A stretch of DNA of 64,000 bases from Takakia lepidozioides (lineage: Eukaryota; Plantae; Bryophyta). The stretch lies in contig CM060733.1 of the NCBI GenBank assembly GCA_030704615.1, positions 19,592,001 through 19,656,000 of the forward strand. Direction: 5' to 3'. The notes below the pieces were generated by a model. That model was not told where the DNA came from and made no database searches. It worked only from the letters and a program-made list of their open reading frames with translations. The position numbers and the translations under genes were made by a program. This document shows positions 1-64,000 of this stretch, one piece after another; within the stretch, counting starts at the first letter, position 1, and every line of letters begins with the position of its first letter.

Positions 1-97
1 GATTCTTGTGTGGCAAATGACATGCACTGTAAACTTCTCAAATATTGTGGGACACATTGTTCTGGAGCACCCTACCCAACTCCATTGAAACCCCTTC

Positions 98-128
<31 letters not shown>

Positions 129-225
129 TCTTCCCTGTTTTTGTTTTTCTTTCCATTTTGTCCCATAAGCTCTATGAGCTTTCCGCGGACGTTATAAAGC
201 ACCATTTCATTTCGTTTCATTTCCC

Positions 226-1205
226 TGAACCTGTTTCCAGTCTGTGACATGGGGGAGGATATCATGGATGACCTCAAGGGTCTACCCACTCTTGGCACCA
301 GACTGAAATTTAAACTCAGGGCAGGAAGCCTACCTTTGAACATTAAACAGAAGCAGAGAGGAAAGGGAGAGTGCAATTGCCCGTTGTGTGGGCAACCCGA
401 AGACAATATTCATTTTCTGATTCACTGTCCGGGGTACTCTCACCAGAGAGAAGCTCTCCTCCAATCTATCAAGAGAATTGTGCCTGTACCTCTGTTTACC
501 AACTCTGAAAGTCTCGAGGCTGAGCCAAAAGCCCAGGCCCTTCTGAGGCCTAGTTTCTGGGCAAATCACACACAGCAGATTGATGCTTGTGTGAAGGGAT
601 TTCTAGAGGATATCTGGAAAACCCGAATCAATTCTATGTGACATTTTGGGCTAACACAGCCCCCAATGCTTATCCTGAGGCATCACAGTGTACATGAAAT
701 ACCACATGTCAGTGAGGGTTAATCAGTACAGGTGTAGTTGTTACTGTCAACAGGCTGCAGAAAAATAAAAAGACCACATATTCACACTACAGAACTCTTG
801 CATGAAATCATCCAAATACTCATGGAAAGATTCACTTATCACTCTCTGGAAAGTTGCTGGTGCATTACAAAGTCCAAAAAGGCATGACTTTGTATGCATA
901 AGCACCTCAGTCTGTGATGAAAGTTGTCTTTCCATGATCTTCTTCAACTACTTGTACTTGGTTATACCCACTGAAGTCATCCATGAATGAGTACATCTCA
1001 TGGCCTGCCACAGTGTCCAGTACAGCTTCTGTGAATAACAAAGGAAATGGATCTTTCTTTGTATAAAGGTAAGTCTTACTACCAATGTCAGCCCCTGACA
1101 GAGGTAGGTTCTGTCCCTTTGGTTTCCGCTCAAACTGGGCGCGGGGTCAATGGCCACAAGGCTACGGCAAACGTCTTATGAGTACATTCTCTTTCTGTCT
1201 TTCTA
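226..1205 (+). mobile_element. 5'-truncated non-LTR retrotransposon (LINE) 3' end with C-terminal CCHC zinc finger, interrupted by a ~420 bp insertion; lies in a TPI intron
   Basis: ORF 249..641 contains CPLCGQPEDNIHFLIHCPGY (zinc knuckle typical of the region after LINE RT). Homology to the other copies stops at ~636 and resumes at ~1060, ending TGGCCACAAGGCTACGGCAAACGTCTTATGAGTACATTC plus a CT-rich tail. Confidence 0.8.
747..947 (-). mobile_element. Ty3/gypsy reverse transcriptase fragment nested in the LINE remnant
   Basis: LFGLCNAPATFQRVISESFHEYLDDF matches the gypsy RT motif MPFGLxNAPATFQR. Confidence 0.7.
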
Positions 1206-1561
1206 GCTGCTATGGTAGGTGTGGAATCAAATGCCCATCTTGATTTCAAGAACAGATGAATTTGATATAAGCAGAGGGACCAGTTGACTTCACTAGACGA
1301 GACGAAAGTACCCCAAGATAGTAAGATGGACCTGTCAAACAGGGCAGATCACATGTGGAATTTTTATGGTAATGAATATCTCAAGCCCAGACATTCCAGG
1401 CAAAGGAGTGGAGGATCACAGCCTAATTTGAAGAACGCACTATTAAAGGCCCTTCCAATGCTGGGAATAATGGATGAAGATAGCAAGGATAAACCAATTC
1501 AATCAACTTCATTAGTTCCTTAGGTCTCCATCTGATATGGACTACGTAGTGGTGCTTGCAG

Positions 1562-3638
<2,077 letters not shown>

Positions 3639-4471
3639 TGAAGCTGAGAGGACTCGCAAGCATCTGAAGAAGGAAGCCGGGATCATCATCTGGGACACCT
3701 TGTGCAGAAGTAAGCACAGCGTTGTTTAAGAGCTGAACTAGATTTGGCCAGTGGTGGACATGGGGACATTGCAAAAGCATATATTGACCAGTTCGTTTGT
3801 TTCTATCCTTTAGAGTGCCACAGGGTATAACAACATAAGAGAACCACCTGGCAAAACTGCATGTATAGAGTTTGATGCAAGGATTTTTTTTAGGTCAGCA
3901 CAAAGCAGGATCTTGTAGACCAAATTAGTAGACTGAACCATAGTCTTTGTCGAGGCTTGAGTGGTAAAAGTAGTAGCCAGGCCATAGGGGAGACATGTTG
4001 ATGCTGACAACCTTTTGGAGAGGTTTAACGGGTATGCTCCACATCCTTGCAACCGTTTTGCATCCTTTAGATGTCTAGAGATGTCTCATGGCAATTCAAT
4101 CCAATGTACTTCCGCAAGCAACCTTAGGTAATACCCAACTCGCTCACTAATTGTTCTTCTTATTGCTCCAAAAGTTGCAAGACAACAAAAAAGAAGTATG
4201 ACGCCTCTTATGGTGTCTCTTCACCACAAGGGCTACTGCCTTCCAGCTGAAAGGTGGCGCAAGACAACAGTGTAAGTGCATGAAATATAAAATTGTGTAA
4301 ATGAGGTTGTGTGCGGACATTGTGTGGGCTAGTTTCCTGGTCAATTTTTGCTGGGATGCAAGCACATAACAGTAATAAAGTACACTGCTGGGTACTAGCA
4401 AAATCCCAGCAACGATTGACCATGGAACTAGTGAACCCTGTTAGCAAAATTTCTACTTATAGGGCCGTGGG

Positions 4472-6682
4472 TTACGCGGGCACCCATGCTGTTGAGAAAC
4501 TGACATTGTGGCCTTTCCATGTGAGGAACAGGACGTCTTCATCCTCATCTTTCCTCAGCCTCCAACAACCCGAGTGCTCCCCCAACATGTGTTTGAGCTC
4601 TCCCATCACCTCCTGACTAAATGGAATCATCCGAAACTGAGCTTTCTTCATGCGCTGCATCCATCTGTCTTTGCCCTCCACCCGCTCGATTCTTTGTCGT
4701 CCCTCACAGGCGATAATGTTTTCTATTCTGTTGGCGATCTCACCCTCATAGTGTACTCTCTGGTCACTGTTCCGGGGTAAGAGTGCATCCAAAGCATCAA
4801 ATGGGATCCACAGGTAGTTGAAGGCCGCCTTCAATCTCGTGACAATCTTGGGGGAAGTAAGGTTGGCATCCTCATCTGTTAGAGTCACGACAGCAGGGTT
4901 GAGATTTCGAACTAATCTCAACAACTTGTCACGAGCGCAGGAAGATGGATCAACCCCCTCATCGGCCACATAGTGCAGTCTGAGCAGGCAATTTACAGCA
5001 AAGACCTCCCCATCTCGCACATCGATCGTGGAAGGATCTAGCAGCTCACAATCTTGAGGAAGCAACTGAAACTCGAAGGGAACATTCTTTAGGCGAGCGA
5101 ATTTGGCCAGGCGGTGGAGCAATTGTTCATAGCTGACTTCCAGTAAGGGAGGTACCTGGGATTGTGCGACGCACACGCTCAGACGAAAATGGGGAGGCCC
5201 CTCGGCTCTCTCAGCGAAAGCCTCAATCAAAGTGGGCCATTGCATGCAATGACTGGTGTTGAAATCGAAAATGTGCACCCTATCCTTCCCCCTAGAAGCT
5301 TCCAAAATTGCTCCATTTGCTGCTATGTACCCAAAACGGTACCATGGCATCACATCAACGTAGTTCGTGAGCTCCATCACAGTAGTTATTTTGCTGCAAT
5401 TCAGGGGCCCCTGAGGCTGTGGAAGCATATGAGGTGTAAATTTGGCAGCTCGTGATATGAGGGCCCTAAGGAAGCAAGCCAAGAGTTTTTGGTTCGGTTC
5501 CCCATCCATCGATGCAATGTTGCTGATTACCCAAGTGATTTGCTGGGCGGATTGCACATCGTTGGCCTCCAGAGCCGATGCACAGTGGACAAGGAGTTGT
5601 TCCATGGTGTTCAATTCGCGAGAGCCCACCAGGCTCCCCAAGCCCCGCATCCCAAGCGCTTGCAGAGGCCGTGTCTCATCATCTATGGGGACTCTATGAA
5701 GTCTCTCGATGTCGGGAAATGTGGTGGCATTGGCCAACACGGGTGCTATCTCCTGTGCCCCGAACCTCTCGAAGATATCCTGATTGATCGGGAACGATCT
5801 TGGATGGACAAGATGATTGACGGGCTGGAGTGCTCCATTGATGCCTTGCAAGTTCCCTCGCGAATCGACCTCCGTGACTTCCATCCCGGATGCATGTCGA
5901 CCCTGTGCTTCCCCATGATTTCCCATCTGTGGTTCTCCCATTGTTTCCGAACGGTCAGGAGAAGATATCATCGTGCTTGCTTCTTGCTGCTGGCACTCAT
6001 GACTGGCAGCCAAATCGACCATTCCGTGTTCACCCTTCTGGGTCGACAACCAGCGCTCTGTCTGCCACTTTCTAGGAGAGTTCCTCAGCACCTCCCTCAG
6101 AGGCTCGTCGATGGGTGGGCGACTCTTCGATTCGCTCATAGCGGGTGCCTCACTGCGGTTGGCCATTTCCAATGCATCCCCTAGAGTATCTAACTGAGGA
6201 CCACAATTTTCAGTTCCCTTGAGAGTGTTCTGCTGCCTTAGCACCTCCGTCCGCGTTTGTGCCATCACTGGACCTTCACGTTTGCGCCATTGGGACGCAT
6301 CTGCTGTCTGAATGGCGCCAGGATCATCAAAAAACTCACACACCGGAGTGTTGTACGAGAGGTGCTCAGGAACTTGGCGACTATATTGGAATGGGATTTG
6401 ACTATTCCTAGCTGTTTCAAATGGCCTTGAACCCCTTAATTTTTCGAGCTGGGTCCAAGGAGCACCATCATGCTGAGAGTTGAGAACCTGCATGCTTGCA
6501 AGATCGAAAGGCCGGTGAACAAGATTTTTCTCCATATCTGACGCCATGAACAGTGGCCGCCTACTTCTCCTTGCGGTAAATATCGAACCCAGAATAGTTG
6601 CACTATCTCGATAGTCAGCTTTTACATCCAGTCCATTGGCAGTCTCAAATGCAGCACATTTTCGACCATTTTCTTCCTCCAT
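4472..6682 (-). CDS. GRAS family transcription factor, SCL32/SHR-like clade, intronless, 736 aa with a long N-terminal extension
   Basis: LHRI MEQLLVHCASALEAND, PWYRFGYIAANGAILEA, VHIFD (VHIID), HCMQWPTLIEA, PFEF, IENIIACEG..RIER, and SAW-like WKGHNVSFSTAW. Confidence 0.92.
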   Translation of the reverse strand: MEEENGRKCAAFETANGLDVKADYRDSATILGSIFTARRSRRPLFMASDMEKNLVHRPFDLASMQVLNSQHDGAPWTQLEKLRGSRPFETARNSQIPFQYSRQVPEHLSYNTPVCEFFDDPGAIQTADASQWRKREGPVMAQTRTEVLRQQNTLKGTENCGPQLDTLGDALEMANRSEAPAMSESKSRPPIDEPLREVLRNSPRKWQTERWLSTQKGEHGMVDLAASHECQQQEASTMISSPDRSETMGEPQMGNHGEAQGRHASGMEVTEVDSRGNLQGINGALQPVNHLVHPRSFPINQDIFERFGAQEIAPVLANATTFPDIERLHRVPIDDETRPLQALGMRGLGSLVGSRELNTMEQLLVHCASALEANDVQSAQQITWVISNIASMDGEPNQKLLACFLRALISRAAKFTPHMLPQPQGPLNCSKITTVMELTNYVDVMPWYRFGYIAANGAILEASRGKDRVHIFDFNTSHCMQWPTLIEAFAERAEGPPHFRLSVCVAQSQVPPLLEVSYEQLLHRLAKFARLKNVPFEFQLLPQDCELLDPSTIDVRDGEVFAVNCLLRLHYVADEGVDPSSCARDKLLRLVRNLNPAVVTLTDEDANLTSPKIVTRLKAAFNYLWIPFDALDALLPRNSDQRVHYEGEIANRIENIIACEGRQRIERVEGKDRWMQRMKKAQFRMIPFSQEVMGELKHMLGEHSGCWRLRKDEDEDVLFLTWKGHNVSFSTAWVPA

Positions 6683-7416
6683 GTACCTTCACACCTGATA
6701 AACTACATCAACTCTCAGCATGTTGGTGCAGGATAAGCTGTGACCTTAGGACACACAGGGAGAGGAGGGTGGGGAGGGGCGATAGATCAGATCAGAAGGT
6801 TACCATTTCAAATGGCCTTTGAAGCCCTTGAAGCAAGCAACTCTAGAAAGAAAGCAGAAATTGCGTTGTGATTCTTGACTCTTGACTCTTCCCACGGAAT
6901 CGAAGGGATTTTCAATAGGAGCTCTTCTTCCAGCAGCAGCTCCTGAGAGATTGGTTGCGCAGCCGTCTCTCTCGTCCCACTGGGTAACAACAAACTGCCT
7001 TACCCGGACCGTCGGTCCAAATGAACTACCGGACGCAAGGGGACAATCGCCACATTTGTCGTCGAGCGTCACGTTATTTTAGTCCCGTTCGTCAAATGTT
7101 TGACGTCCGAGTCGGTATCGCTACATATATTCTTCCACAGTTCAGATATTCGATTCCAATCGTTAAAAATAGTAAGTTATAGAATGGGAATATTGTTTAA
7201 ACTTAATGCACTCGAGAGATCTGACGCTACCGGATTCCGGCTCCCTGTCAAATTCTCCCCAACCCCTCTTACCCCGGGTTCACTATTAAAAATTTAAATC
7301 ACGAGATATGTGGTGGCAGTAACAGACAGCAGGGTGCCCAGTTCAGATCTTTGTGGGTGGGTTGTAATGTTGTAATTGCTCTTAGCACATTTTATACCAA
7401 GTCACTTAGTCAAGAC

Positions 7417-8305
7417 CAGTGTTGGGCGGTTACCCGCCTGGGCCCCGGGTAACCGCCGGTTCGGGTTCCGGTTATGTGGAACCGGACCGGAACTGGACCC
7501 GCCTGTGCAGAACCGGAACCGGAACCGCTCATTGGGGATTGTGTGGGAAACGGAACCGGCGGTTCCAGCTCCAAAGCGGTTCCGGTTCCGGTTCCGGTCC
7601 ACCCGTGGGCTGTAGCCCTAAATGGGGCTGTAGCCCTGAATGTCTCTAGTACCTACCAAAGCGCTTCTAAGTCCGGTTCTTGGTTCTTGACCCCTTGGTG
7701 GGGCTGGTGGGCCCAGGGAAAAACTTATTTAATGCTCTTAAGCTCCTGAGATCCTGGGTTCAATGCTTGAAGGCCATGAGATTCTATGTTCAATGCTTCA
7801 GCGCCATGAGATCTTGGGTTCAATCTCCAGCTCCATGATATCCTGGCTAAGTTCATTAATAAAATGTTTGAAGATGCCAATACTTGCCAGGTAGCTGAAT
7901 AGTATTTTCAACCCATAAAATTTTACCCATTTTCTTCTACCAGTTTATTTAGAGTATTTTTGTTTGTTTTTTTGTGTTAGTGAAAACTAACAAAATCGTT
8001 GGATTTTAGTTCAAATATGTGAATACACTGCTATTTAATCTACCGGACTGATAAAATATTTTAAATCTAATTAAATTAAACAAATATATTTTTAAAATAG
8101 AACCGGAACCTAACCGGAACCGATGGTTTTTATCAGCAACTAACCGGTAACTGGAACCGCCCCCATGTTTAAAAGTTGGATCCGGAACCGGACCGGAACC
8201 AGCTCAATAAAAAAAAACCGGAACCGGATCCGGAACCGTCTCTTGAAATAATTTTGGAACCGGAACCGAAGGTTCCTTCACAAATGCAAGAACCGCCCAA
8301 CACTG
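7417..8305. mobile_element. Non-autonomous hAT-type DNA transposon (MITE), 889 bp
   Basis: Perfect 15-bp TIRs CAGTGTTGGGCGGTT / AACCGCCCAACACTG; 8-bp TSD GTCAAGAC (7409-7416, 8306-8313); dense subterminal AACCGG repeats at both ends. Confidence 0.92.
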
Positions 8306-8667
8306 GTCAAGACCAATTGTGATTTACCCCCTCCATTCCATGTAACCCCTAGTGAGGTTACACTCCCTTCAGTTGTCACTCTCAAGAGGGGGTGGGGAAA
8401 ATTTGACATGACAAAAACCGACCATACCGTAGTTTCAGGGATTGCACCTACACCTGTGCATTAAACAAAATGTGCATGACGTCATTACATTATTCCTAGT
8501 GAATTCTCTTATGATATTATGTGACAAATATATAGGGAACCACACTATGCTCCTCCTGCATGTACATCCACCTATTTGTAGAGAGCGAGATTAGGCAGGG
8601 CCAAAGTTAGTGTGCGTAAGAGCCCCTGCTGCGAAAAGTCTAAACCATGACGCATGTCATACGCCAG

Positions 8668-9330
8668 CCTCATCCACAAAGAACCATAGAATCGTGGGTT
8701 ATTTAAGGTTTTTGCTAGTAACCGGAAGCTGCCCATCAGCCACACGGATGTCTAAAATCGCGACCAAGGCACCCTCATCCACAAAGAACCATAGAATCGT
8801 GGGTTATTTAAGGTTTTTGCTAGTAACCGGAAGCTGCCCATCAGCCACACGGATGTCTAAAATCGCGACCAAGGCACCCTCATCCACAAAGAACCATAGA
8901 ATCGTGGGTTATTTAAGGTTTTTGCTAGTAACCGGAAGCTGCCCATCAGCCACACGGATGTCTAAAATCGCGACCAAGGCACCCTCATCCACAAAGAACC
9001 ATAGAATCGTGGGTTATTTAAGGTTTTTGCTAGTAACCGGAAGCTGCCCATCAGCCACACGGATGTCTAAAATCGCGACCAAGGCACCCTCATCCACAAA
9101 GAACCATAGAATCGTGGGTTATTTAAGGTTTTTGCTAGTAACCGGAAGCTGCCCATCAGCCACACGGATGTCTAAAATCGCGACCAAGGCACCCTCATCC
9201 ACAAAGAACCATAGAATCGTGGGTTATTTAAGGTTTTTGCTAGTAACCGGAAGCTGCCCATCAGCCACACGGATGTCTAAAATCGCGACCAAGGCACCCT
9301 CATCCACAAAGACCCATAGAATCGTGGGTT
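8668..9330. repeat. Tandem array of a 105-bp unit, 6 full copies plus a partial
   Basis: Unit CCTCATCCACAAAGAACCATAG...CGACCAAGGCAC starts at 8668, 8773, 8878, 8983, 9088, 9193 and 9298; the full copies look identical. Confidence 0.95.
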
Positions 9331-11979
9331 ACTTAAGCACTATGACCAGGTGGTCCTTACAACTAGGTTTATTTAAGGTTTTTTGCTAATCAGCCGCACA
9401 CACATGACGTGTTCCTTACAACTACAGGGCTACCTAATTCCAAAGTCAATATGTAAAATAATGAATTAACTATAATACTTGTGACTCAAAGGATCCTTGT
9501 GCTAAAAAGAGAAGAAACAAAAAAATAAAAAATAAAACAAAAACATATAGTTAAAAATTACAAAAACAAACAAGTAAATACTAAATACTGTGAATCTTGT
9601 CGTCTAGGGGGCGACTTGTGTCGACGGTAGTATGGATGGATGAAAAATTTGATAGTCGGTCAATCTGGTGCAAGTTTGTCGCCACACATCGCCGGCGTAT
9701 TGAGGCAGGCACTAGCCGACACACTCCGACTCTGGGCCGTCTGTCGCATGCTGGAGAATCAAACAAGCGATGGCAAGCTTGTGAGACTGGAGAGGCGAGA
9801 GAGTCGACTCTGATTGAATGAGATAAGATCCAGAGCGTGCAGCGGGGTGCTTGCAAGCAGTAAGATATTGAGATGGAGGTTTGTGTAAGTAAGTAGTAGC
9901 AATGCAGCTGCGGCGCCCTGCCTCCGTTCTCATGTGTCGTACCTCGGTTTGATCGTGCTACGGATACCAGATTAGTGTACAACATACGTTTGTGCATCTC
10001 ACTTTGAGAAGGCATTGGCATTTTGGCCTGCACGTTCTGCTACCTCATATCTTCAATTTGTTTAATCCTCCAGTCATGGAGTTGCAGGTAGCCTGGTACG
10101 GTACTCTTCTAAACGGCGATACAGTTTTCGATTCACAGTCGTATAAAGAACAAAGCCAGGGTGGTAGGGTGCTGAAGGCAATCGCTGTATAACTTTGCCC
10201 TAATAACTTGGCTACCTTCATGTAGTGGTGGGACATGCTGCAAAGGGATAACAAGGCCTGGTTTTTGTGTAGTAACTTAGACTACGACTTGACCTAACTG
10301 GTAAGCGTGGCAGCCTTGCCGGTAGGGTCGACCGGGATGCCCTTACGGCCATCTTCTGGCGGGACGCGGTATCAAATCCCCACCCCCACCGCTCCCCTCT
10401 AACTTGTCATCCTTCAATGTAGATTAAAGCATTAAGAGATCGAATGTTTGGTAAGAGGTGCTAGTGATGCACTGTAATGACGAGGTGTGAGATTCAGCCC
10501 GACAAACAAAGCACATAGAATGATTGATAGCATTTGCAACTGATTGACATATTTTTTCATCTCCAAAATAATTCCAAGTCCAAGATCCCCGCTCTGCTCC
10601 CCTATTCCTAAATACCCGCTCCCCTGTTCCCCTCCTTGTTCCCAGTCCCACTTCTCTTTACCTGTCCCTGGTCCTCACTCCCCTGTCCCCGTTCCCGCTC
10701 CCCCTCCTCACCCTGCGTACTCCCCGTGTTCACGCTCCCCTCCTTGCCCTCCCCTCCTTGCCCTGTGGAATGTGGCTTGCTCCCTGTTCCCGCTCCTTGC
10801 TCCCATGTCCCACTATGGGAAATGGGGATGGGGGAGTAGGAACTAGGAACAAGGGAGCAAAAATGGGAGATTGTTTGGGAACATGATCCTGAAGGTGGGA
10901 GCATGAGGAGGGAACAAGAGGTGTGGAGCACTCCCCACCTTCTTAGTGGGGGAGGAGATTTGACTGGCAGTCTCCCGGGGACCTCCAGCCAGCGGACCCC
11001 GCCCCCTCATAATGGTAATAATTAGTCATCTTTACTAGTAAGTCCAGGGCTCACCAGTGCCCTTCTCTTTCTTTCAAACCCTAAGCCTATCCGTCTTTCC
11101 TGTACATGCTCCAAGCAAGCTGCTGTAAATTACAGCTCTAGTATAAGGTACGCAAGTACAGGACAGGATTTACACTGAGTGCTACAGTCATAAACTATGG
11201 TCATAATTTATAAACCATCCACTTCTTTCTAGACTTTTTCAGAAAGTACATGAGAAAACTTTGGACTAATTGTAAGAAGTCACTTCTTTTCATGCAATTT
11301 AATATGGTTTGATATGATATGGTTGCGTGAAAGGTAAAACATTTGTCAACCTGGCTTGTGAGAGTAGTTTCTCAAAGTTGTCTATAATAATGAAAGTGAA
11401 AAAACATTAACCGGTCAACAAGAAGGTAGGCCGACCTGTCCAAAAACACTACTGAATTGTAGGCATGGATTTGCAAAGGCAAGTAGCTGCTAGTCCTGCC
11501 GCTGAGCCCTGCATATCCGGCAGTTGACCTCAGTTGTTCGAAACCATGTGCACGCACAAGGAATCCATGGCCACCAGCAACTTGAGTAACTTATGGGAGC
11601 TCTAGATAGATCCATCACGACACCTCCGTCACTGCCCTGGCATTGCATAGTCAAAGTACACACAGCGTAGACGGGAGAGAGGACATAACTAATAAAAGCC
11701 ACTTCACCTAATCTGGTTGCTACCATATGGGGGGCCCAAGATTCTAATAAATAAGAGCAATGCCATGTGATTGCTACTATGCAGTGTTAATCTGGGGAGT
11801 AGCTCACCTAAACAGATTGCTTACAGGGATCTGACGAGATATATCAGATAGGAAGATTTCAAATCATATCACTGATAGTCCAAGTTAGGTAGAATGACTA
11901 ATGAGCCTCCAATATGGTGGTTATTAGTTATTACATATTTGGAAGAACCCTAAAGATAACACTTCAAAGGGCATTTTAA

Positions 11980-12947
11980 CCCTTCAAGGACGAGCCTGTT
12001 TTTGGTGGGCCCCGTCTAAAACCAGACATACCCTCACGGATGAGGGTGTATCTCCCATTGGACAAACATCCGAGGGGATGAACCGTTCCAAAGTCATCCT
12101 ACCTACTTCATGCACCTGAAGTAAAAATTTCAGGAGAATTGACCGTCTAAAGTGGAAGATTATAACAAAAATTCTAGGTTTTTTTTTTTTTGTTGGATAT
12201 ATTTTCAACATGAAAATTTGGTTTGACCAAGCAGATTGCCAACCTTTTTGATTTTTCATTGATACAGCCTACCCAGATTCAGATTATACGGCACCCACAG
12301 CAAAGCCTCCCAAAATTCCAGAGCCAAATTCCAAAAATGCATAATGGTTGCTTTGTATGGGAAAACAGGGGGGTCAAAATGCCCATTTCTCTCATGGGAA
12401 AAACACATCCCCCCAAATGTGGGGCAATTTGTGAGGGAATCCAAATTCCTCTCGTCATGTTGTTGTTTGCCTACCTACCGAGTACCCTGGAAAAAAAATT
12501 CCACATTCTAAGCTGTTTGTAGGCAAAGATTGCCAAAAAACCGAATCCCTACTTGAATCCCAGCTCCGGCCAAGAATTGCCGGAGCCGGTGGAAATTCCC
12601 GGCAAAAAATCCGGCCACGTCATCACAAACCAAGGAAGTCACGGGGCCCTCCACCCTGCGTTTCAGCGCTCTCCCTCCATGACCTGCCAACGGCCACCTG
12701 ATTGTGCGCGTGCCGGGGGTCCGCCGCTGTCCGAACGGGCGGACATGCAGCCCCCCGCTGTCACCCGCTGCCGGCAAACGCCCACCCCCCCCAATCCTGC
12801 CTGCCACGTCTGCCAGTCAACCTGCTGACGGGCCCAAAACCACAGGATTTTGGGTACCCCTCCAGATTCATCCGACATGATCTGCGCATTTATCATCCAA
12901 TCGAAATTTCGACCCGACCCGATACGGGTCGCCTCGTCCTTTCAGGG
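11980..12947. mobile_element. Non-autonomous TTAA-specific (piggyBac-like) DNA element, 968 bp
   Basis: TTAA|CCCTTCAAGGACGAG ... CTCGTCCTTTCAGGG|TTAA: 13/15 TIR match with CCC termini and TTAA on both sides; no transposase ORF. Confidence 0.75.
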
Positions 12948-13782
12948 TTAACAAACAAGAGATTACACTTTTGGTAAACATTACAAAGAACAATTTCCCA
13001 TATAATATTTTAGAGAGTACAAAACTCCTAACAAATATAGAGAAATAACACTCATACTTATCCACCAGACTTGTACCGGAAAATAAGAATGCATGGAGAA
13101 GAGCCAAGTGGCAAACGCTAAGGAGCTTGGAGATAAACCAAATCTTGCCCCAAATTGGCTCTCTGATAAAACTGGCCATCCAACTCTGCTCCATGCAATC
13201 AACATACAAACTCCCTACCTCGAAAAAGTAGTAGATCTTAGCCAGGTCTTGATCATGCAAAAACATTCATTGTTACAGGTCTGGCTGCAATGCAAACACA
13301 ATCTGAGCTTTCCAGCCCTCCTCGTTTGGGGTCCTTCATGCACTAGCATTGTGCCCAGCTGGAAACCTTGTGTAGGAACAAAAGAGCTGATATCCTCTCA
13401 AGTTCTGCCACCCTTTGGCTATCTGGTATCAGCACGGATAAGACTGAAGCACTGAAGCGCTTTGGCGTGCCAGCTATGGTTATACTACGACATGATTATA
13501 ACTTCTAACTAATTTACTAGATCAACTAAATCTAAAAGAAGAGAGAAGAGAAGAGAAAAAAGCATATGGATTGCTGAGAATATTGCCCATGATAGTGCTT
13601 CAGCATTTACTTCTGTGGACTAAGAGCCTTCATGAGCTAGAGCGGTGTTCAGTCAGAGTGGTCACTTTTGGCTTGTGACTGCTGCTAATGTTATAGAGAG
13701 AGGACAGGTAATCTTCTGAAAAGAGACTAGGGACATCAAAACCTAGAAGCTTACTTGTCCATGAATATATCAGTCCACTATA

Positions 13783-16107
13783 CTAGTTTTCGCTGGCATC
13801 CTTGGACCTTTGGCCAAATCCCTTCGGACCAGGCCGCCCAGCTTTGACAACTTCAAGATCCTTCTTCTTCGCCTCTGCAGTTTTTGCTTGTGTGTCTCTC
13901 TCCCTCTTTTCCAAGAAGTCTTGCACCGAAAGATAGACTACCTGTTTTCCCAAAGGAAACAAGCCTCAGCTGCCTCTCCCTTTGGTAACACACAAAGCTA
14001 AATCAAATGTGGAATAAATCTACACATGAATAAAAAGGTCGTTCAGTTCCAGTTAGCATCATATTCAGAGGACTTGATTCCTTCCGCGCCATCTTTTCGC
14101 ATAACATGCAAGTACGATAGCCCTTACTGCTTCCAAGAAGAATAATCTTTAAAGACATTCCTACAACCAAACCATCAGTTCACAATTTCTAACAGCCCCT
14201 CAAAGAGCCCTCAAGAGGTGATCTGTTAGCCAGCAGGAAAGGTCAAGGAGCTCTGCCTCAAACATTGAATTCATGGAACTTGGATGTTACAGCTGTACCT
14301 TTGTCCAGATGAAAACTAAGAAAAGCAGACACCTGGATGTGTCTGCTTCCATCGGTGAAATGTGAGTCAAGAAAGAAAAAGAAAATGTACTTATAAGACC
14401 TCGTTTGCAGTAGCCTTGTGGCCATGGACCCAATTGAAAAAGAGAGAGTGCAAGAGAGGACAGAGTAGGAAGACAACAACCAATGAACTTGAACCCACCA
14501 TATGCAAGGTTCACGGCAACAGCCAAGGAAGAATGCTGTGTAGGAGAGGAAACATACCCCAACTGTCAGAATGGAGAGGCCCAAGAAAGCTGCAATGAAA
14601 AGAAAGGATACCGCACCATTGCCAACTGTTTCTACCACTTCTTCTGACCCAGCTTCAACAACTTCATCTGCAAGTGCAGCTCCAGATTGTAACAACCCCC
14701 ACAGTGCAGCACCTCCTAAAGCCCTCTCCAATATCTGAAAGGCATACAATAAGAGCATTCCCATTAAGTACATTCTTGTTTTCAAAAATGAAGTGTTAGG
14801 CATACCATACTCTTTGTCTGTGGCTGTAGCTGGTACACCCAAGTACCCAAGAGTAGTGGGACTTAGGGTGATAACAATTAGTTCGGGCTTTCCAAATTCC
14901 TCTAGAAAGCCCTTCACACAAGCATCAATCTGCACGAAGTTATTTTCCCAGCAGGGCCAGGGTTTAAGGCTCAGCCTCAAGATTCATTCAAAAGAACGCA
15001 ATCTTAAGACGTTGTTTGCCCAAGCCTTGTGGCCATAGACCAAAGAGAGAGAGAGAGAATGTACTCATGCCGTTCCCTGCGAGAGAATGAGAAAGGATAA
15101 CTCAATCTACATTGCTGCTCAAAGACACGGCCACCTCATGAAGGTAAATGGCCCCATCAAATGCTGTATTTTCTTATTCAACTCAGCTTACCACAAATCC
15201 AAGTGGATATCTTTTGTTCTCATAACTAAACGTCTTTGCGAGCAGCATCTGAAAAGCCGGTAGTATTTCCCTCCACTCTCAAAAGGCAGGAGACCATCTA
15301 AGCAGCGATGGGGCAGAGGTTGAATGAAATTGCAGACTTGGGACTTGGGTTGCCCATTATGCTATTACTAGAATCTGGCAAAATTTCACATAGTAATCAA
15401 TGACAAAATTGATAACATGTGCGTCTTTCAGCCTTCACTACCTCATCTTAGTGTGTATTGTAAGTTATAGGCTAGAAACCCAACATTGTAGTCCACAAGT
15501 GCCCCCTGTTACATGTATTATGAACTTCCACACAAAAGAACTGTGCCAAATCACTTCTCATCATCAGAGCAGATTGAAAGCCAGATTATAGCACAGCAAT
15601 CCTTGAGCATTCTTGGACCAGGCCCAAAAGATTCATACATGAAAATATTTTACCCACTCATTTCCTAAGGATTCCGCCCTAACCCAGAACGAAAAACATT
15701 TGCATCGCCATTCAAACTCTGTTCTACCAATCTTGCAGCATGATAGCCAAAACAATAATGCCAATCAGGAGGGTCGGGTATAAAACCTGTACTTGGACTT
15801 CCAAAGGCCTCGTCACTGTTTCAATTGAACCTCTGCACCTGACTCTCATATCCATAGTGCTAACAGTGAATTGGCTCTGCATAGCTGGGGAACCGTGTTC
15901 AGATCTGAGGCTCCCACAACGCAACGGCCTCGACCGAGCTGTCCTGCTATGACTGCGTGACGCGGTTGGCGAAAGAAGAGAGGGACAAGAAGACAGTTGA
16001 AAAGAGACCAATTTAATAGCAGGAGATGGAGGATGGAGGGCAGCTCCAGGAACTAGCATGGAAAGTGGTAGAGAATGGCCCAGCCCCACTCTCAAGGTGC
16101 CATCCAT
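13783..16107 (-). CDS. Small putative plastid-targeted single-pass membrane protein, uncharacterised (exons ~15787-16107, 14558-14734, 13783-13941)
   Basis: Ser/Arg-rich transit-like N-terminus, AALA motif, TM segment FLFIAAFLGLSILTVGVVYLSV, basic tail ending RPGPKGFGQRSKDASEN*; phase-0 GT-AG junctions. The first-exon donor is uncertain. Confidence 0.65.
14855..15070 (-). mobile_element. Deleted copy of the LINE 3'-end family (a short tail fragment also at ~14388-14432)
   Basis: QIDACVKGFLE-coding segment and TATGGCCACAAGGC / GAGTACATTC(TC)n tail on the minus strand. Confidence 0.7.
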
Positions 16108-16918
16108 TCTGAGAGCCAGCTTACAAAACCGGATTTTGATGTCACCCAGAGCCCCCCAGGGCTGTGGGATTCCCAGTGTCCGCCAGTGATCCAAACCAAG
16201 TAGCGTCCCTAGCCTGGATGGTTGCAGCCCCAAACAAATGAAAAGAGGAGAAACAAGACAAGAAAAGACAAATTGCTCGAGTTCTCCTTACAGACACTTC
16301 AACTAACCAAAAAGATAATCCAAACATGCACAGAAGCAAGACAGAGCTTAAAAATGATGGATTTGTTGACTTCCTCGAGGCTTTCAAATGAGAATTCTTT
16401 GGGGCATTCCTTCCAGTCTGAAGTCCACAACTAGTTGATGAAATGTTATCGGGAGAATCCCACGTCAGTAGAAGTCCAGCGGGATGAACAACCTGCTGGC
16501 GGATGAAAAGTCGCCCCTGAGGCTATGAGGCGATATGGAGCATTCAGCTCCTTCTTCACTTCAGGATACAAGTCCTACAGACTGCGTGTTGACGTTCAGA
16601 ATGGAAGAGGGTAGAGTCTGATCTTCCCTGGCAATCAGGAAGGAACATGTCGTCCCCCTGTCGAGACACTTAAATGAGGAATCTGCCCCGTGCACCCTGG
16701 CCTTTTATCAGAACCCAACTAATTAGATGCTCTTACTCGGGCCCTCAGCCCTTGCTTTCTTCCTATCTGGTGCGCTAGAGGAGTGAAATAATGGAAGCAG
16801 ATGTATATGGGGAATTGCTTGGAATCGGCCTCTGGGTAGGTGCCTCACAGGACAGGAATTTGTTGATTTGAAGTGATGCAGCTCAAGGGAGAGAACGAGA
16901 GAGTGGGTTGTGGACAAG

Positions 16919-19489
16919 ATGAACTGCATTACTATGTCTCTCCGCACGGAACACTCTCTGCCCAGGACCACAGGGTGCCCAGATAACTACAAATTGTCGC
17001 GCAGGGCGGTTAAGTTTCAAAACTGGAGTCAGACGCAGGCATTTGTTGAGCATGAGAGCCGAGGAAGGGGCACGGACCTGGCCACGTCCACCATTAGCAC
17101 CGGTTCGAATGGAAGGCTAAGAGAAAGATCAACGGGGGAGCCAAGCGACAAGGGCAACCGTGGAATCAGTGGGGATGTGAGCAAACTGTGCAAGGAGGGG
17201 CGATTGAATGAGGTATTGACCATTCTGGATTCTGTGGAACAGAGAGGCTTCGATGCGTATTCCGACTTATGTGCCCGTCTCTTGAAGGAGTGTGCTCAAG
17301 GCAAAGCCCTCGCATATGGCAAGGTTGTCCATGCCCACTTGGTTAGAAGTGCTTTCAAGCCAGTCATCTTCTTAGGGAACATCCTTGTTAGCATGTATGT
17401 GAAGTGCGGGAGTCTTGCGGATGCACGCCAAACGTTCGACCAAATGCCTGAAAGGAATGTTGTCTCTTGGACTACAATGATTGCAGGACTTGCTCAGGAA
17501 GGGCATTTTGCGGAGGCATTTGAACACTTTCGGCAAATGCAGCGAGAAGGCGTGAAGCCTGACAAAGTAACTTTCATCAGCGTCCTCAAGACATGTGTGA
17601 ACCCAGCAGCTCTGGAACAGGGCAAGTGGGTACATGCGGGCATTATCGAAGCTGGATTTGAGTCAGATGTCCGAGTAGGGACTGCCATTGTCAGTATGTA
17701 TTGCAAGTGTGGGAGCGTAGTGTATGCGCGCCAAGTGTTTGACAGAATGGGTAACAAAGATCCGGTCTCGTGGACTGCGATGATAGCAGGGTTAGCTCAG
17801 CATGGTCTTGCCGAAGAGGCTTTTGAAGTCTTTATGCAAATGCAAAGAGAAGGCATGAAGGTAGACAAGGTCACTTTCACTAGCATTCTCAACGCATGTG
17901 CCAGCCCAGCAGCTCTGGAACAGGGCAAGCAGCTCCATGCGGGGATCATCAAAGCTGGATATGAGTCCGACGTGTGGTTGGGGACTGCCCTTGTCAGTAT
18001 GTACTGCAAGTGCGGGAGTGTCGTGGATGCCTACCGAGTGTTCATCAAAATGCCTGAACGAAATGTGGTCACTTTCATCAGCATCCTCAATGCATGCTCC
18101 AGCCCAGGAGCTCTGGAACAGGGCAGGCGCTTGCATGCGGGCATCATAGTAGCTGGCTATGAGTCAGATGTCCGAGTGGGAACTGCCCTTATCAGCATGT
18201 ATTGCAAGTGTGGGAGTGTGGAGGATGGCCGGAAAGTTTTTGACAAAATGCCTGAACGAAATGTGATCTCATGGAATGCGGTGATTGCAGGGTCTGCTCA
18301 GAATGGTCATGCTGAGGAGGCTTTTGAACTCTTTCAGCAGATGCAGCGAGAAGGGATAGAACCAACCAAGGTCACTTTCATTGTGATCCTCACCGCATGT
18401 TCCAGCCGAGCAGCCCTCGAAGTGGGCAAGTGTGTCCATGCACACATTATCAAATCTGGATTTGAGTCAGATATTCGGGTGGGTAATGCCGTCATTGACA
18501 TGTATGCCAAGTGCGGGATTGTGGAGAATGCAAGGTTAATGTTTGACAACATTCTTGTACGAGACGTGGTTTCATGGAATACGATGATAATAGGATATGC
18601 CCAACATGGGCATGGTAAGGAGGCCCTCCAACTCTTTCAACAGATGCAACAGGAAGGGGTGAAGCCAGACAATATCACATTTCTTGGTGTTCTCTCTGCA
18701 TGTAGCCATGTGGGGCTAGTGGATGAAGCCCATCATTATTTTCTTTCTATGAGTCGTGATCATGGCATCACACCAACAGGGAAGCACTACGGTTGCATGG
18801 TCAACCTTCTTGGCCGGGCAGGGCAGCTAGTTGAGGCAGAGGATTTTATCAACAAAATGTCATTTGAAGCTGATGCTTCAGTCTGGGGGGCCTTGCTTGG
18901 TGCCTGCAGAGTACATGGCAATGTGGAAGTAGCAGAACGTGCCGCAGCATGGGTGCTCAAGTTGGAGCCACAAGATGCTGCAGGGTATGTGCTGCTTTCA
19001 AACGTCTATTCTGTGGCTGCCAGGTGGGATGATGTAGCAAAGGTGAGAAAAGTGATGGAGGCCAGAGGCCTGAAAAAGGATTTGGGGTGCACCTGGATTG
19101 AAATCAACAACACGGTACATACTTTTATTGCAGAAGACAGATCACACCCACAAACTGAGGAGATCTATGCTGAGTTGGAGCGATTGACTAGGCAGATGAA
19201 GGAGGCAGGATATGTACCGGACACGCACTTCGTCTTGCATGATGTAGATCACCAGCAAAAGGAACAGGCTCTCTGCCACCACAGTGAAAAGCTGGCCATT
19301 GCTTTTGGGATAATCAGCACGCCTCCTGGGACACCTATCCGCATGATGAAGAACCTGCGGGTATGTGGTGATTGTCACACTGCCACTAAGTTCATCTCCA
19401 AAATTGTTGGGAGAGAAATTATTGCGAGGGATGCCAACCGCTTCCATCGATTCACATATGGTGTATGTTCTTGTGGGGAATACTGGTGA
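16919..19489 (+). CDS. PLS-class PPR protein with E1-E2-DYW deaminase domain (organellar C-to-U editing factor), intronless
   Basis: Repeated P-L-S motifs; E domains; KKDLGCTWIE box; HSEKLA and NLRVCGDCH zinc/catalytic motifs; ends CSCGEYW*. First ATG at 16919. Confidence 0.95.
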   Translation: MNCITMSLRTEHSLPRTTGCPDNYKLSRRAVKFQNWSQTQAFVEHESRGRGTDLATSTISTGSNGRLRERSTGEPSDKGNRGISGDVSKLCKEGRLNEVLTILDSVEQRGFDAYSDLCARLLKECAQGKALAYGKVVHAHLVRSAFKPVIFLGNILVSMYVKCGSLADARQTFDQMPERNVVSWTTMIAGLAQEGHFAEAFEHFRQMQREGVKPDKVTFISVLKTCVNPAALEQGKWVHAGIIEAGFESDVRVGTAIVSMYCKCGSVVYARQVFDRMGNKDPVSWTAMIAGLAQHGLAEEAFEVFMQMQREGMKVDKVTFTSILNACASPAALEQGKQLHAGIIKAGYESDVWLGTALVSMYCKCGSVVDAYRVFIKMPERNVVTFISILNACSSPGALEQGRRLHAGIIVAGYESDVRVGTALISMYCKCGSVEDGRKVFDKMPERNVISWNAVIAGSAQNGHAEEAFELFQQMQREGIEPTKVTFIVILTACSSRAALEVGKCVHAHIIKSGFESDIRVGNAVIDMYAKCGIVENARLMFDNILVRDVVSWNTMIIGYAQHGHGKEALQLFQQMQQEGVKPDNITFLGVLSACSHVGLVDEAHHYFLSMSRDHGITPTGKHYGCMVNLLGRAGQLVEAEDFINKMSFEADASVWGALLGACRVHGNVEVAERAAAWVLKLEPQDAAGYVLLSNVYSVAARWDDVAKVRKVMEARGLKKDLGCTWIEINNTVHTFIAEDRSHPQTEEIYAELERLTRQMKEAGYVPDTHFVLHDVDHQQKEQALCHHSEKLAIAFGIISTPPGTPIRMMKNLRVCGDCHTATKFISKIVGREIIARDANRFHRFTYGVCSCGEYW

Positions 19490-21284
19490 TCGTAAGTGAA
19501 ACTGGAAATAAAGCTAACTGCCCTCTACAGGAGTCTTATTTCAGTGGCTTTCAAGTGTCGTGGAACCCGATTGGAAAGGTCTGTTCAAGTGGAGTGTGGC
19601 CCAGAGCAATGGTACGGGACCCTCCCTGCCGCATTAGGTGTTGATGTCGTCTCCTCTTGTTTTCAAGCATTGGATGATTTGTGTTTCTATATCTGGATCC
19701 AGATGAGAGATTTACAGGTGTATACTATAATCTAGCACTGGCCTACTTGTCAAAATAGTTTGAGCATAGCATCTCCCATTGGGCAAGCAATTCACCACGC
19801 AAGAGAACAGATGGTTTCATATCATAAGGATTCAAGAAATGCTTGATTGCGTATTCCTCAGTTTCGCTAGGACAGCAACCATGTATTCTACTTCTAGACA
19901 CCTGATCTTTAGGAAAATATATCGTCTAGGGATGCCCTGCCCTTCATGGATATGCTCATTATTTGTCTTGACATTGGCACACTGGGTGACACGTACAATT
20001 GAAGGTATATCCAAGCAGTGCAAATTTGAGATGATAGGTTAGGGATCTATATGGTGTTACTTGATCTCATTGAGATTATGACATCCACAAATAGGGATCA
20101 CCCAGCTTTTCCAGTCAAACTGTTGTATAGGTGGTCTAAGTCATGCTAGAATACAAATTGCGGATGCCTGCACTGCTGCTTTAGCTCCTAAGACAGATGT
20201 GACACATGGCTTTCCAGGGACCACCCACAGTTGACTTTCAGAGCAGAGACACAGTGAGTCATTACATTTCCTACACTAACAGGGTGCTGGGTGCATTTTT
20301 GGTGCAGGGGTGATCTTTGCATGCAAACATGAGACTCTGACAGTGAAGGAGATAGCAATGTCAGAGCACGATGAACTGTGACAGACCTTCTACCCAATAT
20401 ATGGGCAATGCGCGAACCCCTCATTTGAACCTCTCTCTTGGCAATACTATGAGCCACTGATGGAATTGTGCTCGGTTGCAGTAACTACCACTTTTTGGAG
20501 TCCCTCCCTCCAAACCACCTCTAATTTGTCCCCTGAGAGCTATAAAGTTTAGTCATTTTTGGTTCCATGCAGAAACCAACATGCCCACTTTATGATCGCA
20601 CTATGGCTGTGGCCTGTGTTGCTGAAGTGGCAAAAGAGATAAGCACAACAATCACCATTACGTTGAGGTGAGTCTTGCTTGACAAAAAATTCAACCCCTA
20701 GTCAGTCAGCCTTCACCTCTGACTGTAGAGGGATCATGTATGTTGAAGTTATTTCAATGAACAATCTTGAACTTCGAGTAACATGTAAATGCGCAGTCAG
20801 TGATGCCAACTCCCAAGACATTCTTTCATGCATGCTCTGCTTTCATCTCTCTTTCGGACATGCTTTTCTCTTTGTATGTAGCTTGTTTACCAGCAATCCC
20901 AACAAGTACAAACCTTGTGCTTGAACTGGAGAAAGCAGTGGCCTTCCATACTGCAATTGAGCCAAGCAATTAAAATGAACTTGGGACCAATGTGGCTTGA
21001 CACCCGAAGGTAATTGAGTTTGGATGGGTATTCAGTGCCAGCCTATAGTGCCATATTCTATGCTCGTAGTCAGGCAAATGTATGGAGTTTGGCCTCCTCC
21101 CTACAATATGTAGCATGAGATACTGTCGAGCTTTTCACAGTGGTGGCAGTGCGGAAATTCCTGTTGTTCCTCCCAGAATGCTGCAGATCTCAGCCACATA
21201 ATAGGGCCCCAGTATCAGCCTAGCCATCTCTTCAGGAGAAACATGGATTTTGTCAGTTAGTGGCAAATTGTCTCTACCATGAAT

Positions 21285-23906
21285 CTAGGCATTCAACTTG
21301 ATGCAGCTGTGACCTTCATTTCCTTTGTTGCCCAACCTTGCCAGTGGTACTTCAGCAGAAGGGTGCTGTGAATCACACTTCAGAAGGGATTTTGCTGCAC
21401 GTTCTGCTACCTCCACATTGCCTTGAGTTCTGCAGGCACCAAGCAAGGCCAACCACACTTCTGCATCTGCTTCAATCAGTGTTTTGTTGATGAAGTCCTC
21501 CGCCTCTTCTAACAGTCCTGCACGACCAAGAAGGTCAACCATGCAGCCCAAATGTTCTACTGTAGGATTGAGACCATGCTCTTGACCAATGGAATCAAAG
21601 TAGTGATGGCCTTCATCCACTAGGCCCACATGGCTACATGCTGAGAGAACACTCATAAAGGTAATACCATCTGGCTTGAAGCCTTCCTGTTGCATTTCTT
21701 CAAATAGCTGCAGGGCCTTCCTACCACACCCATTCTCAGCATATCCTGCAATCATTGCACTCCAGGAGACCACATTTCTTTGAGCCATATTGTCAAACAC
21801 TTGCTGTGCATCCCTCAGGCTACCAGATTTGGCATACATGTCAACAAGGGTAGTCTCTAAAAGTATATCTGGCACAATTCCAGCTTTCACAATGTCTGCA
21901 TGGACCTCTTTTCCTTTTCCCAAGGCTCCTAGGCTGGCACATGCCTTGAGCACACAAATTCCCGTCACATTGTTGGGAATCACCCCTTCTTGTACCATTT
22001 GCTCATAGATCTCCAAAGCCTCCCTACCACACCCATGCTGGGCATATCCTGCAATAACCGCACTCCATGAGACCACATTTGGATTCAAGCCTTCCTGTCG
22101 CATTAGCTGCACTAATTGGAAGGCCTCCCTGCCACAGCCATCCTGAGCATATCCGGCTATCATCGCATTCCATGAGACCACGTCTTGTTCAGCCATATTG
22201 TCAAACACTTCACCTGCATCCCCCAGGCTTCCACATTTTGCGTACATGTCAACAAGAGCATTTTCTAGAGTCATATCTGATGGAATTCCAGCTTTGATGA
22301 TGTCACAGTGGACCTCTTTGCCCTTCTCAAGGGCTCCCAGGCTGGCACATGCATTGAGAACGTAAATGAACGTCACCTTGTCTGGGGGCACCCCTTCCCT
22401 AACCATCTGCCTGTACATCTCAAAAGCCTGCATACCACACCCACGCTGAGCATATCCTGTGATCATCACATTCCAGGACACCACATTTCGTTGAGCCATA
22501 TTGTCAAATACTTGACGTGCATCCCTTAGGCTCCCTGATTTTGCATACATGTCTGCAAGAGCATTCTCGAGAATAACATTAGGCGGAATTCCAGCTTCAA
22601 GAATGCCAGCATGGACCTCTCTGCCCTTTTCAAGAGCTGCAAGGCTGGCACACACATTCAGAATGCAAACATAAGTGACCTGGTCGGGGGTCACCCCTTC
22701 CAGTGTCATTTGTTCATACATCTCCAAAGCCTCTTTACCACATGCATGCTGAGAATATCCTGTGATCATGGCATTCCATGAGACAACATTTCGTTCAGCC
22801 ATATTGTCAAACACTTGATGTGCATCCCTAAAACTCCCACATTGGGCATACATAGCAGCAAGGGCTGTGTCTAGAATGATGTCTGGTGCAATCCCAGCTT
22901 TGATGATGTCCACATGGACCTCTCTGCCCTTTTCCAGGGCCCCCAGGCTAGCACATGCCTTGAGAACGCATGTGAACGTGACCTTGTCAAGGGCCACCCC
23001 TTTCTGTACCATCTTCTCATAGATCTCCAAAGCCTCCCTACCACAGAAATGCTTGGCATACCCTGCTATCATTATATTCCACGCAGAAGTGTCTCGATCA
23101 GGCATTTCGTCAAACACTTCACGTGCATCCTCCAGGCTCCCGCACTTGACATACATGTTGACAAGGTTGTTGAATAAGATGATGTTTGGCCTGAATCCAG
23201 TCCGGACGATGTGGGTGTGCACCTGCTTTCCCTCGGTTAGCCCTTGCTTTTTTATGCACTCTTGCAAGAGGCAGACATAAGTATACGAGTCTGCTGATAT
23301 GCCTCGTTTGTTCAAAATGCGCAAGGCCTCTTTCAGACGCCCTGCCATGCACAGTGCCCTCACTTCCCCACATTGTGATTGACCTTGTATGATGGCAGCT
23401 AGTTGTGCTTCCACCCAAGAAGGGCTCGACCAACCCTTAATCCAAAGACCCTCCTTTGTTCGCTTATTTCTGAAGTCTGGTGATCTTGAACTTCTCTGTG
23501 AAAACCACCAGGCAGCTGAGCAGCGGTAGCTTCAACCATCGCCTAGCATAGACCAGGCTACAACCAAATAACAAGGAACAAACCATGAGCAACCTACTTC
23601 CATGTTTCATCCCATACAAACACGGAAGAACAATCTAAAACCAGCCTGTTGCTGCTCTTATCAGACAGGAGAGCGAAATTGGAAACAATGACATACAATC
23701 CAGTCCACAAAACATCAACATGAGACTGACAGAGTCTTTTATGGTCTAAATGAAGATGTCTTCACCTTATTAAACCTGTTGTCCCACCACTGTGAAGGAT
23801 CGGAGAAGAAATCCTGCCATAGCTCATCTCCCGTAGGAGAACTAACACCCAGACATAGATTATTAGCAGCACTACCGCTATGAATCTTGTTGAGACGCGA
23901 TACCAT
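21285..23906 (-). CDS. PLS-class PPR protein (E1, truncated, no DYW) with an N-terminal OSB-type PDF motif; exons 23766-23906 and 21285-23495, ~783 aa
   Basis: The PPR ORF stays open upstream to a CAG acceptor at 23496-23498. A phase-0 donor AAG|GTGAAG at 23766 joins ELWQDFFSDPSQWWDNRFNK to RSSRSPDFRNKRTKEGLWIKGWSSPSWVEAQL, followed by multiple PLS triplets. Confidence 0.88.
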
Positions 23907-26109
23907 TAAACTCTCTCTTTATCTCTCTCCCTGCCACTAGGAAGCCTATTGCCCTTGGGTGGACTTGACATGGGAGTAGATAAATGTCTCTGTGACTAAA
24001 TGCCACCCTTGTGACCTCGTGCCTATGTTTGTTTTGACCCGAAGCACTCTGCTTCGGGTATGGTAGTACATCGGATTTGGTTGGAGGAAACGGAGCCTCT
24101 CCCTCTTCAGAATACTTATGTCCACGCAGGCCATTCCCTGCAGCTCCTTTGGACTGATGATCTCTGAATGATAACATCCCTACCAGCGCCTCTGCTGAAA
24201 CTGGGCAGTTGCATGCTCGGCACCTGGGCTAGGGTTTGCCCTTGTGATCAAACTTCAAACCTTTAGCCCGCTAAAAATGTGAAAATTCTCTGGATACTAC
24301 TGTTTGTCCGTTTGCAGTTTGTACTCCCCAGGGTGATTCCTGGGAACTGGACATTATGCCAGACTTAGAGCTAGACTTAGAGCTTCGTGTGTGGTTTATG
24401 GGGTGAATCCCAGGATGGACGATGTGTCCTTGAAAAGTATTTGCTCAAATTCAGGCTTGGATCATGTGGCTGAGAGCGCCATCTCCAAACTTGCCAGAGG
24501 TGAGGTGCATTGAAGGCGACAATGTCTAAGAATGCTACAAGTAGAGATTGACTGCAAAATAATCTCAGAGAAGTTCAACTTTGACTCGTTGGAGAACGAT
24601 CTAGACATTGGTGATTCTATGAGTCACTCGGGGAAGATAGTCGAGGATGGCGACTTGAAAGTGAAAGTTTCCAATCCGTTTGAAGTTCTGGAAGAGATTG
24701 CCACAAAGAGAATGGCTATGCGTGCAGGAATTGATCAATGCGTGAATGCTGCAGGATATGATTGAGCGCGCCAATCCTCAAAGTCTCCTGACACAAAGCC
24801 TACACTCGGACGATCCCCGCAAAGCTCATCAGTCCATGGTAAATTAACATTTTGGATTTGTTCGAAGCATGTTTTTAATGATTCTAACACAGACCTCCTC
24901 TGGCTGCTAGTGTTGTTGGAGAAGTGCCTAGTGCTGTCTTATCCTGACAATCATGCTAACTGATTACGAACAAGGGGACTTTCCAATTCACTTTCTGTTC
25001 GGAAGTACGTATTGTTTGATTTGAAGTTTGACTTTAGATCCTGCTTGTTCATCTGAGAAGAAATTTTACATTGAGCTTTCAGCTCATTTTGTGTAGCATT
25101 TTGTGTAGCATTTCCTCCTGTGGCTTCCTCCACAATCTCCTCCACCAGCAGACAGGAGCCGGGATGGGTGACACACCTGAGGGAACCCATCTAGTTGGAG
25201 GAGAATGACGTACGAGGGGATTTGTGACGACTGAGCAAGGTGCTGGTGGTCTTTTTGGTGTCTCGCAGAACTCGACTTGCCTCTGCCAAGAAGTCATCTT
25301 GTTCTTGCAGACACAATGATGCCTGAAAGTGCCCAAAACAATAGTTTAAGGTGAGTCTCCGAGACCTCAAGTTGTCTTCTACCTCAAGTTTAGTTTTCAA
25401 ACATACAAAAGGGTACACCATGACACAAGCTAAGGTCCTGTTTAACACTATCCACGTGTTGTGAATGTGGCCACAGTTCTAGCACGATTGCGCTCAGATT
25501 ATCGACTGGTTGATGAGGATAGGGGTTGTATCCGTTACAGATCTAGTGTTGAAAAGGCTGCCAGAATATCTGTGAGAGTAGCAAGCTGCAGAGCCGTGAA
25601 GACGACCTAACATCCTGGGTTTGCTACCCAGGAAACCAGTAGGTATCTTACCGCCTGAATTTAACATTCTAAAATTCTAGGGAGGTTAGTGAGCCGGAGG
25701 TTGTAGTTGGTCTCCTAGTAATCAGGGGCTCCTTTTTAGCCTACATTCTGTAGAGGTACACAGTGTTGGGTATTCGGAATGCAAGCATCCGGTCTCATGG
25801 AGCAGGATGGAGCAGGATGGAGCAGGATTTGTGCTTTCATCGATTCGGGGAGAAAGCTTCCTATACATTGCTTAAAGTCCTTTCTTTGTGAGAGGAGTAC
25901 CAAAATGTTTTCCACTTGATAGTGCCTTGAACCATCCAACATGTGTGCTCTGTTTGAAATGAATGGAGGTAATAGCCCACTCATTTGTTGGCCTCCCGTA
26001 CCCTCTTGCATGGAAGCGATGGTGTCATATCTGCACCACCAGAACCATGCTAATTGTTAGTAGCCTTCTCTCTTCCTCCTCTAACCAACTGAGGAATAAA
26101 ACTTTCCTG

Positions 26110-26790
26110 AACATGGTGTGACATGGGTGAGGATCTTAAGGATGATCTGAAGGGCCTACCTACCCTCGGCACTAGACTGAAACTCAGAGTGAGGAGTCTA
26201 CCTTTGAACAAAAAACAGATGTAGAGAGCAAGGGGAGTTTGTCAGTGCCCAATGCGGGGGCGGCCTGAAGACAATATCCATTTTCTGATACAATGTCATT
26301 CTCTTCAGAGAGGTACGCTGTTCAGGACCGTGAAGAATGTAGTCCCTGCACCTCTGTTCACCAACTTTCAAAATCTCAAGGCTGAGCCCAAAGCCCTGGC
26401 CCTGTTGGGGTCTAATTGCTGGGTAGCTCACACACAGCAGATTGATGCTTGTGTAAAGGCATTTCTAGAGAAATCTGGAAGGCCCAAACCAATTGTTTAT
26501 GCCGAGGTAAGTCCCACTACTGGAGTGTGCCCCTCACAAAGGTAGTGTCTGTTGTCTGTTACCTCTCCCTCCTCTCTCTAGAACCATCCTTTGGTCCTCC
26601 CTTGGATTTGATTGATATATGTAATATATATGTATGGTTTCAGAGTACCATGTCTTTTTTGCCTCTCTCACTCCCCTGATGGGCCCTCGGACCTCTACCT
26701 CTCTCTCTCTCTCCCTCCCTCGTTTCGCCCAAACTAAGCACAGAGTCTATGGCCACAAGGCTATGGCAAACATCTTATGAGTACATTCTC
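26110..26790 (+). mobile_element. Copy of the LINE 3'-end family, frameshifted
   Basis: Close similarity to 240-636 (EDNIHFLIQC..AEPKALALL..HTQQIDACVK) and the same TATGGCCACAAGGCTATGGCAAACATCTTATGAGTACATTCTCTC tail. Confidence 0.8.
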
Positions 26791-27139
26791 TCCTTCTCGT
26801 TTTCTCTTTTGTTCTGTTTGTGTTGGGTCCCTTGGGCCTCATGCAGACACAATAAATGTGATTTTCTGCTTCTCTCATTTTTCTGAATCTAAGCTGCGAT
26901 GGAGTTGCACCACATCGGGTACAGTTATTTGTCTTCCCTCTCAGCAACACCTCCCACCAATAGGTGCAATCTCCTCGAAAATCATGTCACTTCTCTATCA
27001 CTTAGATCCCCTCCCCTTATGCTTGCCTATTCCTTTCGGAAACGTACATGCATGTCTCCCAAACATCAACATTGCTTCATTAAAGGTTTGTTCAAGCTGA
27101 GAAAGGTTCTAATAATGATTATGTTCCCCAAGAGGAATC

Positions 27140-30100
27140 AGACCTGGATGAGATATTCTTGAGCTGGGCTCTTTGTTCAAGGACAGAGCGCGGTGAAGTA
27201 CGGGAGGTTCTGAATCCCTGACATACATCAAGATTCATCTCTCTCTTCTGAAGGGACAGCTCTTGCCTCTCAAGGGCCAGCTTTAGTCTCTCTTCACTGT
27301 TCTCTCTCTTCAACTCCATGAACTCTTTTTCAGCCAGCAGTGAAAGTGACGATGATACTGAGGTAGGGTGCCTCAGCAAAGTGTGGCGAGGGAAACACTG
27401 CAAGGCCCACAAAAACCAACATATAAGTGCGATGTACATTAAATTATCATCAACTTCCAGGTCTTCTTAGTCTGTCCTTTAGAAAATATTTCAAAGGTGC
27501 CTTTCTGTCTGATACTTATGTAGGGAGTTCTTGTCTGCCTCCATCTGCTGCTGGCCTTGCTCTGTTGTTCCTTCGGCCTTGTGCCTGTGCCTGTGGCAGA
27601 TGCATTACGTCCTGTTTCCAGAGTCTTTGTGGCCTTATAATGATCCTGCCGATTTATCCTTTCAGGTCCTTGAGATGTGTGTGAGTGCAAGGGTCCATGT
27701 AAGTAGGATATATTTGGGTGTTGGTAGGAAGCAATAGTTTGGCTGCCTCCTTCCCCAAGTAACATCTCTTGGCTGCTAAAGTCACATGGCATAACTGGGT
27801 TTACAAAAGTCATTTGGATTCTATCTCTGGATGTCCAGATAGAAGGGAGGTTGAGTCCTCAAGTTGGGTTTTAAGATGATCTCATTTGTTGTTGTATGAG
27901 GTCATCAAAGGAGTCCGTAAGGCTCAGGCAAGGGCTGATGCAGGACTAGCTGTCAAAATCCTGGATTAGGTGTGGGTTCCTTTTGAAGTACACAAGCAGA
28001 GTAGAGAGGAAACAAACAAACAGACAAACAGACAGAGATATAACTTGGAGAGAGAGGAAGATGAAGTCCACCTGAAGACCAAAGGCTTGCAGAGTGGTGG
28101 TGTTGCTTTTGAAGGCGTGGCATTGGAGTTCAAGCTCATGCCTGGCCTCTTCCACTTCTTGTGCGATTTTGACAGCCATGTCCTTAGCATGCGCCAGTTG
28201 CGAGCGTTGTTTTGCCATTTCCTCAACATCTGAAGACACAATATTTGAAGTGCTGAGAGGTTGATGTTGCACAGAACCCATGTGCACGTGAGTGAACTAC
28301 AACAGAAAGAAACTAAAAATTTATTATGTTGGTGGGAGGTCCAAAGGCCCAAGAGACACGAGTAGAAAAATACTGTAGAACCTAAAATACCACAGAAACT
28401 AAAGAGGCTCATGTTGCACGAAGGCATAAGCACCCCAAAATTGCCTATTTTTCTGGCGTGAGAAGTAAATGGTTTTTCCTCTCCACTTTGCCTGTGGCGA
28501 AATTGGCAGGCCCTATCCTCAGCGGTTTGGTCATTTTGTCTTTCTGTCTCAATCTGTAGGGTGTGGAATTGATCTTTGAAATCACCCAGGCCCAATGAAA
28601 GGAGGAAAGATAGAAACTTCACATTGTCCCATGGTAGCTGGGTGGGAAAGTGGGTGGGGGTTATATTGTGTCGACATTCCGTGCCACATTTGGTTTGTAC
28701 ATTATTCCACTAACCCCTCCAGCTCTGGTTGGGGTGTCAACCTACAAGGGTTTTGAAAGTACCATTTCATGTCATTTCATTTCTTTAACTCTTACCCTTT
28801 CTAGGTTCCGAAGCTTCTGGATGTGAATGTTTTTTATCAGTAATATGATCAACATTTTTGTCCGTGCAGTGTGTTCTGGGAGGTTTCCCCCTTTCATTGC
28901 AAGAGAGAGGGAAGAAGAAAATCATTGCCTCCAGAGGGAGAGAAGACTGAATTTATAACTTCCAAAGAAATGAAATGGTACTTTATAATGTCCACGGAAA
29001 GCTCAAAGAGCTTATGGGACGAGGAAGCAAGAAACAAGAAAGAGAGAGGGGCCACAAGCAGCCCAAAAGAAACTATTGCAGAAGGGATTGCCTTAGAGTC
29101 AAGAAAGAAAGAAAGAAATTTTATAATGTCCACAGGGGTCCTAAGGGCATATGGACAAAATAGAACAAGAATAATCCAGAGAGATTCATTTTCCATAATG
29201 CTCACCAGACTGCATATGAGAAGCATGGTCCAACTTGTGTTTCTGAAGAGCCGAGTCAGCCAGGGTTGTTTGCTCCTTCACATGCAGGAGTGCGTCCCGT
29301 TCTGCTGCAATCTCTTTCCTTTCCTGCCATTAAGTGTCTGTCTCCATCAGAGGGAGGGACAGGGAAGTAGCTGTCAATGTACCGGTACGTCGAAGTCTGA
29401 TTGATTTGGTCATTAATAGTGTTTGAAAACTGACCATTGGGGCTTGGATTTGATTTAGTAGGGTTGATTTAGTAGTCCAAAGTAGATAAGTGTGTAAAAG
29501 AAAGGGATGGTGGGTACCCTATCCCTCCTGGCCCTCTCCCCCTCACACTGCAATCAACATCAAAGGTGGAGATTGTCCATGTACTTGACATGGTAGCCAA
29601 CAAGTTGTAAGCCAACAGTGGAGTGAAACTCCTGACCCATGAAAAGGCCTTCTAGGCACACAAAGCACAAGGGTAGGGGGTGTAAATGCACCTCCATCGA
29701 TTTGGCGACAAAGGTTGACTTTTCAAGAAGACACAGGTTGTGCATCTCCTCTAGTTTCTGCCGTGCAGTTGCAAGATCAGCCAGAGATTGTGTTCGTTCA
29801 GCCTCCAGTGATTCCTGTGAATTGGCCAGCATAGCTTTATGTGAGAACACATGGTTTCTATTGAAGCATTTGCATGAGGTTCAAAGCTTCAAACTGCAAT
29901 ATAAGTAAATCCTACTACTGAAGTGAGCCCGCACAAAGGTAGTGTCTGTTCCCTCTTGCTCTGTCCAAACTGGGCGTAGGGTCTATGGCCACAAGGCTAT
30001 GGCAAACGTCTTATGAGTACATTCTATAATTTGGACCTCACACTATTGCCTTATATTTAAAATTTGCTTGAACCTCTTCTTCTGGCAGACAGATTTTCCC

Positions 30101-33100
30101 GTTATCTTTGTAGTACCGATTCGAGCAAGAGATTAGGATACCCGCAATGATTGAAGGTGAAAATGTTCCTGGTGAAAGCACTTCTTTTCATCGAGTTGCA
30201 TTGCATTCATCTCCTTCAAACCAGCATCCAGCTTGCTCACCAGCACCTCCAACTGCAATCCCAACAATGGCCACCTCATCACCACCTGCTGTCCATAGAT
30301 AAGGTGCAAGGTCTTTGGGAATCTGGCCACCAGCAGTCTGTACAGCACCTCGAAAAGTAAGAGTGCAAGATAACAGCTGCACCACTCGAAACATTCCAAA
30401 CTGATGTATGGGGCCTCTGGGCCATCATAGTTAATAATTAAGAGGGTCAAAATAATATGATAGATCAGTATGCAACTCATTACACTGCTCTTAGTAGAGA
30501 ATTGTGGTTTCGCCTTGGATGAACACAACTTTGGCTTGTACCTGCCTCCGGATGTGATCTGACTGCACCCCTCCCTCACTCCAGCAGGCTTTGCCTCCTC
30601 CAACAGAAGTGCTCAAGGAGTCCATTGAAGTTGCCTTGTCTTTGTTGCACAGCTCCCTGTCAGTTGCCTTTGATTCTTGTACAACTTGTTCCCCAGCTGA
30701 CCGCTCATCTGCTTTACTTGCCAATTGCACTAGCATCTCCATTATGGTCTTCTGATCCACAGAGACTCGCCTCTACAAGTAGTGAAGAAGTGGAAGGACT
30801 CAGGGTAATGTCTAGAAGTCCTGCTGTTGTGAGTCAGTAGCGTTTTAGCTGTGCAAACATTTGAAACACATACATTCCTGCATTGTGCTGTTATCATGCT
30901 TGTGGGGGATTGAGTACAGTTCCTCAGGAATTACAATAAGACTACATTTGGAGTGGATGGATTACAAAGTTCAGTTATTAGTCATAAGGTACACAATAGG
31001 TGGTTCTATCATTTACCTCAATGGTGAGGTGTCTTTCCTTGCCTGCAAGATCCCATGCATGCATTTCCTTAAGGATCTGCATCTGTATCCACACCCTCAC
31101 TTGGTAGCTTAGACTCTCAAATTCTCTCCCTGCTTCATCAAACTGAGGAGACATCTATGTTACATATAAAGCTAGAGCAAACACAGTCTAAAGTGTACAT
31201 TAACTGTGTGCATGAAAATTAGTGTGTGACTTGTGGTGCATGTCACAATATCACTGGGTAATTCTTGATGAGGGTGTTCTCAAGGCACCCCTATCATCAA
31301 AGTGTGGCTGTTGGTCCTTCAGCTGGCATCTGTGGGGAAATTGTGGCAGAAGCAGAAACTAGAAATGGCGTTATAATATATGCTTGATATATCACTGCTT
31401 ATGGAATCGGGAGACTTGCCTTGTATCTGGATCTGTTAACATGATTTGCAAATGAAGTATCTGATGTATACCATGTCTGAAATCTAAATGTGCCCTACCT
31501 CTTGCTCATGAATCCTTTTCAATGAATCGAGCTTCTCCTCAGCCAGAATGGAGCTGTTTCTGAGCTGCTGGACCTCTGACGAGAGCTGGGCAGCGAGGTG
31601 CTGCGTCTCCTCTCTTTCCTCCCTGACTATGTCCATATCTGACATGTCCCTCTCCAATCTCAACCGTTCGCTCTCAAGTCGCAAGATCTAATAGTAAGAT
31701 GAAAGAAGTCTTAGAATTGGAGCCCAATGTTTGATCCCAAACCTTAAGGTTTTGGAAGGCCAGATCTCCTGCAGGTTCCTACAGTTCTTTGCAGTGCCTG
31801 AATTGCGATCCTGTTGATTTATTTAAGTTAACTATGTCATTTCTCTTGTAGCGAGGCTCTCAAGAGAAAGACAGTTTCTGAAGGACCTTTGACGTCTGTC
31901 ACTAATCAGAGGCTCCATTTTATTGCTCAACACCTGAGTTGACGCACTGTCAATCAGTCTTGCAAGCATACAGAAATACAAACAGATATTACCTCTTCCT
32001 TTAGACCGATGTTCTCATCTCTAAGATTTTTCATCTCACTTGCAAAGCTCTCTTTCTCACTCTCTGCTGCTGCCCTGGCTGACGAGGCTTGCCTCAGTTC
32101 CTCACCAAGGGCTCCTTTCTCCTTCTTGCCCCGTTCCACCAGCTCCTCTATTTCTCTTTCAAAATTCATCTTTCCAAAACCAAGCTCTGACTGCAAGTAT
32201 CATTGCATTGTACAGTTATGGATTGCATCAGATATTGCACTAGCAGTGTCACCTCACTGTCAGATGAACTGCCTTTCACAAAGGCAAGTGCTACTTTGAG
32301 ACGAGGCTATGGGTTAGACATACGGTATGTACTTGATGTGATTGTGTTGTGGTGGACTACCATATCTTGGCATCCCTTCACCAAAAACACCATACCACTG
32401 TCAGTCAGTCTTGCAAACATGCAGATATTACAAACAGATATTACCTCTTTCTTTAGACCGATGTTCTCATCTCTAAGATTTTTCATCTCACTTGCAAAGC
32501 TCTCTTTCTCACTCTCTGCTGCTGCTCTGACTGCAGGTATCATTCCATCATATAATTAGAGATGCATCAGATACTGCACTCTTAGTGTCAGCTCACTGTC
32601 AGATGAACTGCCTTTCACAAAGGCAAGTGCTACTTTGAGATGAGGTTATGGGTTAGACATACTGCATGTATTTGATGAGATTGTGTCATGGTGGACTATC
32701 ATATCTTTGCATCCTTCTACCAAAAACACCATACCCTGCTATCAGGATACCTTAGTCTGTTAGGTTTGGACAATGTATTGGCAGCATTACCTGTAGATGG
32801 TTTCTCTCAGCTATCAGTTGATCCATCAATGGCACCTCTCGCTTGACCTCAAAAAACGAATCTCCCTCTTTCTTTCCTGCATTTTCTGCCTCAAGTCCGC
32901 AGGATAAGCTCTCTGTAACCTGCAACAGAAAGCAGTTGTGATACACAAGAAAGCTCAAACAATATTTCCTGGACATACTCGTTTACTGACTGATCGACAT
33001 CTTGTGGACATCCATTGTAGGCTTCACCAAGGAGGCTTCATGGCATCAAGTCAGATAGCAAATAGTAAGGAAGCACCTGGCCATCTGTTGTGGAGCCTCC

Positions 33101-35376
33101 AGTAGATCTGTGCCATGACTGGAACGTCAAGTGTGGCTGAGAATGTACTCATAAGCATTGTTTGGCGTAGCCTTGTGACCATAGACCCCGCACCCAGTTT
33201 GTGAAACTGGGCAGAACCAGGTGTGTTTGTGAAATGAAATGAAATGAAATGAGAAATGATTTGAAATGGTCCTTTTATAACGTCAACGGAAAGAAAGGGA
33301 AGATGAAGATGGAGATAGAGAAGCTGAGTAGGACAGGTCAAAGGTTTTGACCAGTGGATTGGGGCCTTTGCTTGAGAAATAACAAGTGACAAGCTGGATC
33401 AGTTTAACTGCATGCACCAGGACAGCTTTTGAGCTACCTGATGATTTAAATCTTCAAACAAAGGAGCCCAGGAAAGCACATAATTAAAGGAATTAAGTTG
33501 CGGAGTACAAGAACAGCTTTTGAGAGGGGTCTGGTCTTTTACAAACCTGTTGCGGCAAGGGTTGCTGACTCTCCAGACTCCAGAAGGGTTTCCCTGAACT
33601 TGCCTGCTCTCCAAAACATCCTGCACACATAAAAACTTCTGTTGTTGAAGTTTGAAGTTCTTTGGTTTTGCAGCCTGTTTAGCCCATGGTGTAACGGTGT
33701 GTCTTTTTTGTCACTACCTGTTTCCTCTCATTTTCTCAATTGATGCGCAGACAGTTTCTCTCATTACCAAGGCAATGCCCACTACATGAGCAAGCCTAAT
33801 TAATGAAAGTGGTGGGCAAAACTCTGCTCTTTCTAGTATCCTGCCCATCCCGGTCAAATGGCCACATGGTGGGGAAGCAAGGTTATTGAGTACATTCTTC
33901 TTCGCTCTAGTACCTCCTTGTAAGAATAAAGTCTCTTCAGTAGGGCACCTAGGTACAATATTGAAAGAAATTTACAAAGTCACAGATAGAATCGTTATTC
34001 TGCACCATTTGAGGTATTGGTGCCTGAACTTTGCCGTTCTACTTGGGGCCACATGGATAGTTTTATTGAACATCTTTTGTGTACAGTTGGCACTGTACTG
34101 CTGCTTGTCATCAGCAGATTCTCGTAAATGCTCTCATCACCTCTCATGGCTCGCGTACGTGTTGGGTTGTAAAAATCAAAATCTGGGATTTCTCTGATTG
34201 TCACTCCTTCATCAGCTCTATCACATGAGCGTGGTCTCGGCGCAAAGTTTATAGCACTTTTGCATCTGCCAGCAAAGGATGGTTTTCGTGTCCCGATACA
34301 AAGGATTGAAGGTTGGGATGCTTCAAATCCTGATGGGAACTCCACCTTGAGATTTGAGCATTCACGCGGTTCTCCACAACTTGTGCGAGCTGTGTGTTCA
34401 ATTCTCTCCCTCTCTAAGGATTCGTTGGTCCCTTCGGACACCATCAGCGACACGTCTGAATCCCTACACTCATCATCCTTCATGACACGAGTGTTAGCTT
34501 CTAGGTGTTGGACTCGATAGGTTTTTCATTTTTCATGTAAGTGTTACTACAGAGATTCACAGAGCAGTACAGCAACGGAGATAAGTTTGCAGCTGCAGGT
34601 CAAGTACATGCTCTCGCCAAGGTGGTGACCGGGCACTTGCCAGCTGGGGTACTGCATATCTTGATCCAGCACCCCCATCTCTTCTGCCGCATCTTTGGCA
34701 TGTCACTGCAAGGATTTCCACCAGACGAATGAGTAACCTTGAATGTTGCAGCTCAGATATGAACCTTGTAAGCAATTTGTAGACCCAAATTCTGGCATGG
34801 TAGGGTACTGAATCGATGGTGCTTGACTTTAGTAACTTGGAAGGGCAGTTTCCACATGTACCTGCCTTCTTCTCCTCAGACGACCGTTCCAGCCTTTTCA
34901 TGTCGGACTCCTGACACCACCTTCTCGCAAGCAGGTGTGAGTTGTTGGGAAGGGCTTTAGCTTCGAGCTCAGCAGGAACTCGAGAGTCCTGCCTCGGCGA
35001 GAATGCTCTTGGGCGACAGTGCTTAAACTCCTCTCTGATGGATCAAGCAACTATAAAGCTTAGGAAGTACGATTGACACGATGTCCATTTGGAGCTCAAC
35101 AATACCCCCCCCCTGCAGTCCTCCACCTATCCTCTTCGTCATGTTTTACTATGTTCAGTAAGCCTCTCAAGAGGCTGGTTATGAGACTTACGGGTGGCAG
35201 TTACTCGTTCCATGAAAGTCGTTCATCTTTAAGCCAGCGTCAGGTAACAAGAGCAGTGATTTGACATCAGCATCCGCTGCAAAGGTATCCCCTGTTTCAA
35301 TCTTGTGCCGACTGTCCCTGAAATCGATATCTGTGCCATTGCATGTGTAGCTTGAACTTCCAGTGCACTCGTCCAT
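27140..35376 (-). CDS. Multi-exon long coiled-coil protein of unknown function (model approximate)
   Basis: Series of GT-AG bounded E/K/L/Q-rich heptad exons (~27145-27370, 28073-28230, 29692-29830, 30540-30850, 31498-31686, 31993-32190, 32790-32920) and low-complexity 5' exons (33995-35376). No family recognised. Confidence 0.55.
29915..30025 (+). mobile_element. Short 3' tail of the LINE family in an intron
   Basis: GAGCCCGCACAAAGGTAGTGTCTGTTCC...CTATGGCCACAAGGCTATGGCAAACGTCTTATGAGTACATTC. Confidence 0.75.
31953..32735. repeat. Tandem intragenic duplication of one exon plus flanking intron
   Basis: 31953-32400 and 32404-32735 share intron sequence and the AAAESEKESFASEMKNLRDENIGLK exon end. 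Confidence 0.85.
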
Positions 35377-35975
35377 TCTCGCTGCTTTCTACGCACTCAC
35401 GATACAATTTGCATAACATGTGATGACATTCAGCACCTTGCTTCCGAAGCGAAAGCTATCTGATTGCTTGACGATTGAAGCAACATGGATTCTGTAAACT
35501 GGGTTTGAGCCTCAAGGAATTTCTCCACATCCCTCGACTCTGAATGGAAGATGGGTCCATCATTTTATTTACTAGTTTTTCTTTATTTGTATTCACGAGT
35601 GTGGGAAGGGAGTGAAGGAAAAACCTGTGTCAAGGAACATGGCATCAAGAAGGCCCTGGTCTCCGATACAGGGATTTGGATTCCTCGTGGCTGTGGTGGT
35701 GTGGCTGTACTCTCACAGTAGCACGATCACCTGCTCACCCACACCATGAAGCCCGGTGGTGAATTCTACCCGGTTTTGTTTCTGCATCTGAACGCGTTTG
35801 CATTGTATGCGGTAGTGCAGACAGAGGTTTTCTTTCCACATTATGCATATTTCTTCTATCTGTGTACATTTAGCCGGTCCGTAAGTACTTCTCTAAAACA
35901 ATGTCATCGGCTAGGCTCTTATCTGTCATGGACCTTCCTCTCCCACCGAGTCAGTATCATCATCGGAGAGGTAAT

Positions 35976-36314
35976 TCTCTGACCAAAACTTTACACTAGT
36001 AACTGTCTCAGCACGAAGAAGAAATTTCTGAGCGTCAGTTTGTTTCCATGTATCGAGGCAAAGAGTCTGATGAGAAAGAAGAACGCACCATAGAGTGAGG
36101 GAGGGAGTTGCCTATGAAGGAGTGCTGTCCAAGATCCCAGTGTCTCTGACCAAAACTTTACACTAGTAACTGTCTCAGCACGAAGAAGAAATTTCTGAGC
36201 GTCAGTTTGTTTCCATGTATCGAGGCAAAGAGTCTGATGAGAAAGAAGAACGCACCATAGAGTGAGGGAGGGAGTTGCCTATGAAGGAGTGCTGTCCAAG
36301 ATCCCAGTGTCTCT
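35976..36314. repeat. Perfect 167-bp direct tandem duplication
   Basis: Copies start at 35976 and 36143, with TCTCT at each junction. Confidence 0.92.
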
Positions 36315-36830
36315 TTAAAGTGTAGGACTTAGCTCCATAGTGGGATTACCATTGCTCGACCACCAGGACTCGTATGATCAGTGATAACCGAAAGGATGGA
36401 TCTAATCACGAAGTGCTAATCTCGAAAGGATACGCGGCATTAGAGGTAATCAAAAGATGCGTCTGTTGAAGATGTAGCTATTGGGACATTTCCTCTGTTT
36501 CTTATTATCCAATTAAATAAAAGCTCACCTGGGTTCCATCAGTTACGAGGAGCAGTGTAGCACACTGTCTTTCTGTATGAGCAATTCAATGCGACTCAAA
36601 CTTGATAAAAACTGTCAAATTAGCTCAAACATCATAACAATACAGAACATTTGAAAGCCATCAACAATCCTCATGAAGGAGAGATCTCATTTGCTGTATT
36701 CAGATGACAATTGTCTCAAGGTTATAGTATACATTTGCATGCATGTCAACAAGTTAGGGCTTGCATGATCTCGGTGTTTCAAGGGAAAGATCCAAATCTA
36801 CAAATTGGTTTCCCTTTCGAAAGATGCATG

Positions 36831-37199
36831 CTACACCTTGTAGCCCGTGATGGTGCCCCCTCGTCCCCAAATCTCACCAAAACACCACCAAGCAAAGCAT
36901 TCTCCCACAAACATAATGCCAATGCCGATCTCGCGAAGCTTCACATCATTGCGAAGCATCAACCCATCTTTCACGTAATCGCATTCCCGCCTGAATGCAC
37001 TGTATCTTCCTGGCAAGCTGGCGAGGCGAGTATAGAAGAGTTGTCTTGAAAGCTCCTGGCATTTTTCCACCGTCGGCTCATCTGCAATATAACGCTTGTT
37101 TTGCTCCAGTACGTACTTATTATAGGTCTTTCCATGCTCTGCCATTGCCTTGGTCGCTACCACGGCTTTGCTTTGCAACTGCTTTATCAATGTCGACAT
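36831..37199 (-). CDS. Mitochondrial ATP synthase subunit g, intronless, 122 aa
   Basis: MSTLIKQLQSKA...LEQNKRYI..PTVEKCQELSRQLFYTRLASLPGRY...GECFAWWCFGEIWGRG.TITGY matches plant subunit g. Confidence 0.9.
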   Translation of the reverse strand: MSTLIKQLQSKAVVATKAMAEHGKTYNKYVLEQNKRYIADEPTVEKCQELSRQLFYTRLASLPGRYSAFRRECDYVKDGLMLRNDVKLREIGIGIMFVGECFAWWCFGEIWGRGGTITGYKV

Positions 37200-39547
37200 G
37201 CAGGCACTCTCATCAAACGCGCACAATTCCCAGACAGTAGTGCATGCAAAGCTGATCCCTAAACAACCAAGAGAACCCCCGTATTCTTCTTTATCAGGTT
37301 ACGTGGGTTTTCCCTCGATCATGGAACTCCGTTCAGATGTCAAATCAAGTGACTCGAACATCGCTCTCCTCTCACTTTTTGCTACTAGACCTGTTGACCT
37401 ATATCTCCACCTCCACCACGAGAATCATTTATCCGTCATCCTCCTGGCACACCTTTGTGAGAGAAGTCCTCTGTCTCTCGGTCTGATTGCATGTCATTCT
37501 TTCTCACGTCCGTAAATCGATCCTGATGTCCATGTTTGAGTCGAAAAAAGATAACTGGTCATGGAAGCTGGCAAGATCAGGTTGCTAGGTAGCTGGAGAT
37601 GTTATGAGATAAAATGACAAGCAGCCATGAGTTAGTTATAACAACTATCGGGATCAAGTTATATCAGAAGTCATGAGATCTTGATACTTAAACCATCAAA
37701 CAGTTCATGACGAAGTCAGAAACTTCAAACAGTTTTCGGAGTTCATCAACATGGAGCTTCATCCAGTCAGCATGCATCTGTATAGGAGCATACTAGTAGT
37801 TAGGATCACATCATATATTAGCATGTACAATCGTGATATGTTTTGGTTTGTAGGGAAACTTTCCAGGGATTCATCAGACGATATGACCACAAAATATAGA
37901 AAACCTTTCACACGTTGATTCACTATAAATTGGATGGTTGAAAAAAATTCTGTTAACTTCAAGAGATTGCGGATCACCGTTGGAAGTCGAAGTTCAAAAA
38001 TCTTGATTCTCTCCTCCGATTCAATTCAATCGATCACAGAACCTCGGGATTAGAAATCTTTGAAGCTTGCTAGTAAGATTTGTGATCGTTGCTCTATCCA
38101 GTTTACAGAGGCCTGAGTCACGTCCACTAGCCACCTTAGCCTGCACTCACCCCACATCCACAGTCCGAGGAGTGGGCTAGACTGACCACACATGCGGCTA
38201 GTCCGCGATCTGGACCTCCTCTCCGAGATGGATAGTGCAAAGGCATCTCGACTCCTCGAGGGTCACAGCCTTGGCTGTAAATTTGGAAAGTGTGGCACCT
38301 ACTGAGACCTTCTCATACACAAAGAATGCCGATCAATTTCGCTGAAGCTATTCGCAAGCCAATTTTTGGGACCTATAATCTAGACGGGCCAGAGATGTTG
38401 CTGTCCTTGGTCCCAATATGGGCAAGAAAAGGCGGACTTTCGCCAGTATTAGCAGGGAGATTTCGCCCCCACCCCTCTCATTACATCTGTTCTAGGCACT
38501 CGTCAATCCTCAATTTCCTGGCCTAGTATAATTGCTCAGATTCCCTTCTATATGCAAAGGTAGTTGCAGGATGAACATAGGGAGTGGCAATGTTCTGCTG
38601 GCTTGGTCATATGGTGGCGGCAACGTTCGAGGTAGGCTTCAAAGTTCTTAATGCATGAGCTTTAATCCTTTTAGGAGAGAAGAGTTTAGTGAAAACAGAC
38701 CTCGTGCTGATTAGGGTCATTGACTGTGAGACTGGGAAGCTGTCCTTCTCTAGATAATGGCAGAGTAAATAGAACAATTTTCTGCAGGGCGAGGTCAATT
38801 GGTCACACATTCGGAAAGAAATTTGGCGTAAAGATGCTTTCCTTTGGAAGATCGCTCATCGTATTCTCTCGGTAAAAGACTATGTGGTGACTGATGATCT
38901 GCCTGATGTGTCCTAGAGCTCGAAGAGTTTGGACTTTGGTGATGCAACAAGGAGCTTGTGGCACATTCCCTAAAGGAAAAATAACATTTTTCCCCTTTTA
39001 GAGTGCTTGAAAAGAACAAGTCACAGGGAACTGTGCAACGGAGGGAATCTGGTGGGCTTTCCCTTGCAACCTTTTGGGAAAAAAAAACCCCGTAGATTTT
39101 CCTTGGGGTTTTTTCCCCGTGTTTTTTTCCCTTCTGTGGTTTTTCTTTGGTGGGTTTTTTTCTCTTTTTCCCCTTTGAGGTTTTCCCCATGCGTTTTAAT
39201 CCATTCCTCTTGGTCGGTTGGTGTTTTCCCCTGGGAATTAGTCCCCCTTGTGTGTGTGCAAAGAAGACAACCTCATTGCATACAACAGCACCACTGCGTC
39301 AATTAAAAGATCACAATCGAATTGTAGGTAGCAATATTCACATAATTGGGAGAGAGTGAACCACGGAAGAGCAACAAAGCTGCGAAACTCAAATATCCTC
39401 ACAACCGCTGGAGCACGGACGTGGACTACATCTTCGTCCTCCACTGGCAAAAAGTTTTTAAAAGGTTGTAAAGGTCACTAAGGTTTCAGGAGAAATGCTA
39501 CAAGTGAAAAAGGGATCCTGTTTGGTACAATATGGCGGGCAAAAGAC

Positions 39548-40069
39548 CTGTGTTGGATAGTGATGCGAGTCATTGCACAATCTAAGAGTGGAGGTAACAT
39601 TGTTGTGGGCACAAGCAAGTTGGGGCAGTAACGGATGCACCGTGAAGCCATCAAAAAGCAGTCATCAGCTACATCTGGCTGTGAAGTGAAATCCTGCACA
39701 TGTTATAGCCAGAGAACTTTGTAACTTCCTGGTCGTGAACACAGGAAATCCATCAAAAATAGTGTGCACAACATGACCTCAACATACGCCGGTTTCTGGA
39801 GAGAATACCAACTATCATGCATGCGAGCACCAGATCCATAACAGAAACCTTCATGATCTTGCCACATTAAGGCTTCTTGGGAAAGGTCATGGAGGTCCTA
39901 GATCAATAATAATGGATACAGCTGGCTGCAAACAGTGGTGGTCAGATTAATTCTGATGATAAGAAGCCTGCAGTACCTGAATAGTTGTTAGCAGAGTAAT
40001 GGTTTGTCCAAATAGGACAGAAATCAATGTTCCCAGGTAGCCAGCACAAGCGGTATCACCACCAAACAC
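39548..40069 (-). pseudogene. Orphan two-exon fragment of transportin-SR/MOS14 (exons 39977-40069, 39548-39693)
   Basis: VFGGDTACAGYLGTLISVLFGQTITLLTTIQ|DFTSQPDVADDCFLMASRCIRYCPNLLVP..LLDCAMTRITIQHR resembles plant MOS14/TNPO3; splice sites are intact but neighbouring exons were not found. Confidence 0.72.
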
Positions 40070-43000
40070 CTGTAGTTCCCCACCCATTTGCAATTTTAGA
40101 AACTGGTGTTATATTCCACATGAAGAAAACCCATCGAGCTTAGTTGATTAGGGGACTCCTGTAAGAACACAGCCTCCGGAGAAGGGATGGTGCTGCTTAC
40201 AGTTCCATCCTTCGACCAAAGAAAAAATAAAAGAAAACCATTGAGGATGGTAAGGAAAGAAACCTCATACTCTCTACAGCTTTCTTTCCCAGCTCTGTAC
40301 TCTCTTACATTTTCGCGTCGCAACTAGCAACCTGCACGTCAATTGACAATTGGAGTCAGGTGGGGAAAACACAGATGGACACACCCTAAAGTTCCAGAAA
40401 TACAAAGCTCTAAAGTGATTGCATACGAACGCCAAGTCCCTGGAAGTCTACACAACATTTTCCAGAAGGGCAATGCCGTTTGGTTATATCACTTGCTGGT
40501 ACAAGTATGCTTGTATCATCATCAGTGCACAATGCCACTGATAGAATGCCAAAGCATCTGCCCTAACAATGAGCACCAGCAACCCGACCTAATTACTACA
40601 TAGACCTATTCAGCAAACGCAAAAGAAAGTTCATGACACTACATAAATGCTGCAGGGATAATGTCCATTAATTGTGACCTATCAACCTGAATGTGGAGGT
40701 GCATGCAGACATCTACCTCCCAACACAGCTGACCACCAGGCTGAACCAAACGAGATAAGCTATCAAACTGAGATAGTGTCTAGCCTACACGCTGGAAAAA
40801 CAGGTTCCAGCAGCTGCCATGGACGACCAGCAGCCTTGACTCCAATTGAATGGCTCTCTACTAATGAAGCGTGCTATTCTACTAAGGGTAAATGGCAAGC
40901 CCACCCTCATCACACTAGCAGACTTCGAATTCCAATATCCCAAAACCCAATCTACAGCAGCTGACTAGTCATGGTGTAAAACTAAAAACAGATGCAGCAA
41001 CTGAGAATTGAGAGTGACATGATCATCTTCCCATGGTCTGGTGATCACCTCTACCCTTCATCCTCCGCTCTTTCCATGCTATACTCTGGCTCTCATCAGG
41101 AAAAGGTGTCCACACTGAAAACCCCCCGGGCTTAAATCCTATCTCAAGGCGCGCAAGCTTCCCGCCCTGCCAGCCATTGCCTGCCTCCATACTAATCACA
41201 AAACGTAATTAACGTAATTCATCGCAGGAAACAGAAAAATCAAACCTTCACACCAAAGGCAAACACCAGAAATACAAACCACAAAAAAAAGAAAACACAC
41301 AAGGATTCACACTACACACCAAGCAAATAAGAGCAGATCACAAGTAAAGTCTAAGGCAGAAATGTCATCCATACACCATTCAGCTTCAAGCAACATCTAC
41401 AAAATCACGAAACTCTCGAAGATTGTGAACCCAAAAATAATACCATAGACAGGTCTCTGGAGTCAATGAAGCATGGTTGAATTCGAACTCATATGTGAAA
41501 AGATAGAAATTAGTTCGGAAAACAGCATACTGGTATACAAGAGAAGGTACCACTTGTAACAAGTGGAAGTATACCAATTGTATCAAATGGACAATTGCTG
41601 GCGAACTGATGGATGGGACCAGATGGCATATTGGAGAAGAAGTTAAAAGGAGATACCAACTTATGGATACAGAAACACATTCAAGAGCGTAGAAGTTCCA
41701 TTCACTCAAAATAACTTGAACTCTAAGGAGATTTCTTGTTTAACTAAAAAAGTCTAGAGAGGCATTGTAGTGTAGAATTCAGGGATTTGGTACCTCTCGA
41801 AAAGAGCCACACACTATAGGATGCCAAAGAACTACTACAGATTTGAAGCATCTTTATTCTAGCTATTCTATAAGAATGTGCGTACTGAAAGGTTTGAAGT
41901 ACTTCTAAGCTACTAAGGAAGGGATCCATTAGACCGGGAGGCAATGTAAAACAGCAGGAAGCGTCAGCATAAAAGCGAGACTGGAAAAGATACATACTCG
42001 AGTCACGAAAGCGGCTGACTCGAACCTATTTCTCTTTCAGCGGCCTTACACATGAACTTGTTTACTGTGCAGTCACAACACAATGAATCCTAGTACGCCC
42101 CCGACAACACAGACTGCTGGGGCCCGTGTTGAGGTGCCAAGTGCCCCACCCCCGCATACTCACCATGGCCGCGGAGGAAAAATTGGCCGTGACAGAATGT
42201 ACTGCGGAAGTCCAATCTCTATGGACCAGGGCAAGCATTGCCATCCCTCATGTTCACCATTATTGTAAGCTTATGGCATTTTCACATTTTGGCAGACATC
42301 CCCAAGTGGCTCCCGATTTGGACTGCCTAAGATGACAGTACTCTTGATGCAAGGATGGGAGAGGAAATGTGCCTGTCTACTTGAACATTCTACAACCGGT
42401 TGCTGGCAATATGAGAGTCCCGCGGTGCACGGACAGGTCTATATATCATATGCAGTGAACAGAATCGATGGACTCAAGGTCCGCAGTAAGCCGATACCAC
42501 AAAATTCAGATAAGATGCCTCCGAGTTATGTTTCATCAAACGCAGCCACTTACGAGGTTGGAAGCCGACGAACACCGCTCGCACAGGGCCAACTGACTAG
42601 GCCACACAGCTTTGGCTATTTCCAGCAACTGCACCGGCAGTCAACCGACCACCGAGGGCTGATTTAGCGCTCGCTGCAGCCATCATGGTCGCCATCTCTC
42701 TTACAGAACACACAAACACCTGCACAACGGAGCAGGATCGCAGAGAAAAAGGGAGAGAGAGATGTGAGGCTAAGCTATTCGCTCACTGTTTCACTGGAGG
42801 GGCGGGCTCTTCTCTCTGCTCTGGATGGATGAATACCTGGGTCCACGGATGGACCCATATTCCATCCTTATCTGTACGTAGGTTGGAGAATATACCTGGC
42901 GGTTCAGCCAATGGGAACGTAGATTAATTACTGAAGGGAATTTCAAAAGACAATATAATTCTATGAAATTAGTAATAATAGTAATAATAATAAGAAATCT

Positions 43001-44349
43001 ATGAATCTTTATATTGAGCTGAATCATCCTCCAAACCATCAATGATATTATTCAGTAGTTCAATATTAGTTTTTGTTTTGGAAGTTTTATACACTAGATG
43101 TCGGAATGTATTATCACAAATAATTTATTGTTATCAATGTTAAATAAAAGGCACAAATGTCTAGTTACTCAAATTAAGTAGATCCAAGAATTTAGGCCAT
43201 AAGTCAACATTTAATTGAGGAAGATCATTTAAAAATGTCCTCCATATCATTCCTAGCCAATGTGATATAGATAGACCCCGCCCACACATTTAAATTTGGG
43301 TTTTGCTGCTTCCATGTCCATTTATTGCTCTCTTCTGTCATCACCTGGGGGGCATACTTGGAAGAATACCCCTATTTGAATTGTAAGCCAAACACTCTTG
43401 TTTTTGTGTTGATGGAGGATGCGGATATCTATCACACTTCCCCCAGCAAGTCCTGGTGGATCAGGGAAAACTGTCTGTCGAAACCTTGGGGAAAGCAGCC
43501 TTCCCAGATCAGGGCTAAGGATGTGCTTTCAAATGCCTTCACCCTTCTGTCCAGACTGCTCGATCAACGCATGGATGATATTAACCATCAAGATGATCTG
43601 CAAAGAACGAGGGACCATCTCAAAGGAATTCGTCCAAATCCCTCTTAAACTTCTTGCTCAAGCAGATCCACTGGTGTGCAGCCCCTGTCTATCAAAGTTG
43701 GTGTGGCAATTCGATGGGAGAATCAGAACCCAGCCAGCGACACCCTCGTGCAGCCATCATAGATCTCGCAAAGCAGAGTTAGTCTTCTCCCCTCTCTCCA
43801 GGAGGTCCAAGCTACCATCAACTCATTCTCCATCCCGGCAACCACCCCAACTCTGCCTTCCCCTCGAATTGTTCCCCAAGGGGTCAGCTCTCCCAACACA
43901 GAGATTGCGAAATGGCTCCCAGGCAAGCGCCCGCAATCCATGTCGCCTTCAAATCAACGTGGGCATGCCATGGCTTCATTTGTCAAAACGACGAGCAAGA
44001 TCTCTGTGTTTGGAACGCTCTCCCCCCTTGGTGCTAGAGAAACCTCCGAGCTCCACTCCACGGCCACGCCAGAGTTTGAGAGAGACGTGAACTAGAAACA
44101 CGTCAAGAACCTTACAACGACTTCCAGGCTCAATTTTCGTTAGTATGCTAGGGCAATAGATTAGCTCTTCGATAATTTGTGCTTCATACTGCGCCGATTG
44201 GAAGACTCTCTCATTAAAGGCAGACCATTTTTTAGATTTTTCCAGTATGATGCTGCATTTTTAGCGGGCTTTGGTTCACTCCTCACTGACTACGGTGTGT
44301 AACCCTTATGGTGTTACTTGGGTTTCATTTTTTTCCCCTCAATTTTTCA

Positions 44350-44735
44350 ATGCATACACCCTAAATCGAACAGGAACCAGGGTGTTGAATGGGAAAACAC
44401 CTTTGGAGGCCTGGAATGGGAAGAAACCTGACATCAGCCATCTACGAGTGTTTGGTAGCATGACATATTCACATGTATCCAAAGAGCTGAGAAAGAAATT
44501 GGATCCCAAGAGCAAAAAGTGCATATTTATTGGTTACAATGTGGAATCTAAAGCGTATCGGCTATGGGATATTGAGCAGCAGCACATAGTCATCAGCCGT
44601 GATGTGTTAGTAGATGAGAAGGGTAACCGTAATTCTTCACCCATCGAAGAAATGATGAGCAGACCTAACACATGCACTATGGTACTTGAGGGAGTGGGAG
44701 ACAAAATGGCTCCAGAAGTACAAAATTCTGAGGGG
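44350..44735 (+). mobile_element. Ty1/copia integrase C-terminal fragment, inverted relative to the rest of the element
   Basis: AYTLNRTGTRVLNGKTPLEAWNGKKPDISHLRVFGS...KKLDPKSKKCIFIGY...AYRLWD...ISRDV. Confidence 0.88.
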
Positions 44736-45269
44736 AATACTAAATTCGTTCCTGGAATTCGTTACCTTCGTAACCACATTCTCCTTCGTTTGCCCATTAA
44801 ATCAACCATCAATAATCATCTACAACCACTAGTGGTAGATTTCGTATAAGGTTTGTGGCGCCACTAAGGTGGGTGGCGCCAATATGATTCGTCGCGCCAA
44901 CAAGGTTCGTGGCACTAAGTTGTTGGCCCAACCTAATTTTTGATAAACAAATACATGTATGTACGTCGTACATGTATGCATGTCATTTGGATAATTCAAA
45001 TATAATGAGACATTGTCTTTTAAGAATGTTGGATTATAATTTTATAATATGATGATATTTAAAGCACATTAATTGGATCTAATATCATGTGTGGAGTGTG
45101 GACGTATAGTCTATAGTTTTCTAGTTTATTCGTAATATATAATCTTTGTATTGTCAGATATGCTATAAAATATTTTGAATTAGAAAATCACAAAGATGTG
45201 ATACATCGAATTAAAATGTATTCTATAACAACCTTTTTTTCTTTTTTTCTTTTTGATATAAACCTTCGC

Positions 45270-47756
45270 GGAGCTGTAGTGGCAGCTTCTACCCAGAAAT
45301 TAGGACTGAGACCTTTTGCTTGCAGCATACATCTAACTCTTTCAACCAAAGTCCTATTGTCCCTTTCGATGACACTATTTTGCTCTGGGGAATATAGCGC
45401 TGTAAGTTCCTGCCGAATTCAATTTTCTTCAAAGAAAGTCTTAAATTTTGCGCTTAAGAATTCTCCTCATCTGTCGCTTCTAAGCTTTCTCACTGCATGT
45501 CCTGTCTCTATCTCTGATTCCACACACAGCTGCTTGAAGAACTTGAGAACTCCTTTTGTTTTCATGCAATACAAGATCCTATAGCTGCTATGATCATCTT
45601 TAAACATGACAAAATGTTTGGAACCTCCATGCGAGTCTACATTCATTGTACACACATCAGCATGGTAGAACTCTCCAGGAGTCTGAACCCTCTCACGTTC
45701 TTCATTTACTGGAAACGCAACTCTGTGATTCTTGCCCATGACACAACCTTCACAGAACTCCAGATCTGCATTAGGGTTCAGTATTTTCATACCATCGACG
45801 ATCTCTGTTTTCTCCATTTGTTTAATCATGTCGACACTGATGTGTCCAAGTCGATCATGCCACGTTTGAAGACTTGCTCCCCCAGTTGTCACCGCCACAT
45901 TTGCTTGAATATTATCCGTCGACAATACTATGTTTGCTTGCAGAGACTCTCCCGTAATCACTTTGATTTGCAGTTTCCAAAGGTTTCTCTCTCTCACCCC
46001 AGTCATCATAAGAGGTCCCCTTCCCTGATTTGCATACAGCGTACAAGTACGCTTATCATAGATGACGATGTAATCTCTGTCTACAGCCTTCGCTACTAAG
46101 AACATATTCTTTCTGAGGTCGGGTACAAACAACACGTTGTGTATTGTTCCCTTTCTCCACTCACTTCCTGCTAGGGTTAGGATATCTATATCCCCTATTC
46201 CACTTGCCCATACTGTAACATCAGTGGCAACTTGTACTCCCCAACGATGAGATTCAATCTTCTTAAGATTTTTGAACCATTGCATCTTGTTGGTCATGTA
46301 CTCAGATGCAGCACTGTCCGAGTACCAGGATATATCGTCTTCATCGCCAACTTTCTCTCCAATTGACGTGTTGTTGTACACTGCTGCATTAGCATTGTTA
46401 AAATGTACAATCTTTACCAGATCATTGACAATGTTCTGATCAGTGTTTCTTCCTTGTGTCACTAAGCCATCATCGACACGCTCTCTTTCTTCACGATGAA
46501 ATGCAGTGGCAGCATAGGTATCGCTCATCTTAATGGATTCCACCATGTTAGCAGCAATACTCTTCGTACATTCTCGCTCCTAGTGCCCAACTTCACCGCA
46601 GGTGTTGCACCTCATTTTCTTTTTTAACTCCGCTAACCTTTCAGCTCTCTCCTTCTTCTGCTTCTTTGTCAGAAAACTTCCACCGCTTGTGGATGAGTTA
46701 TGTCTTCCTTTGACATGTTTTGTGAAGAAAGCTTTATCCATGACATCTTCCGTATTTCCTCGCGCTTTTCTCAACGTTTCTTTCTTGAGTAATCTAGATT
46801 GCAAGTTGTTCAACGTCCTCTCGGCAGCGGGTACACTATCCCATGCATCTAAGATGTTCTCATAGCTTGGAGGTAAAGTGCACACTATCTTTGCCATGAT
46901 AGCTGATTCAGTCATCTTCTCACCAAGATCACTCAACTGTTTTGCCATCAGTTCTATCTTGCTGATATAACTGGAGATGCTCTCATTTACTTCCATCTTG
47001 AGATGATACATCTTGCTTTGTAAGACATGAATGTTCTCGGTAGCATTTTGCTCATGAACTGCCACTAGTTTCGTCCACATCTCTACTGAGTTTGTGCAGT
47101 TTACCAACTGTTGCAGGTGATTCTTATCTACTCCTTGAATAATATACATGCAGGCATTGTTGTCCCTATCATCCCATTCGTCTTTATCCGAGGCCACTGC
47201 TCTCAAATCCTTCCCACTGACAAGAGACCATAGCTTCTTGGCTCTTTAGGAGAATCATCATTTGAAACTTTCATAGAGAAAAATTCTCTCCTGGAAATCT
47301 CTTTATCTGCATCACATCTTTCGATGTGGTAACAAACTCATCTTTGCTGCTATTTCCTAGATCTCTATGCTAGTTCTAGTTTCATTCGTGAACAAAATCA
47401 AGAAAGAACTCTCAGAAATAAAATTGTTCACGAAAGCACTCTCTGAATGAGCTTCAAATGTTTGTGGGCCCATAACCTGTAGAAAAACTCAAAGCACACA
47501 ATACTATCTAGAACAGCAATTCAAAGATTCAGGCAATCAAAACACACGATGGTATCATAGCACTTTACACTGCAATTCCACCATAAGGCATCAACATACA
47601 AAGAAGTTTTCAGCACCTCAAAGACTCTCTGTAGTAAGCCTAAATACTATTCGTAGTAACGATTGCTCGGGGCTGGCGGGAGTCTAGTAATTCAAAATAA
47701 TGCTGTCACTATCCATCCGTAAATAGTACGCAGTAGAAACACCTTGGCCAACTACA
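45270..47756 (-). mobile_element. Degenerate Ty1/copia retrotransposon 5' part: candidate LTR (~47478-47756), PBS, gag (UBN2, CCHC), protease, GAG-pre-integrase, integrase N-part
   Basis: PBS AGGTTATGGGCCC at 47466-47478; CNTCGEVGH knuckle; WYSDSAASEYM protease; WHDRLGH..CEGC; KLRSDR; FWVEAATTA; stops and frameshifts. LTR right boundary is tentative (TGTAG...CTACA). Confidence 0.88.
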
Positions 47757-49766
47757 TGTCTCCGTTAAATCCTAGTGTAACCTAGTTGGCCTATGACTTA
47801 GATATTCCGTCATGGAATAAATCAGTGTAACTCGTCACTCTTGATGACTTGCAGTAACATGGTCACTGCGATTTCTACGAGAAAAAACAACAGAATATGC
47901 CCCGCGCTTTGTTTTCCAGTTACTTCGTTGAGCTTCAAAGTTGCCATGGACTATGAATGCCGCCGCGGACATTGAACACGCAGAGGTAACGGGAGAGGAA
48001 GGGGGTCCACAGCAGCAACAGGAACGCAGGCCGCACGAGAAGTAGTGATTCAATGATCAGCGAGCTTACGGTCTTTTGGTGAAGATCCAATGGGAGTGTC
48101 AACGTGAGATCGCAACACCTCCAAGTTACCGGGCTCTGGGGATAGATTACAGAGAAAAACACTCCCACAAATCCATTGCAGAGTACCGTGCGGCCGCGCT
48201 ATCTGCAGGGACAGCTCTAGAAAATGAGGAAGAAACACATTATAAAAACCTAAAACCATCTAAGAAGTTCAGATAAGACAATCTGATCTGTGAGATTCCA
48301 GCTCCACCACACGGAATCCATTGTTCACGTCAAAGCCCCAAATTTTGAGGAAATGCCTCGACCCAGCTACAATTCTTTGGAGAAAAATCGAGAGTGTTTC
48401 GGAGCTTGAAGGGCAGAATATGCACCCTGCATGTTCCTTTCATAAAGGATTCACTTTGAGATGAGGACCTCTCAAGTGAATAGTCTTGAAATTTGTCCTA
48501 TAATCTTTGTGGATCTCAATTCTAGATCATAACCACAGTTTAGAAAGATTGCCCACAATTGACGGCAATATTTTGCAACACGTCTGGTGGCCGGTGCAAA
48601 GCTGACCACTACATAATATTAACATCCACTAGAAGGAGATCAGAGTTTAGCTTTCGAACTCCTTTCGAACCAATAAACTCAAGGAATTCAATAGGATCCT
48701 TGCCTACCAGCAGCGATATATTGTTGTGGAGAAACTAAAGGCGGCCACTGGTGAACTTTAAATCCAAACTACAACCACTAAGCATCCTCACCAATGGTAT
48801 AGAGCCATGTCGGCATGAAAAGTCAAAGATCGTAAGAGAGTAGATCTACTAAGGTCATAAACTATATCTAAACCAGATCAGTACCGTGTATGAGTTGTAT
48901 ATGTACGTTGGAGCCTTCTCGACCCCCTTAATGGCACTTTCTTCCCATTATGGCAAGTTCCTTGCTTCTTGACTACGTCCTTGAGATCCAGAAGTTTGCT
49001 GACATGCTTGAGTTCGAGTTGGTGCTGGTAGCTCTTCCGGAGTTTCAACGCGCTGGCCCTCATTTTCTCTTGAATCGCCATCGGCACACCCTCCTTAGGC
49101 TTTCCCTTCTCCGCGAAGCACATCACTTCCTCCACCTGCCTCTTCAATGGCTTCAGCTCATTAGACTTGGACCGCTTCTTGGAGAAATTATCCTCGGCCA
49201 CCTCCTTCATCTTTGGCTCCTTCAAGATCTTGACATGGAGGGATCCACTTGCAGTCACCGTGGCGCTTCACCATATTCACGAGCAAAATATAAGGCAGGA
49301 ATGATGAGAGAACTGGCAAGAGAATAAGGGCAAGGTCGACAGAGGATGAGAGAGAACAAGAATAACAAGAGGCTCCAAAACAAAGAAGGGCCAGACGTAA
49401 ATGAGAAGAGAGAAGAGCGATCCCGCGCAATGGCAGAGAACAGCCGGGCGCCGTGAGGCATCCAAATCTGGATACCTGCCACCTTTTTCCCTTAAAATGC
49501 AAACTAAAAATACCAAAAGTAGCTAATTGTTTTACTTTTTCCCGGCTGTAGCCAAGTGGCCTCAATCCGCTGATCAAACAGTAGGATCACACATCCGGCC
49601 ACAACACTAGAGCGCACATACCGTAGCACATATCCCACAGAGACGAGATCGAGCAAGGCTCTGGTATTCTGTTGTTTGGTCTACTTAGGAAAGACGAGAG
49701 CTATTGTTGGTGCTCGTATTTGGTTCATTGAGGGAAAAACAAGAGTTCTCAAAGAGCAGATCGTAC

Positions 49767-50423
49767 ATGGCAGATTCTGAATACCGGATGATCGTGGGTG
49801 AAGGTAGCAATTAGCAGTTTGTAGATCTCGCCGTGCATCCCTCCGGTCTGATCCCCACGGTTCAGAATGTTGTTGTAACAGTGAGCATGGGTTGTAAGCT
49901 GGACCTGAAGAAGATAGCGATGCAAGCTAGGAATGCCGAATATAATCCCAAGCGGTTTCAAGCTGTGGTGATGCGGATCAAAGAGCCCAAGACAACTGCC
50001 CTCCTATTTTCATCGGGGAAGATGGTGTGCACGGGTGGCAAGAGTGAGGCGTTGGCGAGACTGGCAGCCGCCAAGTTCGTGCGCATCGTACAGAAGCTTG
50101 GTTTCACTGTCCACCTGAAGGACTTCAAGATTCAGAATATGGTTGCATCATGTGATGTCAAGTTCCGTATTAAATTGGAGACGATGGCGTATGACCAAAG
50201 CCACCATGGCTCCTACGAACCTGAATTGTTTCCAGGATTGATCTACAGAATGAAAGAGCCCAAGCTAGTCTTGCTCGTTTTTACATCTGGCAAGATTGTG
50301 ATCGCTGGTGCGAAGGAGAGGAAGGACATGTACAAGGCCTTTGAGCAGATCTACCCTGTGCTGTTCCGCTTTAGGAAAGACCCCACGACTGGACTGCAAG
50401 AAACGGTAGTGTGGCCTAGCTAG
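49767..50423 (+). pseudogene. TBP: Intronless, divergent TATA-binding protein copy with an in-frame TAG at codon 16
   Basis: [35 protein letters not shown]...[26 protein letters not shown]...[22 protein letters not shown]; stop at 49812-49814; the rest of the frame is open. Confidence 0.85.
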
Positions 50424-51833
50424 GCTGCAAGAAAGCCCATGTAAATTAAAGCTGTTGAGTTTTCTAGAAGTTGTACAAAAACCTTGATCAAGGAGTGTCC
50501 CTATTCAAATTAAATTTGATCTTGGCTGGTTTAAAGTTTACTCAAAATTATGGGGCTGTGCAATCAACCATGGCAGACATTGGCAACTTAGATGTAGTGC
50601 TTGGTACCATTGAGTACCATTGATGAGGGTCATTTATTCAGGATACAAGTGACTACATATTTAATCAAGTACAAACTCTGATTTGTAAAACCCACAGAGG
50701 GCCACCCTCACACTTTGCAGTGAAGGTCCACACTGTTGCATGAAAGTTCCAATCTCCCCATTATTTGCCATTTGCGTGCTTGTATATGTTAAATTGGAAT
50801 TCTTGTAGTCCCTTCTCTAGAGATGGTCTTCCATATTTGTTTCTCATTTGCATTTGAAGTGCTGTATGCACTTAGGTATTGTATGCTGGAAGGCTACAAT
50901 TCATACAATTGGCGATGTTTTTCTGTGTAGATTCATGCAACCACATCAGTTTGAACAACCAGAGGCTATGTTGTGACAAGCTTGTGAGATATCAAAACAG
51001 CTGAATCTAAGCAGATGGTGATGAACCCTGAGCAACCAATACACGTTCCTTGCTGATTCAGCTCTAATAACTGCACATTCACAGTAAAAACCTCCGGTGT
51101 GTAACAGTTGCAATACCATTCACTAGCTTTTGTGCATTATAGTTTCTTGAAGACTATGCTTCAAATAATGCTTATGAGAAACTGATATGCCCAAACATGC
51201 AATGATCTCCCACCCACTCATTCTGCTTACTTCTTCCTCTCTCTAAACTGTTGAATTGACCCTGCATGTAACACCATTTACCTTTTGACCCTTTTCTCTC
51301 CTTGCCACAATCCTTTGATGCTGAAGAAAGCCATGAAAAAAATCCAAGAGAAAAAAACAACAAATGAATGAAATAAACATAAGGGTTTAGGCCTCAACCC
51401 TGTATGAACAGTGAGAGAAACTAGCCAAATAACATAAAATATGCAGGCTGACCCTGAGTGCCATTCAGGTGTGAAAGGGCCATTCTGATCTTGTCTGATC
51501 TTGTCTGATCGTCACATTCAGGAAAATGAACAAGGTCACTTTAGCATATTATATTTGACTTTACTGTCAATTCCGCAAAATTGTCACCTTGAACAAGACC
51601 GGCAGTGAATAGGCCTTGATTTCCGTTTGTGAATATGCACAAGGCCCCTGGAGACCATCAAAACTGCTATGAAACATCAGGCACCCAACCACAAGATTGG
51701 AACCTCTTTCGTGTCTTTTGTGACTTCAGCATCAGTGGAGGACCTGATTGAGATCCTGCTATTGACTCAAATTGATGGCCAGCAACATCTGGTGGAGATT
51801 CATCATCTCCGGGAAGAGACACTAACCTTTTTC

Positions 51834-54800
51834 TTACAACAGCGAAGGTGCATTAAAGGACAGTCGCCAGAGAGAGTCAATCAAATGCCGCTCCTCTCTT
51901 GCAGCTGCTAAATCTTCTTGGTTTAGCCCCTTGATTTCCTCTATGCGAGTACTAAGAGCATCCTTTAGCTGCGTTTTATCATCTGCTTCCAGGGACGGTT
52001 CACCCCCTCCATTGATCCTAGCTATATCCACCAGACCTTGAAGGGCAGCTTGCCTGACATCAGCATCCGAATTATTGGCCAAATGAGTCAATGACCGGAC
52101 AAACCCTAGCTCTTTTGCTACATTAGCATCTTTGGGATTGTCCTGCAACAAGTACTGCAACAGCTGTAGGGCTTTCCTGCATCAGATGATCCATCACATA
52201 ACATCAGTGAAAAGGGGAATAAATTCAACCCATAAAATTTTGTTCAAAATAACCAAGGACATGCCAAACTTCCAGAGATAAATCATCATAGGACCTCTGA
52301 GACATCAACCCCTTCATGGCCATGCTCCATATAAGGGTACACCGCAGGCTTTCTTGGTAAGTCATCCAAGGATAGCCAGCTGTGAATTTTCTGCCTCGCA
52401 CCCACACTGCGGCTGTGCCACAGAAAAAAGATGCTCTAGAATGACACTATCATATACGGTTGACTTCAGAGGACCCACCTTTGTAACCTAGGATTCTCTG
52501 ACGCAAAGGCATCTCGCAAGCCAGCATACCCATTGCCAAGGCGGAAAGCATCAGTGCCTGCCTTGTTGTCTCGGATCAAGGCTGTAAGATTAAACAAAAT
52601 ATACCCCCGTAGAACCTTCTTAGATGCTAGGTGAGTGTGATTCAAATCCCATCAAGATGGGTCCCTTCCAGCAAAACTCAGCAAAAGCAAAATGAAGTTT
52701 CGTATTCAGCAAGGCTTGCTTGCTGTTGCTGGGAAGAAGGGAATATATCATGTCAGAGAAGATACTCTAGTCTCTACTGAAGAAGATAGTAGTCTTACAC
52801 TACCCAATGTGAGGTATCCACCGGTCAGACTGTATCATGCCATCTGTTACTTGCGCATGTCCGTTTGGGAAGAGACTTTCCAGAGAACAAATCCCGTTCT
52901 AGAGGAGCTGTAGCCATTAAAAATGTGGTTTGCCCACTTCATCAATTTTGTGTGAAGTTGTGACTTCAAACCACTGATATTGGCAAGCAGATGAAAGCTC
53001 AGAGGGGGAAACATGTGGACAATAACATACAAGAAAGGCCACCCAATGCCTTGGTGCGTGCAGTTATATCATCATCTGAGGTGAAATTGGCAAGCAGAGA
53101 CTCGAGGCCCTTAGCACCCATTACTTGTTGCTGGCTCCCTGGGTTGTTTTGGACAACAGTGCTCACAACCTCTGCTGCACGTGCCCGAAGGCCTTCATCT
53201 GGGTTCTTCAAGTAGCCCAGCAGTGGCACCAACCCTCCCACTGCATGCAAATCTGCACAATTGGACCTCAAACAAATGTTGCTGGTTCAACTGATGTAAT
53301 GCAAGAGAGAGAAACTGAACTAGAGTAGCTGGCTATGACTCTTAAAACAGTGTGTCATCTCCAGTGTATCTCTGGTGTTACTTCACGAAACAGTTCAAAA
53401 GACCGTGAGCCAAAGAGGCCTTGGAAAATTAATCATGTATACCATTTGCCATGTCAATCGACTCCACATGCTCCTGGAGCTCCTCCAGCATTCCTGCAGC
53501 CAGACAGCTCGTTCAAGGAAGTTCCAACCTTCATGCACTGGAAAGAATTGTTAACCAACCTCTACATCTATCCACTACACCACCTTCAATGCACTTCATA
53601 GCAGGAACACACCAATACTTTAGACATCTCAGCGTTCCACTCCATCCTCTGCCCTGTCCTACAAAAGAAGGGGCGAGACCCTAGATCAACTTTACTGGTT
53701 TTTGGGGTTGTGGCTAGTGGAGTGGCCCTGGTGTAATATGAGACTAATGCCATAGAAATCCTGAAGAGCATTAGGCTGAAAGATTCCAAATTCTCCTAAG
53801 AAGCCAAACCTGCAACTGCTTGAGACAGGGAGTGGTAAATCATGGGGTCTAGAGTAGTGGTGCTGAAATGAGCCTCATCGTTTCTACATAATCTTCACAC
53901 CAGTCCTACATCAACTATTAACTCCCCTGTAACCCAACCCAATAGTTGTTGACTGCAGAAGTGCTATAGAGATTTCAGGCTAGAGCTCAGCCTGGTGGTA
54001 GAGATAAATCCCTCTCTGTGGTTGCATGTTTGTCTAATGTGTCTCTTTCTAGGTGTCAACATCAAGCTTCCTGCTATGGTGCCTGCACCAGCCCTAATGG
54101 CAACTGTGACCGAATCCTTGGTAGTTAGTGGCTGCCTCTGCTATTGCTATGGCCATTTCGGGCTTTGTCATGGGTCAAAAACCCATGACAGCTTCTGGAG
54201 GGTTTGTTCCAGTAGGCCCGATGACTTAAAGGAGGCAGTATGGCCAGGACCAATTGATGGATGCATCTCATCTGTTTCTTTTACACTCACAGATTGTGTC
54301 CCTCTACTCACCTTCCAGCTCTTTTGACGTGACGCCCTGGGCTTTTAGGACTTCAGGAGGCACATTCAGCACTGTTGAAATTTCCTTCATTCGCTTTAGC
54401 ACATCAACTGTTTGTGCCTGCATCGCATCGTGAAACCACCTCCTTTCCTCCTCACTGCCTCCCACAAGTGTACAGGCCATGAGTATAACAGCAAAGTACT
54501 ACTTGAGAAGCACCAACCGAAAATTCCATGACATCCTTACAACAAAGAAGTTCAGTAATTCTGTGAAAGATTGAAGTCTCTTGTCCGAAATATCCTGCTC
54601 TTTCCAATAGCCTTCATGAGCAGGGATCTAAAACACACCTTCCTACATATATAGGAGCAGAAGTTTGGAAACTTTTGCTGGAGGGAATGTTGCTATTGAC
54701 CGTAATCATCAAACTTTCCTAGACATGGAGTTTCATGAGAGGTTTTTCAGAAATGAAAGAGGATAATGAGGTTATTGACTATCATAAACTGTACACGCCT

Positions 54801-55371
54801 GAAATTTCCAACCTCCACAAACCACGAATGATCTGACCATATGATTGCACCTGTTGGAAAACTCCCTTTCCCTCTCCAGTATATTAGTTTATCGGTCAAT
54901 TACTGCACCCGCTAGTTATGTGGTGCTTACAGAGAACGTCAATCAACAACTGGCGCCCTCTTGCGCTCAGCATGGTGTGGACAATAACAACATCCCGGTG
55001 GCTCTACATTCTCTCTCGTGAATCGTCTTTCAGATCTCTTCCACGCTCTCTCCCCTACGCCCAAGAAGGTTTGAGCAAGCTTCCCCTTCGAAAACTTGGC
55101 ATTGATCTCACCACGAGTCCTTTGATATGCAGAGCATCAACCCCCGTCCCCCCACTCCCCTTCCTCCCCCACCCCCCCTCAGCCAAGCTCTTTCTTGCAC
55201 TCGATTTTCAAAACGTCTCTCCTGTGACTCGTGGGCTTGTCTACCTTGACAATTGTCCGGCCTTCCACAACTTAAAAACCCATACCTTATTTCGCGAGGA
55301 GCTTGAGTGCCATCGCTATTGGCCACACTCCATTTTAAAAGACCTTTCCAGTCCGGCTCCTTCCCCTCCAT
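51834..55371 (-). CDS. FES1: Hsp70 nucleotide exchange factor Fes1/HspBP1 (exons 55286-55371, 54312-54454, 53443-53493, 53031-53252, 52479-52581, 51834-52176), C-terminally shortened
   Basis: PDWKGLLKWSVANSDG, EEERRWF, LQEHVESIDMANDLHAVGGL, VVQNNP, ARM repeats; all six exons are phase-compatible. Confidence 0.9.
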
Positions 55372-56094
55372 TGCAATGCAGTCGATCGCTCTTCTCGTCC
55401 CACTATGGAACACTGTCTGCGTCCGAACCAGAAAGGTCTGCAGTGCACGTCGTTTCGCTTTCCTAGCTTGTACCTGCAACTCAGAAATTTCAGGTGCAAG
55501 ATTGAAGGGTACCTGTGCTGCAAAACGAAGAAACCAGCTCTCCAGAGTCTCCAGAAGCCAAGAGAACTCTCTCCAGGGGGTTTAGAAGATTCCACTTAAA
55601 CAGGGTCTTTAGTCATTACGTCTTTACCTCCGAGCTAGTGTTTCTGTTTTGCTCTTTATTTCAGAAGATCTTTGTTTGAGTTTCAACGCCTTCATGCCAC
55701 AGAGTCATAATTGTTGACTGACTGTTTGGGAGTGACTTATCGCCACATCCACCAATCCACTTGGCATTGATCTCTCCTACGCAGGTAGGTTTCCTGTTTC
55801 CTCTTGTACCAGAAAGTTTCTTTGTGGCGTTCGAATGCCGAACGGGCGGCTTCACTGTCTTCAGTTTACCATGGCAACTTCCAGTCTGCTGGAAACTCCT
55901 AGTACTCTTACTGAGAATTGTGCCTCATTTACAATGCAATGTGGACATCACTGCGAGGTTGGTTGGCTAAGTAACGCTCTGGCTGTATGCATGAGAAAGT
56001 CATGTAGGTATTGATTTGTCAGTGAGAGGGAAGCCCATGTCGGGAGGACCTGCTGAAGGCAATTAAGAGAAACCCTGTGGACTTCCTCAACATA

Positions 56095-56480
56095 AGAATG
56101 TAGTCATAGCACGTTGTTTGCCATAGCCTTGTGGCCATTGACCCTTCGCCCAAATTGGGGGGAACACAAAGGAACAGAAACTACCTTTGTCAGGGGCTGA
56201 CGCCACTAGTATGACTTCCCTTGAAATAGACAATTGATCCGAGTTTTCCGGATATCCTCTAGAAATCCCTTCACATAAGCATCAATCTGCTGTGTGTCAT
56301 TTGCCCAACGACTAGGCCGCAAAAGGGCCTGGGCTTTCTGGCTCCGCCTCGAGATTTTCAAAGTTGGTAAGCAGAGGTACAGAAACCATTCCCTTGATGG
56401 ATATGAAGAGGGTGTCTCTCTGGTGAGAGTACCCAGGACACAGAATCAGAAAGTGAATATTGTCTTCAGGTTGCCCACAC
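56095..56480 (-). mobile_element. Copy of the LINE 3'-end family
   Basis: Reverse-complement homology to 385-636 and 1060-1190, including the TGGCCACAAGGCTATGG tail. Confidence 0.8.
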
Positions 56481-57906
56481 CATCAAGGGAATTGGGAATC
56501 TTTCCTCGACATAAGAAAAGAAGGGAAAGACAGCTAGACAAGTTTTACATCCTGCAATTAACAGCACACTTTAGGGAGAGAAATTGGGGAAAGAAACTGT
56601 TGCCTTCACCCAAGGCCTGGAGAGAGGAGTTCAAGCTTGCTTCTTCTGTGAGAGACAACATCATAAGATTCTCCATACCTGGCATATGCTGCTAAGGTCC
56701 CTTTGAACCCTCTCCCAAAGCCTGGAATTAGAGAGCTTGAGAAATAAGGAAAGAACTCATTGACAATCAGGAGTGGCACCAACACACAGGCCACCAGTTT
56801 GAACTTCATGGGCAGAAAGAAAGCCTATCCAACAACTGGTGAAGCTTCAAAAATCCATTACTCCCAAACACTGAGCTTGTCCTTCCTAGATGTGACACAA
56901 CTACTACGGGAAACACACAGCAAATTCAATTTGTTTTACAGTGTATGACAAGATCTCATGCCATACACTAAATTCAAGAGACTACCTCATCTTCCAGCCT
57001 CAGAAACTGCACAACTGACTACTCTATAGGCACCCCGGCTTCACTGAAAATGACCATCTGATTCATCTCCAGATGTAGTGGCCAACAGTAAGAGTCTATG
57101 AGTAGGAAAATGTTCACAGGGGCCAGTAAAGAGGAGTCACACTCCAAACAATTAGTTGGACATACTCTACAAATCCCTTGATGAGAACTATCTATGCTTC
57201 GAGGCCTTCCCAGAGGGCTCTGATATGGTCTGCAGCCACTGAATCATGAAATGACCAAGTAAGATGTGCCAAGCAAAGATAATTTGACCATCTTCAAAAG
57301 AATGAGGTGGAGCTAAATACCCACCTGCGAAATATTGCCAGAGACAGTATACTTGGACAAACCTGGAATATCAACCCAGTCAGTTGTCCTCTGGAGAAAT
57401 GAAGTTTTCTACAAGGCAACACCCTCAAGTTAAATTCGTTGTTGCAACAAATGTGACCAACATTCGCTGAGTTTCAGTGCCGAGAGCTGGAGGCCTTCTC
57501 AGACAAGCTCCAGTCGAAGAGGTCTGTTGTACTCGTGTTCCATGACAGCAAGCATCTCTGTGCTCAGCATCTGCAGAATTGGTTTGTGGCATGGCTGAGG
57601 AACTGTGCAAATTATTAAAACCCAAACACAGCTGCTGCTTGAAGCCTCCGTAGTACAATGTATCGAAATGGCTCAACCCACATGACAAAGACCCCCGATG
57701 TACTCAAAGTGGATACCTCACATGTAACAGCAATTCTGGAATGTTGGTTGACCATGCTCAATGGTCCTGCTCTGCTCTGTGTTAGACTTTGAGATGAAGT
57801 CAGCAAGATGCCCCTCCTCCTGTTGATACGAACAGCTGTTAACATCAAATGATCGATGTCCTTGCTAGAGCAGCTCTTACCCATGGTGGATTGAGTATGA
57901 TGGGAA

Positions 57907-60900
57907 TCATCTCTGAAGATCCTCTATTACGTCCTTCCACTGCCAAGCTTGCCCTCGCAAGTCTTCCAGGTTGTAGGTTCGGTTAGGCTGCAATCAGAGA
58001 AAGAAAGATGAGTTGTCCAGTCTGTTATTGCAAAAGCCATTAATAACGTCCCTGATGCATTCTTGGAAAATAAGCCCTACTAAGCAAAACAAGAATTCCA
58101 ACATTTGACCATACCTTCTTGCTTTTACCAACTTGTGCAGACCTACATAACAATGCAATGCATCAAATACACTAATCATCCACAAGTGAAATAACATTTT
58201 TCCCGTACCGTTACGATTTTCCATTTGTAGGGGTTCTCTACTTTCACTCTCATCTCCAAAGACCACGGGATCTCTCCTGCAACCGCTAGTCTCACGGTGT
58301 CTACATATATCAACCTTGGTGTATCAATGAGCAGCAGCTGCAATTTCTTCGTCAAAAGATTTCGGTGCTTTTTCACTAGCGATGTGGCCACCAAACTCTC
58401 ACCTGGCTGTAGAAACCTCTTCCTGGAAAGAGGGAGAGAGAATGTACTCATGAGACATTGTTTGCTGAACCCCTGTGGCCATAGACCATGCGCCCAGTTT
58501 GGGCAGAACAAGAGGGAACAGACACTGACTTTGTGAGGGGCTCACTACGGTAGTAGGACTTACCTAGGTATAAACAATTAGTTCGGGCTTTCCAGATCTC
58601 CTCTAGAAATTCCTTCACACAAGCATCAATCTGCTGTGTGTGAGCTGCCCAGCAATTAGACACCGACAGGGCCAGGGCTTTAGGCTCAGCCTCAAGATTT
58701 TGAAAGCTGGTGAACAGAGGTGCAGGGACTATGTTCTCAATGGTCCTGAAGAGGGTTGCTCTCTGATGAGGATACCCCGGACAGAGAGAGAATGTACAAA
58801 TGCATGCACACAGAGAGAGAGCGGCCACATCAGGGTCTCATGTGGCATATCAATTCCATCAAGACGCCACTCCTGTCCTAAATCAAAAAACATCTCCCCT
58901 ATACATCCAAGTGCAGCATGACATGATTGAATATTCATACCACCCCACAGACTGACCATATGACAATCTCCCCCCCGACCGAACTTTACGAATTTCATCG
59001 AGCGAACTCAACTGTATCAGTTGCTGGAAGTGGCACTGACTGTGTGAAGGAAGGCAGTGGAACTGGATCTGAAGGTGCTGGTGACCGTCCATAAGAAGAG
59101 TCTGAAGAGGTTGGACTCGATGAAATGAAGACGGCGCTGGATGACTCACCAGGATTGGCAGACTCACTGGATGAATCACAGATTCCCAGATGGGCAAACG
59201 TGGTACCTAGCATATCCCAATCAGAATCTGCAGACCCTTCGTCACTCTCGTCTGCAGTAGCACTCAATGCCCCACTCCACCACAATAAGTATCCTTCAAC
59301 TGCACTTGTAATGTGAGGTGGTCTTGCATATGGTCAGCCTCTGAAGTTACAATCAAGGCCCTGAATGATGGTAGAAAGCCAAAGGAGGGCTGGATATGAT
59401 TCACCGGAGCACTTGAGAGACTGTTATCGTATGAAGGAATCCCTGGGGATATGTGATGTAAACCTGTCCTTGAGAGGAATAACTTGATTTGTGTGGAAGC
59501 TTCTAATCCTTGATCAGTGGAGAAGGCAATCTCCAATTCTGAGTGCTAACTTTACTAACTACTTGACCTGTGAGAAGGGCTTGAACTGGTGGTCCATGTA
59601 TGCACATACATAAACCCGTGATTCTTGACTCAATCACTTGGCAGAAATATGGACCTACCCAACAGGAGGACCGATGAGAAGGGTAAGTCCATTTCAACTC
59701 TGAAGGACGGAATTTACACATTGATGGAAACAGGATGGAGCATAAAAAGGACTGTTTCTGAACTGTTCATTGCTCAGTTCAACGATACAAGGCAATGCTG
59801 AGATTTCTCACTCTCGTTGGGTACGGGCTAAGTTCTAACTTTGACCTCAAATTGATGTCATGGTTTAGGGTTTCCTGGAGTGAACACATGCCAGACAGAC
59901 GTACCAAGGTGGGTTCCACTACAGGAGTAATCCCTGTGCCATTCTGCTCTCCCTCCCCCTTTTCTGCTGGCCCAGATGGTTGGGAGATCTATGACCACAA
60001 GGCTCCTTCAAGCAACATCAGTCATGGAGACACACCTGGGGCGCTCTTGCCAAGACTGGGGCAGGTAAGCTCCTAAGCCTTGACCAATCAATGCCTGCCA
60101 AAAACGGGTGATTCTTCAATTCGTCGTAGCCCTGTGCCCCAAGTCTTCGGTCTGGTTTCAAGTCCTGCACAATCCCACTTTACAACCATTTCTATCACAA
60201 GGCTACAGAAAAGGAGTTATCAAACCAGAGTGGCATCCAAGATAAAAGGCTAATATTTTGGCATAATATGATGGGTTAGAAAGAGTACATAAGCAGTAAG
60301 AATATGAGAAAAGCTTCTTCATACTCTCCAAAATCTATCTAGAGGAACTGAGGGGCCTATATACAACCTCTGCTACAAGAATATGACCCAAAGATCAGTT
60401 CCAGGGGTCTTAGATTATTGTTTATTTTTATTTTTTTCAAACTAACCAGCAAGCGATCAACCAGGTCTTTGGCTTCGGCAGTGAAATGCGAAGGCATCAC
60501 AAACTCCCGTGCCATCACCTTCTGAAATGTCAAATACTCGGTCCCTGCTTTGAATGGGGGCCTACCATCCAACATCTGGTATATAATGCACCCTAATGCC
60601 CATAAATCCACCCTGCTCCACATGCAAACCCATTTTCAACTGGCTGAACTCATGCTCAGAATTAACTTCAATGTGTAGAGTGGAGATGCAGAGAGAGCAA
60701 CAAAGAAGCAATAAAAGAGACAAACGTATACATGTGTGTGGTTGTGTGTGTGTGTGTGAGCCTAGTAAACTCTGAACAATTGAGGAACCACAGATATAAT
60801 GCCACATCCAAGGTTACCGTAAGAGACGTCGGGCTAAAGCTTCCCACTTTAGACTTTACAAAGTCAGTTCAATAGACCAAAGGGTGAAATGCCGTTTACA

Positions 60901-63014
60901 TACGACAAGTACAAGAAACAGTTCTTACTTTCTTCAAAAGGAGATATAAATGATACACCTGATGGCAATGCAGCTTTAAGAACACCTAAAAGAATTAGAC
61001 AAAAACAACTCCTTACAGCTGCTAGTCTCAGAAACTTGTAAAACTGGCTTAGCCATGTCCAAAATGTTTGACTCAACATGAGGCATTCTTATCATTTTAG
61101 TCCCGGTGTATTCTGGGTGTGAGCAACTGTCAAAAATGTCAATCTCCAAACCTTTTGAGTAAAGAGAGATGACAAGGTCCAAGAGTTAGAAGTACAATCA
61201 AACTCGAAGAGTTTCTGGGAAACGGACTTCATAGCGTCCACCAGAAACCCATAGAGGATAAGCTAGAGGAGAGCTTACGGGAAAGAGAGCCTGGCAGTGC
61301 AGAATAGCAAACATCCACCAAGATTCAAGCCATGTCTGAGGAGAAGAGATGGTAAGGAGATAGTACCCATAATTTACAGGATTGCTGGTAAGTACCTCCG
61401 GGGACACATACTCGGCCGTGCCAACAAAAGTGCAGGTTTTTTCATCTGTACATATATTCTAAGATTGTCAGAAATGTATCAAGAATAGGAACTTTCTTCG
61501 TTCATTCCCCAATGTATATGAGGACCACGCGCACAACATATGCATGTATCTTGTCATCTGAGCAGCATGTGAGAGTGTAAATAAGTTCTAGGAAAGCAAA
61601 GCACCGAAAGCACCAGCAAAGGTATTCTGTGTGCAAAGAAGTGGATGGCTGGATTCATGTTACTCAAAACCTAATAAACTGTATCTAAAGGCTATGCTGC
61701 TCCGGGTTACATCAGTTATGGACTGCAGTAAAACCATACTGTGGCAATTTAGCATCTGCTGGGAGAAGTACAGAAAACGACTATGCCACTCAACCTCAAG
61801 TAGCTCGTCTAAAAATCAGGCCTCCAACTCGTACAAGATATTCCAAGTTTGGACTTGAATATAACAGAAAGAAAACAACATCAAGAAGTTTCTAAGCAGT
61901 TACTCTTCATTTCTTTTACATCACAGAAAACGCTGCTCAGAGACAGAAATCATCAAGCACACTCTAAAAGTGTTCGGATCTTGTTCGCTAAAGCAAAATA
62001 CTTACCCGGATCAGCTTGAAAGAACCCATTTGATAATGGTCTGACCATTTTTGCACTGCCAAAGTCGCACAGTTTCAGGTGCCCATCTGTTGTAAAAAGC
62101 AAATTCTCTGGCTGCCACCCAAGGATGTAGCTGTTCATTGGCAAAGAAATTTGCGGTATAGGGATGAAAGAGTAGAGAGGAAAGCTTTGCAAAGGGCAAA
62201 GAGTGATGTAAGCCCTTTATAGGCTTTCTATGTTGCTTGTTTGCTAACAAACAGATACCATAAGTGCTTCTTCAGGCTTCTTGCCCTCTAATTCCAGATG
62301 CATCTTTCCCAACTGCACAAAAGAGCATTTCAGGAAAAATCAACTGATTCTGGTCTTGCTGGCACCATAGACGCTCTCTCTCTATAAAGTTTCTTTCTTT
62401 CTTTCTCTGGAAGACTGATTCTATTCTTCCATTTCTGTAGTTCTAAGTTATTTTGGCCTCCCCGCATCAGTAATAGACTTATTTCTTCTAGCTTCTCCTT
62501 CTCTCTGGATGTAAGTACATTTCTCTCTCTTCCTCGCCAACTAGTGTTTTCTCGTTAGTGGTGGGTTCTTGTCCTGGCTTACTGTTGACTTCATACAATT
62601 CGTTCATTTCTTCCTTTCTCTCTTATTGAGGATAAAGCTGTAATAACCCAAATTGACCTGTAGACAGAAAACCTTTCAGCCTCGGACCATCAAGCAACAG
62701 CTAGTCACAAACCAGAATTCGGTAGTAGAAAACACCACCAGGTGTGCTTAGCCAAGTGGAAAAAGTGCTCTTCTTTTTCCCATCATCAAGCAACCAGATT
62801 CCCCAAAGAGGAAGAGCTTACCTTGAGATCACGGTGAATCACACCACTGTGCTTAGCCAAGTGGAAAAAGTGATCATCAAGCAACCAGATTCCCCAAAGA
62901 GGAAGAGCTTACCTTGAGATCACGGTGAATCACACCTTGGCCATGAATGTACTCCAAAATGTCAATTATCTCTGCTGCATAAAACCGTGCATCTTCTATC
63001 GACATTTGTCCTTT
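57907..63014 (-). CDS. PDK1: 3-phosphoinositide-dependent protein kinase 1 (5' exons outside the window); kinase exons 62913-63014, 62006-62111, 61367-61445, 60447-60612, 60036-60164; disrupted linker exon ~58957-59290; PH exons 58209-58422, 57907-57987
   Basis: ARFYAAEI..IHRDLKPENLL..DFGSAK, TFVGTAEYVSPE, DLWALGCIIYQML.GRPPFK, PH domain RFLQPGESLVATSLVKK...PRLIYVD. Two in-frame stops precede the PH exons. Confidence 0.9.
58430..58790 (-). mobile_element. Copy of the LINE 3'-end family in the PDK1 intron, abutting the PH-exon acceptor
   Basis: CPGYPHQRATLF..AEPKALAL..HTQQIDACVKEFLEEIWKAR plus GAGTACATTCTCTCTCCCTCTTTCCAG tail. Confidence 0.82.
62743..62936. repeat. Tandem duplication of the PDK1 GVIHRDLK exon end, donor site and adjacent intron
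   Basis: 62743-62845 versus 62848-62936 (14-nt indel); both contain CTTACCTTGAGATCACGGTGAATCACACC. Confidence 0.85.
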
Positions 63015-64000
63015 CTGCGAAAAACATGAGAGTGCGGAACTCATCTTCCACATTTGCCATTACGGAGAAGACATCCATACAGTTGTGCATCTACCTGACA
63101 GGTTTTCAAACTAGGGCTCACTATGGTCCTTAGGAATGCTTCGTCTAGAGTGTGATGTTCCTCCTTACACGGCTGTTAAGACGTCCATGTGCTATGCCAA
63201 AAGTTAGTATGCAGGAGTACTGATCTACCAGGCTTAAATCTTGCCTTGTCCAGCACCAGCAACATATAAAACACAACACAAGACATGGCTTCAAGTAATA
63301 CATAACAAATGCATCTGGCAGGATAAGTTATCAGACAGCACTGGCACGGAACTTCACCATGCAGTTGTTCTATGAAAGTTCCAGGTAACAACACGATCTG
63401 TGTGCAACGCGTCACCACCATGGTAGTGCAGTCATCCCTGGTACCTAACATGTGCTTGTAGTAACTCTGCTTCACAAACCTAAACTTTGACTCAATCATT
63501 GTGATTGCCAAACTCAAAGTGGGCCATGATATCATAATGTGTCAAGCTTCCAGGGTGGACTGCCCCGACTCAGGATAACCATGCAGCTGAAAACAATGGA
63601 ACCCTTCCAATTTTAGAGGCTTGAAGAGTAGCACGGTTGTCAGGCTAAAGTGAAAAAGGCCACATGACCTCTCCACCACTCCAAAATGAAGTGACATACC
63701 CTCCTTATCTGGTCGAATAATTCCCCGCCATTGCAGCATTCAAGCCCCATGTCTGTGGTGTTTTCAAGTCAAGGGTTCTCATCACGGGCTGCACTCCAAG
63801 GCTTTCTTGGTTTGAACAATCAGCTATGCTTTTTCTCACAAGTATCATGCTTCTGCCCAGAACCACAATACATTATGGCCCAGCTTATTTAAGACAATTA
63901 CCAAACTATCACTAAGCATAAGGAAGGTCGTCAATCAATTGTGGCAAACCATCAAGTGAGAACTACTGTACATCCTAGAACTGAAAGAAATCTGGCTGTC

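Follow-up and report, generated by a model that had tools for sequence, protein, structure and literature searches.

An OSB-type PDF motif ahead of a PLS-class PPR array in Takakia lepidozioides: a transcribed and spliced gene with a decayed relic of a DYW deaminase

In the usual description, a PPR editing factor comprises a transit peptide, a PPR tract and E/DYW domains. A locus of Takakia lepidozioides raises the question of whether a PDF motif, of the kind found in organellar single-stranded DNA-binding (OSB) proteins, has really been joined to the front of such a tract, where this module came from and what the resulting protein, which carries no intact deaminase, would do. The locus lies within a 64,000-nucleotide stretch of contig CM060733.1 (assembly GCA_030704615.1, positions 19,592,001 to 19,656,000 of the forward strand), hereafter called the window, in whose coordinates all positions are given. 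From the sequence alone, the original prediction had spliced two exons into a single gene and had described its product as a DYW-less chimera.

The gene is encoded on the minus strand by exon 1 (23766-23906) and exon 2 (21285-23495), separated by a 270-nt phase-0 intron with GT..AG ends. Reading the sequence directly gives the same exon coordinates, phase and splice-site dinucleotides as had been predicted. Translation would start with an ATG at 23906 (minus strand), which is preceded by an in-frame TAA four codons before, and exon 1 contributes 47 codons ending at 23766 with ...ELWQDFFSDPSQWWDNRFNK (...WWDNRFNK). The intron (23496-23765, minus strand) opens with GTGAAG and closes at 23496 with ...TTTTCACAG, which has a CAG end; exon 2 then opens at 23495 with RSSRSPDFRNKRTKEGLWIKGWSSPSWVEAQL (RSSRSPDFRNK...) and remains open for 736 codons until a TAG at 21285-21287. 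Over a total of 783 codons there is neither a stop nor a frameshift. As the prediction had pointed out, the joined gene is missed by the open reading frame track, which lists no more than two separate frames, of 55 aa and 709 aa, the latter beginning at a GTG. Upstream, an out-of-frame ATG near 23971 would open a short reading frame which overlaps the start codon. In every search, profile test and simulation described below, exon 1 (23766-23906, minus strand) and exon 2 (21285-23495, minus strand) were analysed separately. The features of the locus are as follows:

23907..24046, minus strand: probable 5' UTR portion of exon 1 (family-level drop in contig depth; in-frame TAA before the ATG)
23766..23906, minus strand: coding part of exon 1, 47 codons, with a 25-residue leader and the first half of the PDF motif (sequence; 55 phmmer matches at E<=1e-3)
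23766..23831, minus strand: first half of the motif (ELWQDFFSDPSQWWDNRFNK), profile positions 3-24 (34.4 bits against the OSB-type PDF HMM)
23496..23765, minus strand: intron of 270 nt, GT..AG, phase 0, after WWDNRxxK (sequence, joint in run X1, comparison with OSB3 and Diphasiastrum)
23394..23495, minus strand: second half of the PDF motif (..SPDFRNKRTKEGLWIKGWSSPSWVEAQL..), located within the PPR exon (profile positions 26-56; 36.6 bits)
23289..23393, minus strand: short linker (AAIIQGQ..) and N-terminal PPR-like cap (motif parse)
21465..23288, minus strand: PLS PPR array of 17 motifs (Pfam, motif parse, tandem period)
21363..21464, minus strand: E1 motif (alignment to the neighbouring PPR-DYW gene; Pfam TPR_14, residues 679-720)
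21285..21362, minus strand: E2 stub with a deletion of ~20 residues, remnant of the DYW start (..GHSCIKLNA) and TAG stop (tblastn against the neighbouring gene)
20890..21284, minus strand: decayed DYW deaminase relic in three frames, within the 3' untranslated region (alignment through the stop; DYW-tail HMM)

The gene is transcribed and spliced at the phase-0 intron inside the PDF motif. Parts of this stretch occur in two public runs, presumed to be RNA, whose contigs were placed on positions 20800-26500 at 90% likeness and report presence only, neither level nor full length. The predicted junction from 23495 to 23766, which skips 270 nt and appears as CT..AC on the plus strand, is present in five contigs of run X1, some of which may be supplied by paralogues at this likeness. 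One of these junction contigs is identical to the window across 23143-23495 and then continues through the joint, and another X1 contig is identical to the window over 20907-21408, which covers the stop codon and the 3' region. Part of the X1 contig depth falls within the intron and upstream of the gene. At the level of the family, contig depth drops from 463 in the bin 23856-24046 to 10.8 in the next bin.

The identity of the module in front of the PPR array was addressed by searching 1.84 billion representative proteins with the 47 residues of exon 1 alone. This phmmer search returned 55 matches at E<=1e-3 (best 2e-24), most of them with several matched stretches; one belongs to a cluster named 'protein OSB3, chloroplastic/mitochondrial-like' (Lupinus) and another carries the Pfam SSB OB fold. 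In the matched proteins, the distance between WWDNR and PDFK is repeatedly 13 residues, the same distance that the junction would give. A Pfam scan of exon 1 matched no family. A PDF HMM was built from 46 motif instances of OSB-type proteins, taken from the non-PPR matches only. On this profile, exon 1 scores 34.4 bits over positions 3-24 and the first 60 residues of exon 2 score 36.6 bits over positions 26-56; for 1350 six-frame background pieces of the window, the highest unrelated score is 13 bits. The two halves thus abut on the profile with no gap. The match of exon 2 is independent of the way in which the instances of the HMM were gathered. In a 67-motif alignment, exon 1 keeps the near-invariant residues W7, P14, W17, D19, R21 and K24 and exon 2 keeps P30, D31, F32, K35, L41, W42 and P49, the sole departure from a conserved column being K33, which is replaced by an arginine here and in several family members. 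The ~50-residue motif has in common with Arabidopsis OSB1-4 and Lupinus OSB3 the positions W, P, WWDNR, K, PDF, K, LW and P.W. Taken together, the OSB3-named match, the match with an SSB fold and the position of both halves on an OSB-type profile bear out the assignment to the OSB PDF, and homology of the two motifs is supported at the level of sequence.

Structure predictions of natural relatives are consistent with a folded module. For the PDF module of a natural homologue modelled alone, the pLDDT is 90.1 and the pTM 0.74. When the PDF is modelled together with the first PPR motifs of a natural family member (pLDDT 86.5), a compact PDF is predicted, followed by a low-confidence linker and by the PPR helices. 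The PDF is predicted with confidence as a small domain rich in conserved tryptophans, in which three short strands (at WWD, FKH and LW) lie between an initial and a final helix. No PDB sequence match and no Foldseek match was obtained among solved structures, the best VIA-align Z score being 3.2; such a lack of structural relatives leaves the novelty of the predicted fold unproven.

The PDF-PPR combination is not restricted to this locus. Three of the exon 1 phmmer matches bear PPR arrays, namely the lycophyte protein O6H91_01G051500 (Diphasiastrum complanatum), the fern protein GOP47_0023879 (Adiantum capillus-veneris) and a 1371-aa product of a 4.8-kb contig, which has three PDF motifs in one frame. 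When the PDF region of the Diphasiastrum protein was used as query, 74 proteins were recovered from other seedless plants and all 74 have PPR Pfam domains; about 65 correspond to Diphasiastrum loci and the remainder come from four Sphagnum species and from Calypogeia fissa. About 77 PDF-PPR homologues were found in all, with one to three PDF motifs N-terminal of the array. Besides the Takakia genome, the PDF module ahead of the array is present in liverworts and mosses as well as in one lycophyte and one fern, and it is inherited together with its OSB-type intron. Around 25 of these proteins terminate in a DYW domain and many other models stop sooner. Several Diphasiastrum models begin at a methionine within the linker between PDF motifs and are probably cut short at their start.

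Like the window gene, these models (e.g. O6H91_01G051500 and GOP47_0023879) place one to three PDF motifs, a linker and a PLS array in that order, and they have in common with it the signatures FFSDPSQW and GLWIxGW as well as the intron inside the PDF motif. Their PPR part is just 42-47% identical to that of the window gene, which, in contrast, has a single PDF and no DYW domain. The best identities to proteins of Ginkgo and Diphasiastrum complanatum are only 45-64%. The GLWIKGW signature of the window gene resembles the PPR-proximal PDF type of Diphasiastrum, and the LAAxVQGQ linker which follows the PDF motifs of the Diphasiastrum proteins is of the same type as its own. The leader before the PDF comprises 25 residues in the window gene versus 40-70 in the Sphagnum and Calypogeia members. 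In a tree of 67 motifs, the PPR-linked PDF motifs cluster together, with 4 label changes versus a mean of 20.3 after shuffling (0 of 500 shuffles as low). These motifs may share one origin, but most forks of the tree are unresolved. By sequence comparison, the window gene is one member of a large PDF-PPR family which elsewhere consists of unnamed gene models. Consequently, the term chimera stands for the in-frame splicing of a PDF onto a PLS array, which is real, and falls for the idea of a one-off event.

These results also bear on the possibility that there is no real fusion, in which case exon 1 would be a stray fragment of OSB origin, with the start of the PPR protein inside exon 2. A separate 709-aa frame with a GTG start would be compatible with it, and the closest Ginkgo PPR proteins carry no PDF, in contrast to the window gene with its N-terminal PDF. 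However, the second half of the PDF is located inside the PPR exon and abuts the first half exactly, the junction is present in contigs and homologous fusions are found in other plants. We consider this explanation very improbable.

The intron provides information on the source of the module. OSB proteins and the window gene have a common phase-0 intron after WWDNRxxK, and the comparison with OSB genes that had been proposed finds it at the same profile position and in the same phase as in the PDF repeats of Lupinus OSB3. In this gene, the first three repeats are split as WWD[N/K]RSNK|gt...cag|KNEK[G/C]PDF in phase 0; in the fourth repeat (WWDNRSNN), a gt occurs at the same position and the acceptor site was not located. 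Similarly, at a Diphasiastrum locus compared through its longest isoform (P0098), an exon closes with ...WSDNRFTK and the next opens with KNSKYPDF, which is the same intron place and phase. In P0098, a further intron separates the second half of the PDF from the PPR exon; the window gene has no such intron. Because position and phase are shared, the intron points to an origin of the PDF module by exon-level duplication from an OSB-type gene, intron included. Convergence and retrocopying were considered as sources of the module and are ruled out by the presence of an OSB-type intron at the same position and in the same phase.

OSB proteins combine an SSB-like OB fold with a C-terminal PDF, whereas in the window gene the PDF is N-terminal to the PPR array and the OB fold is absent. 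Neither exon has a Pfam SSB match, and whole OSB-type proteins compared with the window match the two PDF halves only. Since no OB fold is present anywhere in the window, the gene is not an OSB gene. For the same reason, an OSB gene interrupted by the insertion of a PPR tract was rejected.

Downstream of the module, Pfam and motif parsing agree with the predicted PLS array. Exon 2 matches PPR families with E-values from 1e-56 to 1e-107 (PPR_2 9e-107, PPR 2e-95), and the tandem P-L-S triplets are arranged as L1-S1-(P1-L1-S1)x3-P1-(P1-L1-S1)-P2-L2-S2, i.e. 17 motifs. Their lengths are exact (35/35/31 and 35/36/32) with no indel, and the array has a tandem period of 303 nt with 75% identity. According to the PPR code, its P and S motifs would read approximately U,U,A,U,C,U,U,C,A,A,G. 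With PLS PPR-DYW factors such as the product of a neighbouring gene (16910-19489) and Ginkgo Gb_13190, the window gene has in common P1-L1-S1, P2-L2-S2 and E1, at ~49% identity over the array, and differs by a truncated E2 and by a DYW which is present only as a relic after the stop codon. In exon 2, Pfam detects PPR-type repeats only and no DYW domain, and E_motif is absent from the 25 families listed.

The absence of the deaminase is secondary. The intact neighbouring PPR-DYW gene, located 2 kb away on the plus strand and with a DYW domain matching PF14432 at 2e-42, matches the window gene through P2-L2-S2-E1: E1 aligns in full and E2 aligns with a deletion of ~20 residues. The segment ..GHSCIKLNA is the counterpart of the start of the neighbour's DYW domain (..GCTWIEINN), and from there the alignment runs past the stop codon. 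Beyond the stop and in two other frames, EEQQEFPHCHHCEKL (21128-21172) is the counterpart of the HSEKL zinc-site region and FKHKVCTCWDCW (20890-20925) that of the ..CSCGDYW end. A DYW deaminase with its HxE and CxxC zinc site is thus represented in the window gene by a relic only, which bears a deletion, a stop and frameshifts and lies just beyond the stop codon. Scored with an HMM built from 35 intact DYW tails, the pieces of 20860-21284 in three frames sum to 14.5 bits, versus 0.6 +/- 1.2 bits for shuffled controls (maximum 8.5; 0 of 1000 reach 14.5). Chaining of weak tblastn pieces did not discriminate, with 70 bits versus 66 +/- 10 for shuffles, 61 of 200 being as high. The description of the gene as DYW-less therefore holds for the lack of an intact deaminase in frame and has to be amended, as the gene is not primarily so. 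With the relic of E2 and DYW behind its stop codon, the gene is by sequence comparison a truncated derivative of a PDF-PPR-DYW ancestor, from which E2 and DYW have been lost by decay.

The extent of this decay was compared with the state of the remaining frame by simulation. An intact DYW domain sinks to the score of the relic only when ~40-50% of sites are substituted, and both coding exons remain stop-free in 0.9% of simulated trials at 5% substituted sites and in 0.05% at 10%. Since neutral decay so rarely leaves the exons stop-free, the truncated frame appears to have been kept open by selection since the loss of the deaminase, unless gene conversion from paralogues has intervened; conversion from many paralogues could preserve the frame without selection on this copy.

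These data bear on the main rival explanation, namely that the gene is an expressed pseudogene, a copy drifting to loss after its deaminase disappeared and still expressed only because decay has not reached its promoter and splice sites. E2 and DYW are indeed destroyed, the family is very large, with turnover, many Diphasiastrum models likewise end ahead of the DYW domain, and a possible upstream reading frame overlaps the start codon. Against it, the full coding sequence contains no stop or frameshift, each of the 17 PPR motifs has its exact length, the conserved PDF residues are intact, and the neighbouring 400 nt have decayed almost to noise while the frame is open, an equal neutral decay sparing it in fewer than one in 1000 trials. 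An expressed pseudogene is possible and in our opinion rather unlikely.

The reading that we favour, with moderate confidence, is that of a nuclear PDF-PLS PPR gene whose deaminase has decayed and whose product would be a DYW-less RNA-binding protein. The family would encode organelle RNA-binding or RNA-editing factors, with one to three OSB-type PDF modules ahead of the PPR array, and in the protein of this locus a leader of 25 residues would be followed by a single complete PDF, a short linker, the 17 PLS motifs and E1. Because the truncated frame appears to be held by selection, the DYW-less product would act as a sequence-specific RNA binder, possibly as a site-recognition factor for a deaminase provided in trans or as an RNA protector. 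A PPR tract reads RNA in the 5'-to-3' direction from its N-terminal to its C-terminal motif. The PDF would add a non-specific affinity for single-stranded nucleic acids 5' of the PPR footprint.

Several observations stand against this explanation. E2 is damaged, and angiosperm E-type factors need E2. The leader is short and the upstream out-of-frame ATG may interfere. OSB proteins, moreover, are reported to prefer ssDNA over RNA. An analogous arrangement exists in maize PPR4, which has an N-terminal RRM ahead of its PPR tract (PMC9459714) and thus a generic RNA-binding module before a sequence-specific one. This likeness is analogous only: PPR4 is a P-class protein involved in splicing and not in editing, and RRM and PDF are unrelated folds with no homology.

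Reviews describe the PDF as the part of OSB1 that binds ssDNA and report that OSB1 and OSB2 favour ssDNA over dsDNA or RNA (PMC6963530, PMC4166229). As the original prediction had suggested, the PDF could then bind organellar ssDNA in transcription bubbles, R-loops or nucleoids and tether the PPR tract to the template for co-transcriptional processing or recombination surveillance. The low-confidence and probably flexible linker between PDF and PPR motifs in the model of a family member would also suit such a tether. However, an N-terminal PDF would be placed beside the RNA on the 5' side of the footprint, so that an additional affinity for RNA is the simpler explanation, and the window copy has no deaminase to deliver. 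The preference of OSB1 and OSB2 for ssDNA neither proves nor excludes a coupling of the window protein to ssDNA or R-loops, and we regard an ssDNA tether as unlikely.

A broader form of this proposal concerns the family as a whole: the PDF would tether PLS PPR factors to ssDNA at organellar transcription complexes or nucleoids, so that RNA editing and processing in seedless plants would be organised co-transcriptionally, and DYW-less copies kept by selection would serve as recognition subunits for a deaminase acting in trans. To date, flowering plants are where a division of labour between recognition subunits and a trans-acting deaminase has been characterised. We hold this broader proposal to be unlikely, and the favoured reading remains that of a DYW-less RNA-binding protein.

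What is new here is that a PLS PPR protein carries an OSB module and that its deaminase has decayed; both parts are of known kinds. The original prediction knew of no characterised protein with this architecture, and likewise we found no paper describing the PDF-PPR combination: in the literature search, the PDF motif or organellar ssDNA binding was associated with PPR or DYW in no paper found, OSB reviews aside. A conserved nucleic acid-binding module at the front of these proteins would add a functional element so far missing from descriptions of RNA editing in plant organelles, and it would be a candidate add-on for designer PPR editors. Finally, because the PDF-plus-PPR part appears to have been kept after the loss of the deaminase, the Takakia gene suggests that this part has a function of its own.

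The studied PDF-PLS PPR gene, which lies on the minus strand, is convergent with a second PLS PPR gene of the window that encodes a DYW domain, and the two share ~48% identity. Upstream of this PPR-DYW gene no clear PDF motif was found; a weak partial match is located on its upstream side, 700 nt from the intact ORF.

16910-19489, plus strand: intact PLS PPR gene whose product carries E, E+ and DYW domains (PF14432, 2e-42)
16126-16200, plus strand: weak similarity to the PDF motif's second half, scoring 13 bits (E 0.005 in a set of 1352 pieces)

This short segment reads KPDF, nine residues, then LW..P, a spacing which agrees with the PDF profile, and two OSB-type proteins also match it weakly by tblastn. 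It may be a decayed PDF exon belonging to the PPR-DYW gene.

At the 5' end of the studied gene, an ATG is present near 23971 (minus strand), out of frame with the main start codon at 23906. Provided that the transcript begins upstream of this first ATG, it would open a short ORF of ~31 codons (about 23879-23971, minus strand) that overlaps the main start codon.

Other genes and repeats were also identified in the window.

4472-6682, minus strand: ORF of 736 aa, intronless, encoding a complete GRAS domain (1.4e-100 in Pfam)
45467-47206, minus strand: gag and pre-integrase pieces of a Copia-type retrotransposon (Retrotran_gag_2, gag_pre-integrs, Pol_BBD)
26150-26550 and 14258-14980: a pair of related ORF pieces, both containing ..QIDACVK.FLE..

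The last two probably represent a transcribed repeat present in many copies, which may be the tail of a non-LTR retroelement; contig depth over the ORF piece 26252-26545 is very high (7677 and 2030) in both public runs, presumed to be RNA.

According to reviews, the PDF motif is restricted to green plants. PDF motifs also occur outside the OSB and PPR proteins of land plants, namely in P0041, a 286-aa product with three such motifs from the transcriptome of the dinoflagellate Biecheleria cincta (EukProt), and in P0035, a protein of 719 aa from a 588-kb ENA contig, in which PDFK-spaced repeats occur nine times. Both occurrences may reflect contamination.

Among the Diphasiastrum complanatum PDF-PPR proteins (within P0134-P0155), many annotated models start with MVQGQEQGQ.., which is the linker found after the PDF motif. 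These models probably lack part of their 5' end and may conceal additional PDF motifs.
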